64,000 nucleotides of DNA. Source: Phoronis australis (lineage: Eukaryota; Animalia; Phoronida). The position numbers were made by a program, and so were the translations under genes. A model generated the notes under the pieces. It saw nothing but the letters and a program-made list of their open reading frames with translations. It ran no database searches and was not told where the DNA came from. The stretch lies in assembly GCA_002633005.1 (NCBI GenBank), contig NMRA01000894.1:1-64000 (forward strand), given 5' to 3'. Below are positions 1 through 64,000 of this stretch, piece after piece (within the stretch, counting starts at the first letter, position 1; each line of letters begins with the position of its first letter).

Positions 1-266
1 AGTTATGAGGTCGTTGTAGAGGGAGAGGGGTGTTCTAACGTGTTTTTGGGTTCACCATTTCAAATAATGTTCTGGATACTCATAATGTACATAGCATATC
101 TTTTGATAATGGTTCATCTTCCTGGCATAAGTGAGAATTCTTTTATATTTTTATATATATATATATACATACATGCATGCATGCATATACAGATATATAT
201 ATCGTTACAATGATTAAAGTTGGGAGAAAAATCAAAAAGTGTATCATTCCTCTGCTGTGTTTGCAG

Positions 267-517
267 AATACAAGACGTCCAATTACTTGGAGACAAATCT
301 GCGTTCCCTCGACGACTCGGCTACACCCGACTTCACTTCATACCCTAAGGCCAGGACAGATTCGCAACAGTCCCCTGATTGGCTGACCTGTGTGTCCAAG
401 AAAACCGGCCTACCTCGGCTTTTGCTCAGCTTTACTCTGCTGCTGTCAGCTATTGTCATGATTTGGCTGTGTCTGTCATCAGCAGCTACCGCACCTGACC
501 ACAATGTGGCGCCGCAG
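267..517 (+). CDS. TMEM59: TMEM59 family protein, penultimate coding exon (transmembrane helix)
   Basis: ttgcag acceptor at 261-266 and CAG|gta donor at 517. Encodes ...DWLTCVSKKTGLPRLLLSFTLLLSAIVMIWLCLSSAATAPDHNVAPQ, resembling the TMEM59 juxtamembrane and TM region. Phase 0 join to exon 2340-2471. Confidence 0.88.
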
Positions 518-540
518 GTACTGTTATCTGTGTGGGTATA

Positions 541-671
541 CCTTACTCGTCCAGGTGATCGCCCAGGTGCTTAAACTGGGATTCTAAAAAATTGGGGGTT
601 GGCTGTAAGCCGAGCATGGGCAGTTAAAATCCAAATTTTTAAAAAGTGGGAAGTGGGTGCTTACTGCTCGG
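541..671. mobile_element. Degenerate Tc2/pogo-type MITE, related to 30798-30956
   Basis: TA-flanked, ends in CGG-TA. Carries decayed versions of the AAAAATTGGGGG, CCGAGCATGGGC and GTGGGTGCTTA blocks seen in the 30.8 and 34.4 kb copies. Confidence 0.45.
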
Positions 672-814
672 TAGATTGATCTTATCCTCACGAAGTTACA
701 CTGACGCCGGATATATCAGTTAAAATATACGTTAACAGATTGATGTAGCGGACTTCGACGGCCTGAAATGTACACGTTACAATGGCAGTGTGATCCTGAG
801 CATGATTGGGTTTT

Positions 815-984
815 TGCGTACCTTGATCGTTGCTTGTCATCTCAACTAAAGTATTCCTACAGCGAGGCATGCGTACCTTGATCGTTGCTTGTCATCTCAA
901 CTTAAGTATTCCTACAGCGAGGCATGCGTACCTTGATCGTTGCTTGTCATCTCAACTAAAGTATTCCTACAGCGAGGCATGCGT
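815..984. repeat. Tandem repeat, 55-bp unit x3
   Basis: Unit TGCGTACCTTGATCGTTGCTTGTCATCTCAACTAAAGTATTCCTACAGCGAGGCA starts at 815, 870 and 925. Confidence 0.95.
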
Positions 985-1810
985 CATGCGTTCAGTAGGG
1001 CAAGAAAAGTGTGATCACGCAAGCCTCCGCTAGTTTGCTGTGTACTTTTAAGGAAAGCAGGTGATCCTAACGAGTCATTTCAAACGTCCCAGAATTGGAT
1101 GCATGTACAAAACATGTACTCAACAACAGGACATCATGTAAAAAGTCTTCAGGCAAATCAAGAGTTTAAAAACAAACATGTTTTTGACCACTTGAATGGA
1201 GACAGAATATTCAACTTGCACTTAATGATAAGTCAATGTTTTGCGCTGCTGCTTTTGGTTGGGTGCTTCCATTTTGGTGTCAGGAGTGAAAGTCATTAAA
1301 AACATGCGTTTAACCGAGACAGGGAACAGCGAGACAAGTTGCTTGTCATGATGATTTGTGTCTGCTTGTATTCAAAACAATGCGACAGTTTCGCCTTTTA
1401 CTCTGCCATAGGTTTGTACAGTGACTGTAGACGTGACTGAGTACCATTTGTTGGCGAATTGTTGAAGTGCGACATTGAGCCTGATGTATATTTTACTGCC
1501 ATTATAAGTCAAGGTTGCGGTTCCGCTAAAACTGACTGATTGTCACTGTAGCGAGTTGTGCATGTTTTGGAATCTTAGTACACTTTTAAGGAAGTCTCAA
1601 TGATGAAAAACCCATGAGAAACTAATTCTTTGGTAAAGTTTACTCCAATTTAAACAACTGTCAAAATTGTGTCTTTCAAAATGCTCAGTACATTGTGAAA
1701 AATGCTAAAAATCATAATGTGTTTCTGGTGACAACTGCACAATATAAACTCTTCTATTCGCTTTATATTGAAAATTTTTGCTGAAAATAAAATGTTACTG
1801 TTCTGCCATC

Positions 1811-2296
1811 CTGGGTATAGGCATACTGGGTATAGGCATACTGGGTATAGGCATCCTGGGTATAGGCATACTGGGTATAGGCATACTGGGTATAGGCATA
1901 CTGGGTATAGGCATACTGGGTATAGGCATACTGGGTATAGGCATACTGGGTATAGGCATACTGGGTATAGGCATACTGGGTATAGGCATACTGGGTATAG
2001 GCATACTGGGTATAGGCATACTGGGTATAGGCATACTGGGTATAGGCATACTGGGTATAGGCATACTGGGTATAGGCATACTGGGTATAGGCATACTGGG
2101 TATAGGCATACTGGGTATAGGCATACTGGGTATAGGCATACTGGGTATAGGCATACTGGGTATAGGCATACTGGGTATAGGCATACTGGGTATAGGCATA
2201 CTGGGTATAGGCATACTGGGTATAGGCATACTGGGTATAGGCATACTGGGTATAGGCATACTGGGTATAGGCATACTGCGTATAGGCATACTGGGT
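1811..2296. repeat. Intronic minisatellite (CTGGGTATAGGCATA) x~32
   Basis: Near-perfect 15-bp unit ending about 43 bp before the TMEM59 last-exon acceptor. Explains the spurious repetitive ORFs at 1768-2346. Confidence 0.98.
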
Positions 2297-2339
2297 GTCA
2301 AGTGCCTTGTGTGATCACACAATATTTTTCACTCTTCAG

Positions 2340-2471
2340 AAACTGAGTCTCTACGGTGACATGGATGTCTTACGATACTTGAAGAACGAGGGACTGCAAC
2401 ACTGTCATCCACAAGATGGCGCTGTGAACTACGGTCCATTACCAGTCAAGATAGCTGTAGAGAAGGTGTAG
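2340..2471 (+). CDS. TMEM59: TMEM59 family protein, last coding exon (cytoplasmic tail)
   Basis: ttcag acceptor ending at 2339. Encodes KLSLYGDMDVLRYLKNEGLQHCHPQDGAVNYGPLPVKIAVEKV*, matching the TMEM59 tail motifs KLSIYGD and GPLPxK. TAG at 2469-2471; candidate AATAAA at 3557 and 4238. Confidence 0.9.
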   Translation, partial: KLSLYGDMDVLRYLKNEGLQHCHPQDGAVNYGPLPVKIAVEKV

Positions 2472-4416
2472 ACTAACTGTTGCATGGCAACCTTATGGGG
2501 ATTTATGGGTACGGGTTGGAACTCTGGGAAGACAACTGGGTTGTAATTTTAGTTTTTAAGGTAATAATATTAGCTAAGTATTTGAAAATCAGCTATGCTT
2601 TGAAAACTGAAATTTAAAGACATGAGTCTTTGTAGGCTGTCTGGTGAACTGTTTGAGACGAGTTAAAAAAATTAGAGGAATGTCCGTTTAGATGAATGTA
2701 ATTGTTTTTTGGACAAAAATGCATTTTTGGTATTGGTGGGTGGGATAGCCTTCTTGAATTTATTAGCCTTCACCAGAGCTATAGAAGAACAAGATACATT
2801 GTCTTGTTATCATTTTATTACAAGATGCCAATTTTCACTGTTGTCTGCCAGCCATTTACTGAACTTGAGGCCGGTGACTTTACCAGTTAAATATGTTTAA
2901 AGTACTCTGGTATTTTTGACTTTGGCTTCACCAGCAAAGTTTTGGATTGCAACTATCTAGGTTGAGGATTCACTTCTGTGTTGGGACTGCTTTTGGAAAG
3001 GCACCTTTCTACCCAATAATGTAACAACACGTTTGATGAACTAAGTTTTTTTTGCAAAGCTGTGCCTTATGTATTGTTACTTTTGTTCTTCTTAACACTT
3101 GGTTAGTTTGCAGACTTTATTGGTTGACGGATTCACTGTCTCTGTCTGTGTAATAACGACACAATTCAAATGTTGCTGTCGTATTTTGGAGCAAGATTGT
3201 CCTGACACACAAGTTAATGATGTAGTCTGCTATGTTTTGGGTAGCCAAGTGTTTCAACTTGAAAACTGTCCTACTCTTTCTTTTGGTCACAAGTTTTCAG
3301 TAGATTGGCAAGTTTCATTAACGGTGATACTATGTACACTGTTTAGAATCCATGTCTTGCCCACTATGGACTGTCAGGCAATAACGACGTGGGTAATGGT
3401 TGGAAGTAATATATCTGCTCACTGAATAGGGTCCATGTCAAAAGGTTTGAAGGCTCACCGTCTTGTGGTAGAGAATTCACTTGCTTTTTTGTATGTTTTT
3501 AAACATACTTTGTTTTTTAAATTTTACCAAGGAAGCAACATTGATTACGATCAGTGAATAAAAGTGCAAAGAAATGTAGTTGTTGGGACTTATGTTCAAA
3601 TTTGTTTGAAAATACTTCATCAAATGTTCCCACAGGACTGGAAATTGTGCCACCTTCAGATAAAATGTGGAAATATCATCAACAGAAACTACATGAATAT
3701 ACCACGAAGCTAGAGGGGATAAAAATGTTTTTTAGTTTACTCACTAGAGGGCATTGGAGTATCAATAGTTTATTTGTCTTAGGGTTGTGCTATTTTGTGG
3801 AATTTGTCCTCATCACAATAAAAATGCCCTCAATTTTGAACACCAGTATGACTATAGTGAGCTCATGTCCACCACAGTATTACTATGGAGTATTACTTTA
3901 GAGAACAGGTGATAAAGCCTTCATACTTCATGTTGTAAGTGACCATCTCAAACTTGGATCAAAACTTTAAGCATTCACCATTGTGTGAAATGTGATATGA
4001 AAAGGTAATAGTTGTTTGTATTAGCTGAACAGCGCTCAATACGCCTTTAAATGTTGGCTAACATGTTGCTTGTGTAAAGTGGTACAGACTTAGTTGTAAC
4101 TGCCACCATAGATTATAGTCTATGCTGTCACTCAGACTGGTGTGTCTACTTTCTTTATCTCGTTACATTGACCGTCGTTATTTATCAGTTTAAGTATGTC
4201 TCTTAAAAACTGGGATCTTGGTAATCTGTTTCTGGATAATAAACAAGTATGCACATTGTTAAGTATGGTTATTTATATGAGTAGTAACCCCACTCGTCTG
4301 GTGGTACACAACGTTGGTTCACTCTGTGGTTTGGCGCCTGTTTCACTAGAACTCATAACGTTACGATGTACAGAGTCTAAACTTTGTAAAATAACGTCAT
4401 TTTAGTGGAACGGGCC

Positions 4417-4570
4417 CTTGATCTCTCCACTCCTATTTGGAAGACACAATAACGCAGTAGAACACGTCTTGATCTCTCTACTCCTATTTGGAAGACCCAA
4501 TAACGCAGTAGAACACGTCTTGATCTCTCTACTCCTATTTGTAAGACCCAATAACGCAGTAGAACACGTC
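4417..4570. repeat. Tandem repeat, 51-bp unit x3
   Basis: Unit CTTGATCTCTCTACTCCTATTTGGAAGACCCAATAACGCAGTAGAACACGT starts at 4417, 4468 and 4519. Confidence 0.95.
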
Positions 4571-5324
4571 AGTGTTTTTCACAAACATGTATGTATATTT
4601 GCGATACTCCATTCAAAGGTGTACAAGCGGTTACAGAGTCCAAGGGGTACACTGATGGTCGGTTGCATGAAACTGTCCCAAATAAGGACTCGTTTTATTT
4701 CCCTAAGTCTTTTGCGTATTTATTTTGTTCTGCACTCACAGATGTAACATTTTTTCTATTATTTTTTCTTTATTAAGATCTCCTCTTTAATTAAATGACA
4801 GTTCTAACAATATAGCTAAAAACTGAGCCCTTAATACAATCAAAATAATTAGGGACTTAGTCCTTAAGTTAGGGGGGTTGCGTGGAAAGATCCCAACTTA
4901 TTTTCAATAATATTGAGAATTTAATGTACAATTCACCCTCTATTTGTAGACGTCTGTCAGTTTTTCTTAAGGAGACTGGCAGACTTGAAAACTTTCTTCA
5001 CGAGGAGCCATAATTGGGGTCTCGTGCCTTTACTCAGGTGTTTTGTGCAATGGGCCCAACCACGAGGCCTGCGCACGTCTGATGCACCGCAAATGACATC
5101 AGACCACCTGCACTGTTTTTTCTATTTGTATCAAAGACCAAAACTGACTTAGTACTGAGACTCAAACAGCATAAGAAAAGACAATTGGTGTTTTCACAAG
5201 CCCACAAGTACGCAGAAGATTTAGGGAACTTAATTGGGACTATTTCATGCAACGGGGCACGAGTCCTTTCAATTCACACGTGATTGAAACCATTGTAATG
5301 CATGTCTTGTTCGAATGATAACTG

Positions 5325-5496
5325 GCGTGCGTTCAGTAGACGCTAGGACCTAGGACCAATGTATATTACTCCCAGCTAGGACCTAGCTAAATCTAGTCAA
5401 AGTCACGTGTTCTCATTTAAAATGCATGACAATATCTCACGTAATCTCGCGAAGTCTTGCTTTTTGAGCGAGGTCTTAGCGTTACTGAACGGGAGC
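5325..5496. mobile_element. PIF/Harbinger-like MITE
   Basis: Imperfect ~26-bp TIRs (GCGTGCGTTCAGTAGACGCTAGGACCT / AGGTCTTAGCGTTACTGAACGGGAGC) flanked by a 3-bp CTG duplication. Confidence 0.6.
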
Positions 5497-7775
5497 CTGG
5501 TAAGTCACCACTGGCGATACACCTCCTCTGACCCGGGGTTATTTCAAACTTAAGGGGTTGCTCCTGCTGCGACTAACAATTTCCACTTGCTAGAAGACTA
5601 CCTTTCCAAATGTCTAAATAACCCAGGAGTCTGCTTACCAGGTAAACTGAAACAATAAAACACATGTCTGTATAAAAGGACAATGATATTCCCATTGAAA
5701 GGTTTTCATTGACATGTCGGAACATGTAATGATTGCAATACTTGAATAAGTAGACGTAATCAACGCTGTTCTAATCGATCCAATGTCGGGTTTTCATTTG
5801 TTGATAAATGGTGAGGCGTATTTTGATAACCTCAATCTTATTTTGACTTATCCACGCACTGGTGGCTATCAAAAGATAACTACACCCACACTCCGTGTCC
5901 TATCGTAGATGTCGGTCGCTTCCTCGTTACTAACTTACGTAATAAATATCCAATGTCTGTGATAAAGCGGAGAATATTTGTCTCGCTAAATTACACTAGT
6001 TTCATGAGACCGATTTCAATCCTAAAGAGGTATAATTCAATTTTCGTTTTTGGAAGTTCAATAGGGCAAAATGCAAAAGAGAGTTGTGATATATTTTTGT
6101 TCCAGTTTTATAATTTAACGTCTTGCCCAACATACGTTTACACTACGCTATACCCCCCACAGTGCCGCGCCGCCCATGTTTTATCGTTGGAAAAAAGATA
6201 TGTGTAGACCTACTCCAGTTCATAAAGATGTTTCAAGAATGCTTGCTTAGAATGTGTTCATTTGTTCATCCAGTTTCCTGGAAATTAGAAACTAAAACGA
6301 GAGACTCACTTACTTTTTTGAGTGGTTTAGTATTCTCTTCTGTTGCATATCATTCAGGGGAAGTTAAACAAGCGACAGCCATGTGTCATTATTGTCTCGA
6401 ACTCACTGGAATAGTTCTTCTTAACTGTGAAATCCAGTAAGTCACGAGACAGGCGACCTGATTTTTTGTAACTTCGATGTGTCAAGCATTGCTTGTTACT
6501 CACTGAATTATGTAAAAGTTTAAATTTAAATCTCTTTATCTTCTATTCACCATAGTGCAATTTAAATTGATAAATTGGTATTTCGTTTGAAATGTAAATA
6601 GTTCACTCGTCCTTCCGATTACATTTTTGGGGGGCCTGACCTTAGGTATGCGTGAGGTATCGCTCCTTTGTTCCATCGCTAAAAACGTCAACCAGCATCG
6701 TCTCTTTTCCTCCAAAGTTTGCTGTTAACGACAGTTTTTGCTTGAGGATTACAATCGTCAAGCCCGGGTGGACCTCCTGTGGCCTGGCCCACTGAGCGCT
6801 CTTGACGCAAACACAGGAGGTATACATGCTAAAGGATAACGAATTCATGATTTTATCACGTGGAGAAACTCATACATAATATTTGAGACCTCCATTGGGG
6901 TTTAGCTAATCATAATTGAGGAACAATAGCAATACATCGTTTTTATGATGTGCAAAACATTTGCATTTTGAAAAAAATACCAAACTTTATAATTTCACTG
7001 CAACAGACATTATCGTGGGTTAAATCACTAAGTTGGACCTTATACGGACAGGTGTTCTCTAGTGTTCGAAACTGATCGATTACCATGGTTGTGGGCCAAA
7101 TCAATACAAGAAAATAAATAAGCGCTTTAGCGAACGATGTCGCATTTATAACATTATATACACAGTTAGAAAGTAAATAATAATTTATTGAGATAATGAA
7201 ACTCTGCCCAGAAATCTCTAAAAGTGTTATATCCGCCATAAACGTTGTATTAACATACAACAATGTTTTATTAACACGCAATAATGATTGTGATTTCTAA
7301 ACCGTTAACAAGACACAAATATTGACGAATATTAGTTAAGACACAGCTGTATATAGAACGGAACTGGTAGACCTCTTCGCATACAATACACCGGATCGAA
7401 ACAATTAATAATTATTTTCAACGCTAATCTTACACGAATCATTGACAATAAGATTGTATTTATCTAACAAACTGATCAACAGTAAGAATATGTATGAATG
7501 GACAAGTGCGACTGTATCCTGCATCAGATCGATGTCCCTTTGTCGGCTAATAGTAACCACCCGCACATATTACAAAACGACTTCCATTTACAAGCCCGTT
7601 TTGGTTCACTTGGCAAACGCCTGTTGCATGCGTGTAATTTTCTTTACACTAAGAGCGACCCATGACTCAACAGAACAGTCACGAAGTTTTGCTCTATATC
7701 AATTATGTAAAAAATTAATTGGAGGTACAGGATACTCCGTAAATCACACATCGATCGCATTTCAGTGGAAATCGG

Positions 7776-7916
7776 AAAAAATACTACGGTATACGTGCAT
7801 GATGAAAATACCACGGTATACGTGCATGATGAAAATACTACGGTATACGTGCATGATGAAAATACTACGGTATACGTGCATGATGAAAATACTACGGTAT
7901 ACGTGCATAATGAAAA
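7776..7916. repeat. Tandem repeat, 27-bp unit x5
   Basis: GAAAATACTACGGTATACGTGCATGAT repeated five times. Confidence 0.95.
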
Positions 7917-10224
7917 TGGGCGTAATAAAGACAAGAAGCAGATTGTATCATTAATATTTTCCTTTCATATTCGTTACTTGTCTAGTACAACACTCGCGAA
8001 AGAAGCTCACGAGTATTCGCGAAATATCGCGGAAGCATGTGGTCACGCTAACTTCCAAGTTACTCGCGAGAGTCTTGCATCTTCGGCATTCAATTGGCCA
8101 GTGCAAGTCCCGTGGGCGTGCCACGCTCCTTCGTGTCACAGTCACTCGTGCCTTTGACGTCCCGGTGTTAGTCATCAGCTCTTGCAACGAATCCTACTCG
8201 TCACTGAGACTTTACTAGAACTACCCGAGTCTCGCTCGCCCAAGAGAACCCTACTCGGCTGACTACGGCCTAGCCAGAACCATACTGAGTTATCATTTGA
8301 AATAAGTTGCATTTCCTAGTTCTGATAATTTCGACGACAGTAAAAATTAGTGTGAAACGGTAGACGAAAAAACTCAATGGTTAACTGCACTCCGTACAAA
8401 CTATGTTTCATAAAATGGCCGACTTATGCGTAGTCGTAAAGGGAGAGCGCTCACGCAACAGAGAATTCATTCTGCTGCCGTTTACTCTGGTAGAGAGACG
8501 TGTATTCACTAATTTAGTCGAGTATCATTTTCCTACAGTCGATCCTTTCAGGACATTAGTCCCGCACTGGGGATTTTGCTTGCAACATATAGGCCTATTT
8601 CGTATCAATCCGGTCCTGACCACGCGAAAACATTAAAAAAGAACATGTTTTAACACCGGGAACTGAAAAATAAGGAAAAGAAGTCCAGTGACAGTAATTA
8701 TGAAGCCCAGTTGGGCTCAGTTTTCATTGGCTGTAAGTTTCCTGTCATGTGTAGCTCTTCTGTGATTGGCTCATCCTTTCCTGACACTGTGACCTGGCAC
8801 GGGGATTCCCTTGATCGTCGTATGATTGGAATACGCCAGCGAATCAGATCGGAGAGACGACTTTAAATGGCCAATAGGCCTAAGCGATCCCCTTAACTTT
8901 ATGGAAGACACGTGAAAAGGTAAATATGATTAACAGGGATTGCGCCCTATCTTTAGTTACCACTTCTTTTACGCTTTCCTTTCCTTGGTTGATTTACATG
9001 TATCGTTACAGAATCGAGTAACTTCTAAAAACAGAGATTGCACGCATGTAAAAACTTGAGAGTCCTGCACTTGCTAGAACGCGGAAAGCCAGCAGGAACT
9101 CAATTCTCACTTCAACCTTATTTTCAAGCGACAGTCTAACATGGAATAGCTTGAGGTACAATAGGACTTTGGCCGCATACAGTTGCCGGCCTACATAGTA
9201 TTGTTAAGAAAGAAAGGTTAACTTATATTAGAACGGTTGCAAGGCCCGGTGGCCTATCACGTGATACTTCTTCAGTGAACGGTTCGCATCGGTTGGTTTT
9301 CAAATAAAACCACTAAACCAGCCTGAGTACGGCAGTAATATTATCGAAAGCGAAATTCAACACCCGCAAAAACATACGATCCGTGTATCCGATAACACAA
9401 CGTTATCACAAACGTAAAGTCAGTACAGAACCGCACTGTACATGACCCATGCATGGATATCCATGTGTTTATTACTAAGTTTTACTCCTCAGGTTCTCAT
9501 ATGCCGGAGAATTCATCTTCATCATGAAAGAAAGACCGTGTGATCGCAGGTTGAAGACACAGTTAATGCTAACTTTTTGTGATGAACAAATTGACAAATG
9601 ACGTAATTGGCTTCAAATGAAACAATCGCAAGAAAGTTACCCTGCTGTGTTACGTTATGTAGACGAACGAATACTCAAGAAATTGTATTTAACACTCAGT
9701 AAAGGGCTACATTCTACTTACTCCGCATTTCTACATAATAGTATTCCCATAACAGTATTCACAAATAGTATTCACAAAATAGTATTCACATAATCTTTTA
9801 GCCAAACTACAAAAGACAACTTAATTTTCTTTTTTCATACACATTTAGACTATGTTATTATTTTATACACATTTAGCCTACGTTGTTAGTTTATACACAC
9901 TTAGACTACGTTGTTATTTCTTCATTTCATACACATTTAGACTAAGTTATCATTTCTTCAAATAAAGCAGACCTAAAAACCTAACTCTTGTGCGTATAGT
10001 CTATTTTAATGTTTACGCATTTGCTCTTTCAAGTTTTATGAAATGAGATGCCTTGCCTGGCCGTAATTAATGAGATATAGGTTCACATGCCAACGAGAAA
10101 TTCAAGAATTCATGCAAAATAAACTTTTTGAGGAGCGTTGTTTAAAGGGAGTTATTTTGCAAGGAGTTTCAACTGACCAGAAGTGGCGCCTTACATTAAA
10201 TTCTGTTCCGATTACAACAATGTG

Positions 10225-10330
10225 TCAGCGTTCAGCAGACACGAGATTCTCGTGAAAACGCAAGATCACGTAAGACTTCGCGAGACACTAGTTTCATTTA
10301 CGAGATTCTTGAGTCTAAGAAACGCAGACC
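10225..10330. mobile_element. Short MITE related to 5325-5496
   Basis: Imperfect inverted ends (GCGTTCAGCAGACACGAGATTCTCGT / ACGAGATTCTTGAGTCTAAGAAACGC). Internal GACTTCGCGAGA is the reverse complement of TCTCGCGAAGTC near 5445. Confidence 0.5.
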
Positions 10331-10857
10331 TATTTTGAAGGGCACGGGTCGTTAAACGTGCTCCAATTGCTTGTATATTTACTAATTTATAGGACACAAT
10401 ATCAATCAAAATATGAAGATGATCTCACTTGAGAACGATATGTAAATTACAGTCCTACAAGAATATAACTTTTTAAAATTAATATACAAAAACTAATATT
10501 TTGTTCACAGGTGTTTGTGGTGTACAACATTAGAGATTCAAATTTTGAACTTTTGAAATGAGGGTAGTTCTAAAGTGCATCCTTTGGGAATAACTTTACA
10601 CTGGGATGCGTTCTGAAGAATCGTTTTACAAAATTTTTAATCAAAATGAGTGCAGAGAAGTTACGTTTAAATCGTCACAATGGTTCAATGTTTTAAAACA
10701 ACCAGCGCTAACGAATACTAAAACGGCAGTGAAAAGTATCCCACTGTCAGTACCAGCGAATTACCTATTCAAGCCTCACATAAACCTTGCAGTAAAGGAA
10801 CGCACAGCCTTTAAAACTTAAAATATTACGGTAGGTGAAAATGGTGGTGGTCGTGAG

Positions 10858-11046
10858 GGCGGATCCAGGATTTTGAGTTGGTGGGGNNNNNNNNNNNNNN
10901 NNNNNNNNNNNNNNNNNNNNNNNNNNNNNNNNNNNNNNNNNNNNNGGATTTTGCCCGTCAGACATTCGCACGCCTGAAGTGCTAAATGAAATATGAGAAT
11001 TTTTTAGGGGGGCATGGCCCCCTTGCCCCCCTTAAATCCCCCACTG
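10858..11046. mobile_element. hAT-type MITE spanning an assembly gap (Ns 10887-10945)
   Basis: 8-bp duplication GTCGTGAG at 10850-10857 and 11047-11054. Ends GGCGGATCCAGG...AAATCCCCCACTG; the left end lacks its first few bases. Confidence 0.7.
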
Positions 11047-11295
11047 GTCGTGAGAAGGGATGCGGTGTTGGGACTTGTAGCGGACATTGGGTGACGTTGT
11101 GTAGACCTGGGCTAGTCGAAAATCGTGGCGATAGCGGGTGCCGGGTGCCTAATTCCGTGACTATTCCCGCCCAATACCTTAGCGGGTACCGGGTGCCTAA
11201 TTCCGTGACTGTTCCCGCCCACAAGCCTTGTTCACACCCCTCCATACGCTTATTGCAAATTAATTAAATAACTAAACCAAGTTGGATACAACAAT

Positions 11296-11301
11296 TTTAT
11301 T
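11296..11301 (-). terminator. Candidate polyadenylation signal of the IL-17 gene
   Basis: AATAAA on the minus strand about 670 nt after the stop codon, closing an AU-rich UTR. Confidence 0.6.
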
Positions 11302-11637
11302 AAAAAACCAAAAAACGTTATAAAAACAGTGCACATCACACGTGGAATGTTTTGTCAATACTGCGTTAACAACAGATAACACTTGCCAGAAAGCTGGTCT
11401 TAAATTAGAGCTAGTCCTACTTTATAACAAGAACACCGTGCAGCAACTGAAGATACATTGATAAAATAATCTGGAATAAATACATGCATTCAAGGACAAC
11501 CAATATAAATACAAAACCAATATGGCTTACTTTTTGTAACTTACACAGTTATTACAGGCATTTCATAATGCGTGGTTGACAATTACATTAATTTAAATAA
11601 TAATATTACAACATAAATACAACAGTTTGGTCCAGAG

Positions 11638-11680
11638 TAAATAAATAAATAAATAAACGAATAAATAACAATAAATAAAC
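11638..11680 (-). promoter_or_regulatory. AU-rich element cluster in the IL-17 3' UTR
   Basis: Four overlapping AUUUA pentamers (11638-11654) plus further AUUUA at 11662 and 11672. Confidence 0.75.
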
Positions 11681-11966
11681 CAATAAACAAGTATAAACAA
11701 GTGTATAACAAAAAATGTTAAAAGCACTTATTGCCCTGTTTTTTGTATATGACAGTAGAAAACAATGGAAGTGTGATGATCAGCAGTGCAACGAAATGAT
11801 GACGTAGAAATCGTCTGACAAAATGTAAAACAAATAACTTACACGGATTCTCAAGTCGAAATGATTCACGTAATACATGAAATGCATGACATTTCTCGCA
11901 ACATTTACGAGCTAATTTTCTAGAAAACCGTTGGTGTAAATCGGCGGAGACGTGGTGTAAACGTAC

Positions 11967-12599
11967 TTATCTACTTGCCATCGGTGGACCGTCGTCTTCG
12001 GTCGCCTGCGGTTGGGTTGGCGGCTGAGGGGCGGAATGGCTCAAGTTGGCCATGGCGCAGGTGCATCCGACGTTGATTTTCTGCCAGACAAGTTCGTACT
12101 CATACAGGCCGTCAATGCATTGACCTGTCTGTTCAAGAACGCGGACGTTGTAACTGACAGGCTCGCACTCGTTAATGGTTTGCTCCAGAGAGTTGCCAGC
12201 TTGTTTCAAGCAGTTTTCACACCTGCACCGCGCCTCTGCTAGAGTCGCTGGGAAACGCGAGGGTCTGTGGTTGATGACGTAATACCAAGGGCACGTGCTA
12301 CGTTCGTGTAGCTCTGCGAATACGCCAAGAGTCGGTGGTACTGATGGGCATTGCTTTTCACCATAGAGATGGGTGTTGGAGGCGAGACTCTGGTATTCCT
12401 CAGGACTGATATCTTGGCTTTCAAAAAGCACTCTTGGGTCCATGGCGTACGATTCGTGACTTGAGTTGCCTTTCAGTGCGACAAGATGGGCTTGCAACTG
12501 CGCATCTGATGGTTTGGTGCACAGTTGAACTGGAGCGGAGCTAGCCAGGCCGAACACGCAGAGACAAATTGCGATAACGTTGAACAGAAATGACTCCAT
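11967..12599 (-). CDS. IL17: Interleukin-17 family cytokine, 210 aa, single coding exon
   Basis: Signal peptide MESFLFNVIAICLCVFGLASS. IL-17 cystine-knot signatures ERSTCPWYY, RFPATLAEARC, CEPV and VGCTC. The ATG directly follows a ttacag acceptor. Confidence 0.95.
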   Translation of the reverse strand: MESFLFNVIAICLCVFGLASSAPVQLCTKPSDAQLQAHLVALKGNSSHESYAMDPRVLFESQDISPEEYQSLASNTHLYGEKQCPSVPPTLGVFAELHERSTCPWYYVINHRPSRFPATLAEARCRCENCLKQAGNSLEQTINECEPVSYNVRVLEQTGQCIDGLYEYELVWQKINVGCTCAMANLSHSAPQPPTQPQATEDDGPPMASR

Positions 12600-12728
12600 C
12601 TGTAATAAAAAAGATCACACTTACAAATTTCCACTCATCATATTAATATAATCCTTAAATGTCTCACTGAAAGGCACACATTTTTTCTAATATAAGGATC
12701 GAGCATAATTTGAACAGTCGTTGCTTAC

Positions 12729-12833
12729 CTTCGTATTAGATGACCAATAGGTAAAATTCGTAGACGTGATTTGATGTCAACAGGTGTCCGAAGCTTTTGT
12801 TGAACTTGTTATGTCCAATGAAAGTTTGATACT
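12729..12833 (-). other. Non-coding first exon of the IL-17 gene
   Basis: AAG|GTAAGC donor at 12729/12728 and a 129-bp intron to the acceptor at 12600. No ATG in the exon. Inr-like CCAGT near 12833 lies about 30 bp after TATA-like CATAAATAG at 12858-12866. Confidence 0.7.
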
Positions 12834-12857
12834 GGTTGCACTCCATGTCTCTCGGAG

Positions 12858-13072
12858 CTATTTATGAAGGATTTCGCGTGAATGAAGTGACCAAAAAGTC
12901 TAAAAATATCTGTTCAGTTCCTTGCGGGGTTTTTTCCACCGGCTCTGGTCATGGTGAAACGAATCGGTATAGTAAATTCTAATTTCCTGAATGATCGACG
13001 TCATTCCGAACAGACGCGTCTGATTGGACAATCCGGTAGTTCACTGCGATTGGTTGAATGAAGGAGTTCCCC
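12858..13072 (-). promoter_or_regulatory. IL-17 proximal promoter with TATA-like, kB, CRE-like and CCAAT motifs
   Basis: GGGGAACTCC (13063-13072, fits GGGRNWYYCC), GGGGTTTTTTCC (12926-12937), TGACGTC (12997-13003) and CCAAT boxes near 13025 and 13051. Confidence 0.65.
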
Positions 13073-14257
13073 TTTGTTGACAAAACACTCAGACCCAAAG
13101 CGGCGGCTGTAAGCCTTCCTTCAACTGGCTTTTCTGACCACAGTGTCGAGAAGGGTGCGTGAAAGTTGTCGATTTTAATTCCTGTCAGTTTGTCAGTAAT
13201 GACGTTGGAGTACGCGTGCTACTGATGCTGGGTCTATTTACTTTTGACGTGGAACTGATCGCCGGCGTTCCTCTCTTGCGGACGCACAACTCGTAATCTA
13301 GGGCACCACGTTGGGTAGAGTTCATTCATCAACACAATAGATCAGATGGCCTTCCTCCCACTTAATTCTTTCCTGGTAGGTTATGCTTGGAGAATTTCTC
13401 AGTCTAAGGAGGTGCCACGTTGACCGTCCTCGCACAAAAGGCCATAGAAAATCACCGCCTTTTTCCCTACTGAGAATTTGGCGGCCACCAAACTCGATGA
13501 ATTTATATGACAACCAAGGAACTCGTCGGATCGACACATTGTCTAGCAAAATTTCTGTTTTTGTTGTTTAGGGTATTCAGAAAAAGACGAGAAAAGCAGG
13601 AAAGGTATGGAATAACATAATGTAGACACATGTTTAACTTATGTTCCCCCTTTATGGGAGTAGGTTTTGTCATGATAACCCTGTGTTGTCCGTCTTCCTT
13701 GACAGCATATCAAAATCTATGTTAGAGCCTTCCTTGTACTAGCCAGCTAATTGTCCAGACAAAGATTAGTTGAAGAGAACATGGAAGCACCACTGAACTA
13801 TGCTTCGTCACGTGACACAGCGCTGAGTACAGCGTTGAAGCCGTGATGGAAATGCTTCCTGTCTTGAATTATACATCGAAATTCAATACTTAGAAATAAA
13901 AAATTAATTGTTTTTTTTCATACTTGTGCAAGAATAAATAAATAAATAAACCTATGCAATTGGGCGCACCTGAGAGGTACTGAATCTTCCTCCGGAAAAT
14001 TACCACGCTACCACTAAATTGCAACATCCGTGCGGCAACTGAATCTCGTAATCAGACGGAAAACATAACAAATGATCCGTCAGTATTTGTCAAGACTTTC
14101 ACCGGTCGGATGCACTTTTATTACCTGTGTAATGAATGGTTTTATCTCAGTCTAGATTACGAAATGTGCCTATACTTGATCAAGATTTATTACTCTCGGC
14201 GTCCGCAATTTGGTTAGAAATTGAGTGCATAATAATCTCACCAACTTCAAACAAAGC

Positions 14258-14413
14258 TAACAGTGACATGTCCCCGGGATCACTTGTATAGAGGGGTAAC
14301 ATTGACATGTCCCGGGGTCACTTGTATAGAGGGGTAACAGTGACATGTCGAGGGGGTCACTTGCATAGACGGGGTAACAGTGAAATGTCCCGGGTTTCAC
14401 TTGCATAGAGGGG
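14258..14413. repeat. Tandem repeat, ~39-bp unit x4
   Basis: TAACAGTGACATGTCCCCGGG(A/G)TCACTTGTATAGAGGGG-like units start at 14258, 14297, 14335 and 14375. Confidence 0.9.
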
Positions 14414-17400
14414 ACAAGTTTACCAGACGACTGGTTGACTTCTTCACTTCCCGATTCCCTACCGTCAAAACTGTTTTCTTTCCGATTAAATTATCCACAA
14501 AACGGTTCATTTTTGGCGTTGTACTAACTCACAAAACGACACAGTTCAACAGAAAAAGCCTCCCCGACCAAGAATGTGTTTAAAAACTCACAACGAATGG
14601 GTCTCTTAATTGTACTTGTTAAAATTTAACTTTCATTTTGTCGACTCTCGAAAAGGTGGCCATCGCAATTTCACAGCAGCACACCTCGTCAAAAATACAA
14701 AAGATGGCCAACGCGAAATTGTTGGTGATGGCGAGGTGGGGTGAAATAAAATTCGGACTAGGAGGACTTTTAATAACGAAGGGGTCAACTTTGTACATAA
14801 CGACAAATTACAGGCCCAGTTGCGCCACACAAGGGTACGAAGGAGAACACGAGTATTTATGGGTGTTACGAAAAACGCCCTATATAGCCTGATTAATTTC
14901 TAAACAAAAATAATTTCCGGAAATTCTACACCTGGGATTTGCATAAGTGACGTCGCATTAACCACGAACAGGGAATGGTTCACCTGTCATTAACAAATAA
15001 ACACTTGAGGTGTATACAGCAATTATGCGCATGTAAAAAGTAGGTCAACTTTACACTATTATGCTAAGTTATAATGTTTTGTTCATAGACACACTTTCAG
15101 GTACCTATGTCTCTTAGTAATATTCAACTAGTCACAAATAAGCTAACGTACATCATCAACTTAGTACTCAAACACTCAATTGAACACAACATGAACTTGA
15201 CGGTCCTTGAGATTGGCGGTCTTTGAGATTGACCGTCTGGCCTCGAGTCGGTATAGTACCTATACTTGAGGACGTTTTCTTGGACTTCACTGTGGCTTGC
15301 TGCAGTAATTAAAAGATGTTTGAAGCTTGAAGCCCAAGTTTATTAACTAACTGGCTCACGTCACTGCGTTCTCATCTTTTGTTTGAATTTATCGTTTGTT
15401 GTTTCAATCTAGTAAGCTGTTTAGTGGGTCCTAGTTTAATTCCAAGGCTCCTAGCGGCGAATGAAACCAAACGGTCTGGTCTACGCACACTCAAGTAGTT
15501 CTTCGTAAACCTACAACTCGTTTTAATCTCTGCTAAGTGTCGAGATATTGCAAGTGACCCAAATTAAAATCGAAATCAGAAGGCGCGGGTGCCTTAACTA
15601 ATGCGTTACTTCGACTGGTTTCAATATGAACTGATAATAGATGGATGTTCATGTAGCGGTGCGGCACATGGGGGTGGGAGGTCGACCAGTGACTCACGTC
15701 CACACTCCCACTCATTATAGTAAAAGACTGCTATTTTTAGCACAGGGAGTCCTGTTCATTTTGCTTACAATTAACGCGTCCAACACCGCTTTGGTTCACA
15801 GGTCGAAAATAGCGCACGAGGAAGTAGTCTCCCGCTATCACTATTCTGATATTAACAATTCAATGACCGTTTCCGGTGGGATACACGACACATGAAATGG
15901 TTCGAAACTATTATTAGACGTGATGAAATACATCCTTATTGTGTCGCTAGCTTTAAACAAACGCGAACGGTTATGAATTCACCTTTAGACAAACAATTCA
16001 TACTTTTCTTCAGGCAGAGCTTGTAGCCTTCTTCTTATACTAAAGCTATATGCGCGTATAATTGAAGTTTGTGTGATCGCGTTTTGTTGCCTTCAGCTCC
16101 AGTTCTAGAACGCGGTAGTTTCTTATCAAAATATTAAATCGCAATTCCTCATTCTTTGACAAATTTAAGGGAAATTCGTTTTTTTGTCATAGTTTGTTAA
16201 TTTGCGTAGATTGGCTAGTTGCCAATTAATTTACTAAAAATGATCTGAAAATTGTGCAATTTTGGAACAATGCCAATTCTCAGATCAGAAATTTCCATTG
16301 CTGTAGTTTATTCTGAAAACTTCACGAAACCATCGGTTTTGGCGCGACATGATGACGAAATATACAAGAAATACCGTGATGGATAATTTAACCAACGAAT
16401 CAAAAAGAAACCGGAAAAATATAGGCATTATTATTTTTTATCTCATACATTTTTTATTCTGCTTTACATGAACACGAAACTCAAAATGTTTGTCCTAGAA
16501 TTCTGTAAGTAGCCTATATTATGGTTCACATAGATACATTCAAATTTTGTAATACTATCTTGCCTTTTTGGCCCCAACTCACCAGTTGGAACTCACTCGA
16601 TCACCAGTCGGAACTCGAAATGTTGAGTTTTACTCGAAATTTCAAGTTTAGTTTGTACGTCGGATCTTAGATGGAGATTAAATCATTGGTGGAGATCGGA
16701 AGCGGTCGAATTTGCACCAAAAGTCCAACTCGGGCGCGAAAATGGTGGCAACCGGAGGAAGAGAAAATCTTTCGGATTCCATCCCCTAGGCAAATTTACT
16801 CCTGTGTCAAGCAACCAGATTCAAACATTTCATTTTGAGACTCATAAAAACAGATTTAAAGGTGACAATAATTGGCTGGCTTCAGTGTAACATTAACTTA
16901 GTAATGAGTTGTGGCGCGAGCGAAGAATGTTGAAACAGTCCCTATGTGGAGACCCTATCAGTCCCTATGTGGAGACCCTATCACGGGGATAGTTGCGACA
17001 AGTGAAAAACACGTGAGTCGACCACGATCAAAATGTACCATGTGATGCATTATAAGTTTGCAGCTTTGTTGTCAAGTGGTAATGGTTTACAGACAGTTAT
17101 ACTGTAGAACTGTTACACAGACTACACCAACTGCCAATCATGTTTTATCAATCGCGACTCAATATACACGCAGTGCTTACTTGGTCAGCCCGAAATCGCT
17201 ATCTTCAAACCGACAAAAAGTAAGTGTTGAGCATTTCTGTAGAAGCAATCAATAAACTCCATTCAGCCCACGGTTTTACCTTTCCGTATATTAATAAGTT
17301 GGAGGTTTCATACGCCAAGGAATAATGCACATATATTTGCAAATTTAGCATCGCTATAGTGAGCACTCTAGTCCTATACCCATGTAGGCCTAAAATAATT

Positions 17401-20400
17401 AAAGGAGACATATTTGATCTTAATTATCCACACATTTGTTATCGTAGGCATTGACTATTATCCCATGTAGGAATAAGGCCTTTAACTTTTTTTACTGTAC
17501 TTCATCCTTGAAGCACTGGGAACATTCGTTTTTCATCTGACCTATTTACCATGTTTTTACTAGTTGTCAAAGCATCGTGTCGGCTATGAACCTGATTATC
17601 ACGTAACAGGTACTGGCGACCGTATTGACAAAAATACATAGGTTCGACGTGAAAGGCGACTGGAGGTAGAACTTGTAACTAACTGGAGGGAGAGGGTAGC
17701 AACACGTCCAGAAATCATCAGACAGAAAAAAATTAGTTTGATAATGGTTGATTCACTGCGTTTTATAGCACTGAATCCTGCGAATAACCGGCTAAATATA
17801 AAAGATAGTCCGTTATCACTAGATTCGTAGAATTTAGCTTTCTGAGTCCAGACTTCCCCTTTCGTCCTTCGCGGCAGTCCACTTCCACAAATGGCGTTAT
17901 CCATGACGCCTTCGCACGCGCCACGATCGCTTTCAGTGCGAGTTCCTGTGAGAATAGGTACATGTATAGCCAGATTGTATAGTGTACCCAATGGGACACA
18001 AATTTCGCCACGAAATTTGCATAAACTATGTACTGCTTCACTCGATTTTGACAGTTTTTACTTTTGTGGTGTGGGATGCGTAATCTTTCCGATGAGAGTA
18101 CAAAAGAATTTCTTCAAATGTTCAACTGCCCTATTCCAAAACTATTCTTCGCTATTTTCCCCTTGATGATCAATTATTTTTGGAAGACGATAGACAACAT
18201 AGAACAACGTAACATATCTATCAATACGGCTCGAGCAGAATCCCAAATAGTGTTTGATATAATAACGAGTTCAAAGTTAGCGGAAAATTCATCTTTTATA
18301 AAATTTGATAAAAAGAAGAGACTGTAATCGGCGATATATCAATCACGTTGTAAATAAAAACGAAGTATTTGGAGTGTTTTCTGAGCTAAGCAAATATAAA
18401 ACAAAATACTGTCGTGGATTGATCAGTACACTTGACAAGTTAGCTGATTGACACCTCGACATCCTCCCTATACCATAAAACAGAAATTTTTGGTCAAGTT
18501 AGTAATTTAGACCTGCTCCCAGGCAAACGATTTATTCTCAGTAAACGTACAGCACATACACTGCGTTTTTTAAATTTTGTCAGCGGGATTAGTACACTGG
18601 TGAAAATATACAGCTTGTAAACGTTTAGTGGAGACAGTTTAGTAATGTCTTAATCATTGATAAGTGAACTAATAATATGTCGTTGCGTGCATGAGTGAGT
18701 GAGCGCGTGAATTACATTCGTTTGCTGTTTTGTGTTTCCATTATTTGTAATTTGAAGTGTTTACTTTCAACAGGTGATTTCGGAAACTGAAAAAAAAAAA
18801 CCAAAAACAAAGAATCCAAGCTGTCACGTCGATTATCGTATACCATATATTTATGAAGAAAAACACATAATTCGATACCTGATTTGCGTAGCATGACAAA
18901 AATTGATTGAACAAGTCAGGTGATTTGACGTACAAGCCAAAGAATATCGCGAAGGAAGCTAGCGTGATACGCGCTTCGCTTGTAATTCGCATTACGTCTA
19001 ACACACCGACGGAAAAGGCTGGTTACTTCCAAAAGACGAAGCGCGGTTATTAGCAGGATAAAACAGTTGGATGAGGCGATGTTGTGGCATCTGGAACAAT
19101 CAGTTCCTGAATGCCTCTACACTAGGTTGCTCAGTTGATTGTATTGACGAATACTGGCGACGAACTGAAAAAGGTGTACTAATGAAAGTGGTTCGCCATG
19201 TGGGACGCGGTTTGCCGGTTGCCGCGTCTTGAAGATGGCAGACACAGACATTACTTTGAGTATTCAAATTGCGCTAGTGTAGAAAGAAATCCATGAGTTC
19301 GATTTTACCAGTGACTCACCTGCGCACCAGAGAACAAACGAAGATACAGCTGAGTTCATATTAGATTTAACGCGTCGAAAAAGAAACCTGCGTTTCGCAA
19401 CACTGCGGCAAACTCGAAAGACCACTCACCGCTGAAAAGTTGGTCTCAACTTGATCACCCCTAGCGTTCAAATGATTTCTGGGTTTTCAAACAATTGACA
19501 GATCAATGTTTCTTGACTCGAGACCCTCACTACCCAAAAACGAATATCACAAGCGGGCTCCTTTATGGTAATAGTCTGGCGTAGCGGTCCCAATTTAATC
19601 CACCATAATTACTTAAATACTTCACTTAGAATCATAGTTTTAGCATCCACATGTAGAAATTGTCCTGTGGTGTTGGTGTTGCCATACCGCCATTCAATAC
19701 AACTGACTTCAAGTTTGAAATTAAAGCTTTGGGACACGATCTACAGTCACTAACCAAACAATTTTTGGCTTTGATACAAATCACGAGTGAACTCAATTCT
19801 AAGTTGAATTCTCAATATTATTGAACATAAGTAGACATCATTTCATGCAATGTTTGTAATTTAAGGACTAAGTCCTTTATTTATTTTCATTTCTGGTAAC
19901 ATTAATGGAAAATGCCATTTGTAAACCAGGAGCTCATAACAGACCCAATTCACGCGGCGGACATAAAAATCCAAAGTGAGGCTTACTGCGATAAGGTGGC
20001 ACTGAATAGTTAGGCTGCGGCTGCCAAAATATTAAAATTTTGGGGTAGGCCAAGTTTGGGGGCATTTTGTATGTAGGCTCAGTGAATGTGGTTTGTTTGT
20101 ATTTGTGAACATGCTGAGAATGAAAAAAGGCCACCCCCTCGGCTGTAGCTGCACTCTTGAACTCTTCTTCAAGATGGTGGCCTCCTGTTGCAATTGTGCA
20201 TTGCTGTGTAGCAACTGAGAAACTGGCCGCGATTTCAGGTAGCCCTCAAACAAGCCAGATTTGCAAAAAAAGTTGGTTGACAGTACTTTTGTACCACATT
20301 TTTGGAATCGGTAGGAAATTTGCTTTCGCAATCTAATCTTTAGTCGAGCATCGGCAGGGAAGTGGTGATTTTAGGGTGAAAAGTGCCAATTTTGCATATT

Positions 20401-22914
20401 TTTGCCCTTATTTTTTTAGTTCAGCTTGGTTTCCACTGGGAGTGAAAGGGTAAAAAATACGAGTACAAAGTTTCTGTGCTCATCTGTAGGGCTTGTGATG
20501 TGAAATGGCTCAAAACCTTTCTTTATTTGCATGCAGTTTTTGACAGAGTGAAGAAAGGGTGAAGAGTCCATTGACGTGTGTTCTGATAGGCAAATCCCTA
20601 TAAGAACTGTTCAGTGCCTCCTAAACAAAGCGGAAGTTGACATTGCGTGAGTTAAATAGCCGGTCTTTCGAGTCCAACCGGGATATTAAATTTTAATAAT
20701 GTGTCGACAATTAACCACAGAGACGTAGAAAATTACCTTAGAGAACAAGTTAAGGCGCCAAAGAGTTGTCTGACGAAAGGGTTTAATTTTTTTGAAAACA
20801 AGGTTCGAAACATGAAAAGTAAAATGACCAAATTGCGGCGATCGTAGTGTTACGGATTAGGTATTATGCTGAATGCAGGGTTACGTTTTTTCTTGTAAAT
20901 TGTTGATCAAAATACTTTCTACGCGAACCAGGTCATCTGCTCGTATTGTTGACGAGTTGAAGACCTATTCGACAGTGGTGGCTGTCATGTGCAATTAGTC
21001 AAATCTGGTTTAATTTGTTGATCAAGAATATTAACATCAAGCATTGCCTGATTCTATGCACTCCCTGGGACTAACAGTTGATTTGTCATTGATCTGAAAG
21101 AATAATTAATGTTATTAAATATAATTTTCATTAAAATAAAAAACCAGGCTCGTAATTGAAAATAAAAATTATTTGACCATCAATTCTGCTTTCTTGGTTG
21201 TAATAATTCTTACGTCTATTTTATGTGTTAGGCTTCAAAAATCAATCTGGACCAAGTTGAATTTTAAAATTAAAACACCCAATTCATTCGTCCAAAGCAT
21301 AACCTCGTTTTAGAACTCAATTTCAGTTGACTGGACAAAGCAATCATAGTTATCATGTTTCTCCAGGAGCCTCGTTCATCCGAAGAGAAAAGGTGCCAGT
21401 GTCTACTGAGAGGCGATTTTTTTCGCCGAGTGAGGGCGGGAACAATCTACCTCCCGATCAACATCAATAGCACCCCCGCCCTGTTGCAAGCTCTCATAGG
21501 CTCTGTCTCAAATTAAAGTAGCCTTTTGTGCTCTTAAAAATTGTCACCTGTGTGGTTACAGGTGATGTGAACCCATAGAGATTTCTCACTATAGGGGAAT
21601 TTTTATGCCTCGTGGGGGGAATTTCGCGTGATATCCAATATTTTTGAGAGGGGAATAGGGCCGATATTGGGCCTCAAATTCGAGGGATTGAGGGCCCTGT
21701 CCTTTTTGGAATGAAAAATTATAATGTTTCAACCCGTAGTCATGAAAGCACAGCCTGGCTGGCCCATTCTCCGGTCGTTACTATGATGCTTGGCAACCGA
21801 GATGCGATAAAATATGATCTAACTTTTCGAAAACATTTATAAATTTTACACGGACATATTTTGCTTCGTCGCGGCGTATGGCAACGACCCAACGCTTCCG
21901 AATCTCAACGTCTTTAGGGATTGTAAAGCAGACAGTTGAGTGTCCGTATTTTTTCTAGCCCGACGGTTCGCGGAGCAACGCGGACTGAAATACACAGCTA
22001 CGCCGATAAGCTAACAGAGCTATCGCAGCGAGCCTCGTTTTGGAACGCGCCTCCTGTCGGCGTGAATTGGGTCTATAAAGATAAAATGATAGATAAAGAT
22101 AACATATTGTATGAGTAACAAATGACCTAAACAAACAAGATTTAGAGAACTTTAGTGGAGTCCCAATTTGGTCCCCTTTCATGTAACTGCCATCCTAACA
22201 ACCACTGGTTGAGAAGCCATTTGGCGGGCATTCAGTCAGCACACTTTAGGCACTAAAATACCACGGCAGTAAATGAATACGGTACAATACAATAACATCA
22301 CACAATAACATTACAATAGCATTACACAATTTTGTCTGTTTTGTACGTCTTCAAAGTTGCAAATGTACACAAATACTGTTTTGGAACAGTTTATTGTACA
22401 AATAATAACAACAAAGTAAGATTTTATGAAATGACATTTTGTTGAGATTTAATTTCATTGACAAAATAAAACTCAAGTTGTGTGTCCTAAACTGATCTTT
22501 TTACAGCAAGGTCCAGGAAAATTACATGGATTACATTGATTCAAGTGAATATGGCTGGGATGATGTGGTATTTACTCAGTTGTCCATATCTTCAAAAATA
22601 AAGTCACTCCATGTTAACTTAACTGAAACCTCCAAGTTGGGAACCTTCTGATTTATTTCTCAGCTTCAACTGATACTCGTGGAAATTAGTCAGGACCATT
22701 ATTTTGTGTATTTTCCCAGAGGACACATGATGTTAGCTAAAATAAGTTAAAATCCCCATGACCTTACAAATTGTGTCATATCAAACATTTTCCATGGAGA
22801 TCATATTGAGCCTTCCTAAGGTAATAGCCCTTTAGAGAGGTCCTCCATTTTTAGAACTAGTTGATGCCCTTTATTCACAGGAACAAACTAGTTGTCAAAA
22901 TGCAGATTCCGTTG

Positions 22915-23118
22915 GAGTCGAGAAAACCAGCGGGAAACTTAAGTATTTTTATGTTTGGCTCTTATCATTCGATTGAGCACAAACTTGGTGTTATTTGTAT
23001 CTTATATCACCACGCAGACCTGATTGTCACTGGCAACAATGAAGACATTAGAGAAACACAAGATTCATGACTCTCTGGAAAGGCGCGGATACCCACGTTG
23101 GGTTTTTAACAAGGCCTA
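22915..23118 (+). mobile_element. Penelope-like element RT C-terminal remnant
   Basis: Translates to RKPAG...SYHSIEHKLGVICILYHHADLIVT... and, after a frameshift, RRGYPRWVFNKA. This resembles the PLE motif RKPTHT..S.HP..HKLGVI.TL.HRA..I...GYP.W. Confidence 0.65.
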
Positions 23119-23515
23119 GATTCAACACCTAGAGCAGGATTATGACTAAAGTTTCCCGCCGATTTTCTCAATTTCGACGGACTCAAAGAGGTCGCACAGG
23201 CTTGAAAAAGCCAGCAGACGCTGGTAGGTCATAGCCTCTTTATCTCAAGTAAGCTTAGTAACGACTCATAATTTTCTGCATAAGATGGCAGTGTTGTGTT
23301 TCTTGTTTGTCACACCATACTGAACGAGTCATAACATACATCACTTTAACACTGCCATCTATTGTCACTCAGTGGCTACTGGGCATGCATTGACAATACA
23401 AGTATCCTTTGCTATTAGACCAACATTCACTATAGTGAAAGCAGTCATGTCACTGAATAACAATACTACTTCAGCCAACTATTGCTCTTGCCATGACTCC
23501 TAATACACTGACATG

Positions 23516-23692
23516 TACACACCTCCCCCTAATCTCACTATTTCCCTCTCAGTCATTGATGGTATAGACTTCTATACACACCTCCCCCTAATCTCTCTAT
23601 TACCCTCTCAGTCATTGATAGTATAGACTTCTATACACACCTCCCCCTAATCTCACTATTACCCTCTCAGTCATTGATGGTATAGACTTCTA
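23516..23692. repeat. Tandem repeat, 59-bp unit x3
   Basis: TACACACCTCCCCCTAATCTCACTATTACCCTCTCAGTCATTGATGGTATAGACTTCTA starts at 23516, 23575 and 23634. Confidence 0.95.
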
Positions 23693-24507
23693 ATATCCAA
23701 TTGTCTCTCATGATTCTGTCTGTCAGCGCTGATGATGATTTAATTTCTAACAGAAACATTTGCTTGTACATATTTATGTAAATATTTGATGAAAACATTC
23801 ATCACCTTCTCACTGACAAGTTAGCCAAAAACTGTTGTACAACCGTGAATGTTTTGTTTGCAAAGCCTCGTCATAAATTTGCTCAGCCCAGTTATGTGGA
23901 CGCAAATGAGACTTGATTTAAATAATAAACGTCACTGCGAAAACTTTGTAAAGCAGATGTCAGTCGCATCCATAATTCTGTAAGTATTGATAAAAGTACC
24001 ATAAATATACCCACATCAACAAAAAGTATCAATATCAGGCCAACTAACAATCTTGATCATATGCAGCCCTAGTGGGCACATTACATGTCTTAAATGTTCC
24101 TAAACATCTGCAAGATCTACGATAAAAATTCTCCAGTTTGGGACAGTGAAAAATCAATCAAAGCCTGTACCAAAGTTTAGAAATAAAAATATCGGCCGTC
24201 TCAAATTCAAGAATTACAATCCAAAACAAATGACCATACGGTACCGTATACCTGGATGTTCCACGCAATGGGGATATATGAAAATGTTTCATCAGCAAAG
24301 TCTGTTGATACAAAACAATGTCACGATATCTTACCAGGATATTTCAAAATCGCCCGTGTCCCAAGCTTCTGGATCAAGAAAATTCAATTTCAGATTAAAT
24401 TTCAGTGTCCCAAATTTTAGAGACTTTCCCAAACTGAAGAATGTTTACGTATGACTTTTTCGGTCAGAGTCGCTTGAACAGTCAACTACGATCTGAACAC
24501 TGGCTGA

Positions 24508-24648
24508 TTACTTCCAATACTTGCTATATTCATCAACATCAAAATTGTCTTCAACCTCTTCTTCGATGATGATCTTTTTCTTTGGTTTTCTTTTGGCTAG
24601 ATGAGCAAGGCGTTCCTCTTCTGTCAGTTTTGTAATGTCTATAGGTAA
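24508..24648 (-). CDS. MRPL55: Mitochondrial ribosomal protein L55, last coding exon
   Basis: ttctag acceptor at 24649-24650. Encodes LPIDITKLTEEERLAHLAKRKPKKKIIIEEEVEDNFDVDEYSKYWK*, matching the MRPL55 C-terminus. Phase 0. Confidence 0.92.
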   Translation of the reverse strand, partial: LPIDITKLTEEERLAHLAKRKPKKKIIIEEEVEDNFDVDEYSKYWK

Positions 24649-25744
24649 CTAGAAGACAGCAATGGTACTATCAATAATACACAACTGTTGTACAGTTGCA
24701 GGGGAGGTAATTCATATAAAATTGCCCTACTTGTGAACATCACATCTCAGAAGTGTTCAGATTCACATGAAACCTTCAAATATTATAATTTATCCATTAC
24801 TCTCCAAAATGCTGTTAGCATTACGTTTAAAGTATTCCATTTTTGCGTAAGATAGGACTTTTCAAATTTTTGTAAAAAACAATAGCTGTATAAAATGAAT
24901 ACACAATGACAACCTAAAACACTTTAACAGTGTTTTTGCGATTCCATCTTCAACATTTATATCAAACAAATGAATGCACCTTTCTTTGTAGATAAATTTT
25001 GTGAGAAAACATGATCAAGTGACCCAATTAATGACAGATTTGTATTAAGTTAATTATCAAATTTTGCTACTATAGCTGTCTATGTTCTACCAATCTGTTA
25101 GCCAAAGGACGATTAGCAGAACATAGACGGCCTTGTAGCACTACTACATCGGTTATGGAGCATCATGTACTATAGTCTATGGAGCATCATGTACTATAGT
25201 CTATGGGGCATGTTAGAATCTGGCGATGCTGTTGCCTGGACTGAAGTGAACACCCTTGACAATGATTCTAAATGGTTCAAGCAGGGCAGATGCATCAATA
25301 TTGGTCCCCTGACAACTAGTGGATATTCTCAGAGTGAACACAATAGCAGATCACTACAGAAAGTCTCTCAGTGATTCCTTTAACTTTTTGCTCTGACTAC
25401 GGTTTATATATTTTTATTAATTAAAAAATAAGTCCTATTTATACATTATTATTATGTCTGAACCACAACGGATAAGCTTCCATCAACTTTTGGTAAATTT
25501 TCTATTACTTCATGGGCGGCGCACCATAGGGGGCTGGGAGGGGGCTATGGTCTTCCAGGCACTTATTTCAGTGATGTGGCACCCATACATTTGCAGTAAA
25601 GTAATCAATGTTTGAAAAATGAAAATTTTGGCAATTACTTTTGTGCAAAAGAATTGGAAAATTACCATACTGTATGTTTCAAATGACTCAAAAGCAGTGA
25701 CATAAATGAGTGCAAGTATATTATAAAACATATGTGACTGTGTG

Positions 25745-25854
<110 letters not shown>

Positions 25855-26620
25855 CATGCTTGTGTATATCTATACATGAATTCAATCAGGAGGACCTTAT
25901 TGCCTTATATGATCTGTGTAAACATTGCTGATTTGTTACAGACGTTTTCATAGACTAAGGGGCAAACAGTAAGGGAGCCCTTATTTGTCAACTGCGTTAC
26001 TTAAGAAATTGAAACATTTGGTATAACAATACGTATATAACTTAAAACAGGGATCCTAAATTATTTTCAGAATATCCCAAAATTGTAATGTTTTTGAAAA
26101 ATTAGGAGCTAGAAACTGAAAGATGACAGTTTGTATAGTCACATCCTTGATCAGTATCTTAATCACCACCAAAGACTAATTAATTAATTAAGCTTACAAA
26201 AATACAGAAACTAGGTCCTAAAAATTCCCTGGAATTCTTCGAAATGATATTTGATAAGTTTCTTTTTTATATCACATCTGTTTCACACTTGTTGTTAGAC
26301 CGCCTCAAACACATTTATTTTCTGTCTCAGTTCAAAGTTGCAGACTATCACCTTACCAAACCACATGCAATCTCAGAATAAAGCTGCTTATGACAACTGT
26401 ACAACATTCTAAGATCATTTACCATTAAATAGTGGTCAAAATTTGTTCCTTACTGACCACAGTTTGAAATTAGGCTCGATAAGTTGGATTGTCATGGCAA
26501 CACATTTTATACGCCAAGTAGGGACTCAAGCCAGTTCTTTCCACATCCCATCTGAGTAATGGACAAAGCGAGATCAAACGTTTGAGAGCGAAACAACTTT
26601 AAATTGTCAAAGCAACTTAC

Positions 26621-26821
26621 CGTAATCAGTCTCCTTGGTTCCTTGTATCTAATTGTAAACGTTGATCCGTCAGGTTGTACAAGTGTAATTGGGTAAGTTC
26701 TCACATACATATTTCTGTGTATTTTTGTAATCGATGTTCTGTTTGAACCAAATCGCAAAAACTGAAGGGGTGGAGGTCGAATCTTACAAAGGCATTTCAT
26801 CGCTGCTGTTGGCTGCAACAT
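26621..26821 (-). CDS. MRPL55: Mitochondrial ribosomal protein L55, first coding exon
   Basis: MLQPT...SNRTSITKIHRNMYVRTYPITLVQPDGSTFTIRYKEPRRLIT matches the MRPL55 core. GTAAG donor at 26620; tttcag acceptor 1 nt before the ATG implies an upstream non-coding exon. Total 113 aa. Confidence 0.92.
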
Positions 26822-27381
26822 CCTGAAAATTGAAATCACAGAGAAAATTTGGGCTAGTACACGTCAGCAACACCTTAATATCTTGTTACTAACATATATG
26901 CATCTATGACTATGAATGCACGTTCTGATGATCTACTCTTGCCAAGACTCTCAGTAGACTTTGTTAGTGAGATCACTCCAGGTTAGTGCTCATCATGACA
27001 AGCAATGCTGAAGAGGGAACATAAGACCAGTCTTAAGTCCAGTCACTTTCACAAAACACACCCTAGGTGCAACACTACAATGATTGCCTCTTAATAGTTT
27101 GTAAGTGCAGGGTTTACTGTATGTAAAGCATTTAGCTCAATTGGAACCACCTTCCAAAATTTTGGGGTCCATTTCAAATTCTTAATGTCCCTGAAAACAG
27201 CCCGGAAATCATTTTACACTGACGAGCAATGTATCAGAAAAATAAGACAAATTTGCTGGTACTTTTATGATTGGAAGATAATCAAGGAAAAAAACATAAG
27301 GTTAAGTTAATATTTTAGTATTATTTTATACGTCAACTTATCAAAATTGTGTCAAAGATACGCCACCCATAAAACCTGTAA

Positions 27382-27571
27382 TAACACAGCCGTGGGTGAA
27401 CACTGAAAAGTAGTCCACAGCACCATCTATTGATTGCATGTCATAACACAGACGTGGGTGAACACTGAAAAGTAGTCCACAGCACCATCTATTGATTGCA
27501 TGTCATAACACAGCCTTGGGTGAACACTGAAAAGTAGTCCACAGCACCATCTATTGATTGCATGTCATAAC
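27382..27571. repeat. Tandem repeat, 62-bp unit x3
   Basis: Units start at 27382, 27444 and 27506. Confidence 0.95.
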
Positions 27572-27606
27572 CAAATGGCCGTCATGTTGGAAATGTGTCC
27601 AATATA

Positions 27607-28987
27607 CAGTACAGCCACTGAATTATTAGGCTCTCTCCGGTGTCTCTCCGGTCTAGCCACCTGTGACCGTAACCGGAGACAGACCGGAGAGTGAGGCGTG
27701 AGTCAACCGTGACAACTGGCGTGAGCCTAAGCATGACTGTACCCGAGCTTACCATGAGTTAGGCGTGAACAAAGCGCGAGCCAGCCGTGAGCCAGGCGTG
27801 AGTTTACCTGCATCGCAGATGAAAAAGTAATTTATTAAAATCAGTAACTAGCAGTGATGTGTGCATTCTCATAGATTTTTGCTCATGTGAGGTTTAATTT
27901 TTTTGAAATCGTCATGTGCAGTAAAAGACCAAAATTTCCGTCTCAAATCTTAAGTTACTTCAGGAAACAGACTTGTGGACTTTACTTATCACTGATATAT
28001 AATTATATATGTATATATAATTTGTTTTTTATATAAACTAATAAAGAATCTTAACACGCTTGTACATGGCGAAATTATTCATTTGTCTTCACGATATGAA
28101 GGAGCATAGCATGTCAATTCTCAGCACATTGATCCCAAGTTCCGGCATCATGCGAAGAAAACTGATCGCGCCCATGCATTTGACGAGTCAAACAGATGAC
28201 CGTTATTATTATTTTAGTGAAGAATTACCCCGTACTCAGTCGAAATGCATGTACTATGGGGAGGGGGCTACAAATAATTGAACTGCACTATGGATTGAGG
28301 ATTTTTAAGTCAAAACATTTGCTTGCAGTAAGGGATGAGGATGACAGAAAGGCGGCCTATTGAAATTTTTTGTACGCCAGTGAGGTGCAAAAACTTACAG
28401 AGTGACACAATACCTCACAAGATGCGTAGGCTATTTTTATGGCGAATAACTATATCCACCTGTGACAAGTTTCAAGGATTCTACAGCCATGTAAAGATGA
28501 CTCTGGACACAGCGTTGCGTTCATTCGTATTTACTAACCGTGGTTACTGTACATGTATGTCGTTGATAGGACTGGCTCTTAAGTCGTAAATTGAACATGT
28601 ACATGTAAGTGTAACACAAGACGAGCTGAAGGAAGACGTTTGTATGAACAACACAGAGTTAGTCGGAACCCAAGTGTGATAGATGACTGCTTGCAAAGAT
28701 ACTCTATAAAAAACTATAATGTCTTTGCAACTTGACCGAAAAGACAGACAATCAAGACGTTACATATATTTTTACTGGTTTAAGCCAGGTGCCCTACCAT
28801 GGTTACGACAGCTATCAAAGGCGTGAGGGAGGCGTTAACTAAACTGGAGGTAAGCGTGAGGACTACCTGGAGAGTAGGCGTGAGGCGACCGTGACTGATT
28901 TTTGTCACGCCTGCGTTCCGGATGCGCTCCGGTCTGGCCAGGCGTGAGGTAGCCCGGACGAAGTCTAAAAATTCAGTGGCTGTACTG
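27607..28987. mobile_element. Non-autonomous TIR DNA transposon, ~1.4 kb
   Basis: TIR CAGTACAGCCACTGAATT(A/T)TTAG(G/A)CT at both ends, flanked by TA. Subterminal clusters of GGCGTGAG/CCGTGA motifs. No transposase ORF recognised. Confidence 0.8.
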
Positions 28988-29510
28988 TAGGTCCTTCTGG
29001 CCACCAAAATATAACTAATACGATTATACACAACAAGGAATTAAATTAGATTCGATTCTTTTTGGAGGAATTATTATGATTAATCCTTGTTTGTCAAGTT
29101 AATTTTTTCTCAAACATAAGCAGTTAACTTGCCACTTGTAGCAATTTAAGTAAAAATGATTAACTGTAATAACATTCCAACTAATGAATAGCATTGAGTG
29201 ATGAAGAATAGAGAGAGAGAAACTTTTATATTTTAAATCATAAAAACAAACATTGTTATATGATTGTGTGGTCAGCAAAAGCACGGGCCGCTAATAGCTG
29301 ACGACTGAGAAACAATAAATTAAATAGATATTAACAATTAAGAAGAACAATATAAATAACAACAGAAAAAAACTACATCTACAATTAAATAAAATAGAAT
29401 GGAAGTTTATTTAAAAACGTATACAAATTAAATGTGCCAAATCCATCCGAAAATGAGAAGGCATTGTCGTCTCCTGCATAGAAACTTATTTGCAAAATTT
29501 CATGATAATA

Positions 29511-30975
29511 ACAAGAGCAACGTGGACAGTTGAAATGCCCCCACGAGGGGTGTTTATTTGTATCACTAAAAATACTTCAAATCCATCAAAAAAAAACAAC
29601 AAAAAAAACAGGAAAATGTCACCATTTCATTAACAGAAAGGTATTTATAACATTGCACGAAAATCCGTCAACGAACTTTAGAGAAACAGAGGAAAAGGAA
29701 AAAAAATGAAATTGCCACTAGGTGACACAGCATTCGTCGGATTCGTCTGAAAGTTGTCGTCTTCCGTTGTCAACTTCATATAAATACACTAGCTAAATTT
29801 AATGAAGATCCCATGGAGGGTTTAGGACATACAACCATGGGCGAAAAAAAAATGCCACTAGGTGGCATCACAGTAATTGCAGTCGAAAAAAAACTGCCAC
29901 CAGGTGGCATCACAGTAATTGAAATCGATGGAAAATCATAGTCAAGTGTCCTCTTCACACTAAGAAAATATAAGCCAAATTTCACAATCATCCTAAGAAC
30001 GGTTTGGTTGACAGAGGGCAGACACCAAAAACAGACTAGAAAACAGGAAAAATGGCCACTAGATGGTGCAAAATACGTCATATCCATCCAAAAGCCAGAA
30101 AATGTCATTGTTTCTTTAACAGAAAGCTATAAATCTAAATTTCATGAAAATTCGTCAAGGAACTTTAGAAACAGAGGAAACAGAATAAAATGAAATTGCC
30201 ACTACGAGGCACAATGTTCGACAGATCCCTCTGAGTCATCTTCCGTTGTCAACTTCATATAACTTCATAGAAATACACGTACTAAATTTAATGAAGATCC
30301 TGCAGAGGGCTTAGGAAATACAGGTATGGGAGCAAAAATATCAAAACTAGGAGGCGCCGCAGTAGTTGAAGTCGTCAGAAAATCATCGCCAACTGTCCCC
30401 ATCATAGTAAGAACATACATGTCAATTTTCACTATCATCCTTAGAGTGGTTTGGTTCATAGAGGGGCGAACTAGAAAATAGTAAAAATGGCCACCAGACG
30501 GCGCAAAATGCTTGGAATCCATCCGGGAGGCTAACGTCTCCTCATTAATAGATGCCTATGTGCCAAATTTCATGAAAATTGGTTGAGGACCTTTGAAGAT
30601 ACAGAGGCAAACGTAAAAAACTAAAATTGCTACTAGCAGGGGGCATAGCGGTATTCGGGTTGGTCCGAAACTCGTCGCCCTCTGTCATCAACCCCACAGG
30701 AACACACCTGCCAAATTTCAATACGATCCTGCAAGGGGTTTAAGAGATATAGCCGCGGACGCCCGGACAGAGATGACAGCAATATTCACCACATATACCG
30801 TAATCGTTCGGGTTAACGCCCTGGGCGATTAAATTGGCGAATCCAAAAAATCGGGGGAGGGCGGTTAACCGAGCAGTGGGCGGTTAAATCGAAAATCCAC
30901 TTAAAGTCGGGGGTGGGCGGTTAACTGAGCATAGGCGTTAACCCGAACGATTACGGTAAATATGTGGGTGCATAA
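29511..30975 (-). mobile_element. Helentron-associated non-autonomous element (HINE/DINE-1-like), complete
   Basis: Reverse-complement homologue of 54661-55889. 3' end ACAAGAGCAACG...TTGAAATGCCCCCAC at 29511, internal ~150-bp repeats, and a 5' palindrome CCACATAT..ATATGTGG interrupted by a MITE. Confidence 0.75.
30798..30956. mobile_element. Tc2/pogo-type MITE, 159 bp, nested in the HINE
   Basis: TIR CCGTAATCGTTCGGGTTAACGCC at both ends with TA duplication at 30796-97 and 30957-58. Confidence 0.9.
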
Positions 30976-30979
30976 AAAC

Positions 30980-32141
30980 TGCCATTATGTGGCCAACCAA
31001 TCCAAAAATGAGAACCTATCATTGTCTCCTTGATTGAAACCTATTAATTAAACTTCATGAAAATCCATCAGTGCTTTAAAGATACAGAAGACAATGGAAA
31101 AATAAAATTGCCCCTAGGTCGGTTCAGCGGTAGTTTGATCCGTCCAAATGTCGTTGACGTCCTTTATCAACTTCCTGTAAATATTCCTCCCATATTTAAT
31201 AAAGATTCTCCAGAGGGTTTGGGAGATAAAGCCATAGACGCAAAAAAACTGGCATGAAGAGGTGCCGCAGTAGTCCGAGTCGTTCAAAAATCATCACCAG
31301 CCATTCTCTTCTCACTAAAAACATACAAGACAACTTTCATAATCGTCATTATAGTGGTTTGGGTGACAGAGGAGCGGACACCAAAAACAGACTATAAAAA
31401 ATAAACAGGGCTACTAGATGTTGCAAAATATGTCGAATCCATTCGAGAATCAGAATGTCACCGTTCCTTTAATAGAAACCTATTATAATCACCAAATCTC
31501 ATAAAAATCTGTCAAGGAACGTCAAAAAACAGTAGAAAATGGAAAAAATAAAATTACCACTAGGGGACACGTCATTCATCAGACCCGTCCGAAAGTCGTC
31601 GTTTTCTGTTGTTAACTTTACATAAATACACTTGCGAAATTTAATGAAGACCCTACAAAGAGTTAAGAAGATACAGCCATGGACGCAAAAAACAAAACTG
31701 CTACTAGGAGGCACCACAGTAGTTGATATCATCTGAAAATGATCTTTAGCCATAATATTCGCAGTAGGAGCATTTTTGCCAATTTTCACAATCATCCTTA
31801 GAATGGCTTGGTTGGTAAAGGGGCGTACGCCAAAAACAAACTTAGAACAGTAAAAATGGCCACTAAGTGGCACAAAATACTTGAATCCATCCGAAAACGA
31901 ATAGGTATTTGATAATTTTTATGAAAATCCATAAGGACCCCCAAGGATAGAGATCAATGTAAAAAAATAAAACTGCTACCAGGGGGAACATCGGTAGTCG
32001 GATTCGTCCGAAAATTTGATCATCCTGTTCCATTCATGAAAGGAACATATCTGCGATCATCGAAGGGTCTTACAAATAGAACAGCGGACACCAGACAGAC
32101 GAAGGCATAATGCGCCCACATATAAATATGGGGTCGCATAA
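30980..32141 (-). mobile_element. Second HINE-like copy, abutting the first (3' end not seen)
   Basis: Same ~150-bp internal repeats. 5' end GCGGACACCAGACAGAC...ATGCGCCCACATATAAATATGGGGTCGCATAA. Confidence 0.7.
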
Positions 32142-34363
32142 AATTGGAACTAAGCGAATTGAAATGGTCTTGGCGTATTGGTATCAAACTCAGTCGCTCC
32201 GCATCACAAGTTGATTAATCATCGCATCCTTACAAATAATAAGGGTGATTTATATTTCTAATAAGTTCATCTTTCTATAGTCTACAATAACCTGGGTGAG
32301 ATGTCTCACAAGAGAGGGAGGCACTGTTTTTGAGTGCCAATGGTAATTGACAAATTCGACTGTTGTTTTAATTCCAAATCACCAAGCAAGTGTTCAGTGG
32401 TTGTTAGCCATCTCTCATTGAATATTAATTACAAGCTACAGAAATTTTATGATAATGCCCATGTTTCAAGAACTTTTAAACAGATAAACAGCATAGACTC
32501 AAGTTTGCCTTTTCAACGATTAAATCTTACAGTGTCATTTACAGCTGATTACTCAAACACAAATGGCAAGGGCCGTCATGATGTGTTCTTACGAAAAAAT
32601 GAGTCAATTTAATATTCTGTGCATCCTTGGTGCATCAAACTTCAAATAGTAATGTCTATGTATCCCACCATCAGGTTAAATGAACAAAATGCCCAATGGC
32701 AGTGTTTCTCAAGCATGGTTTCTGCCGAACAACCAACCCAGGCTCATGTAAAAATTCAGAGCAATAATTGTTGATGAAAGATGAGACAGCAGTCTCGAAA
32801 ATTTCACATCGAAACTTACAAACTGACACGTCATCAGATGAGTCTCACGTGTCACAGTTTAGTTTGGTTTGACCACAGCAAGTACTTCCTCTAATACATC
32901 CTCTCTTGCACATTGATCCCCTTGGCTGCCATTCATTTGCATTGTATGTTGACTTTCCATGAGTTAATGTTCTTGTGACATGAATTTTTCCCACAAAATA
33001 GCAAACACACATATAAAGAATTTTTTGAATGACAGTTACCAAATCTAACTAAATTCATGTCTTCATGACGTCACATTTAATATGATTCATAACATGGTGA
33101 CAGTTTTAAGTCATGTATGGGATAGAGAGGACAGAGGCTTCCATGAGAATGTGAAATTTTTCATACTCTTATATCATGACAAATTGCATGGTTTCTTAAG
33201 CCCTATTTAAATCTTGGCTTGAACATAAAGTATTTTGTGTTTAAAGCAACAAGACTCCCATTCCCAAAAATATGTTACAGAGTACTTTATGGGTATTACT
33301 AGTAGAAATGCAAAAATGAGATGGCACCACCCTTACCCATTACATGGCAGAGAGCTGAGGGAAACACATGCCATAGTCTGCTCAGCCAATTCACAGTCAT
33401 AGTTTGAATGTGTTCAACAACTTGTGATCATGAAAGGGAAACACGCAACATTCCATTTTCCTGATTGCAACAACCAGTTAGCCTAGTTGCCTAGTTCCTA
33501 GCCAGTCAACTAGCTGTATGAAGACAAACAGGTTTGCACCAAAGCCACTTGGTTTGATACATAGACACTAGATACTAACTAGTTCCATGATCATCCACTC
33601 AATAACAGACAATCAGTACATAGTTAGCTAGACTGGAATGTTATTTCCAATCACCATATTTAATTATATTCAACTACCTATTACATGCACTTTTGCATGG
33701 GTAACAGCTAGTAGATGAGAAATAGCTACACCTTCAAGTGAACATTAGTGTTCATCGCAAGAGACATGAATATTTTTTGAATTGACTGTCTTATTTTAAA
33801 GCTTCAATAAAAATTTCTGTCAGATTTAGGCAGGGTGTGCGGCTGCAGGATTATTTCCCCAGGCAATACAAATATTTTTCTTTCCAGAACATTTGAGCCT
33901 GTTGTAATATAAAGTATGGTAATCAGCTATTCTTAAAGTGAAAACTTTAAGGAAGTATTTAAGAATACTGTGTTGTACACAAGGTATATAATGTATTTAC
34001 AAAAGTCACATAATAAATGTACATGCTAAAGATGACTGGGTCAAAACGTGTACAGATTTCTCATCATTAAAATTAATGAAATATTTTTTTATAATGTTAA
34101 TAACAAAATCTTCGATACAATGAATATACATAACCCGGAAAGCGCCAAGAGGCATTATATCTGGATTAAAAAAGTACAAAGAAATCTATATACAATTATC
34201 AAATACATAAAAAAGAAAACTGTAAACAATTATTTTACAAAAATACATAAATTAAAAAAAACTGTTGTTAAGATTACAATGACATATGATTACGAAAGTA
34301 AATAAATCATTTTCATACACATGTACACAATTCTATCCACTCACACAAAGAGATTTAATATTA

Positions 34364-36150
34364 CCGTAAACGTTCGGTTAACGCCCTGGGCGGTTAAATT
34401 GGAAAACCCAAAAAATTGGGGGAGGGCGGTTAACCAGACATGGGCGCTTAAACGTGAAACTTCAAAAAATCCAGGGTGGGCGGTTAACCGAACATGGGCG
34501 CTTATTACGACAGGCAAGCGCCCTGGGCGGTTAATCTTACCTTGTGATCTAAGTCCCCACACCACACACGTAGGCCTACTCGGAACGCGTAGCAGTTTTC
34601 AAAGAGCGTTATCGTCACGTCGCCACATAACGGGAAAAATGTCATAACAGCGGATGATCCTAACAAAGGTTATCATGCCCTCAGATTAGTTATTCACTAT
34701 TAAATTTACAGAATTGCTGAGTAATAGCCCCGTGCCGTCCTGCGGCCTTGTTATTTAGCCCTGTAGAGCGCAGACGACCAGTGACCACGCAGCCTCTACT
34801 TGGATTGCAACTATTTCATCTTGCTAAAGCACGCGCGTGCAAGCTTCACGTGTTGCAGAGGTCACAGCAGACATCAAATTTATGGTTACAGTCTCGTACT
34901 AGCTGCCAAGTTCATAGTCAGAGAGCAGTTTTAAAATTGGTTGTAATAAAAGTTTGAAAACCTTAATTCAGATGTTTTTTGTGTTTGGGATGTTATAGTC
35001 GATACTCCCCGACTCAATGACATTTTCAGCGTATGGTTCTGTGGCTTGCTGTTTTATCTCGACTGCCCGGCATTGCTTACTTGCCGTTGCGCCAAACATG
35101 CTCGGCAAAGAAGTAGGCCCAAGACAAGAATCGGGGTTAAGCGGCCGTGAGCCACTCGTCAATCAATAATAAAATAAATATGTGATAAAACACTACAAAA
35201 CAGCGATGTTTCAATTCATAAACGATCACCTTACCAAACTTCGTGGTGGAAAAACATTTATTTTTCATGCAAGATGTCCAGATTATCCTATTTATATCAC
35301 TTGCAATATCGCACTGCGGCACTGTTCGGTCCCGTTGTTAGCGCGCAATGTCTCAGTCGGCTGACAATCGTGACTTGGAAATGCCGTCAAGTAATATAAC
35401 GGCCTCTTTCAATATGCATCTCGATTTTTTATGGCCAAAGATAGCGGCGGTATTCAGCACGCGCGTAGGGCCTATGTGCGAGTCACCTGTCAATCACATG
35501 TTGGTGTCAAGGTAACATGCACTCCAACGTGTGGGAACTTGCACGCGTGCACCACTACAAAGTCACACATCAAAAGAGAATAGCGACAGTCCTAAGTAAC
35601 AGAAACGGGCATGACTATATACTTTTAACCATTGTCTCATTTCTCTGGCCTGATTTTTTCGAATATGTTTTATCAAGTGCACTGCAGACGAAAACTCAGC
35701 GCCGCAGACAAAGTCGCTGAAAGCGGAGGTTTTGACGCCGGCGGCGTTCTTAAACTTTTGCAAATATGGGATGAAAATAAAGTGACAAAAACGTTCAAGT
35801 ATTATATTTTGAAGTGAGTCCATGACCCAAGACAATAACTCGTTACTTGTATAATTGCAATTCACATTGCTAAACCACCGTCTCGGAGGTCTGGCGTCGT
35901 TGCGCTCATTGTGATCATCAATCTTTTTCTAAAAGTCGGGGAATCGCGCGTTTCCTTAGCACTGGGCGCTAAATCTTCATTCTTTAAAAGTCGGGGATGG
36001 GCGCTTAACCGAGAGGTGGGTGCTTTACTGGAAATCTTCAAAAATCGCAGAGGGGCGCTTAACCGAGCAGTGGGCGGTTAAATCAAAAATCTACCTTAAG
36101 TACGGGGTGGGCGGTTAACTGAGCATGGGCGTTAACCCGAACGTTTACGG
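34364..36150. mobile_element. Tc2/pogo-type non-autonomous element, 1.79 kb
   Basis: TIR CCGTAAACGTTCGG(G)TTAACGCCC with TA duplication and subterminal GGGCG(G/C)TTAA repeats. No transposase recognised. Confidence 0.88.
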
Positions 36151-36313
36151 TATAAACAAATTTTGATACTATTTCGAATAAAACCTTATTTTCATTTGGG
36201 TTGAGTTCTTGACTTCCTTATAGAAAAAATTATTTTTGTTGTACACTTGCGGAATTTCAGAATATTTTTTATAAATATTGGAGTATTGTTCGAGTGTCTG
36301 GAAAAGCTGTACC

Positions 36314-36782
36314 CAGACCTTTATGCAGCCTATGTCCTGGCACTAATATGGACGCTCTGGCAAGGACCCCCAATGTATCATGTGGACGCCCACTGTCAAT
36401 AGGAACCTTTCAAGTTTGAACACACACATTGTAATGATTACTAGGAAGCCTCTGAATGCTCAGTGGGGGCTCTTTTTCAAAGCAGGAAGAAATATACAAT
36501 GTATATACAAAGTATACACAATGTTGCTATGCTCACACTTGGTTGATAGCATTGTAAAAGTCTTGGTCTACACCAATTTTTTTATTAAAAATGCTCACTA
36601 CAGAAGGCTGTTTTGTAAACTTAGATATAAAAACCTTGGTCTATGGATTTTTTTGTAAAAAAATCTGTGTACTTGGGTGGATTGCTGGGGGTGGGGGGTT
36701 ATGCGTCGGAACTATGGACGCCCTGGAATATTGGGAACGTCATTTTGGACACCCTATTTCCGAAATCCTGGATAAAGCCCTG
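36314..36782. mobile_element. hAT-type MITE
   Basis: CAG...CTG termini with imperfect TIR (CAGACCTTTATGCAG / CTGGATAAAGCCCTG) and an exact 8-bp TSD GCTGTACC at 36306-13 and 36783-90. Confidence 0.85.
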
Positions 36783-37855
36783 GCTGTACCCTCTGCCCCT
36801 TGCATACCTCACAAGCAAAGAAAACATGAGCATTTGTGTGTGCAAACACAGAAGCGAAATATTATTAAACTTATGTCTAAATTTCTCGTTGTTTAGGAAT
36901 AGACTGCATTTTGATCTGTAAAGGATTATTTCGTGGTTGTGAGGAAGTTGGAACGATGTCAATGGGACTGGCAACTCTTGAGTAGTAGTATGCATTTTAA
37001 AGTTATTTTTTAGAGTGACGATTGAAGTGCTTTCTTTTATTTTGGATAGTAAAGAATTCCAGTTGTCATTACAAGTTAATATGGTAGATTTGCTGAAGGC
37101 TTGGCTGTGGGAAGATGGAATAGTGTGCATATTACTTTGCCGCAGTCCTGGTCTCGTGTTAGGTCTTTTGTAGGAGTCAAAGACGATTTTGTTTGAGTAA
37201 TTGTTTATGTTGGTTAAGACTATGAATGTATACATGGACAAGTGGAGTTTACGACGGGTTGCTAGTTTGGTCCATTTGAGATTGTTTAGAACCTTGATTG
37301 TGTTGGATCCTTTGTATGTCCCTGTTATGGCTAAAGCTGCTTGGTATTGTAGTCTTTATAATTGAAGAAGTATGCCAGCGTTTGCCGATTGGTAGATTAT
37401 GTCACAGTAATCTAGATGTGGAAGAACAAAAGACTTGAACAGAGTTTCAAGATGCATGGAGTTGAGATGACGAGAGACAATTCTAATTGGATTGTTTAAT
37501 TTTTGTACTTTGTGAACGAGTTTGCGACAGTGATGAGTAAATGTAAGCTTATGGTCGAATAGCAAGCCAAGGTGTTTGTGCGTGAACTTGTTGGGGATAA
37601 CTTCCCCATTGAGTGATAATTCCAGCACTGGATTTGTTTGGAATTGAGTATTATTAGACTTAGAAAATATAAAATATAAGATCAACACTTTTTTTCAGGT
37701 TTAAATTTTATCTTCCATTTGCAAGACCAGTCATAGGGTTTGTTTAGGTCAGTTTGCAATTGTAAGGAGTCATGGGGATTCTCTTTTGAGAATGGGAAGA
37801 AAATTGCAGCGTCATCAGCATGAAAGAATGTTTTAGAGTTTATTGTGTCTGGAGC

Positions 37856-38250
37856 TTACTTTAAACACTTGATGGAACTGTGCTCAACCGCCATCTTCAG
37901 TTGGTCTCCTACTGTCCTTAATGGTTTCGTCCCTAAACCAAGACCATCTCTAGTAGGCAGGACAACAGAGTTGATCACGCTCTGTCTGACGGTTGTTGGT
38001 GTTGTTGCTGTTGGTATTTCATCCAAATCCAACAAGATGCCTGTTCAGCTTCAGTGGCTACGTCGCATAGCAGAGCCTTCTTTCCTGACATGGAGACGCC
38101 AAGGCACCTCGCCATGGTAATGACCGAACTGGCCCGAAAACCCCGGCAGCCGACCTCCACAGGAAAACTCCAACATCTCCAGCCGTTAACATGACAGTCA
38201 TTCCTAAGGTCTGCATATTTCAAGTTCTTTCGCTCGTGTGCCTCTTCCTC
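37856..38250 (-). mobile_element. 5'-truncated HERO-type (restriction-like endonuclease) non-LTR retrotransposon nested in the LINE
   Basis: EEAHERKNLKYADL...GWRCWSFPVEVGCRGF...AEQASCWIW matches the C-terminal RLE region of HERO-clade elements. Followed by a ~120-nt structured 3' UTR. It splits the LINE RT between LYISD and APDTINSKTFFHADD. Confidence 0.82.
37884..37974 (-). ncRNA. Putative non-circularly permuted (pseudoknotted) hammerhead ribozyme
   Basis: Core CUGAAGA (37900-37894), GAAA (37928-37925) and GUC triplet (37944-37942). Stem I UUGGU/ACCAA, stem II GUCCU/GGGAC and stem III AUGGU/ACCAU all pair. Confidence 0.7.
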
Positions 38251-41218
38251 ATCACTGATGTACAATAAAAAGAGTAAGGGGCCTAGTACGCTATCCTGTG
38301 GTACTCCACCATTTACAAAACCTGGCGTTGATGAGCGAGATAAGACACCCTCTATTAGGACTTTGTAAGTTTGACATTCCAGATATGATTTTAAAAGTGA
38401 GAAGAGAGTTCTGGAAAAACCGTAAGATTGTAATTTATGTAGAAACAGATCATGGGGAACGGTACAAAAGCCGACGCAATGTCTAAGAATACGGATCTCA
38501 CGTTGTATCCTTGCTCAAACTGGAGGTGGATTTCATGTACAATTTCTGTAAGTTGTGACACAGTGCTGTTACCAGGCATGAATCTGAATTGGCGACGATA
38601 TATGAGGTTTTGTGAAGAGATGTGGTCAAACATGTGTTGAGAAATTATTTTTTCTAAAATTTTGGATAGGGTGTTAAGTAGACCTATGGGGCGATAGTTG
38701 GCAATGTCTGTTTTGAAGTTCTTTTTGTGTATTGGTATCATAACACCAAGTTTTCAGTTCAAAGGAAATTTTCCAGATTGTAGTATTTTGTTGTATAATG
38801 TTGTCAAAGGAGCTGTAAGCTCTCTTGCTATTATCTTAATCATTTTATTGGTTATGAGATTGGTACCGTTGTTTTTGTTTTCGACAATATTTTCTAGTAG
38901 TTTTCGGACTTCAGAAGGTTGGTCTTGTATGTCAGAGAGATGTTCTAATGTTCTGTTTGGGAATTTGGGAAAGCTTGTTGTTGGTGCAACGTGATTCTTG
39001 GCCGTGAAGTATTCTAAAAACAACTTTCTTTTTCAGCTTTGAATGATGCCTGAGTGTTGGATTCCTTTGAGTGGATGGTGGGGTATGAAGATTGCTTTAC
39101 ATGTCCTCAAATTTTGTTTATTATATCCCAATATTCCTTTGAATTTTTGGAGACATTGTTGATGTTGGAGATAATTTTCATCTTATAGTCTTGTTTCGTC
39201 TTTTTGTTTAGTTCTTCCATAGTGAGATTCAATAATACATGTACACATCGTTGTGTACAATGGAGCACCCAGGACAGATTTAATGAAAAACCGTTTGTAA
39301 TCATAAACTTACGTATTAAGCGCGATGACACTGTTACATCTATGCAGCAGTATGACAATAATAGAGGATGAACAAGAACTAGTTACAAAGACTGTGAACA
39401 TGTGGACAGTAGCACCCATAACTTGTAGTGCAGTGGTGAGGTATTGCACCAGTGTTCAATTTTTGGCTCAAAAGAAAGGCAAAATTGCCATGTAAGTCCG
39501 TAAAAGACATAGTAGCTATTGTTATTCTGTTATTGGTTGTAAAAATAGAACTTAGCAGTGCTATCGGAAAGCAAGGTTTGTTTGTAAACAGTCGTGTCCT
39601 TTACTGAGGTGCAATGAATGGTTTGTAATCATTTGGGTGTGCCCGCGTAACATCATGTACAAAGTATGCATGTATTTTCTCTTGACAAAACACCAGCAAA
39701 ATGTGACAAAACAATGGCAATAATTGCCATGAAGCTGAGTACCAACTTTGGCAGTGACAGGCCCTAACTGAAGTATATATGCGATGGATGGCAAAGGGAG
39801 TGAAATTAAGTCGACAGACTGACACCCAGGCCATTAAGCAGACAGACTGACGTCACCAAGGCTAAACACCAGTATAAAACTGGCCAGCCTACCCCCAGCA
39901 TCCGCGAAAAAATGGACCGCCGGGACACGAATAAAAATAACACTTTGAATCTACATAAAGACGCGGTGCACTATCTGGCACAAAGTTGGTGCCAAAATGG
40001 GTGCAACGAAAGTCTGTAGTGAAACGGAAGCGACTGAGTTCAAGTGAATTTTCCGTTTTATGTTATAGATAGCCCGAGTTTCATCTCAACAGGATATTGA
40101 CAGCGTCTCAGCCTGGCGTGATACAAATAAATCACTATTAATGGCTTCCAAAGGCAAAACCCAAATGGGACGTCGTGTTCAATTCAGCAAAACTTGTCTC
40201 TTGAAAGGAAAAGTTGCTACCGAGATATGCTGGTACAGAGCATTTGTATACAGGGAAAGTTATGAACCACTGTTCATCAGCATGCATTGATCAGGTTCAT
40301 CGGCGTTTACTCCGCAGCTGTAATGGTAAAATTAGAGGTAAGTAGGCGCCTAAAGCCCATCATATCACCGTGAGCACTGAATTTCAAAGTGCATAGAACT
40401 CGTACAACCTGGCTCACAAACATGTAGGCTTATTTTTGACTCACGAGTGGGTATTTACAAAGAGTCTGCAGTGGCGGATCTTGGTCGGAGAAAGAGGGTC
40501 AAACCACACCTATTTGAAGCCAAAGGTCCGCATGCATTTCAAGTGGTCTCTGAAAGGTGCCCATGCATACAGGACAATAGGAGTGTCGGGGCCTTTGCCA
40601 ACCCCTTTATCCACCTATGGTACATGTGACACCATAATATGGCACAATAACTGATTTCTTATCTTGAATTAATAAAAATTCCATTACTCCACGAGCATAT
40701 GCCTGGTGATAATGCACGCGGAAATGTTCGACAACAAATGCTGTCAGCATAGCGCATTGATGCAGTAAGGTATCGTATCGAGACTACGAAGAATTGTTCT
40801 TTCTCCCAATACCATTCACGGTGTCCTGTTTCGGTGACTTCGTAAGAAATTCGCAGTCAAAGCACAAAAATGTTCACAAAAAACCGACACACTTTTATCT
40901 TGGACCACTCGAGGTCAAGGACGGTACAGAAATTGCTGATGAGTTACGGAAGTACTCAATAGTTTTTCTACTGGCGGCTAAGTGTACAGTTATCGACATC
41001 GTGACTTTACGCGACAAACCGGCAATTTCCGTACCGTCCTTGACCTCAAGCGGTCCAAGATAAAAGTGAAGCACCCGTGGAATTTCAAGTCCGAAGTGTC
41101 ATACCTTGTAGTATTATATATAGTGTATTGGGGACGATCAGAAGCTGAGGACGCCTATGCTATATACCGTCACATGTCATATGATCATTCATACGCATAC
41201 GATACGGTGCGTAGACTA

Positions 41219-42040
41219 CAGTCAAGTGACCTAATTATCGGACGTTTTGGCACATTTTGCATTATATTTAATTGAAAATCACTACGGACTGTTGTAAATT
41301 CTTTGCTGAAATAAAGACTTACCTTTATAGAATTGTTGTGTTACTATATCTTGTCACCGAAAGCCACATTTATGTTCCGACTGAACTTTAAAAAACACAA
41401 CAAGCAAACCTTCGGAGAACCTAAATATCGGAAACCATGTTTCCCCATACGCCACACCGCGGAAAACTGACTAACCACGTAATGGCCGCGGGCACCTTGT
41501 AGCCAAATTTCAGCTCGAGTGTTTTCACATCTATGCTGCTAGAACACAGGTCCATTCGCAACAAACTTATCCATCAAATGAAATCTGATGACGGCGCCAA
41601 GTCATTTCGATGAATTAGCGCAGACGACTAAAGCACGTGCAAACAGACTGCAGTTTTTAGTATCACTTTGGCTTCTTGATATTACACCCGCACGTGCGCG
41701 GTCGGGGTTTGACTTGAGTTTAAAAACAAACGAAAAAATGGAACAGTGACATATTGTCAGTTCAATGAGAAAGTTTCATTGTGGAAAAAGATTTTATTTT
41801 CAACTTTTATAATCGATTTATTCGATCGTCCATTTTAGGCCGACTTGGGGGTCTAAATTGCACCCTCTCTCGGTGAAATCAAAACGAGGCAACGCTGTAA
41901 AAAACGAGACGGTGCCGGACATTGAATGCATTACAACGGAACAACAATTGGTGTCATTTAATTCTCAGATTATGCTTCAAGTAAGATTTTTTGAAATGTC
42001 CGATATTTAGGTTCCGTCCGATAATTAGGTACACTATGTG
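41219..42040. mobile_element. Tc1/mariner-pogo-like non-autonomous element, ~820 bp
   Basis: TA-flanked. Inverted ends share ACCTAATTATCGGACG, and a second inverted pair AACCTAAATATCGGA lies at 41418 and 41999-42013. Confidence 0.7.
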
Positions 42041-43177
42041 TACCGTAGATGCTACGTCAAAATGAAAAAAGGTGGTTGCTGTGGTTGGATGCAACTACCT
42101 GCGCTTAATTCCCACTATACCGTAACTTACGGTGGGTAGGCGCTACATTGAAAAGCAAAAAGGTGGTTGGCTGCGTCTATGTGCGCTTGCGCCCCACTAA
42201 AGCACTGACTCTACCTTTCTATCAGATCTATCCGCTCGTCTTTGCTAAGATGTCCCAGGGGAGTGCCAAATTGATTTTTACTTCCGGATGAAAAAATTTC
42301 ACAGTGGATTTTTTTATCGACAAATGATCAAAGAAGATGGAATTGAATCAGATCGTTGACCTTATTTAACAAATCACACATGATAAAATACAAAAGACAA
42401 ACGTTTATAATTTTCGATGTCGATCAAGATGTGTATTATTATCCGCGCGCACATCACATGACCAGTCATCTGCTGATAGTAAACAAGGCGCGGGACGAGT
42501 AGATGAGGTGCTTCTTCAAAATTGAGTCTGGAACCAACGCATCCTTCCTGTGTGGGACGTATATATTTTTAAAGCCAATTTGTTTCAGTAATAGTCAATG
42601 TGGACGGATTATGTGGAAGCATTAGAACTGCAGTGCATAATGGTGTTATATCAAAACATAAAAAATCAAGGATCGCATCTTTACTCAAACTCGACAAAAA
42701 CGAACTGATACTGTTTAGTGTCTAGTGATAGCCAGGGCCTCTTATGTCGAAGTGGTGACTGGATCTGATTACGTAATAAGTTATCCCTATCTACAATTGG
42801 ATTAAACCACGTGATTCAGATCCCCGGGACAGCCTACAGTTATCTGACTTTAGAAGCAGATAGTGGTTACAGAGATTAAGTGCTCTACAATCTACCCCCT
42901 CCCCCGTGGGATTTCTCTGATCTGGATACTACTGTACAACTAGCCCTCCTCCACGATCTCGAGTCAAATCTCTGGATGAACTTGACCGAATGACCTGGCT
43001 TTTCAGTGACTGTGATTGTATCTACAACAGAAGTTCACTCGGACTAATCATGCGTTACAGTATAACTGACAGTTTTATTTCTGGCTGATAAGAAGCTTGA
43101 TTACTTGTTATAGTCAACAGGTCACGTTGTAGTGACAAGTTTTATAAATTGTGCCAGTTGAAGCAAATTATTGAGGG

Positions 43178-43280
43178 ATGGAGACAGTCGTGCTAAGTTT
43201 CAACAAAGCTGCTGCGTGTTTGTTGCTGCTTTTGACAACAGCATGCAATGTGGAGGTTCATTGTCTCGTCGATGAAGGAA
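43178..43280 (+). CDS. CTNS: Cystinosin, coding exon 1 (signal peptide)
   Basis: METVVLSFNKAAACLLLLLTTACNVEVHCLVDEG. A|gtacgt phase-1 donor matches the phase of the next exon. Confidence 0.7.
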
Positions 43281-43986
43281 GTACGTTCTCTCCTGTTATC
43301 TGCCATGAAGTTCTTGTGCTTGAAAATTTTTAAACTTGCTGTAAACCTGTCTTCTCACTTTTGATGGGATCAGGCCACTTCAATATCTAGGGAAATCATA
43401 CCCATTTCATTTTAAACAAGTGTTAAATTAGGATATTAAACCCTGTTTTGATGATTACAGCCAATCCTCATTCAGGCACTTCTAATGCATCATTGGCACC
43501 AGTCTTGAAAGATAAAAGCAGGAATCTACAAAAAATTATGCTATCTATGTCACACATTGAGTATTATGGTTCTTGGTGGCTGGTCTTTCTCCACAGTTGC
43601 CTTGCAATTCACTAAGAGCATAGGCCACGCTTCCATTTTGCAGACGTTGAAATGGGTTCTTAAATTTTCCTTCCAACTTTTGAGGGTTGTCAAGAGTTAT
43701 CAAGCATTATTTTGTTTCAGGGAATTGGATGGGAATGTCGTTTTTAACGTATTTTAGGACCAAATTGGGTTTGGTATCATTTAAGTAATGTTCAAATCAA
43801 AATAATCTTTGTATTTTTGTTAAATGGCTCAATGAAAATGAACATTATATAAGCCAAATGGTAGTTTATTAGGGTATGAGTTTGCCTGGGTTCATGTTGT
43901 TTGGTTTGGTCAGACTTGATTTAAATCAATGACCAGTGCTGTAAAACTGCTTACTCATGTTGCAAGTCACTTTGGCTTGAGAATTG

Positions 43987-44061
43987 AACCAACTTTTCAT
44001 TTCTTGGCCTAAACCAACTTTTCATTTCTTGGCCTAAACCAACTTTTCATTTCTTGGCCTA
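43987..44061. repeat. Tandem repeat, 25-bp unit x3
   Basis: AACCAACTTTTCATTTCTTGGCCTA repeated three times. Confidence 0.95.
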
Positions 44062-44468
44062 AGACTCAAGGCATAAAATGATCCACCAGATCAAGCCGGC
44101 TTATTGAGGTGAAGGTGTCAAGCAGTTCTTCCAAAGATAAGAAATTAATTGGAGAAAGAGATCACATGTGGCCCAACTTTAGATTACTTGCTGGTGTTTG
44201 TCAGAAGGCAGGTTTTGAACTGTTTTAATTGTTGAAAATATTTTTCTAATTGAAATAGTTAAGTGTACTCAGCATTTAACCTGCTTAAAGTTCAACAATT
44301 TGCAATGCTTTTGTCAACTCGCAGTGATTTTGTGTTTGTTAGAAAGGATGTTTGTTACTCAAAAATGTGTTGGAGTCTCCCAACTACTGACCTTGAAATC
44401 TTTCTTGACAAAATACTATTATGCTACTTATATAATGCGTGTTAAGCAGTCATCTATCATTGTTACAG

Positions 44469-44559
44469 ATTCTACCAGAGCCAATACAACTGTACATTTT
44501 TCAACTTCAAGCATTGAACTTCAGCTTGGAAACTCGCAAAACCTAACCATAACACCAAG
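44469..44559 (+). CDS. CTNS: Cystinosin, coding exon 2 (luminal domain)
   Basis: ttacag acceptor and AG|gtttgt donor. STRANTTVHFSTSSIELQLGNSQNLTITP carries N-glycosylation sequons. Phases 1/2 are consistent. Confidence 0.8.
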
Positions 44560-45625
44560 GTTTGTAATAGGATTTCATGGAAGACATTCTGAGAATGTAG
44601 CACACAACTGACAAAATTTCAGTATGAGGTAGGCCTACTCATTTTCATGCCCAGGTATTACATTGCTGTAGATTTTGAATGGGTGGATGGGACCCTTTAT
44701 ACTCTGTGTAATTATGTGTACATATTGAGATATATTTTAATTTTGAAGTAAATTTCATCTTAAAATTACTTAGTCCGAAAAGGTTATTGTATTTTTTATG
44801 TCAAATTTCAATGTTTATTTTTGCACTTTCCAAGGTTTCAATATTATTGGACTTAAATTTTCAAAATTTTTCTCGGTACAGACTCTAATTTTCATTTTAC
44901 AAATGTACTTTTCTAATTTTAACCTTCTATTAGTACTCTGAACTTTTTACAATTTGAAAGTCCTACACAGTAAGAATTGTGTTTTATAAAAATTATTGGA
45001 TCTGCACAACTCAGTTACTGAGTGTGTTTGCATACGAAACTCATTGTCAGGCAGGAGTGTGCCTGAAGATTCATACCACTTGCGACAAAATGGATGCCAT
45101 TTGAGGTCACTAAGCATACGAGACCATGTAATCTAACTCATGTTCAGTCTCAATGCTTTCAGTGTTGTCTGTGGCTACAATTGGACAGCTGCTCTGTGAA
45201 GTAAGCCCTCATCAGATTTCTTTCAGTTGTAATGAAATGAGCTAAGGATCATTTGTTGGTAGTCATTTTGTCAACACACTAGCTGCTTTCAGTGTGTCTA
45301 TGTCTATGTCTACTATTGGAGAGCTGCTCTGTGGATTAAGCCCCATCAGATTTCTTTCTGTCAGTTGTAACGAAATGAACTAAAGATAATTTGCAGGTAG
45401 TCAATTTTACTAGTATGTATAGTCAAATTTTCAACAAATCATGATCAAAAAATGTAGTTTTCCTCTTCAGTCCCTCAAAACAACTACGAGGTTTAAGAAA
45501 ATGCAATACTCTCAGCATGGTAGTTTCTAGTCAGCCTGGACACAAATATGAATGAAAAGCGTAATATATTTTTCTGTTTATTACGTTAAGACGTTAAGAA
45601 TTTCATTTTCTGTACTCTGTTGCAG

Positions 45626-45835
45626 TTCACCTTTGGACAGAGATGCAGTTTTGATATTCAACTATCAAATCGACAAATCCATCGATCCGACCCAGGGGGC
45701 ACATGTTGTCATTCGGCCACTAGAAAACATCACTATACCTGCCCTCTCAAGTCAGCCTGTGGTCGTATCCGTCAAGTCTAACAGTCCCGGTCATGTGACT
45801 ATTGGTGTGAATTCGTCTTCCTCAGAACTTCACGA
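45626..45835 (+). CDS. CTNS: Cystinosin, coding exon 3 (luminal domain)
   Basis: tgcag acceptor and GA|gtaag donor. SPLDRDAVLIFNY...PLENITIP...PGHVTIGVNSSSSELH. Confidence 0.85.
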
Positions 45836-46881
45836 GTAAGCGAGAGGGAATTATTTTTTTTCCGTGCTTAGTGTAGAAACAAATGTCAGAGACCAGTTTT
45901 GTAGCCTTGTGACCATAAGTGACAATTTATACACTCCTTGGTTATTCTGCTGGCATACAGCCTCACATTCACACGTTATACAGGCATCCAATCCATGCAT
46001 GTGTGCGTACGTTGACTTAATGTCAAATCAAGCTGAAAAGGACTACCATGACAAAACATCACAGGAACTACAACCACTTTTTGTTAGTCAGATCCAGCAA
46101 TGTCGGCGGATTCACGCCATTGTCGTAGCCAATTGGGCTATGCATGTGTTTGGCACACTTGGCTTCGACGGAGGGACGCTTGCAATAAGTAATGATACAC
46201 AGAAACTACGAAGGAGCTGAAAATTCTTGAGGCTCTACATATCAATTGGTGTAAGCACACCACAGGTTGTCATTGTTAGTCTAGTCTATTGTTACTCCCT
46301 TGTAACTGACTGTGTCTGTGTATCATTACTTGGTGTTGGGCGTAGCAAGGTGGCCACTGTTTTTTCTTCTGAGGATGGTGTTTTAATAAACGCCGAAACA
46401 TTTTTAAATCCATTGTTGTTTTTATTAACACATGCTGCTACCCCGGTACTTGCTATCATGGAAATTTGCTTAATCGTGGAAAGGCGTACTACTCTAAAGT
46501 CTGTGGTCATTTATTGAAGATTTAAATGAATCTTCACTATGAATGGTAAAATCTTTTAGTGTATGAAATGGCGATCAAATGGAATTCTATTTTTGGATTT
46601 TTTATTAAAATAAAAAGCATGAAATGAATGCTTTGTCAATTTTAGGTCAATATGTAACTTACAACCATACATTGTCTTGACAAGTTGTATTCACAACATG
46701 TAACTTACAACCTTAGGTATTCACAACAATGCCAGAATCCTAAAAAAGGTGAAAATGTATTATATCTCAAATGTTTTTTTCCAAAATTGGTGAGATTTTA
46801 CTGAATTTTAAAAGTGACAACAACTTCATCAAATTCTGCCAAACGCTTTTCTGTACAACTGTAATTTTTTCCTATCTCCAG

Positions 46882-47022
46882 CTTGTACCAATCCTTCTGT
46901 AAAGTGACAGTGAAGCGCTCACACGCTCTAGTCATTGTCAACCAAGTAATTGGATGGATCTACTTTGTCGCTTGGACGATTTCGTTTTACCCTCAGGTCA
47001 TTGAAAATTTTAGAAGAAAAAG
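46882..47022 (+). CDS. CTNS: Cystinosin, coding exon 4 (TM1, first PQ loop)
   Basis: [28 protein letters not shown] with canonical splice sites. Confidence 0.96.
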
Positions 47023-47611
47023 GTAAGTGAAATAATTCTCATTTAACGGAGAACTGCATGACTTGAGGAATACAAAGTCAATAAACTAATGTAATTGGCT
47101 ACCTTCGTTACCAAAGATCAAATTTCTTCAAGAACTTTTCACTATTATTGTATACCTAAAATATCCTTGATGTTCCCAACTCGAAATAGAACTCAAAAGT
47201 ATTTTTCTCATTTTTGTTGTACTTTTTGTGAACTCGATATAAGTGTCTATTGTATTCTGCTTAAGTACAACATTAGAGTTTACATAGGCTAGTGACCCCT
47301 AGATTAAAGGTACAAACTTGAGTAAAAACTCAAGATTTTGAGAAAACTGAAAATTTTGAGTTCATATTCGAAGTTAAAGCTTTAATTCTCAGGTGATCAA
47401 GTACAAGCTAGGATTAGACTGTGAACCACGTGAGCCATAAAGTAGTCTAGTACACAATAATGAACACTTATCGTGATATCGCACAAAATGAGAATGGAAA
47501 ATATCAAAAATAATTTTGACTACTAAGTTTAGGCCCTGAGTGGATGTTTGTGATCATGTGACTTTTTTCTCTAAAAATTGTACAAATTATGTTTCTGTTT
47601 TTATAGTGATC

Positions 47612-49291
47612 CATGACAGCGACATCCTGTTGCCCCCATCTTGTTCGATTCTATAGCCAAACAACAAGTTGGGAAGTTTACCCCCATAGCCAATATCTTA
47701 CATGACTGATTAACTCCATTCTGGCAGTTAGGGTTGGAGGGCCAGCTCCATGTTGTGAACACATCCACTAAAACAAGAAACTGTAGGAACACTGCATTTA
47801 TCCACCTTCACTCTTATCAGGCTTCTATTGTGAGTCAGCATGCGTGAATAATTGGCTGATAAGCCACCTCTGGAACTACTTTGGGCTGAATGGATGACCA
47901 GGCCATAAAATGATAATTAGCCAAGACCAGTTACTATAATGCAACAAAGAACAANNNNNNNNNNNNNNNNNNNNNNNNNNNNNNNNNNNNNNNNNNNNNN
48001 NNNNNNNNNNNNNNNNNNNNNNNNNNNNNNNNNNNNNNNNNNNNNNNNNNNNNNNNNNNNNNNNNNNNNNNNNNNNNNNNNNNNNNNNNNNNNNNNNNNN
48101 NNNNNNNNNNNNNNNNNNNNNNNNNNNNNNNNNNNNNNNNNNNNNNNNNNNNNNNNNNNNNNNNNNNNNNNNNNNNNNNNNNNNNNNNNNNNNNNNNNNN
48201 NNNNNNNNNNNNNNNNNNNNNNNNNNNNNNNNNNNNNNNNNNNNNNNNNNNNNNNNNNNNNNNNNNNNNNNNNNNNNNNNNNNNNNNNNNNNNNNNNNNN
48301 NNNNNNNNNNNNNNNNNNNNNNNNNNNNNNNNNNNNNNNNNNNNNNNNNNNNNNNNNNNNNNNNNNNNNNNNNNNNNNNNNNNNNNNNNNNNNNNNNNNN
48401 NNNNNNNNNNNNNNNNNNNNNNNNNNNNNNNNNNNNNNNNNNNNNNNNNNNNNNNNNNNNNNNNNNNNNNNNNNNNNNNNNNNNNNNNNNNNNNNNNNNN
48501 NNNNNNNNNNNNNNNNNNNNNNNNNNNNNNNNNNNNNNNNNNNNNNNNNNNNNNNNNNNNNNNNNNNNNNNNNNNNNNNNNNNNNNNNNNNNNNNNNNNN
48601 NNNNNNNNNNNNNNNNNNNNNNNNNNNNNNNNNNNNNNNNGTACAGTTGTTAGGCTAGACTGTAATCAGCTGATCATATCCGCATGAGCGAAGTCAATTA
48701 TCCTCGCTCGTGACTCGATGAATAGAGCAGCTTGGCGGCATCCCTTTGAGCATGAGCCGAGCGCGTCTCAGCCAAGGTGGATAAATACGGTTTAGTTCAA
48801 TTTTCCATACCCCGCCGTTTACCTTAAACACCGGGGTTAGAACCAATTTTATTTAGTGGGAATGTTCATAGCATGCTCTTTTGTTCGATAATTGCTCTAA
48901 TCTCCGATCAGATCATATCTAGCCTGACTGGGCTGGGCTGATAAAAATGAAAGTTAAGTTATAACATATTTGAGCTTAAACCAATAGCATTTCTGAATTC
49001 CTTATCAAATGCTGATCATGTTCCGTTTTTGAATCACCAAAATCGCCCAACTACAACAGAAGTAAGACAATTTATTCTGTCCAAAGGCACTGGGTTTACT
49101 GTGTTCATAGGCGTTTGGTTATAGCGTGCAACCACCATACCTTTCCTTTGAAGCCTGGGAGATAATTGGCCTGCTTGTTATCATATGGGACAAAAGACTG
49201 AGCTGGGCAGTTAACAAAAGAGGCAGATGTTATCGCAGGTTCAGCACCCCTCACGTCTGTAAAAGTTAGTGAACGACAGAACGCTGTAATG
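47612..49291. mobile_element. TIR element (CATGACAGCG...CGCTGTAATG) spanning an assembly gap (Ns 47955-48640)
   Basis: Both ends align over hundreds of bp with 60142-60683. ~10-bp imperfect TIR; no clear TSD. Confidence 0.75.
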
Positions 49292-49909
49292 AGTATAGTT
49301 TGGTAGCAGCCCTTCGTTAACAAAAACTTTGTTAAAACATTAGATGAAGTTTTTATATTGAAGAAACAAAATTAGCAAGTTTCATGGACAAAATTATGTT
49401 GTAGAATATGACCATCTCTTGGTGAAAATCATGATTTTTTTAAAAGATGAAGTCAAAACATGTGATCACGAGCTTTTGGGCATTGCTTTCTTGCACGTAT
49501 AGGCTTTTGTGATCATGAATTAAAATAATTACATTTTGTTTATGGGTCTGCTATTAATACCTAAAACAATATAAATAAGAAATTTGATCCTAGGTTAGCT
49601 AATTACCATAAATTCAAACATTTGACACCAATCCTTGTGCAAAATTTGATGTCCAATGGCAATAGTATCATAAACATTGTTCAATGTAACTTTAAAATAT
49701 CATGTCTTGACAAAACTTGACTTCACTTGGTTATCTCACATTTCCAAATCAATGAATGTTGAAACTGTTCTTCATAGCAATGACATTTGTCCAGTTTGTT
49801 AGTCTTACTTTGAATCCGTCGTGATTTCACATTTGACATGCAGTGTGTGGAAAAGAAGTACAATTTGGATTTCAGAAATTCTGTTTAAATTATTTCTGTT
49901 TTCTTTCAG

Positions 49910-50009
49910 TGTGATTGGACTCAACTTTGATTTCTTGGTCTACAACATTCTTGGATTTACGGCATATGGCTTATTTAATGTTGGAATGTTCTGGATTCCT
50001 GAGATTATG
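49910..50009 (+). CDS. CTNS: Cystinosin, coding exon 5
   Basis: VIGLNFDFLVYNILGFTAYGLFNVGMFWIPEIM; ttcag acceptor and gtgtgt donor. Confidence 0.95.
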
Positions 50010-50462
50010 GTGTGTTTAAATTTTGGTTAGCTTTAACACAATTGTAATATACAAACCAAGTTCAGACAGAAAACATTTCACATAACACACTTATTTATGC
50101 TGTAGGGGTCCCTTTCAGTTGATATTTTATTGCATGCTTAATGCTGTTGTAAATCCACGCTCTGTCAGAAAAGATCTTTTAATTGAGACAACTTACTACA
50201 ATAAACACTGATATTGGTTTGACCTAATTCATATGAAAATTGATTTCTGTTCGTAGAATAAATGAATGGTTTGCTATAAGTACTTTAGACTGTGATTACC
50301 ATTCCGCTCAGCGTCTGTAAGTTGGGATAGTTACATAACAATCCTATCTATGTGGATTACTTGCCACTAATTCGGAAATCAATTTATAGCATTATTTAGC
50401 TAGACAATTGATAGAAATACTTTTTTCCATGCAGTACTGTTCTCCCCAAGATAAAGGTGAGC

Positions 50463-50558
50463 TTGGGGTGGGGGGGATGACAGAACGCTATCAGTTGGGG
50501 TGGGGGGATGACAGAACGCTATCAGTTGGGGTGGGGGGATGACAGAACGGTATCAGTT
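50463..50558. repeat. G-rich tandem repeat, ~31-bp unit x3
   Basis: TTGGGGTGGGGGGATGACAGAACGCTATCAG repeated three times. Confidence 0.92.
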
Positions 50559-51799
50559 AAGGCTACTGCTAAGGCAAGAGATGAGACCCCTACGTTGTGT
50601 TTTCTTGGTGAAATTTCATTACAAATATTTAGGTCATGGTTAGGTAATAATTTGATAAAAGTGTTAAAATTCAGACTGAGGTGAGCCCGATGTTGAAAAA
50701 CAAGATACTAAAGAAAAGCCAAGTTCACTTGAACCGAAACCTGACAAAATCCTATACAGGGCAAGTATATGTATACATGACAAGCTTATAATTTAATTAT
50801 CTCTTATTTTTTTCCTTTTCAACATCACTACTAAGATCTGCCATGAGTCCTCATCCGTAAGACGACGATACATGGACCTGGTGATGTTCCCCTGGTTGAC
50901 CTACCAATAATTACCTTCATGCATGACATTAGACTATCTAAAAACAATGTAATGGCCATCATTGGTTGACATCGATAAACATTGAGCATGTACGCTCAAA
51001 ATTTGAGTAAAGAATTAGTCTGGAAGTTTAATTTAATTCTAGCGTGGGGGCTCCAGCATGCTGAGCCTGGTGAAAACTGCATTATGTGGCGTGGTGTATA
51101 CCCTGTGTTAAGTGGGTTGATTAACAGCAATGTACTTGAATATTTTCATTTTTATAAAAAATTGTTGTAACATTAATTGAAATTTGAATTCCGCAATTTG
51201 GGTTATTGGCTGAAAAATGGGTTTCTAAAAAATGTGGCTTTTAGTAAGCTCTAGTTAAATGTTTCAGCCCTATGTTTGTTTTGCTGACTTATTTTATAAA
51301 TTCAATGAGTGTTATGGTTTGAGATATTAAAATCCTATTGTTTCATGTTTTGATAGAAACTATAAAAGCCTTAATAACTAGTTGGTAAATGGATTATATC
51401 CACCGTAAGCAGCTTACATCCAACATGCAGTGCTTACTGTGTCAGGTCATGTAGATATTGTGCTTAACTGACCTTTTTATGGATAGTGAACACTGATACA
51501 TGCGCATCCCAGATTATACAGTTGTCATCGAATTGAGAATCAGGGAAATATCACATATTTGGTCACCTGCCTGTGAGCTTGTTGATTTTGAATGGATGTT
51601 TTTGTTCATCAATTGTATGATAATTTCCAATGTCTTGATACTTCAGTGAAATGCCACTTTGAATAAAATGGTTACTTTTAGATATTATGTGAATCAGGCC
51701 CAACAGGGTGTACATATGTTATCTCAATAATACACAAAATCTAGTATGTGATTGTATTTTGTGAATTTTGTTTCAGTTATTTTTTCTTATTCTTTACAG

Positions 51800-51919
51800 A
51801 ACGAGTTTCATGCCCAGAATCCACGATCTGTGAATCCAGTTCAAGTGAATGATGTTTTCTTTACACTCCACGCTGTTTTGATTACAGGAGTTACAATTTT
51901 CCAGTGTTTTATTTATGAG
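51800..51919 (+). CDS. CTNS: Cystinosin, coding exon 6
   Basis: NEFHAQNPRSVNPVQVNDVFFTLHAVLITGVTIFQCFIYE with canonical splice sites. Confidence 0.96.
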
Positions 51920-52357
51920 GTAGGGACTTTTGAATTGTCACTGAGTAGTCTTTGTTTTCTACACATCATCTGTCTGCGGGATCCCAAAATAATTGTGAAT
52001 TGAATTGTTTTGGAGTTGGCTTGTGCACAACTGAAACACAAGTCAGTTCGCTATAATTATTTTTGGAACCAGCACGTACTGCTGACCTTACTACACATGG
52101 ATGTGTAGGTACTCTTGACCTTACTACACATGAATGTGTAGGTACTCATGACCTTACTACACATGGTCGTGTACAAGCCAAATTGACCTGTTGTGTGGCA
52201 ACATAATAAAGATTGTACTTGTTAAGCCTAGTTAACAAAATGCAAACATGACAATTTCATCCATTGCTTTTTCTTATGTTGAAGGTACTTTATCATATAG
52301 GTATGTTGCTACAATTTTCAATAAAAACATCATCTCATTTCTCCGGTTCTCTTGCAG

Positions 52358-52528
52358 AGAGGAAACCAGAAGGTGTCCAAAGTGTGTATAGCCTTAGTCA
52401 GTGTTGCACTGTTATTTGCCGTTGTAACTCTATTTGTGGCAGTAGGCAAGGCTATCACATGGCTTCAGTATGTCTACTTCTTCTCATACATCAAACTAGC
52501 CGTATCCATCATCAAATATGTACCTCAG
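52358..52528 (+). CDS. CTNS: Cystinosin, coding exon 7
   Basis: RGNQKVS...WLQYVYFFSYIKLAVSIIKYVPQ (second PQ motif). Confidence 0.96.
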
Positions 52529-53476
52529 GTAAGTCATAAGATTACTTAGTGCACATTACCTGATGTGTAAGCGGTTTCTCTTCGCTAATTTTATGCATTT
52601 TTTTGCCCTGAAATGCATGTTTAATATTTACGCATGCATTTAATCTGTTCAATTCTGTCCATATTTGACACTTTCTCTCAAGTAAGTTGAACCTTCTTCA
52701 CAAACATGCTAAAACAATGTTAATACATGTTTTTTGCTTTTGTATGTGTTTATTACTGTTCAGACCTGTTTACTTCCCCTCGCATGATTGATCTATTGTG
52801 TTGTGAAAGAATTAATATTTTTAGGTATATAAACAAAATCTTTTTAATGCAATGATGCAGCTTATAAATGTAGCTCATAAAATGTATTACCAAACTACTT
52901 ACCCATTCCAGTGGAGTGATGGTAGGGTGTTGGGGGAAACAAACGGAGTGAGAGTCGGGTATTGGGGGAACAGAGTGAGAGTAGGGTGTTGGGAGAAGAA
53001 AACGGGTAAGATTAGGGTGTTGTTGGAAACAAACGGAGTGAGAGTAGGGTGTTGGGGGAAACAGTTTGCTTTTTATGAGAGTCAGAAATGATAATTTAGA
53101 AAATTATAACAAGTTATGAGATTTCATGATCCTGAAAATGTATATTGAACAAAATTTGTCCTTGTTAACTGTTGTTTTGGTATTGATGTGTCTTCATTTT
53201 AATACGAAGACACAGTCACGGGACCCAGTTAATGGTCGATTGATAAAAAGTCAAAATACAATTCCATAGGCTTTCTACAGAAAATATATATATATATATA
53301 TATATGTATATATTTTTACGGAGTTAAAATCTACAGCTTGGTAGATATTTGACTAAATGTAGACATGTTGATAAATTCGTAGTACGTCCCCTTAAGTATG
53401 CTCTTAATATTAGCATGACATTCATTATGGCATTGTTTGTCTAGTTCATAAAATATTTTATTTCCTCTGTTGCTAG

Positions 53477-53594
53477 GCGTACATGAATTTCAAAAGAAAA
53501 AGCACAGATGGATGGAGTATAGGCAATGTGTTGTTGGACTTCACTGGGGGCACCTTCAGCCTGCTGCAGATGTTTTTGATATCATATAATAATG
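53477..53594 (+). CDS. CTNS: Cystinosin, coding exon 8
   Basis: [39 protein letters not shown]. Confidence 0.97.
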
Positions 53595-54660
53595 GTAAAT
53601 TAATGTTTACAGACATAGTGCAGATGTTTTAGACATGGCTTGGTAGTCAATGGGTAAACACAGCCGCAGAGATTTTTAATATCATGTAATGATGTGTGAC
53701 TGCTTAGTAAACTGTCTCAAAATTATAACCAGGAAGGGAATTGCTACGCTTTATGAGAAAGTAATGCAACTACAACAGAAAAAAAGTTCTGAAAATTAAA
53801 TGGAAAATCGACCTTAATGACAGTGTGTACGTTTAATGCAAAATTCATTAAAATTGAGAAAGTGCATGTTTTGATGGTCGGAAACCCTCTTTGTGCGTCG
53901 AATACGCAAGTCCAGCTTTTTATTGGGAAACCGTATTAAAAAAGTGCCTATCGAGGCACTCTTTGTGGGTTGACAGCGGAAACTCAACATTTTTTATTGA
54001 GATAACGCATTTTTACAAAAGAGAATCAGTTGTCTGGAACGTTTCATGTGCGTCAACAACGCAAACCAGACCCACTCATTGGAAATCCCATATTTGTCAC
54101 CAGGAAGACTCCTTTTTCACAACGCAGCCCGCTATTTCAAGTGAGATAGCGCAATTTTGATAAGATTCCATCACTTGCCGAAAACGGTTTTTGAGCATCG
54201 GCGAAGCAAGCCGAATATTTCATATTGAGAAAGGGCATCTTTGAAAAGAAGAACCAACGCTTGTCGGGAACTGTCTTTATGCGTTGACAACACACATTTC
54301 TTATTGGGAAAGTCAGATTTTCAAAAATTAATCGCGCAGACCGTTTGAGTCTTATTGACCTGCAATTATGCTGCTATCAAATGACCGAGCCAGCAATGTT
54401 TGATACTACGACCGCTCATCGAAATAATGTACACCCGCGAAATTGGGACACTAGTCGAAACCCAAATTTGGAGGTCCGCCAAATTCGGACACCACAGAAA
54501 TGATGTTTCGCGAGATTCGTCCAAGAATGAATTTTTTGTAGTGGAATTAATTTTCAGTGTCCGAAAATCACGCGACTTTACCGTACATATTGCTGAGAAT
54601 TTGTTATTTGGTCTGGATGCAAAAAACTTGCAAAAACACAAGATCATGCAATTAATATTA

Positions 54661-55889
54661 TTATGCGCCCACATATTTATATGTGGACGCATTATGCTGT
54701 CATCTCCGTCCATCCGGCGTCCGCTGCTTTATCTCCAAAACCCCTTGACGTATGTTATGAAATTTTGCACATGTTCCTTCCATAGATGGGACGGCATGAG
54801 AGAACTTCCGGACGGATCCGCCAACCAGTGTGGCCCCTAGTGGCAATTTTATTTTTTTATGCTTACCTCTGTATCTTCAGGGGTCCGTAATGGATTTTAT
54901 TGAAATTTAGTATGTAGGCTTCTATTAGTGAGATGACACGATCCTCCCGTTTTCGAATGGATTTGACGTAGTTTATGCCATCTAGTGGCCGTTTTTACTG
55001 TTTTCGAGTCTGTTTTTTTGCGTCCACCCTTCTATCAGCCAAACCGCTCAAAGAATGCTTGTGAAAATTGGCATGTATGCTTTTACTATGAAGTGGATGA
55101 CTGACGATGATTTTTTGATGACTTTGTGTACTGGGGCGCCTCCTAGTGGCAGTTTTTTTTTGCGCTCATGGCTGTATCTCCTAAACTGTTTGCAGGATCT
55201 TTACTTAATTTAGCAAGTGTATTTATATGATATTGACTACAGATGACGACGACTTTTGGACAGATCTGACTACTGATGTGCCCCCTATTGGCAATTTTAG
55301 TTTTTATGTTTAACTCTGTATCTTCAAAGGTCCTCAACAGATTTTCATAAAAGTTTGAACATAGGCATCTATTGGTGAGATAACGCTATCATCCTGTTTT
55401 TGGATGGAATCGAGGTATTTTGCACCACCTAGCGGCCATTTTTACTGTTTTCAAATCTTGTTTTTGGCATCCACCCCTCGATCGTATATGTTTTCAGTGT
55501 GAAGAGGACATTTGATAATGGTGACTGGCTACTATGGCACCTCCTAGTGGTAGTTTTGTTTTGTTTTTTGCCCATAGCTGTATATCCAAAACCCACTGCA
55601 GGATCTTTATTAAATTTAGTAAGTGAATTTATATGAAGATAACAGACGACAACTTTCAGGCGGATGGAACGTACACTGTGCTCACAAGTGGCAGTTTCAT
55701 TTTGTTTTCCTTTATTTCTCTGAAGTTCCTTGACAGATTTTCATGAAATATGGCATGTTCCCCTTTTTGGATGGATTAACATTTTTGCGCCATCTAGTGG
55801 CCATTTTTATGATACAAATAAATAACCCTAAAAGCACACTATTTGCGATGCATTCGTGGGCGCATTTCAACGCTCCGCGTTGCTCTTGT
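54661..55889 (+). mobile_element. Helentron-associated non-autonomous element (HINE/DINE-1-like), complete, in the last CTNS intron
   Basis: 5' subterminal repeat ATGCGCCCAC with adjacent palindrome, CCGTCCATCCG microsatellite-like tract and internal ~150-bp repeats. 3' inverted copy GTGGGCGCAT (55856-65), hairpin CAACGC-TCC-GCGTTG and CTTGT end. Confidence 0.8.
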
Positions 55890-56089
55890 GTAATTTTTTG
55901 TAAGACATTGCCATGCATGATGAGTGAATTGCGTTATCATGTTAGTTTTACTCGTGAGTGTTTAGGTATACAGATCATAGCCCTGTTTTAGTCTATAACC
56001 ACCTGTTGAAGCCATAAGCAGCTATTGGGACGGGGGGGAGGGGGGGTGCATAATTCCTTGTATAGCTAATTAACATTCTTTATTTGCAG

Positions 56090-56292
56090 ATGATTTCTCC
56101 TCCATATTCACGGATCCCACCAAGTTTGGTTTAGGATTGTTCTCAATCCTTTTTGATGTGTTATTCATTGTACAGCATTACTGCTTGTATCGAGGTGCTG
56201 AACAGAAAAATTTCGAAGCAGTGTCTGAAGTTTTGGTGAATGAAGATGGGACTACCTACACTTATGATGATAAGGAATCCTTGATTGAGTAG
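56090..56292 (+). CDS. CTNS: Cystinosin, last coding exon
   Basis: [34 protein letters not shown]...YDDKESLIE*. The nine exons sum to 1257 nt, an open frame of 418 aa plus stop. Confidence 0.96.
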
Positions 56293-57624
56293 CTTTAACG
56301 GAATCTGTTAATTCACCTCCATTCTCAGTGAAGATTACTCCGACAGTCATTCGTCATGACAGGAAATTGTAGGTCATTTTCTCTGAATACTTTGGCTTGT
56401 TATGTAACAGTGTAATGTGAGTGCTGTTTAAGTGTAATAATTGAATCTATTATGAAATACCAAAGTGTAACATTTAAACCTTCTTGCAATGCTAATGTTA
56501 ATGAGGTTGCTGTAAAAATTTTCCAGTTTGTGAAGTCTCTGAAATTTGTGACACCAAAATTCAAGTCGATATAGATTTTTCATAATCTTGAATGTTTAGG
56601 ACATGGGCTATTTTGGCATTTTGTCACACACTGAGCACTAGGCTGTGTCAACTGAGTCCAAAAATAGACTGAGCAGCTAATAAAATCAAAAATCCACAGA
56701 TGCACATTGTTATTGTGTAACAGTCATCAAGTGAATGATGGTTTATCATAGTTTTGGATTTGAGACAGCCAAGATTGCATATTTCGAAAATGTGGTACAA
56801 ACGGCTCCCACCATAAGCGAAATAATTAACTTTTCATTGCCCTTACTGACTGGAGAATTGTTTACTGTTTCTGCTTGTGAAAAATCATTGATGTATGCAA
56901 TGCACCCACTGAGTTTGGACATCATCAAGTGCTATTGAATTGGTTAGGTTTGTAGCACTGGTTTGTATCATGCTTCAGACTCCTACAGCACCATGCCAAG
57001 AATTGTACAATGACATGTGGCTTTCATCAACATCCAATTGCTGCCTGGTGGTTTGCTTATTGGCCTAATTATGTTGCACACTCAGCAGAATTAACGAGAT
57101 TCCTATTATGGCAACATTGTTCCAAAGTTTTTATGTTGAAAAGTCAAATTTCTTATTGGATTTTCAAAATTCAAAAACCTAATCACGTGTTCTTTTCACA
57201 AACTATTCAAATATGCAATTTAAAAACTTTATACTGTTGTCGCCCACAGTGTGTTTATGATGGGTGTAATTATCAAGAGACTGATAACATTAGCAGCCTG
57301 GGGCCGATGTAATTAACTGCAACAACATGGCCTGTTTGATCAATAGGGCAGATTTTGTGGTATGCAAACCGGTTGAGTTGCCCAACTGTCTCGACCTGTG
57401 AGGGCTTCAACACAGAATTCTTTTCATGACACCTAGTGGTGTGGTTAGTAAATTTACATTTTGGCAATCATGAGTGAATTAAGTATTTGTTTTTCATTTT
57501 TCAGTATTCTATTTTCTATAGTAAAAGTAGTTCTCTTCATCTACGGTGATTCGTGCTTGGGAAATATGCCCGTATGACATTCTCTTTTGGTTTGAGATTT
57601 GTTGACTATCTGCAAGCAATTCAC

Positions 57625-58367
57625 TGCAGTTGATTGTGAGATATCTGCAGATGAGTGTGAGATATCTGTAGATGATTGTGAGATATTTGCAAGGGATTGT
57701 AGGATATCTGCAGATGATTGTAAGATATCTGCAGATGATTGTGAGATATCTGCAGATGATTGTGAGATATCTGCAGGTGATTGTGAGATATATGCAGGTG
57801 ATTATGAGATATCTGCAGGTGATTGTGAGATATATGCAGGTGATTGTGAGATATCTGTGCGTGATTGTGAGATATCTGCAGGTGTTTGTGAGATATCTGC
57901 AAGTGATTGTGAGATATCTGCAGATGATTGTGAGATATCTGCAAGTGATTGTGAGATATCTTCAGGTGATTGTGAGGATATCTGCAGATGATTGTGAGAT
58001 ATCTGCAGGTGTTTGTGAGATATCTGCAAGTGATTGTGAGATATCTGCAGATGATTGTGAGATATCTGCAAGTGATTGTGAGATATCTGCAGGTGATTGT
58101 GAGATATATGTGGGTGATTGTGAGATATCTGCAGGTGTTTGTGAGATATCTGCAGGTGATTGTGAGCGAGACATCTGCAGGTGATTGTGAGATATCTGCA
58201 GATGATTGTGAGATATCTGCAGATGATTGTGAGATATCTGCAGATGATTGTGAGATATCTGCAGATGATTGTGAGATATCTGCAGATGATTGTGAGATAT
58301 CTGCAGATAATTGTGAGATATCTACAGATGATTGTGAGATATCTGCAAGTGATTGTGTGACATCTGC
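57625..58367. repeat. Minisatellite, 21-bp unit (GATTGTGAGATATCTGCAG(A/G)T) x~35
   Basis: Directly visible array with variant units. Source of the repetitive ORFs at 57599-58406. Confidence 0.98.
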
Positions 58368-58994
58368 CAAGGAAGCAAAATGAAACCAATCAATGAAAGC
58401 AGACAACGTACAACTACGTTTGCTGCCAACAGGTGGCGAGGAGCGTGCATATAGATCTTACAATTATCTAACTTTCACAGTAAAAAGGCCTATGGCAAGT
58501 ATTGAATATTGTTAATTTTGCAACTTATTAAAAACTGAGTCACGAATCATGACAAGTTAACACTTCTCATTGTGTGTGGTTACGCCGTGGTCAGAATGAA
58601 GGTCAGGCCTGGGTGTTATTTGGGGCCTAGTAATCTGCTTCATTCTCATTTTGAAGTTGATTTTTTGAAGCAGGGCTAGTCCAGATGTGACATCCCAATT
58701 CCAAAATATTAGTCCAAAAGTCCATTAGTCCATATGCATGAACAGGAAGAGGGACGAGCACCCAGTGAGTTGGCCCGCAAAGCGCGTTTGGCCATGCGTT
58801 ATACCCATTTGTCATGATCCGACGGCCCCATACATGTGGAGAATTTCTCGCTTACAGTGATGACCGCTCTGATTCCCTAAGCCCCAGACAACTTTTACGA
58901 TGCCTATTCAGCACGCCCTTTGTATTTAAGTAGATCTGAGCTAGTGAAGTGGAAAAGTAATTGCTAGCATTACTGTCTCAACAATTTGGTTTTC

Positions 58995-59455
58995 TGTGAC
59001 ATTTGCACTCTAGAGAGTAGTTTTAACATGGTACATTATAAATATTACAAAATGACTAAAAAGGTTAACTTGTGTTTATCTTCACGAAGGGCCACTTCCC
59101 AAAGGAACGGTAAGTTTCATATTGCTTTTCTTTATTTAATTTTTAATGCTTCTGCCCACTTGTTTTTTTTTTCTTACCGGAAACTGGTTGGTAACTTTTT
59201 ATAAGTTTTGAGTACCCCCATTTGGTTTTATCTGACATTTGCAGTAAGAGCTAGCCTGCAACTCTGGAGAGTAGTTTTAACTTGGTACATTATAAATATT
59301 ACAAAATGACTAAATAGGTTAACTTGTGTTTATCTTCACAAAGGGCCACTTCCTAAAGCAACGATGAGTTTCCGGTTTTCTTTATTTAAATTTTAATGCT
59401 TCTGCCCACTTTTTTTCTTACCGGGAACGGGTTGATAACTTTTTATCAAAGTTTT
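58995..59455. repeat. Diverged tandem duplication, ~240 bp x2
   Basis: The block GAGAGTAGTTTTAAC...GGTACATTATAAATATTACAAAATGACTAAA...CTTCTGCCCACTT occurs twice. Confidence 0.9.
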
Positions 59456-60141
59456 GAACTTGGAGTATCAAAACAGTGGTAGATTTTGATCGCCACCTTA
59501 ACTTGAGCCCATCCCTAAACTTAGTACTTACCACATTACAGGTACACTATTTTACATTTCACGTGTCATTAAAGTTTAATCTTTGTTAGAACTCAAATCA
59601 TTAAATATGTACAAAAGTGCAAATATGGTGATAATCAAACTGAAGATTTGGAATCTGTGGACAATTTCGGTGGCACTGACTATAGTAACTATTCTAGCTC
59701 TTTGTCAGTAATAGAAAATGAAAATTGGGCTCAACAACTATTTGGTGGTCAAAAATCGGGTTAAACGAGATTGAAAGAATAAAGGAATCCATGTGATATT
59801 GTTAACTCTGATCAGCATTTGTATATCTACCGAGTATATCAATACGCGCGGTAGTTTATCTCTTCAGTCGTTCACAATGGTTGTAGTTTTTAGATTATTA
59901 GTTCATCGATTTTTAAAAATCGAAAACCATACTTGGTTGTTTTTTCCAGCTGAATACGCCGTGGTGTTCGTTTATAACGAAAGTTAGTGGTTTGTGTTAA
60001 TGTTCTCTTTGGTCCTGGTACAAGCCGCTCAGAAGGACAAGCGGTGAAAATTTCCTCATATCTTTGTAAATGCGTGACTTCCTTGTAAGCGTATTATTCA
60101 CGACATGCGCATTAGTCCAACAGCCAATAGTCCAAAAGCCA

Positions 60142-60683
60142 CATGACGGCATTTTCCCGTTACTCCCAACTTGTTCGATTCTATAGCCTAACAACAAGTT
60201 GGGAAGTTTACTCCCGTAGCCAATATCTTACACGACTGATTAACTCCATTCTGGCATACATGGTTGGAGGCCCTGTGCTCTTTTGTTCGATAATTGCTCT
60301 AATCTTAGATCAGATCGTATCTAGCCTGACTGCGCTGGGTTGATCAAAATGAAAGGTAAGTTATAAGATATTTTAGCTTAAACCAATAGAATTTCTGAAT
60401 CCGTCGTCAACTTCTGAGCATGTTCGGTTTTTGAATCACCAAAATCGCCCAACTACAACAGAAGTTAAGACGATCTATTCTATCCAAACGGACGCACTGG
60501 GTTTGACTGTGTTCATACGCGTTCGGTAATAGCGTGCAACTACCATACGTTTCCTTTGAAGCCTGAGAGATAATTGGCCTGCTTGTTATCATACGGGGCG
60601 AAAGACTGGGCTGGGCAGATGTTATCGCACATTCAGCACCCCTCACGTCTGGAAAAGTTACTGACCGACAGAGCGCTGTAATG
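60142..60683. mobile_element. Internally deleted copy of the 47612-49291 element
   Basis: Same orientation. Joins the left arm (to ~47742) directly to the right arm (from ~48874). Confidence 0.8.
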
Positions 60684-61955
60684 AATAGTCCAAAAGCCTA
60701 TTTGTCCAAAAGCCAATAGTCCAAAAGCCCATTTGTCCAAAAATTTACCCAAAATTGATTGGTTATTCCTTGCGCATCGATCGCGCGTGTGTGACAAAAG
60801 ATCCAAAATTATTGCACCACGTGCGATTTTACTTGTGCCATTGTTCATTTTCACTTAATTTGCACGCGTTTTTCTATCCTTCATCCACTATGAACAAAAT
60901 GATTTAAAATAAGTGGGGCACGTGACTCTGTATCGCTACTTAATTTGTAAGCTTTTAGAGACAGTATCCTCTCACTTCGTCGGTATGTGCATTTATTTGG
61001 CATTCTAAGTTGAAAAACTTATAATCGTTATTTACTTATGTCAAATTGTCAGGGTATACAGAATACGGATTTGAATACCTTGCTACAACAGCGGTGTGTT
61101 GCATACCGGGAAGATTCGTGGCTCGGACAATTGGCATTTAACACCGTAGAACTTTTAATAGCTAGCTATGCGAGTGTTTAGTGAATGCCTCAGGTGTGAC
61201 ATTTTAGCATTCAAAAACATGAAGTTAAAGACACCTACGTGCTAATAAAATCCAGGAATTATGCACCTTTATTCAAAATAATGGAGTCTTAACAAATTAT
61301 ATGCAGCTCTTTGTAATGTCCAAAAGTAAGGCCTTCGAAATATTGGGTAAATTTTCGATCAACAGGTCTTTGGATAGATGAGGTTCCGGACTATTTGGCT
61401 AACGAACTTTTGAGGCATCGGACAGATGGGTAATTTTTCTGGCTAATTGTTCGTCAGAAAATTGGACTGTGGAACCAAAAAATTTTGTGACTAATGGGTC
61501 ATAGCCGTGACAAATGGATTGTCGAAAAATTGGAATGTAACCACTAAGTCAAGATAGCTTTGACACACGAATTTCATAAGTAATAAAATAGTGAATCCTT
61601 TGAGTAAAATACAAAAAAAAACGCTAGCTATTTAAATAACTAAACCAAGATATCACCAACAGTTAGAATCGTTTTGTACGTATTGTTTCGGAAATAGTTG
61701 AAAACTGTTGTAGAAATTGGACCGTAAGAAACTCGTGAAGAAGTGAACAATAAATACCGAGTTTTTGTGAAGGCACGATCGCATCCCTTAAATTACAGTT
61801 GATTTATATTAAATGTACACTCGTGTGAGTTCTGTCACTTACTGAAATGGTGCTTTTTCCCTTTGTTAAGCAGGGTTCGGGAAGTCGTAAGACCTAAAAC
61901 AAACCTTCATATACACGAACCGCATCTATGCAACTTCAATAAAGGAATTTGACCG

Positions 61956-62221
61956 CATACCAGTCTGGCTAATGTAGGACCTTGTCGACATACCAGTCTG
62001 GCTAATGTAGGACCTTGTCGACATACCAGTCTGGCTAATGTAGGACCTTGTCGACATACCAGTCTGGCTAATGTAGGACCTTGTCGACATACCAGTCTGG
62101 CTAATGTAGGACCTTGTCGACATACCAGTCTGGCTAAAGTAGGACCTTGTCGACATACCAGTCTGGCTAATGTAGGACCTTGTCGACATACCAGTCTGGC
62201 TAATGTAGGACCTTGTCGACA
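61956..62221. repeat. Minisatellite, 33-bp unit x8
   Basis: CATACCAGTCTGGCTAATGTAGGACCTTGTCGA repeated eight times, nearly perfect. Confidence 0.98.
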
Positions 62222-62996
62222 AGTCTGTGCATATACAATTTCCCATGCCAGAAAAAACTTTTTTAAAGAGACCCTCCAGAAACCTGAAAAGGAGCCCCTC
62301 GCAAGCTACAGTGTATATCCAGGGAACACGTCCAAAAAAAACGCTTGTGTGCGTGTGTGTGCGCGCGCGCGCTTGCGTGTGTACACACAGGCACACGTAT
62401 ATACATATGCATAAATCTATATTCCACATTAGGGGGACTGCATTTTTATTTTCTTGATTAAGGGGACCATTTTTATATTTCTCATTATTGGAGATTTTTG
62501 AACAAAAATCTGCATATAGGCTGAGTGAGGCTATGAATGAGGTCCAGAGTAGATATGAAGATGTTTTTTTGAAAAAAAAATATTAATTTTGAAATAGATA
62601 ATTTTGGGGTCCACCTAATCATGTTTTTATAATACGAACTTGATGTTAAGGTGCCCGAAATAATGTATATACACATCATCTTAGAGACCATCACTAATTT
62701 CCACTTTTCTTGCACATATTTATAAAAGCAAAGACGTTATTCAGTGTTTTAATGTTGCAAAGTTCTTTTAAATTCTAACATATTCATGTTTCAATTTCAT
62801 AATACCAGTACAACATTAGGGAGACCAAGGTGTATATATATTGTATATACATAAACCATAAGGTTATCAATATTGGTTTAACACATTACCTTAGTACATG
62901 TAAAAAAGCAAATTAAGTCAAACGAGGGCTTTACTTATTTTCTTAACAAACAAAAGTATAAATGGGAAACATTAAGATGGCCGTCACCAATTCAGA

Positions 62997-63090
62997 ACAC
63001 AGTAAACACCTCCAAAAGGTACCCTCAATAGTCCTAAGGTTCACACAGTAAACTCCTCCAAAAGGTTCACTCAATAGTCCTAAGGTTCAC
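62997..63090. repeat. Tandem duplication, ~46-bp unit x2
   Basis: ACACAGTAAAC(A/T)CCTCCAAAAGGT..CTCAATAGTCCTAAGGTTC occurs twice. Confidence 0.9.
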
Positions 63091-64000
63091 AAGTCGGACA
63101 TATGCAGGCATTTTTAAAAGTCTACTCGGTAAGTTCCAATGGTCACAAATATAAACATGTGCGAGGGATCACAAATCCGAAAGTTCACAAGTTCCACAAA
63201 AATTAAGGGTTTCATTATTCATATGACGAAATTTGCCCAACTAAACTGTTAAAATTAGACTACTGAATGTGTACAGCCTCCGCTATATTTTTAAAAGTCC
63301 ATTGCAATGATGAAATATTCGAAACTGATGCTATTACACAATGAAATTGCACCATAATCATAATCATACATGGACGACTGCAGTTTATGCTATAAAGGCA
63401 GTTCAATATGTGTCTGAAATGTATTTCTATTTTTGCTGAGGTGTGTTAGTGTCACTGATAATTTAAACATTTCACCTTGTCTACCACCTCCCAATCAATG
63501 CTAAAATGGCTAAGAGTTCAAACAATTATATTTAAGCACATACCAACAACTACAACAACAGTAACACAAGATTTTTCATAAAAATGTCTCGCCTATCACC
63601 AAGGTCGCTGACAACTGTTTCATAGCTCTTCAAAATGAGCCTCACTTCCTACCATCCACATTTATAACAGCAATCACGTTTCAGCAAGACACAAGCACAA
63701 ACGCATGATAGCTACAGATGCAAAACTTGAATACAGAGAAAAATATGGCGAAAATCACATGGTACAATGATATTTAGTTAAGGACAAAGGGGCAACCATA
63801 GCCGCTAGGAACATAATGTAAACCTAGAATTAGACAGCACATTAGATAGAATTCTGTTACACATTACATAATGTTCTCTATAACAATCACCTTCCTCTAA
63901 ACTCGGCTAACTATCTGGGTCTGCGAAACAATATACAGTAGCTGAGAGAGGAGTCATATTACTCAAACAATATATAGTAGCTGAGAGAGGAGTCATATTA

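Follow-up and report, generated by a model that had tools for sequence, protein, structure and literature searches.

A probable hammerhead ribozyme fold of undescribed strand order in the 3′ UTR of a HERO-like retrotransposon

Within the 64-kb stretch of DNA analysed here (the window), positions 37995-37885 of the minus strand carry a complete hammerhead core, composed of CUGAAGA, GAAA and GUC. These motifs lie behind an open reading frame and in an unusual order; we ask whether they belong to a conserved ribozyme fold and, if so, what such a fold could do there. The minus strand 3′ of the stop codon reads UCAACUCUGUU-GUCCU-G-CCUACU-AGAG-AUGGUC-UUGGU-UUA-GGGAC-GAAA-CCAU-UAAGGAC-AGUAGG-AG-ACCAA-CUGAAGA-UGGCGGUUGA, exactly as an earlier, sequence-only reading had written it, coordinates included. 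The pairings proposed there for stems I, II and III (stem III being 37947-43 with 37925-21) and for CCUACU with AGUAGG are complementary at their positions. We conclude that the stretch is probably a conserved hammerhead-ribozyme fold with an undescribed strand order, situated in a HERO-like 3′ UTR and predicted to be cut between C37942 and U37941. The features are collected in Table 1.

Table 1. Features of the retrotransposon copy and its predicted ribozyme, in window coordinates and listed in order along the minus strand.
Feature	Positions	Strand	Partner, remark or basis
5′-truncated HERO-like RLE retrotransposon copy	37856..38250	minus	395 nt; last 91 codons, stop and 119-nt 3′ UTR
ORF remnant, C-terminal part of PD-(D/E)XK restriction-like endonuclease, EEAHERKNLKYADL...EVGCRGF	37978..38250	minus	
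Pc 5′ strand CAACCGUCA, within the last codons of the ORF	37987..37995	minus	partner 37893-37885
P0 hairpin, ACAGAG 37985-80 with CUCUGU 37970-65, stop UGA in loop	37965..37985	minus	
Stem II 5′ strand GUCCU (10.1-10.5)	37959..37963	minus	partner GGGAC 37933-37929
Px 5′ strand CCUACU	37952..37957	minus	partner AGUAGG 37913-37908
AGAG, non-bulged strand of kink-turn-like internal loop, Px to stem III	37948..37951	minus	
Stem III 3′ side AUGGU (16.5-16.1), then C17	37942..37947	minus	predicted cut between C37942 and U37941
Stem I 5′ strand UUGGU	37937..37941	minus	3-nt linker UUA next, 37936-37934
Stem II 3′ strand GGGAC (37933-29) and G12 A13 A14 A15.1 (37928-25)	37925..37933	minus	
Stem III 5′ side continued, CCAU (15.2-15.5)	37921..37924	minus	covariation
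UAAGGAC, bulged strand of kink-turn-like loop (3-nt bulge, G.A, A.G)	37914..37920	minus	
Px 3′ strand AGUAGG	37908..37913	minus	covariation
Stem I 3′ strand ACCAA (37905-01) and C3-A9 CUGAAGA (37900-37894)	37894..37905	minus	
Pc 3′ strand UGGCGGUUG	37885..37893	minus	adjoins A9
Element 3′ tail, ends ...GUGUUUAAAGUAA, without poly(A)	37856..37884	minus	host frame resumption

The motif sits in an insert that interrupts the reverse-transcriptase gene of a second non-LTR element. The host frame, LYISD followed by APDTINSKTFFHADD, reads across the insert and picks up again at 37855, and RVT_1 matches are found on both sides. Protein comparison shows that the insert's own protein, which ends at the stop TGA 37977-37975, resembles RLE C-termini. 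The ribozyme motif makes up most of the 3′ UTR in this copy; in relatives the element ends 36-45 nt past A9, and motif plus tail form the entire 3′ UTR. The window copy is a dead, 5′-truncated insertion in which the ribozyme sequence is still intact.

We call the element HERO-like on the basis of domain makeup and protein relatives; a position beside HEROTn, HERODr and HERO_BF in an RT phylogeny is what this label would predict. The makeup typical of HERO elements is present, with a single ORF, an RT, a CCHC finger and a C-terminal PD-(D/E)XK endonuclease (RPD...ELTVP...ERK..KY), and zf-RVT and RVT_1 are found in relatives. Named protein relatives come from teleosts (vertebrate), Branchiostoma (cephalochordate) and bivalves (mollusc). 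A Tetraodon nigroviridis “polyprotein” is 50% identical across 98% of the ORF of one related locus (L003). HEROTn originates from the same fish according to the excerpted source (PMC2790886), and our guess is that the two are one record. Flanks vary among copies within one family, which indicates that there is no specific target site; this fits the account of HERO in excerpts from PMC3636483.

We used a descriptor that comprises UH, a stem III of at least 4 bp into GAAA, a stem I of at least 4 bp to CUGANGA and an upstream stem II partner. It has a single match on both strands of the window, at this site. We also collected 78 metagenome loci by protein alone (same endonuclease C-terminus), the RNA not being used. 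The descriptor matches 25 of these, all on the sense strand and 3′ of the ORF; neither the minus strands of the 78 loci nor 20 shuffled versions of their 155,368 bases gave any match. With a covariance model built on P0, Px and III alone, stems I and II being left out, the window copy and 59 of the 78 loci are recovered (E <= 8e-4), and every match again lies in sense orientation immediately downstream of the ORF. Of these 59 loci, 25 have the stop codon within Pc or P0; in 29 it is placed further upstream, either through decay or as a true earlier stop. Head-to-tail copies are seen at 2 of the 59.

The 19 loci without a model match were re-searched with filters off, which recovered deletion remnants in L058, L076 and L052; another, in L064, was recognized by eye. 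The sequence stops less than 40 nt from the protein match in L024, L038 and L057, and L014, L028, L029, L032, L033 and L053 have another 3′ UTR in common. The remaining loci of this set show no trace of the motif with filters off, and it is absent from 13 loci with enough downstream sequence. General searches were less informative. An exact degenerate DNA pattern had 0 matches among the metagenome contigs, and blastn of the UTR against the 78 loci matched L021 and L022 only, because the helices are too divergent for a sequence search. Rfam 15 gave no match at the window site (E <= 10) and no ribozyme match on 12 motif-bearing loci (E <= 1), and Rfam scans of the window region and 31 loci returned nothing relevant. 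Nested-structure MFE folding of the site was uninformative (z = -1.0), as expected for a pseudoknotted fold.

The bases that define a hammerhead are conserved in the alignment of 62 rows (A3). C3 is kept in 57 rows, U4 in 59, G5 in 55, A6 in 56, G8 in 55 and A9 in 57; the corresponding counts for G12, A13, A14 and A15.1 are 50, 58, 58 and 57, and U16.1 is present in 53. Thus all core bases except N7 and H17 are kept in 50-59 of the 62 rows. Any base is accepted at N7 (U 33, C 14, A 8, G 2); H17 is C in 27 rows, A in 19, U in 14 and G in 0, with 2 gaps, and the A15.1-U16.1 pair appears as U-A in 49 of 56 cells. The core is fully intact in 30 rows and has at least one change in 32; these departures fall in decayed copies. 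Sequence variants from the host species and two other organisms lie at N7 or preserve pairing. Contigs of other organisms (X5, X6 and X7) cover part of the stretch.

The helices vary in sequence while pairing is retained. Overall, 89.1% of cells are paired; shuffles give 67.7%, with none of 500 as high as the real alignment, and slid-partner controls give 33-46%. Both-sided changes occur at 25 of 27 pairs. Stems I and II are 82.3% and 84.2% paired, respectively, with both-sided change at 5/5 pairs in each, though both are outside the model. Stem III (94.2% paired) covaries at 3/5 pairs, its two innermost pairs being near-invariant C-G and A-U. Both-sided change is found at 6/6 pairs in P0 (90.1% of cells paired, 13 distinct fully paired versions) and at 6/6 in Px (93.7%, 18 versions), and the number of such versions ranges from 11 to 18 per helix. 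A MAFFT-only alignment leaves the covariation picture unchanged. U37959 of the window copy is C in most family copies, which turns a U.G of stem II into a C-G pair. The motif persists across distant relatives via many compensating changes, in an element family that is widespread in animals.

These results bear on one alternative, a chance likeness to a hammerhead in the tail of a retrotransposon. CUGANGA and GAAA are short, the sequence-only reading had a free choice of helices, and one of its five helices proved to be a chance match. Against this stand the recurrence of the motif in 59 of 78 loci fetched by protein, the 25 descriptor matches in place versus none in shuffles or on minus strands, and the strong covariation of I, II, III, P0 and Px. 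We regard coincidence as already refuted and its probability as negligible.

The relatives also redraw the periphery of the fold. Of the five helices for which covariation had been called for, four covary; the outer helix UCAACU/GGUUGA does not. It is complementary in the window copy, but only 35.6% of cells are paired in the family, compared with 28-44% for slid partners. UCAAC sits in the loop and 3′ strand of the stop-codon hairpin, and GGUUG partners CAACC 37995-37991 in the last codons of the ORF instead; this shifts the start of the ribozyme upstream by about 20 nt relative to the earlier placement. The resulting helix, Pc, is paired in 261 of 378 cells (69.0%), compared with 38-46% for slid partners and a top value of 194 among 500 shuffles. 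Its wobble U37989-G37891 becomes U-A in the family majority, which has A at 37891.

The strand order of the whole domain is 5′-Pc-P0(stop codon)-II5′-Px5′-[III3′-U-H^-I5′]-linker-[II3′-GAAA-III5′]-kink-Px3′-[I3′-CUGANGA]-Pc-3′. In the predicted fold, stems I, II and III enclose a complete hammerhead core in which the usual strand from A9 to stem II is broken. In this arrangement Pc and P0 bridge the A9/G10.1 break and carry both termini of the domain. Px joins stems I and II at their far sides and is connected to stem III by a loop with a kink-turn signature. The kink-turn consensus is a regular helix, a 3-nt bulge, tandem G.A/A.G and a second helix. The loop here resembles it in having stem III, a 3-nt bulge, tandem G.A/A.G and Px, with GA conserved in each strand (50-55 of 60 rows): in the AGAG strand, G, A and G are conserved in 50, 55 and 50 rows, and three places of the UAAGGAC strand in 52 (U), 52 (G) and 53 (A). 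The window copy has G where the family has the conserved U. We therefore describe the loop as kink-turn-like, as a matter of sequence signature only.

The sequence-only reading had recognized the core order of cleavage site, GAAA and CUGANGA, which the window and its relatives bear out; that the fold is pseudoknotted and belongs to the 3′ UTR of a HERO-like retrotransposon of RLE type is likewise supported. It had also suggested membership in, or a variant of, the permutations of Eckert, Friedrich, Weinberg and Weinberg 2023 (PMC10085705). That suggestion holds as to kinship and fails as to identity, since block C is split here. As described in the excerpted text of that paper, type SGC consists of the HRIMA-1 motif and its variants and is drawn from metatranscriptome contigs with hairpin ribozymes and from RefSeq and metagenome searches. 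In that account it shares with our motif the block order S, G, C (cleavage site, GAAA, CUGANGA), a pseudoknotted core without a three-way junction, a short linker from I5′ to II3′ (2-5 nt here, 3 in the window), a helix linking stems I and II at their other sides (here Px), and identical conserved core bases. In type SGC, according to the same excerpts, the stem II 5′ strand directly follows CUGANGA in block C, whereas here it lies upstream of the cleavage-site block, with Pc and P0 inserted between A9 and G10.1. The kink-turn-like loop between stem III and Px and the setting in a eukaryotic retrotransposon, with a stop codon within the fold, are further differences from the type as excerpted. 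A canonical type-SGC stem II right after CUGANGA was sought and rejected: it would lack any base pair in 21 of 26 sequences, reaching 1-2 bp in another 4 and 5 bp in the last one. Because Pc and P0 split block C, the motif is not type SGC and represents a new arrangement.

A hammerhead core with a two-helix insert at A9/G10.1 has no tested precedent. A viroid hammerhead tolerates an extra nucleotide between these positions. Known hammerheads have at most one or two extra nucleotides between CUGANGA and the stems, as stated in excerpts of PMC10085705. The topology is not described in the literature searched, and supplementary alignments of Eckert et al. could hold such sequences.

We next consider what the fold could do. 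Intact copies would self-cleave after H17, and Pc, II, Px and III, amounting to about 25 bp in the window copy, would hold the two products together. RNA-seq from three host-species runs, with 29-83 reads each, showed no cut at 37942/37941: depth is continuous over the site in both read directions, with no pile-up of starts or ends. These reads are a mix of many copies and both strands. The continuous depth implies that most steady-state family RNA is uncut, rejoined, or derived from dead copies or antisense transcripts. Genomic copies all retain both sides of the predicted cut. The view that they derive from uncut or rejoined RNA agrees with the 62 rows of A3, in which no column separates H17 from stem I.

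The same observations could be read to mean that the domain is a hammerhead-shaped scaffold, serving solely as an RT recognition signal for target-primed reverse transcription and cutting nothing in cells. In R2-group elements, the protein binds the 3′ UTR RNA to start reverse transcription, and here the motif with its 36-45-nt tail is the complete 3′ UTR. The uncut host-species RNA and the genomic copies that always span the predicted site point the same way, and cutting would part the ORF from the priming end. Yet all the catalytic bases are conserved, with N7 unconstrained and G absent from H17, which is the pattern of active hammerheads, and distant families retain the full core even though one change could abolish a harmful activity. 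We consider a purely structural role improbable.

The sequence-only reading had instead proposed that the ribozyme processes the 3′ end of the RNA. Under that proposal, or if the ribozyme acts as a brake, the coding RNA would lose its tail without rejoining. The predicted cut does fall about 35 nt past the stop codon, and hammerheads in mRNA 3′ UTRs reduce expression, as in mammalian Clec2 genes. However, such a cut would discard the 86-nt tail downstream, which every genomic copy retains, and cleavage at C37942 removes the 3′ end rather than making the element's end at 37856. With the products held by about 25 bp and the RNA-seq without a cut, we think this role very improbable.

The use that we think likeliest, though tentatively, is that the ribozyme may cut longer-than-unit transcripts, whether read-through or head-to-tail, with the clamped ends then rejoined. 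A clamp of about 25 bp on the products would favour rejoining, and RNA copied into DNA from rejoined ends would therefore carry the whole ribozyme. The basis for cutting and rejoining consists of the two head-to-tail loci and the analogy with other hammerhead-bearing retroelements. According to excerpts of the sources, type I/III hammerheads in Penelope-like elements and retrozymes cleave multimeric transcripts, and the resulting ends are joined to give circular RNA (PMC4209133, PMC7229834, bioRxiv 10.64898/2026.07.22.740005). As described there, these too are borne by animal retroelements, but their strand orders are the classical circular permutations. They are often minimal and work as dimers, and the elements that hold them, in terminal repeats or in tandem units, lack an RLE-type LINE protein. 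The predicted ribozyme here is in contrast a large domain, present in single copy, within the 3′ UTR of an autonomous RLE LINE.

Among LINEs, R2 and other non-LTR retrotransposons carry HDV-like ribozymes at their 5′ ends (Eickbush and Eickbush 2010; Ruminski et al. 2011; as relayed in excerpts of PMC13725137 and PMC13580325). These self-cleave, are built into LINE RNA of the same R2 group and cut near their own 5′ edge, leaving most of the ribozyme on the downstream product; the predicted ribozyme here would share these traits. The HDV-like ribozymes described there belong to another class, lie at the 5′ end and free the element from a co-transcript, whereas the predicted ribozyme here lies behind the ORF, at the 3′ end.

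If the fold is what it appears to be, it would add a natural hammerhead strand order that breaks the rule behind the six permutations, in which CUGANGA runs straight into stem II, and would show the core to be compatible with two helices inserted between A9 and G10.1. It would also mark the first case, in the literature searched, of an autonomous LINE with a self-cleaving ribozyme downstream of its ORF. Permuted ribozymes of this kind enlarge what classical-model genome scans overlook; Rfam 15 detects none of these. With the stop codon within the fold, a terminating ribosome would need to unfold it, and translation and ribozyme folding would therefore be physically coupled. If cutting and rejoining holds, the replication of LINEs is connected with the routes through circular RNA that retrozymes and Penelope-like elements take. 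In a further and rather unlikely extension, HERO-type LINEs would carry a seventh, split-core hammerhead topology by which longer-than-unit RNA is cut at H17, held by the four-helix clamp and closed into a circle that is the template. Were this true, an autonomous LINE would replicate via a viroid-like RNA circle, and rolling reverse transcription could deposit head-to-tail copies.

Re-reading the sequence of the window bore out the minus-strand letters of the sequence-only reading, in which a hammerhead-like motif follows an ORF stop. The ORF consists of the final 91 codons for a restriction-like endonuclease (EEAHERKNLKYADL...EVGCRGF). It lies in an insert that splits the reverse-transcriptase gene of a different non-LTR element, whose RT domain is broken exactly between LYISD, where the host frame stops, and APDTINSKTFFHADD, where it resumes; RVT_1 matches flank the insert on both sides, and no target-site duplication is evident around this HERO-like insert in the window. 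Because the endonuclease C-terminus sits in a 395-nt insert inside another RT gene, the motif is the 119-nt 3' UTR of a dead RLE-type retrotransposon copy that is truncated at its 5' end. Rfam gave no match at the motif site at E <= 10, and nested folding of the motif was uninformative (z = -1.0). The window overall has 38% G+C and 745 N.

Coordinates of the motif, its helices and the surrounding elements in the window
Feature	Position	Strand	Sequence or location	Basis or remark
Stop codon	37977-37975	minus	TGA	sequence read
Order 3' of stop		minus	GUCCU, CCUACU, AGAG, AUGGUC, UUGGU, UUA, GGGAC, GAAA, CCAU, UAAGGAC, AGUAGG, AG, ACCAA, CUGAAGA, UGGCGGUUGA	
P0 local hairpin	37985-80 with 37970-65	minus	ACAGAG with CUCUGU	stop codon in loop
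Pc closing helix	37893-37885 with 37995-37987	minus	UGGCGGUUG (nine bases right after A9) with CAACCGUCA	last ORF codons
Kink-turn-like signature	37914-37920 and 37948-37951		tandem G.A after 3-nt bulge, between stem III and Px	50-55/60 relatives
Retrotransposon insert, 395 nt	38250 to 37856	minus		interrupted host reading frame
Second non-LTR retrotransposon, host of the insert	37356-39032	minus	both sides of insert	RVT_1, E 4.3e-11

A descriptor requiring U-H, stem III (4 bp or more) leading into GAAA, stem I (4 bp or more) ending at CUGANGA, and an upstream complement of 4 bp or more to the strand preceding GAAA had a single match when the 64-kb window was scanned on both its strands: the motif itself. 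The exact DNA pattern had no match in metagenome contigs. Relatives were gathered by protein alone: an alignment (A1) covering the endonuclease C-terminus yielded 78 metagenome loci at 31-64% identity, a selection that takes no account of the RNA. With the UTR as blastn query, matches were found only in loci L021 and L022, which already carry compensatory changes. The descriptor architecture occurs in 25 of the 78 loci, always in the same orientation as the ORF and downstream of its match, with no matches on the minus strands of these loci or in 20 shuffles of 155,368 bases. Because the 25 descriptor loci were already selected for stem I-III pairing, a covariance model (R1), built from a MAFFT alignment (A2), encodes only the stop-codon hairpin P0, the helix Px and stem III. 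Searching the window and the 78 loci with R1 gave 62 matches at E <= 1, and 60 of these reach E <= 8e-4, one in the window and the others in 59 loci, without exception on the ORF strand. The two weakest, in L076 (E 0.074) and on the minus strand of L051 (E 0.33), were kept in the model-based alignment (A3) for core, helix and outer-helix counts (62 rows) and excluded from counts of Pc, the kink-turn-like loop, stop positions and helix versions (60 rows).

Across the 62 rows of A3, C3, U4, G5, A6, G8 and A9 of CUGANGA are conserved in 57, 59, 55, 56, 55 and 57 rows, and N7 is variable (U 33, C 14, A 8, G 2). G12, A13, A14 and A15.1 of GAAA are conserved in 50, 58, 58 and 57 rows, G16.2 in 59 and U16.1 in 53; the predicted cleavage-site base, H17, is C in 27, A in 19, U in 14 and never G. 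As read from sequence, this pattern is the hammerhead signature; that the motif is instead a pure protein-binding scaffold appears unlikely. The core is fully intact in 30 of 62 rows and the others have single changes, as expected for decaying copies.

We observed extensive pairing in A3, where 89.1% of 1495 cells hold a standard pair. The corresponding value is 67.7% for shuffles, none of 500 attaining the real one, and sliding the 3' partners by 1-3 columns lowers it to 33-46%. Bases vary on both sides in 25 of 27 pairs. The pairing and covariation counts given here are of cells rather than independent events because the rows group into families. P0 is 90.1% paired with 6/6 pairs covarying, and Px, the helix CCUACU/AGUAGG already proposed in the sequence-only reading, is 93.7% paired (6/6). 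Stem III is 94.2% paired with 3/5 pairs covarying, its two innermost pairs being near-invariant, as in known hammerheads. Stem I (82.3%, 5/5) and stem II (84.2%, 5/5) are absent from R1, and their pairing is therefore not fitted. A MAFFT-only alignment of 26 sequences agrees with A3 (88.2% paired versus 35-46% slid), and each helix has 11-18 distinct fully paired versions among 60 rows. These comparisons demonstrate the fold, as predicted from sequence, and its conservation.

The outer helix first suggested, UCAACU/GGUUGA, did not hold up: 35.6% of its cells are paired, level with slid controls (28-44%). UCAAC falls within P0 (loop and 3' strand), and GGUUG is part of the closing helix Pc. In a fixed register, 261 of 378 Pc cells are paired (69.0%, 42 distinct rows; 6 of 60 rows omitted for contig ends or gaps at anchors), versus 38-46% slid and a maximum of 194 paired cells in 500 shuffles. 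The Pc strands differ entirely among families, for example UGGAGAUAGU with ACUAUCUCCA and UGUGUCCAGAU with AUCUGGACACA. The P0 loop is frequently UGAUC(A) across otherwise differing families, which exceeds the stop codon's own need and may reflect a tertiary contact or a termination context. In the loop between stem III and Px, one strand reads N-G-A-G (bases conserved in 50, 55 and 50 of 60 rows) and the other has a 3-nt bulge ending in U (52/60) followed by G-A (52 and 53 of 60), a sequence signature that we take to be the kink-turn consensus.

The predicted strand order is 5'-Pc-P0-II5'-Px5'-[III3'-U-H^-I5']-linker-[II3'-GAAA-III5']-loop-Px3'-[I3'-CUGANGA]-Pc-3'. Block C of Eckert et al. 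2023 (PMC10085705) consists of a stem I strand, CUGANGA and a stem II strand in direct succession. Like type SGC as presented there, the motif has the order S, G, C, a short I5'-II3' linker (58 of 60 rows have 12-17 nt from H17 to G12) and a helix that connects stems I and II on their other sides. In contrast to type SGC, its block C is split, A9 and G10.1 being connected solely via Pc and P0, which also bear both ends of the domain. The strand 3' of CUGANGA forms no pair with the stem II 3' strand in 21 of 26 sequences; four have 1-2 bp and one has 5 bp. In the literature searched, with many subscription papers beyond reach, we found no description of a split block C among non-circular, permuted, pseudoknotted, split or type-SGC hammerheads, and no hammerhead described in HERO, NeSL or other non-LTR or restriction-like-endonuclease retrotransposons. 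One supplement of Eckert et al. 2023 mentions no retrotransposon or eukaryotic host except in its reference list, and a 2026 paper cites, for alternative hammerhead permutations, only Eckert et al. 2023 and one other work.

Copies within one family have 36-45 nt in common after A9 (about 75 nt in one family), followed by unrelated flanks; thus, the ribozyme and a short tail are the whole 3' UTR, and the copies are dispersed. The ends of the family copies compared carry no poly(A). Locus L003 retains an open frame of 489 codons, which ends within P0. Of 59 loci, 25 have their first in-frame stop in Pc or P0, 29 have it further upstream and 5 further downstream, counts in which decay and true stops are indistinguishable. 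A search with the L003 protein gave 328 relatives at E <= 1e-10, and the named ones among the best 120 come from teleost fishes, Branchiostoma and bivalves (Pecten, Mizuhopecten, Dreissena, Mytilus), including a Tetraodon nigroviridis polyprotein at 50% identity. According to published accounts, the fish elements HEROTn, HERODr and HEROFr belong to the HERO clade and lack a target site (PMC2790886, PMC3636483), and Branchiostoma elements also belong to HERO (PMC7650587). Because these hosts match those of the named relatives, a HERO label for the motif-bearing elements is plausible from sequence. Six related loci among the 78 (L014, L028, L029, L032, L033, L053) are without the hammerhead and have in common a different conserved 3' UTR (AAUAGCUGCAUGAGUGAUGGGCAC...GGUCGGAGAUGGGCAAGG...), about 0-200 nt after the ORF stop, with no CUGANGA and no Rfam match at E <= 0.1; this UTR may represent another structured RNA in the equivalent position.

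Among contigs from a DNA run labelled as the same species, 58 pieces aligned to the insert. Read in RNA sense, most of the depth has C at U37959, turning a stem II U.G into C-G, and about half has A at G37891, turning a Pc U.G into U-A. In two other organisms, 37907-37951 is almost unchanged and the flanks have diverged, with N7 (37896) changed from A to U. Some family copies in the host-species DNA contigs and RNA reads end at 37923 or 38013 and run on into identical foreign sequence (plus strand ...CAGGGCCAAAA); this is probably a further repeat that has inserted into these copies or become joined to them. Three RNA-seq runs, about one fifth of each sampled, gave 83, 69 and 29 reads on the stretch in both read directions. 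Depth is continuous across 37942/37941, and no site has many read starts or ends, which argues against efficient, irreversible cutting of bulk family RNA, although these reads come from a mixture of many copies, some of them dead, and from antisense RNA. A brake or 3'-processing role for the motif seems very improbable.

Genomic copies always cross the predicted cut, with no A3 column between H17 and stem I, and therefore the RNA that was copied was uncut or rejoined. Head-to-tail copies occur in two of 59 loci, L008 and L061, of different families, where the tail is directly followed by a common 5' leader and the N-terminal ORF of the next copy. This leader (L008 about 1600-1760, L061 about 1590-1760) reads YUGGGAAACCAGUGAC...GUGACAACUG.GAA...CAGAGACAG and, by its sequence, looks like a conserved 5' UTR start; Rfam gave no match in L008. 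We infer that intact copies would cut after H17 and that, in the window copy, the 5' and 3' products would then be held together through Pc (9 bp), stem II (5), Px (6) and stem III (5-6), a clamp that would suit rejoining. Cut-and-rejoin is a possible, still tentative, use of the predicted ribozyme. Such rejoining would be comparable to that of hammerhead-bearing retrozymes and Penelope-like elements, whose RNAs are cut to unit length and circularised (PMC7229834, PMC4209133).
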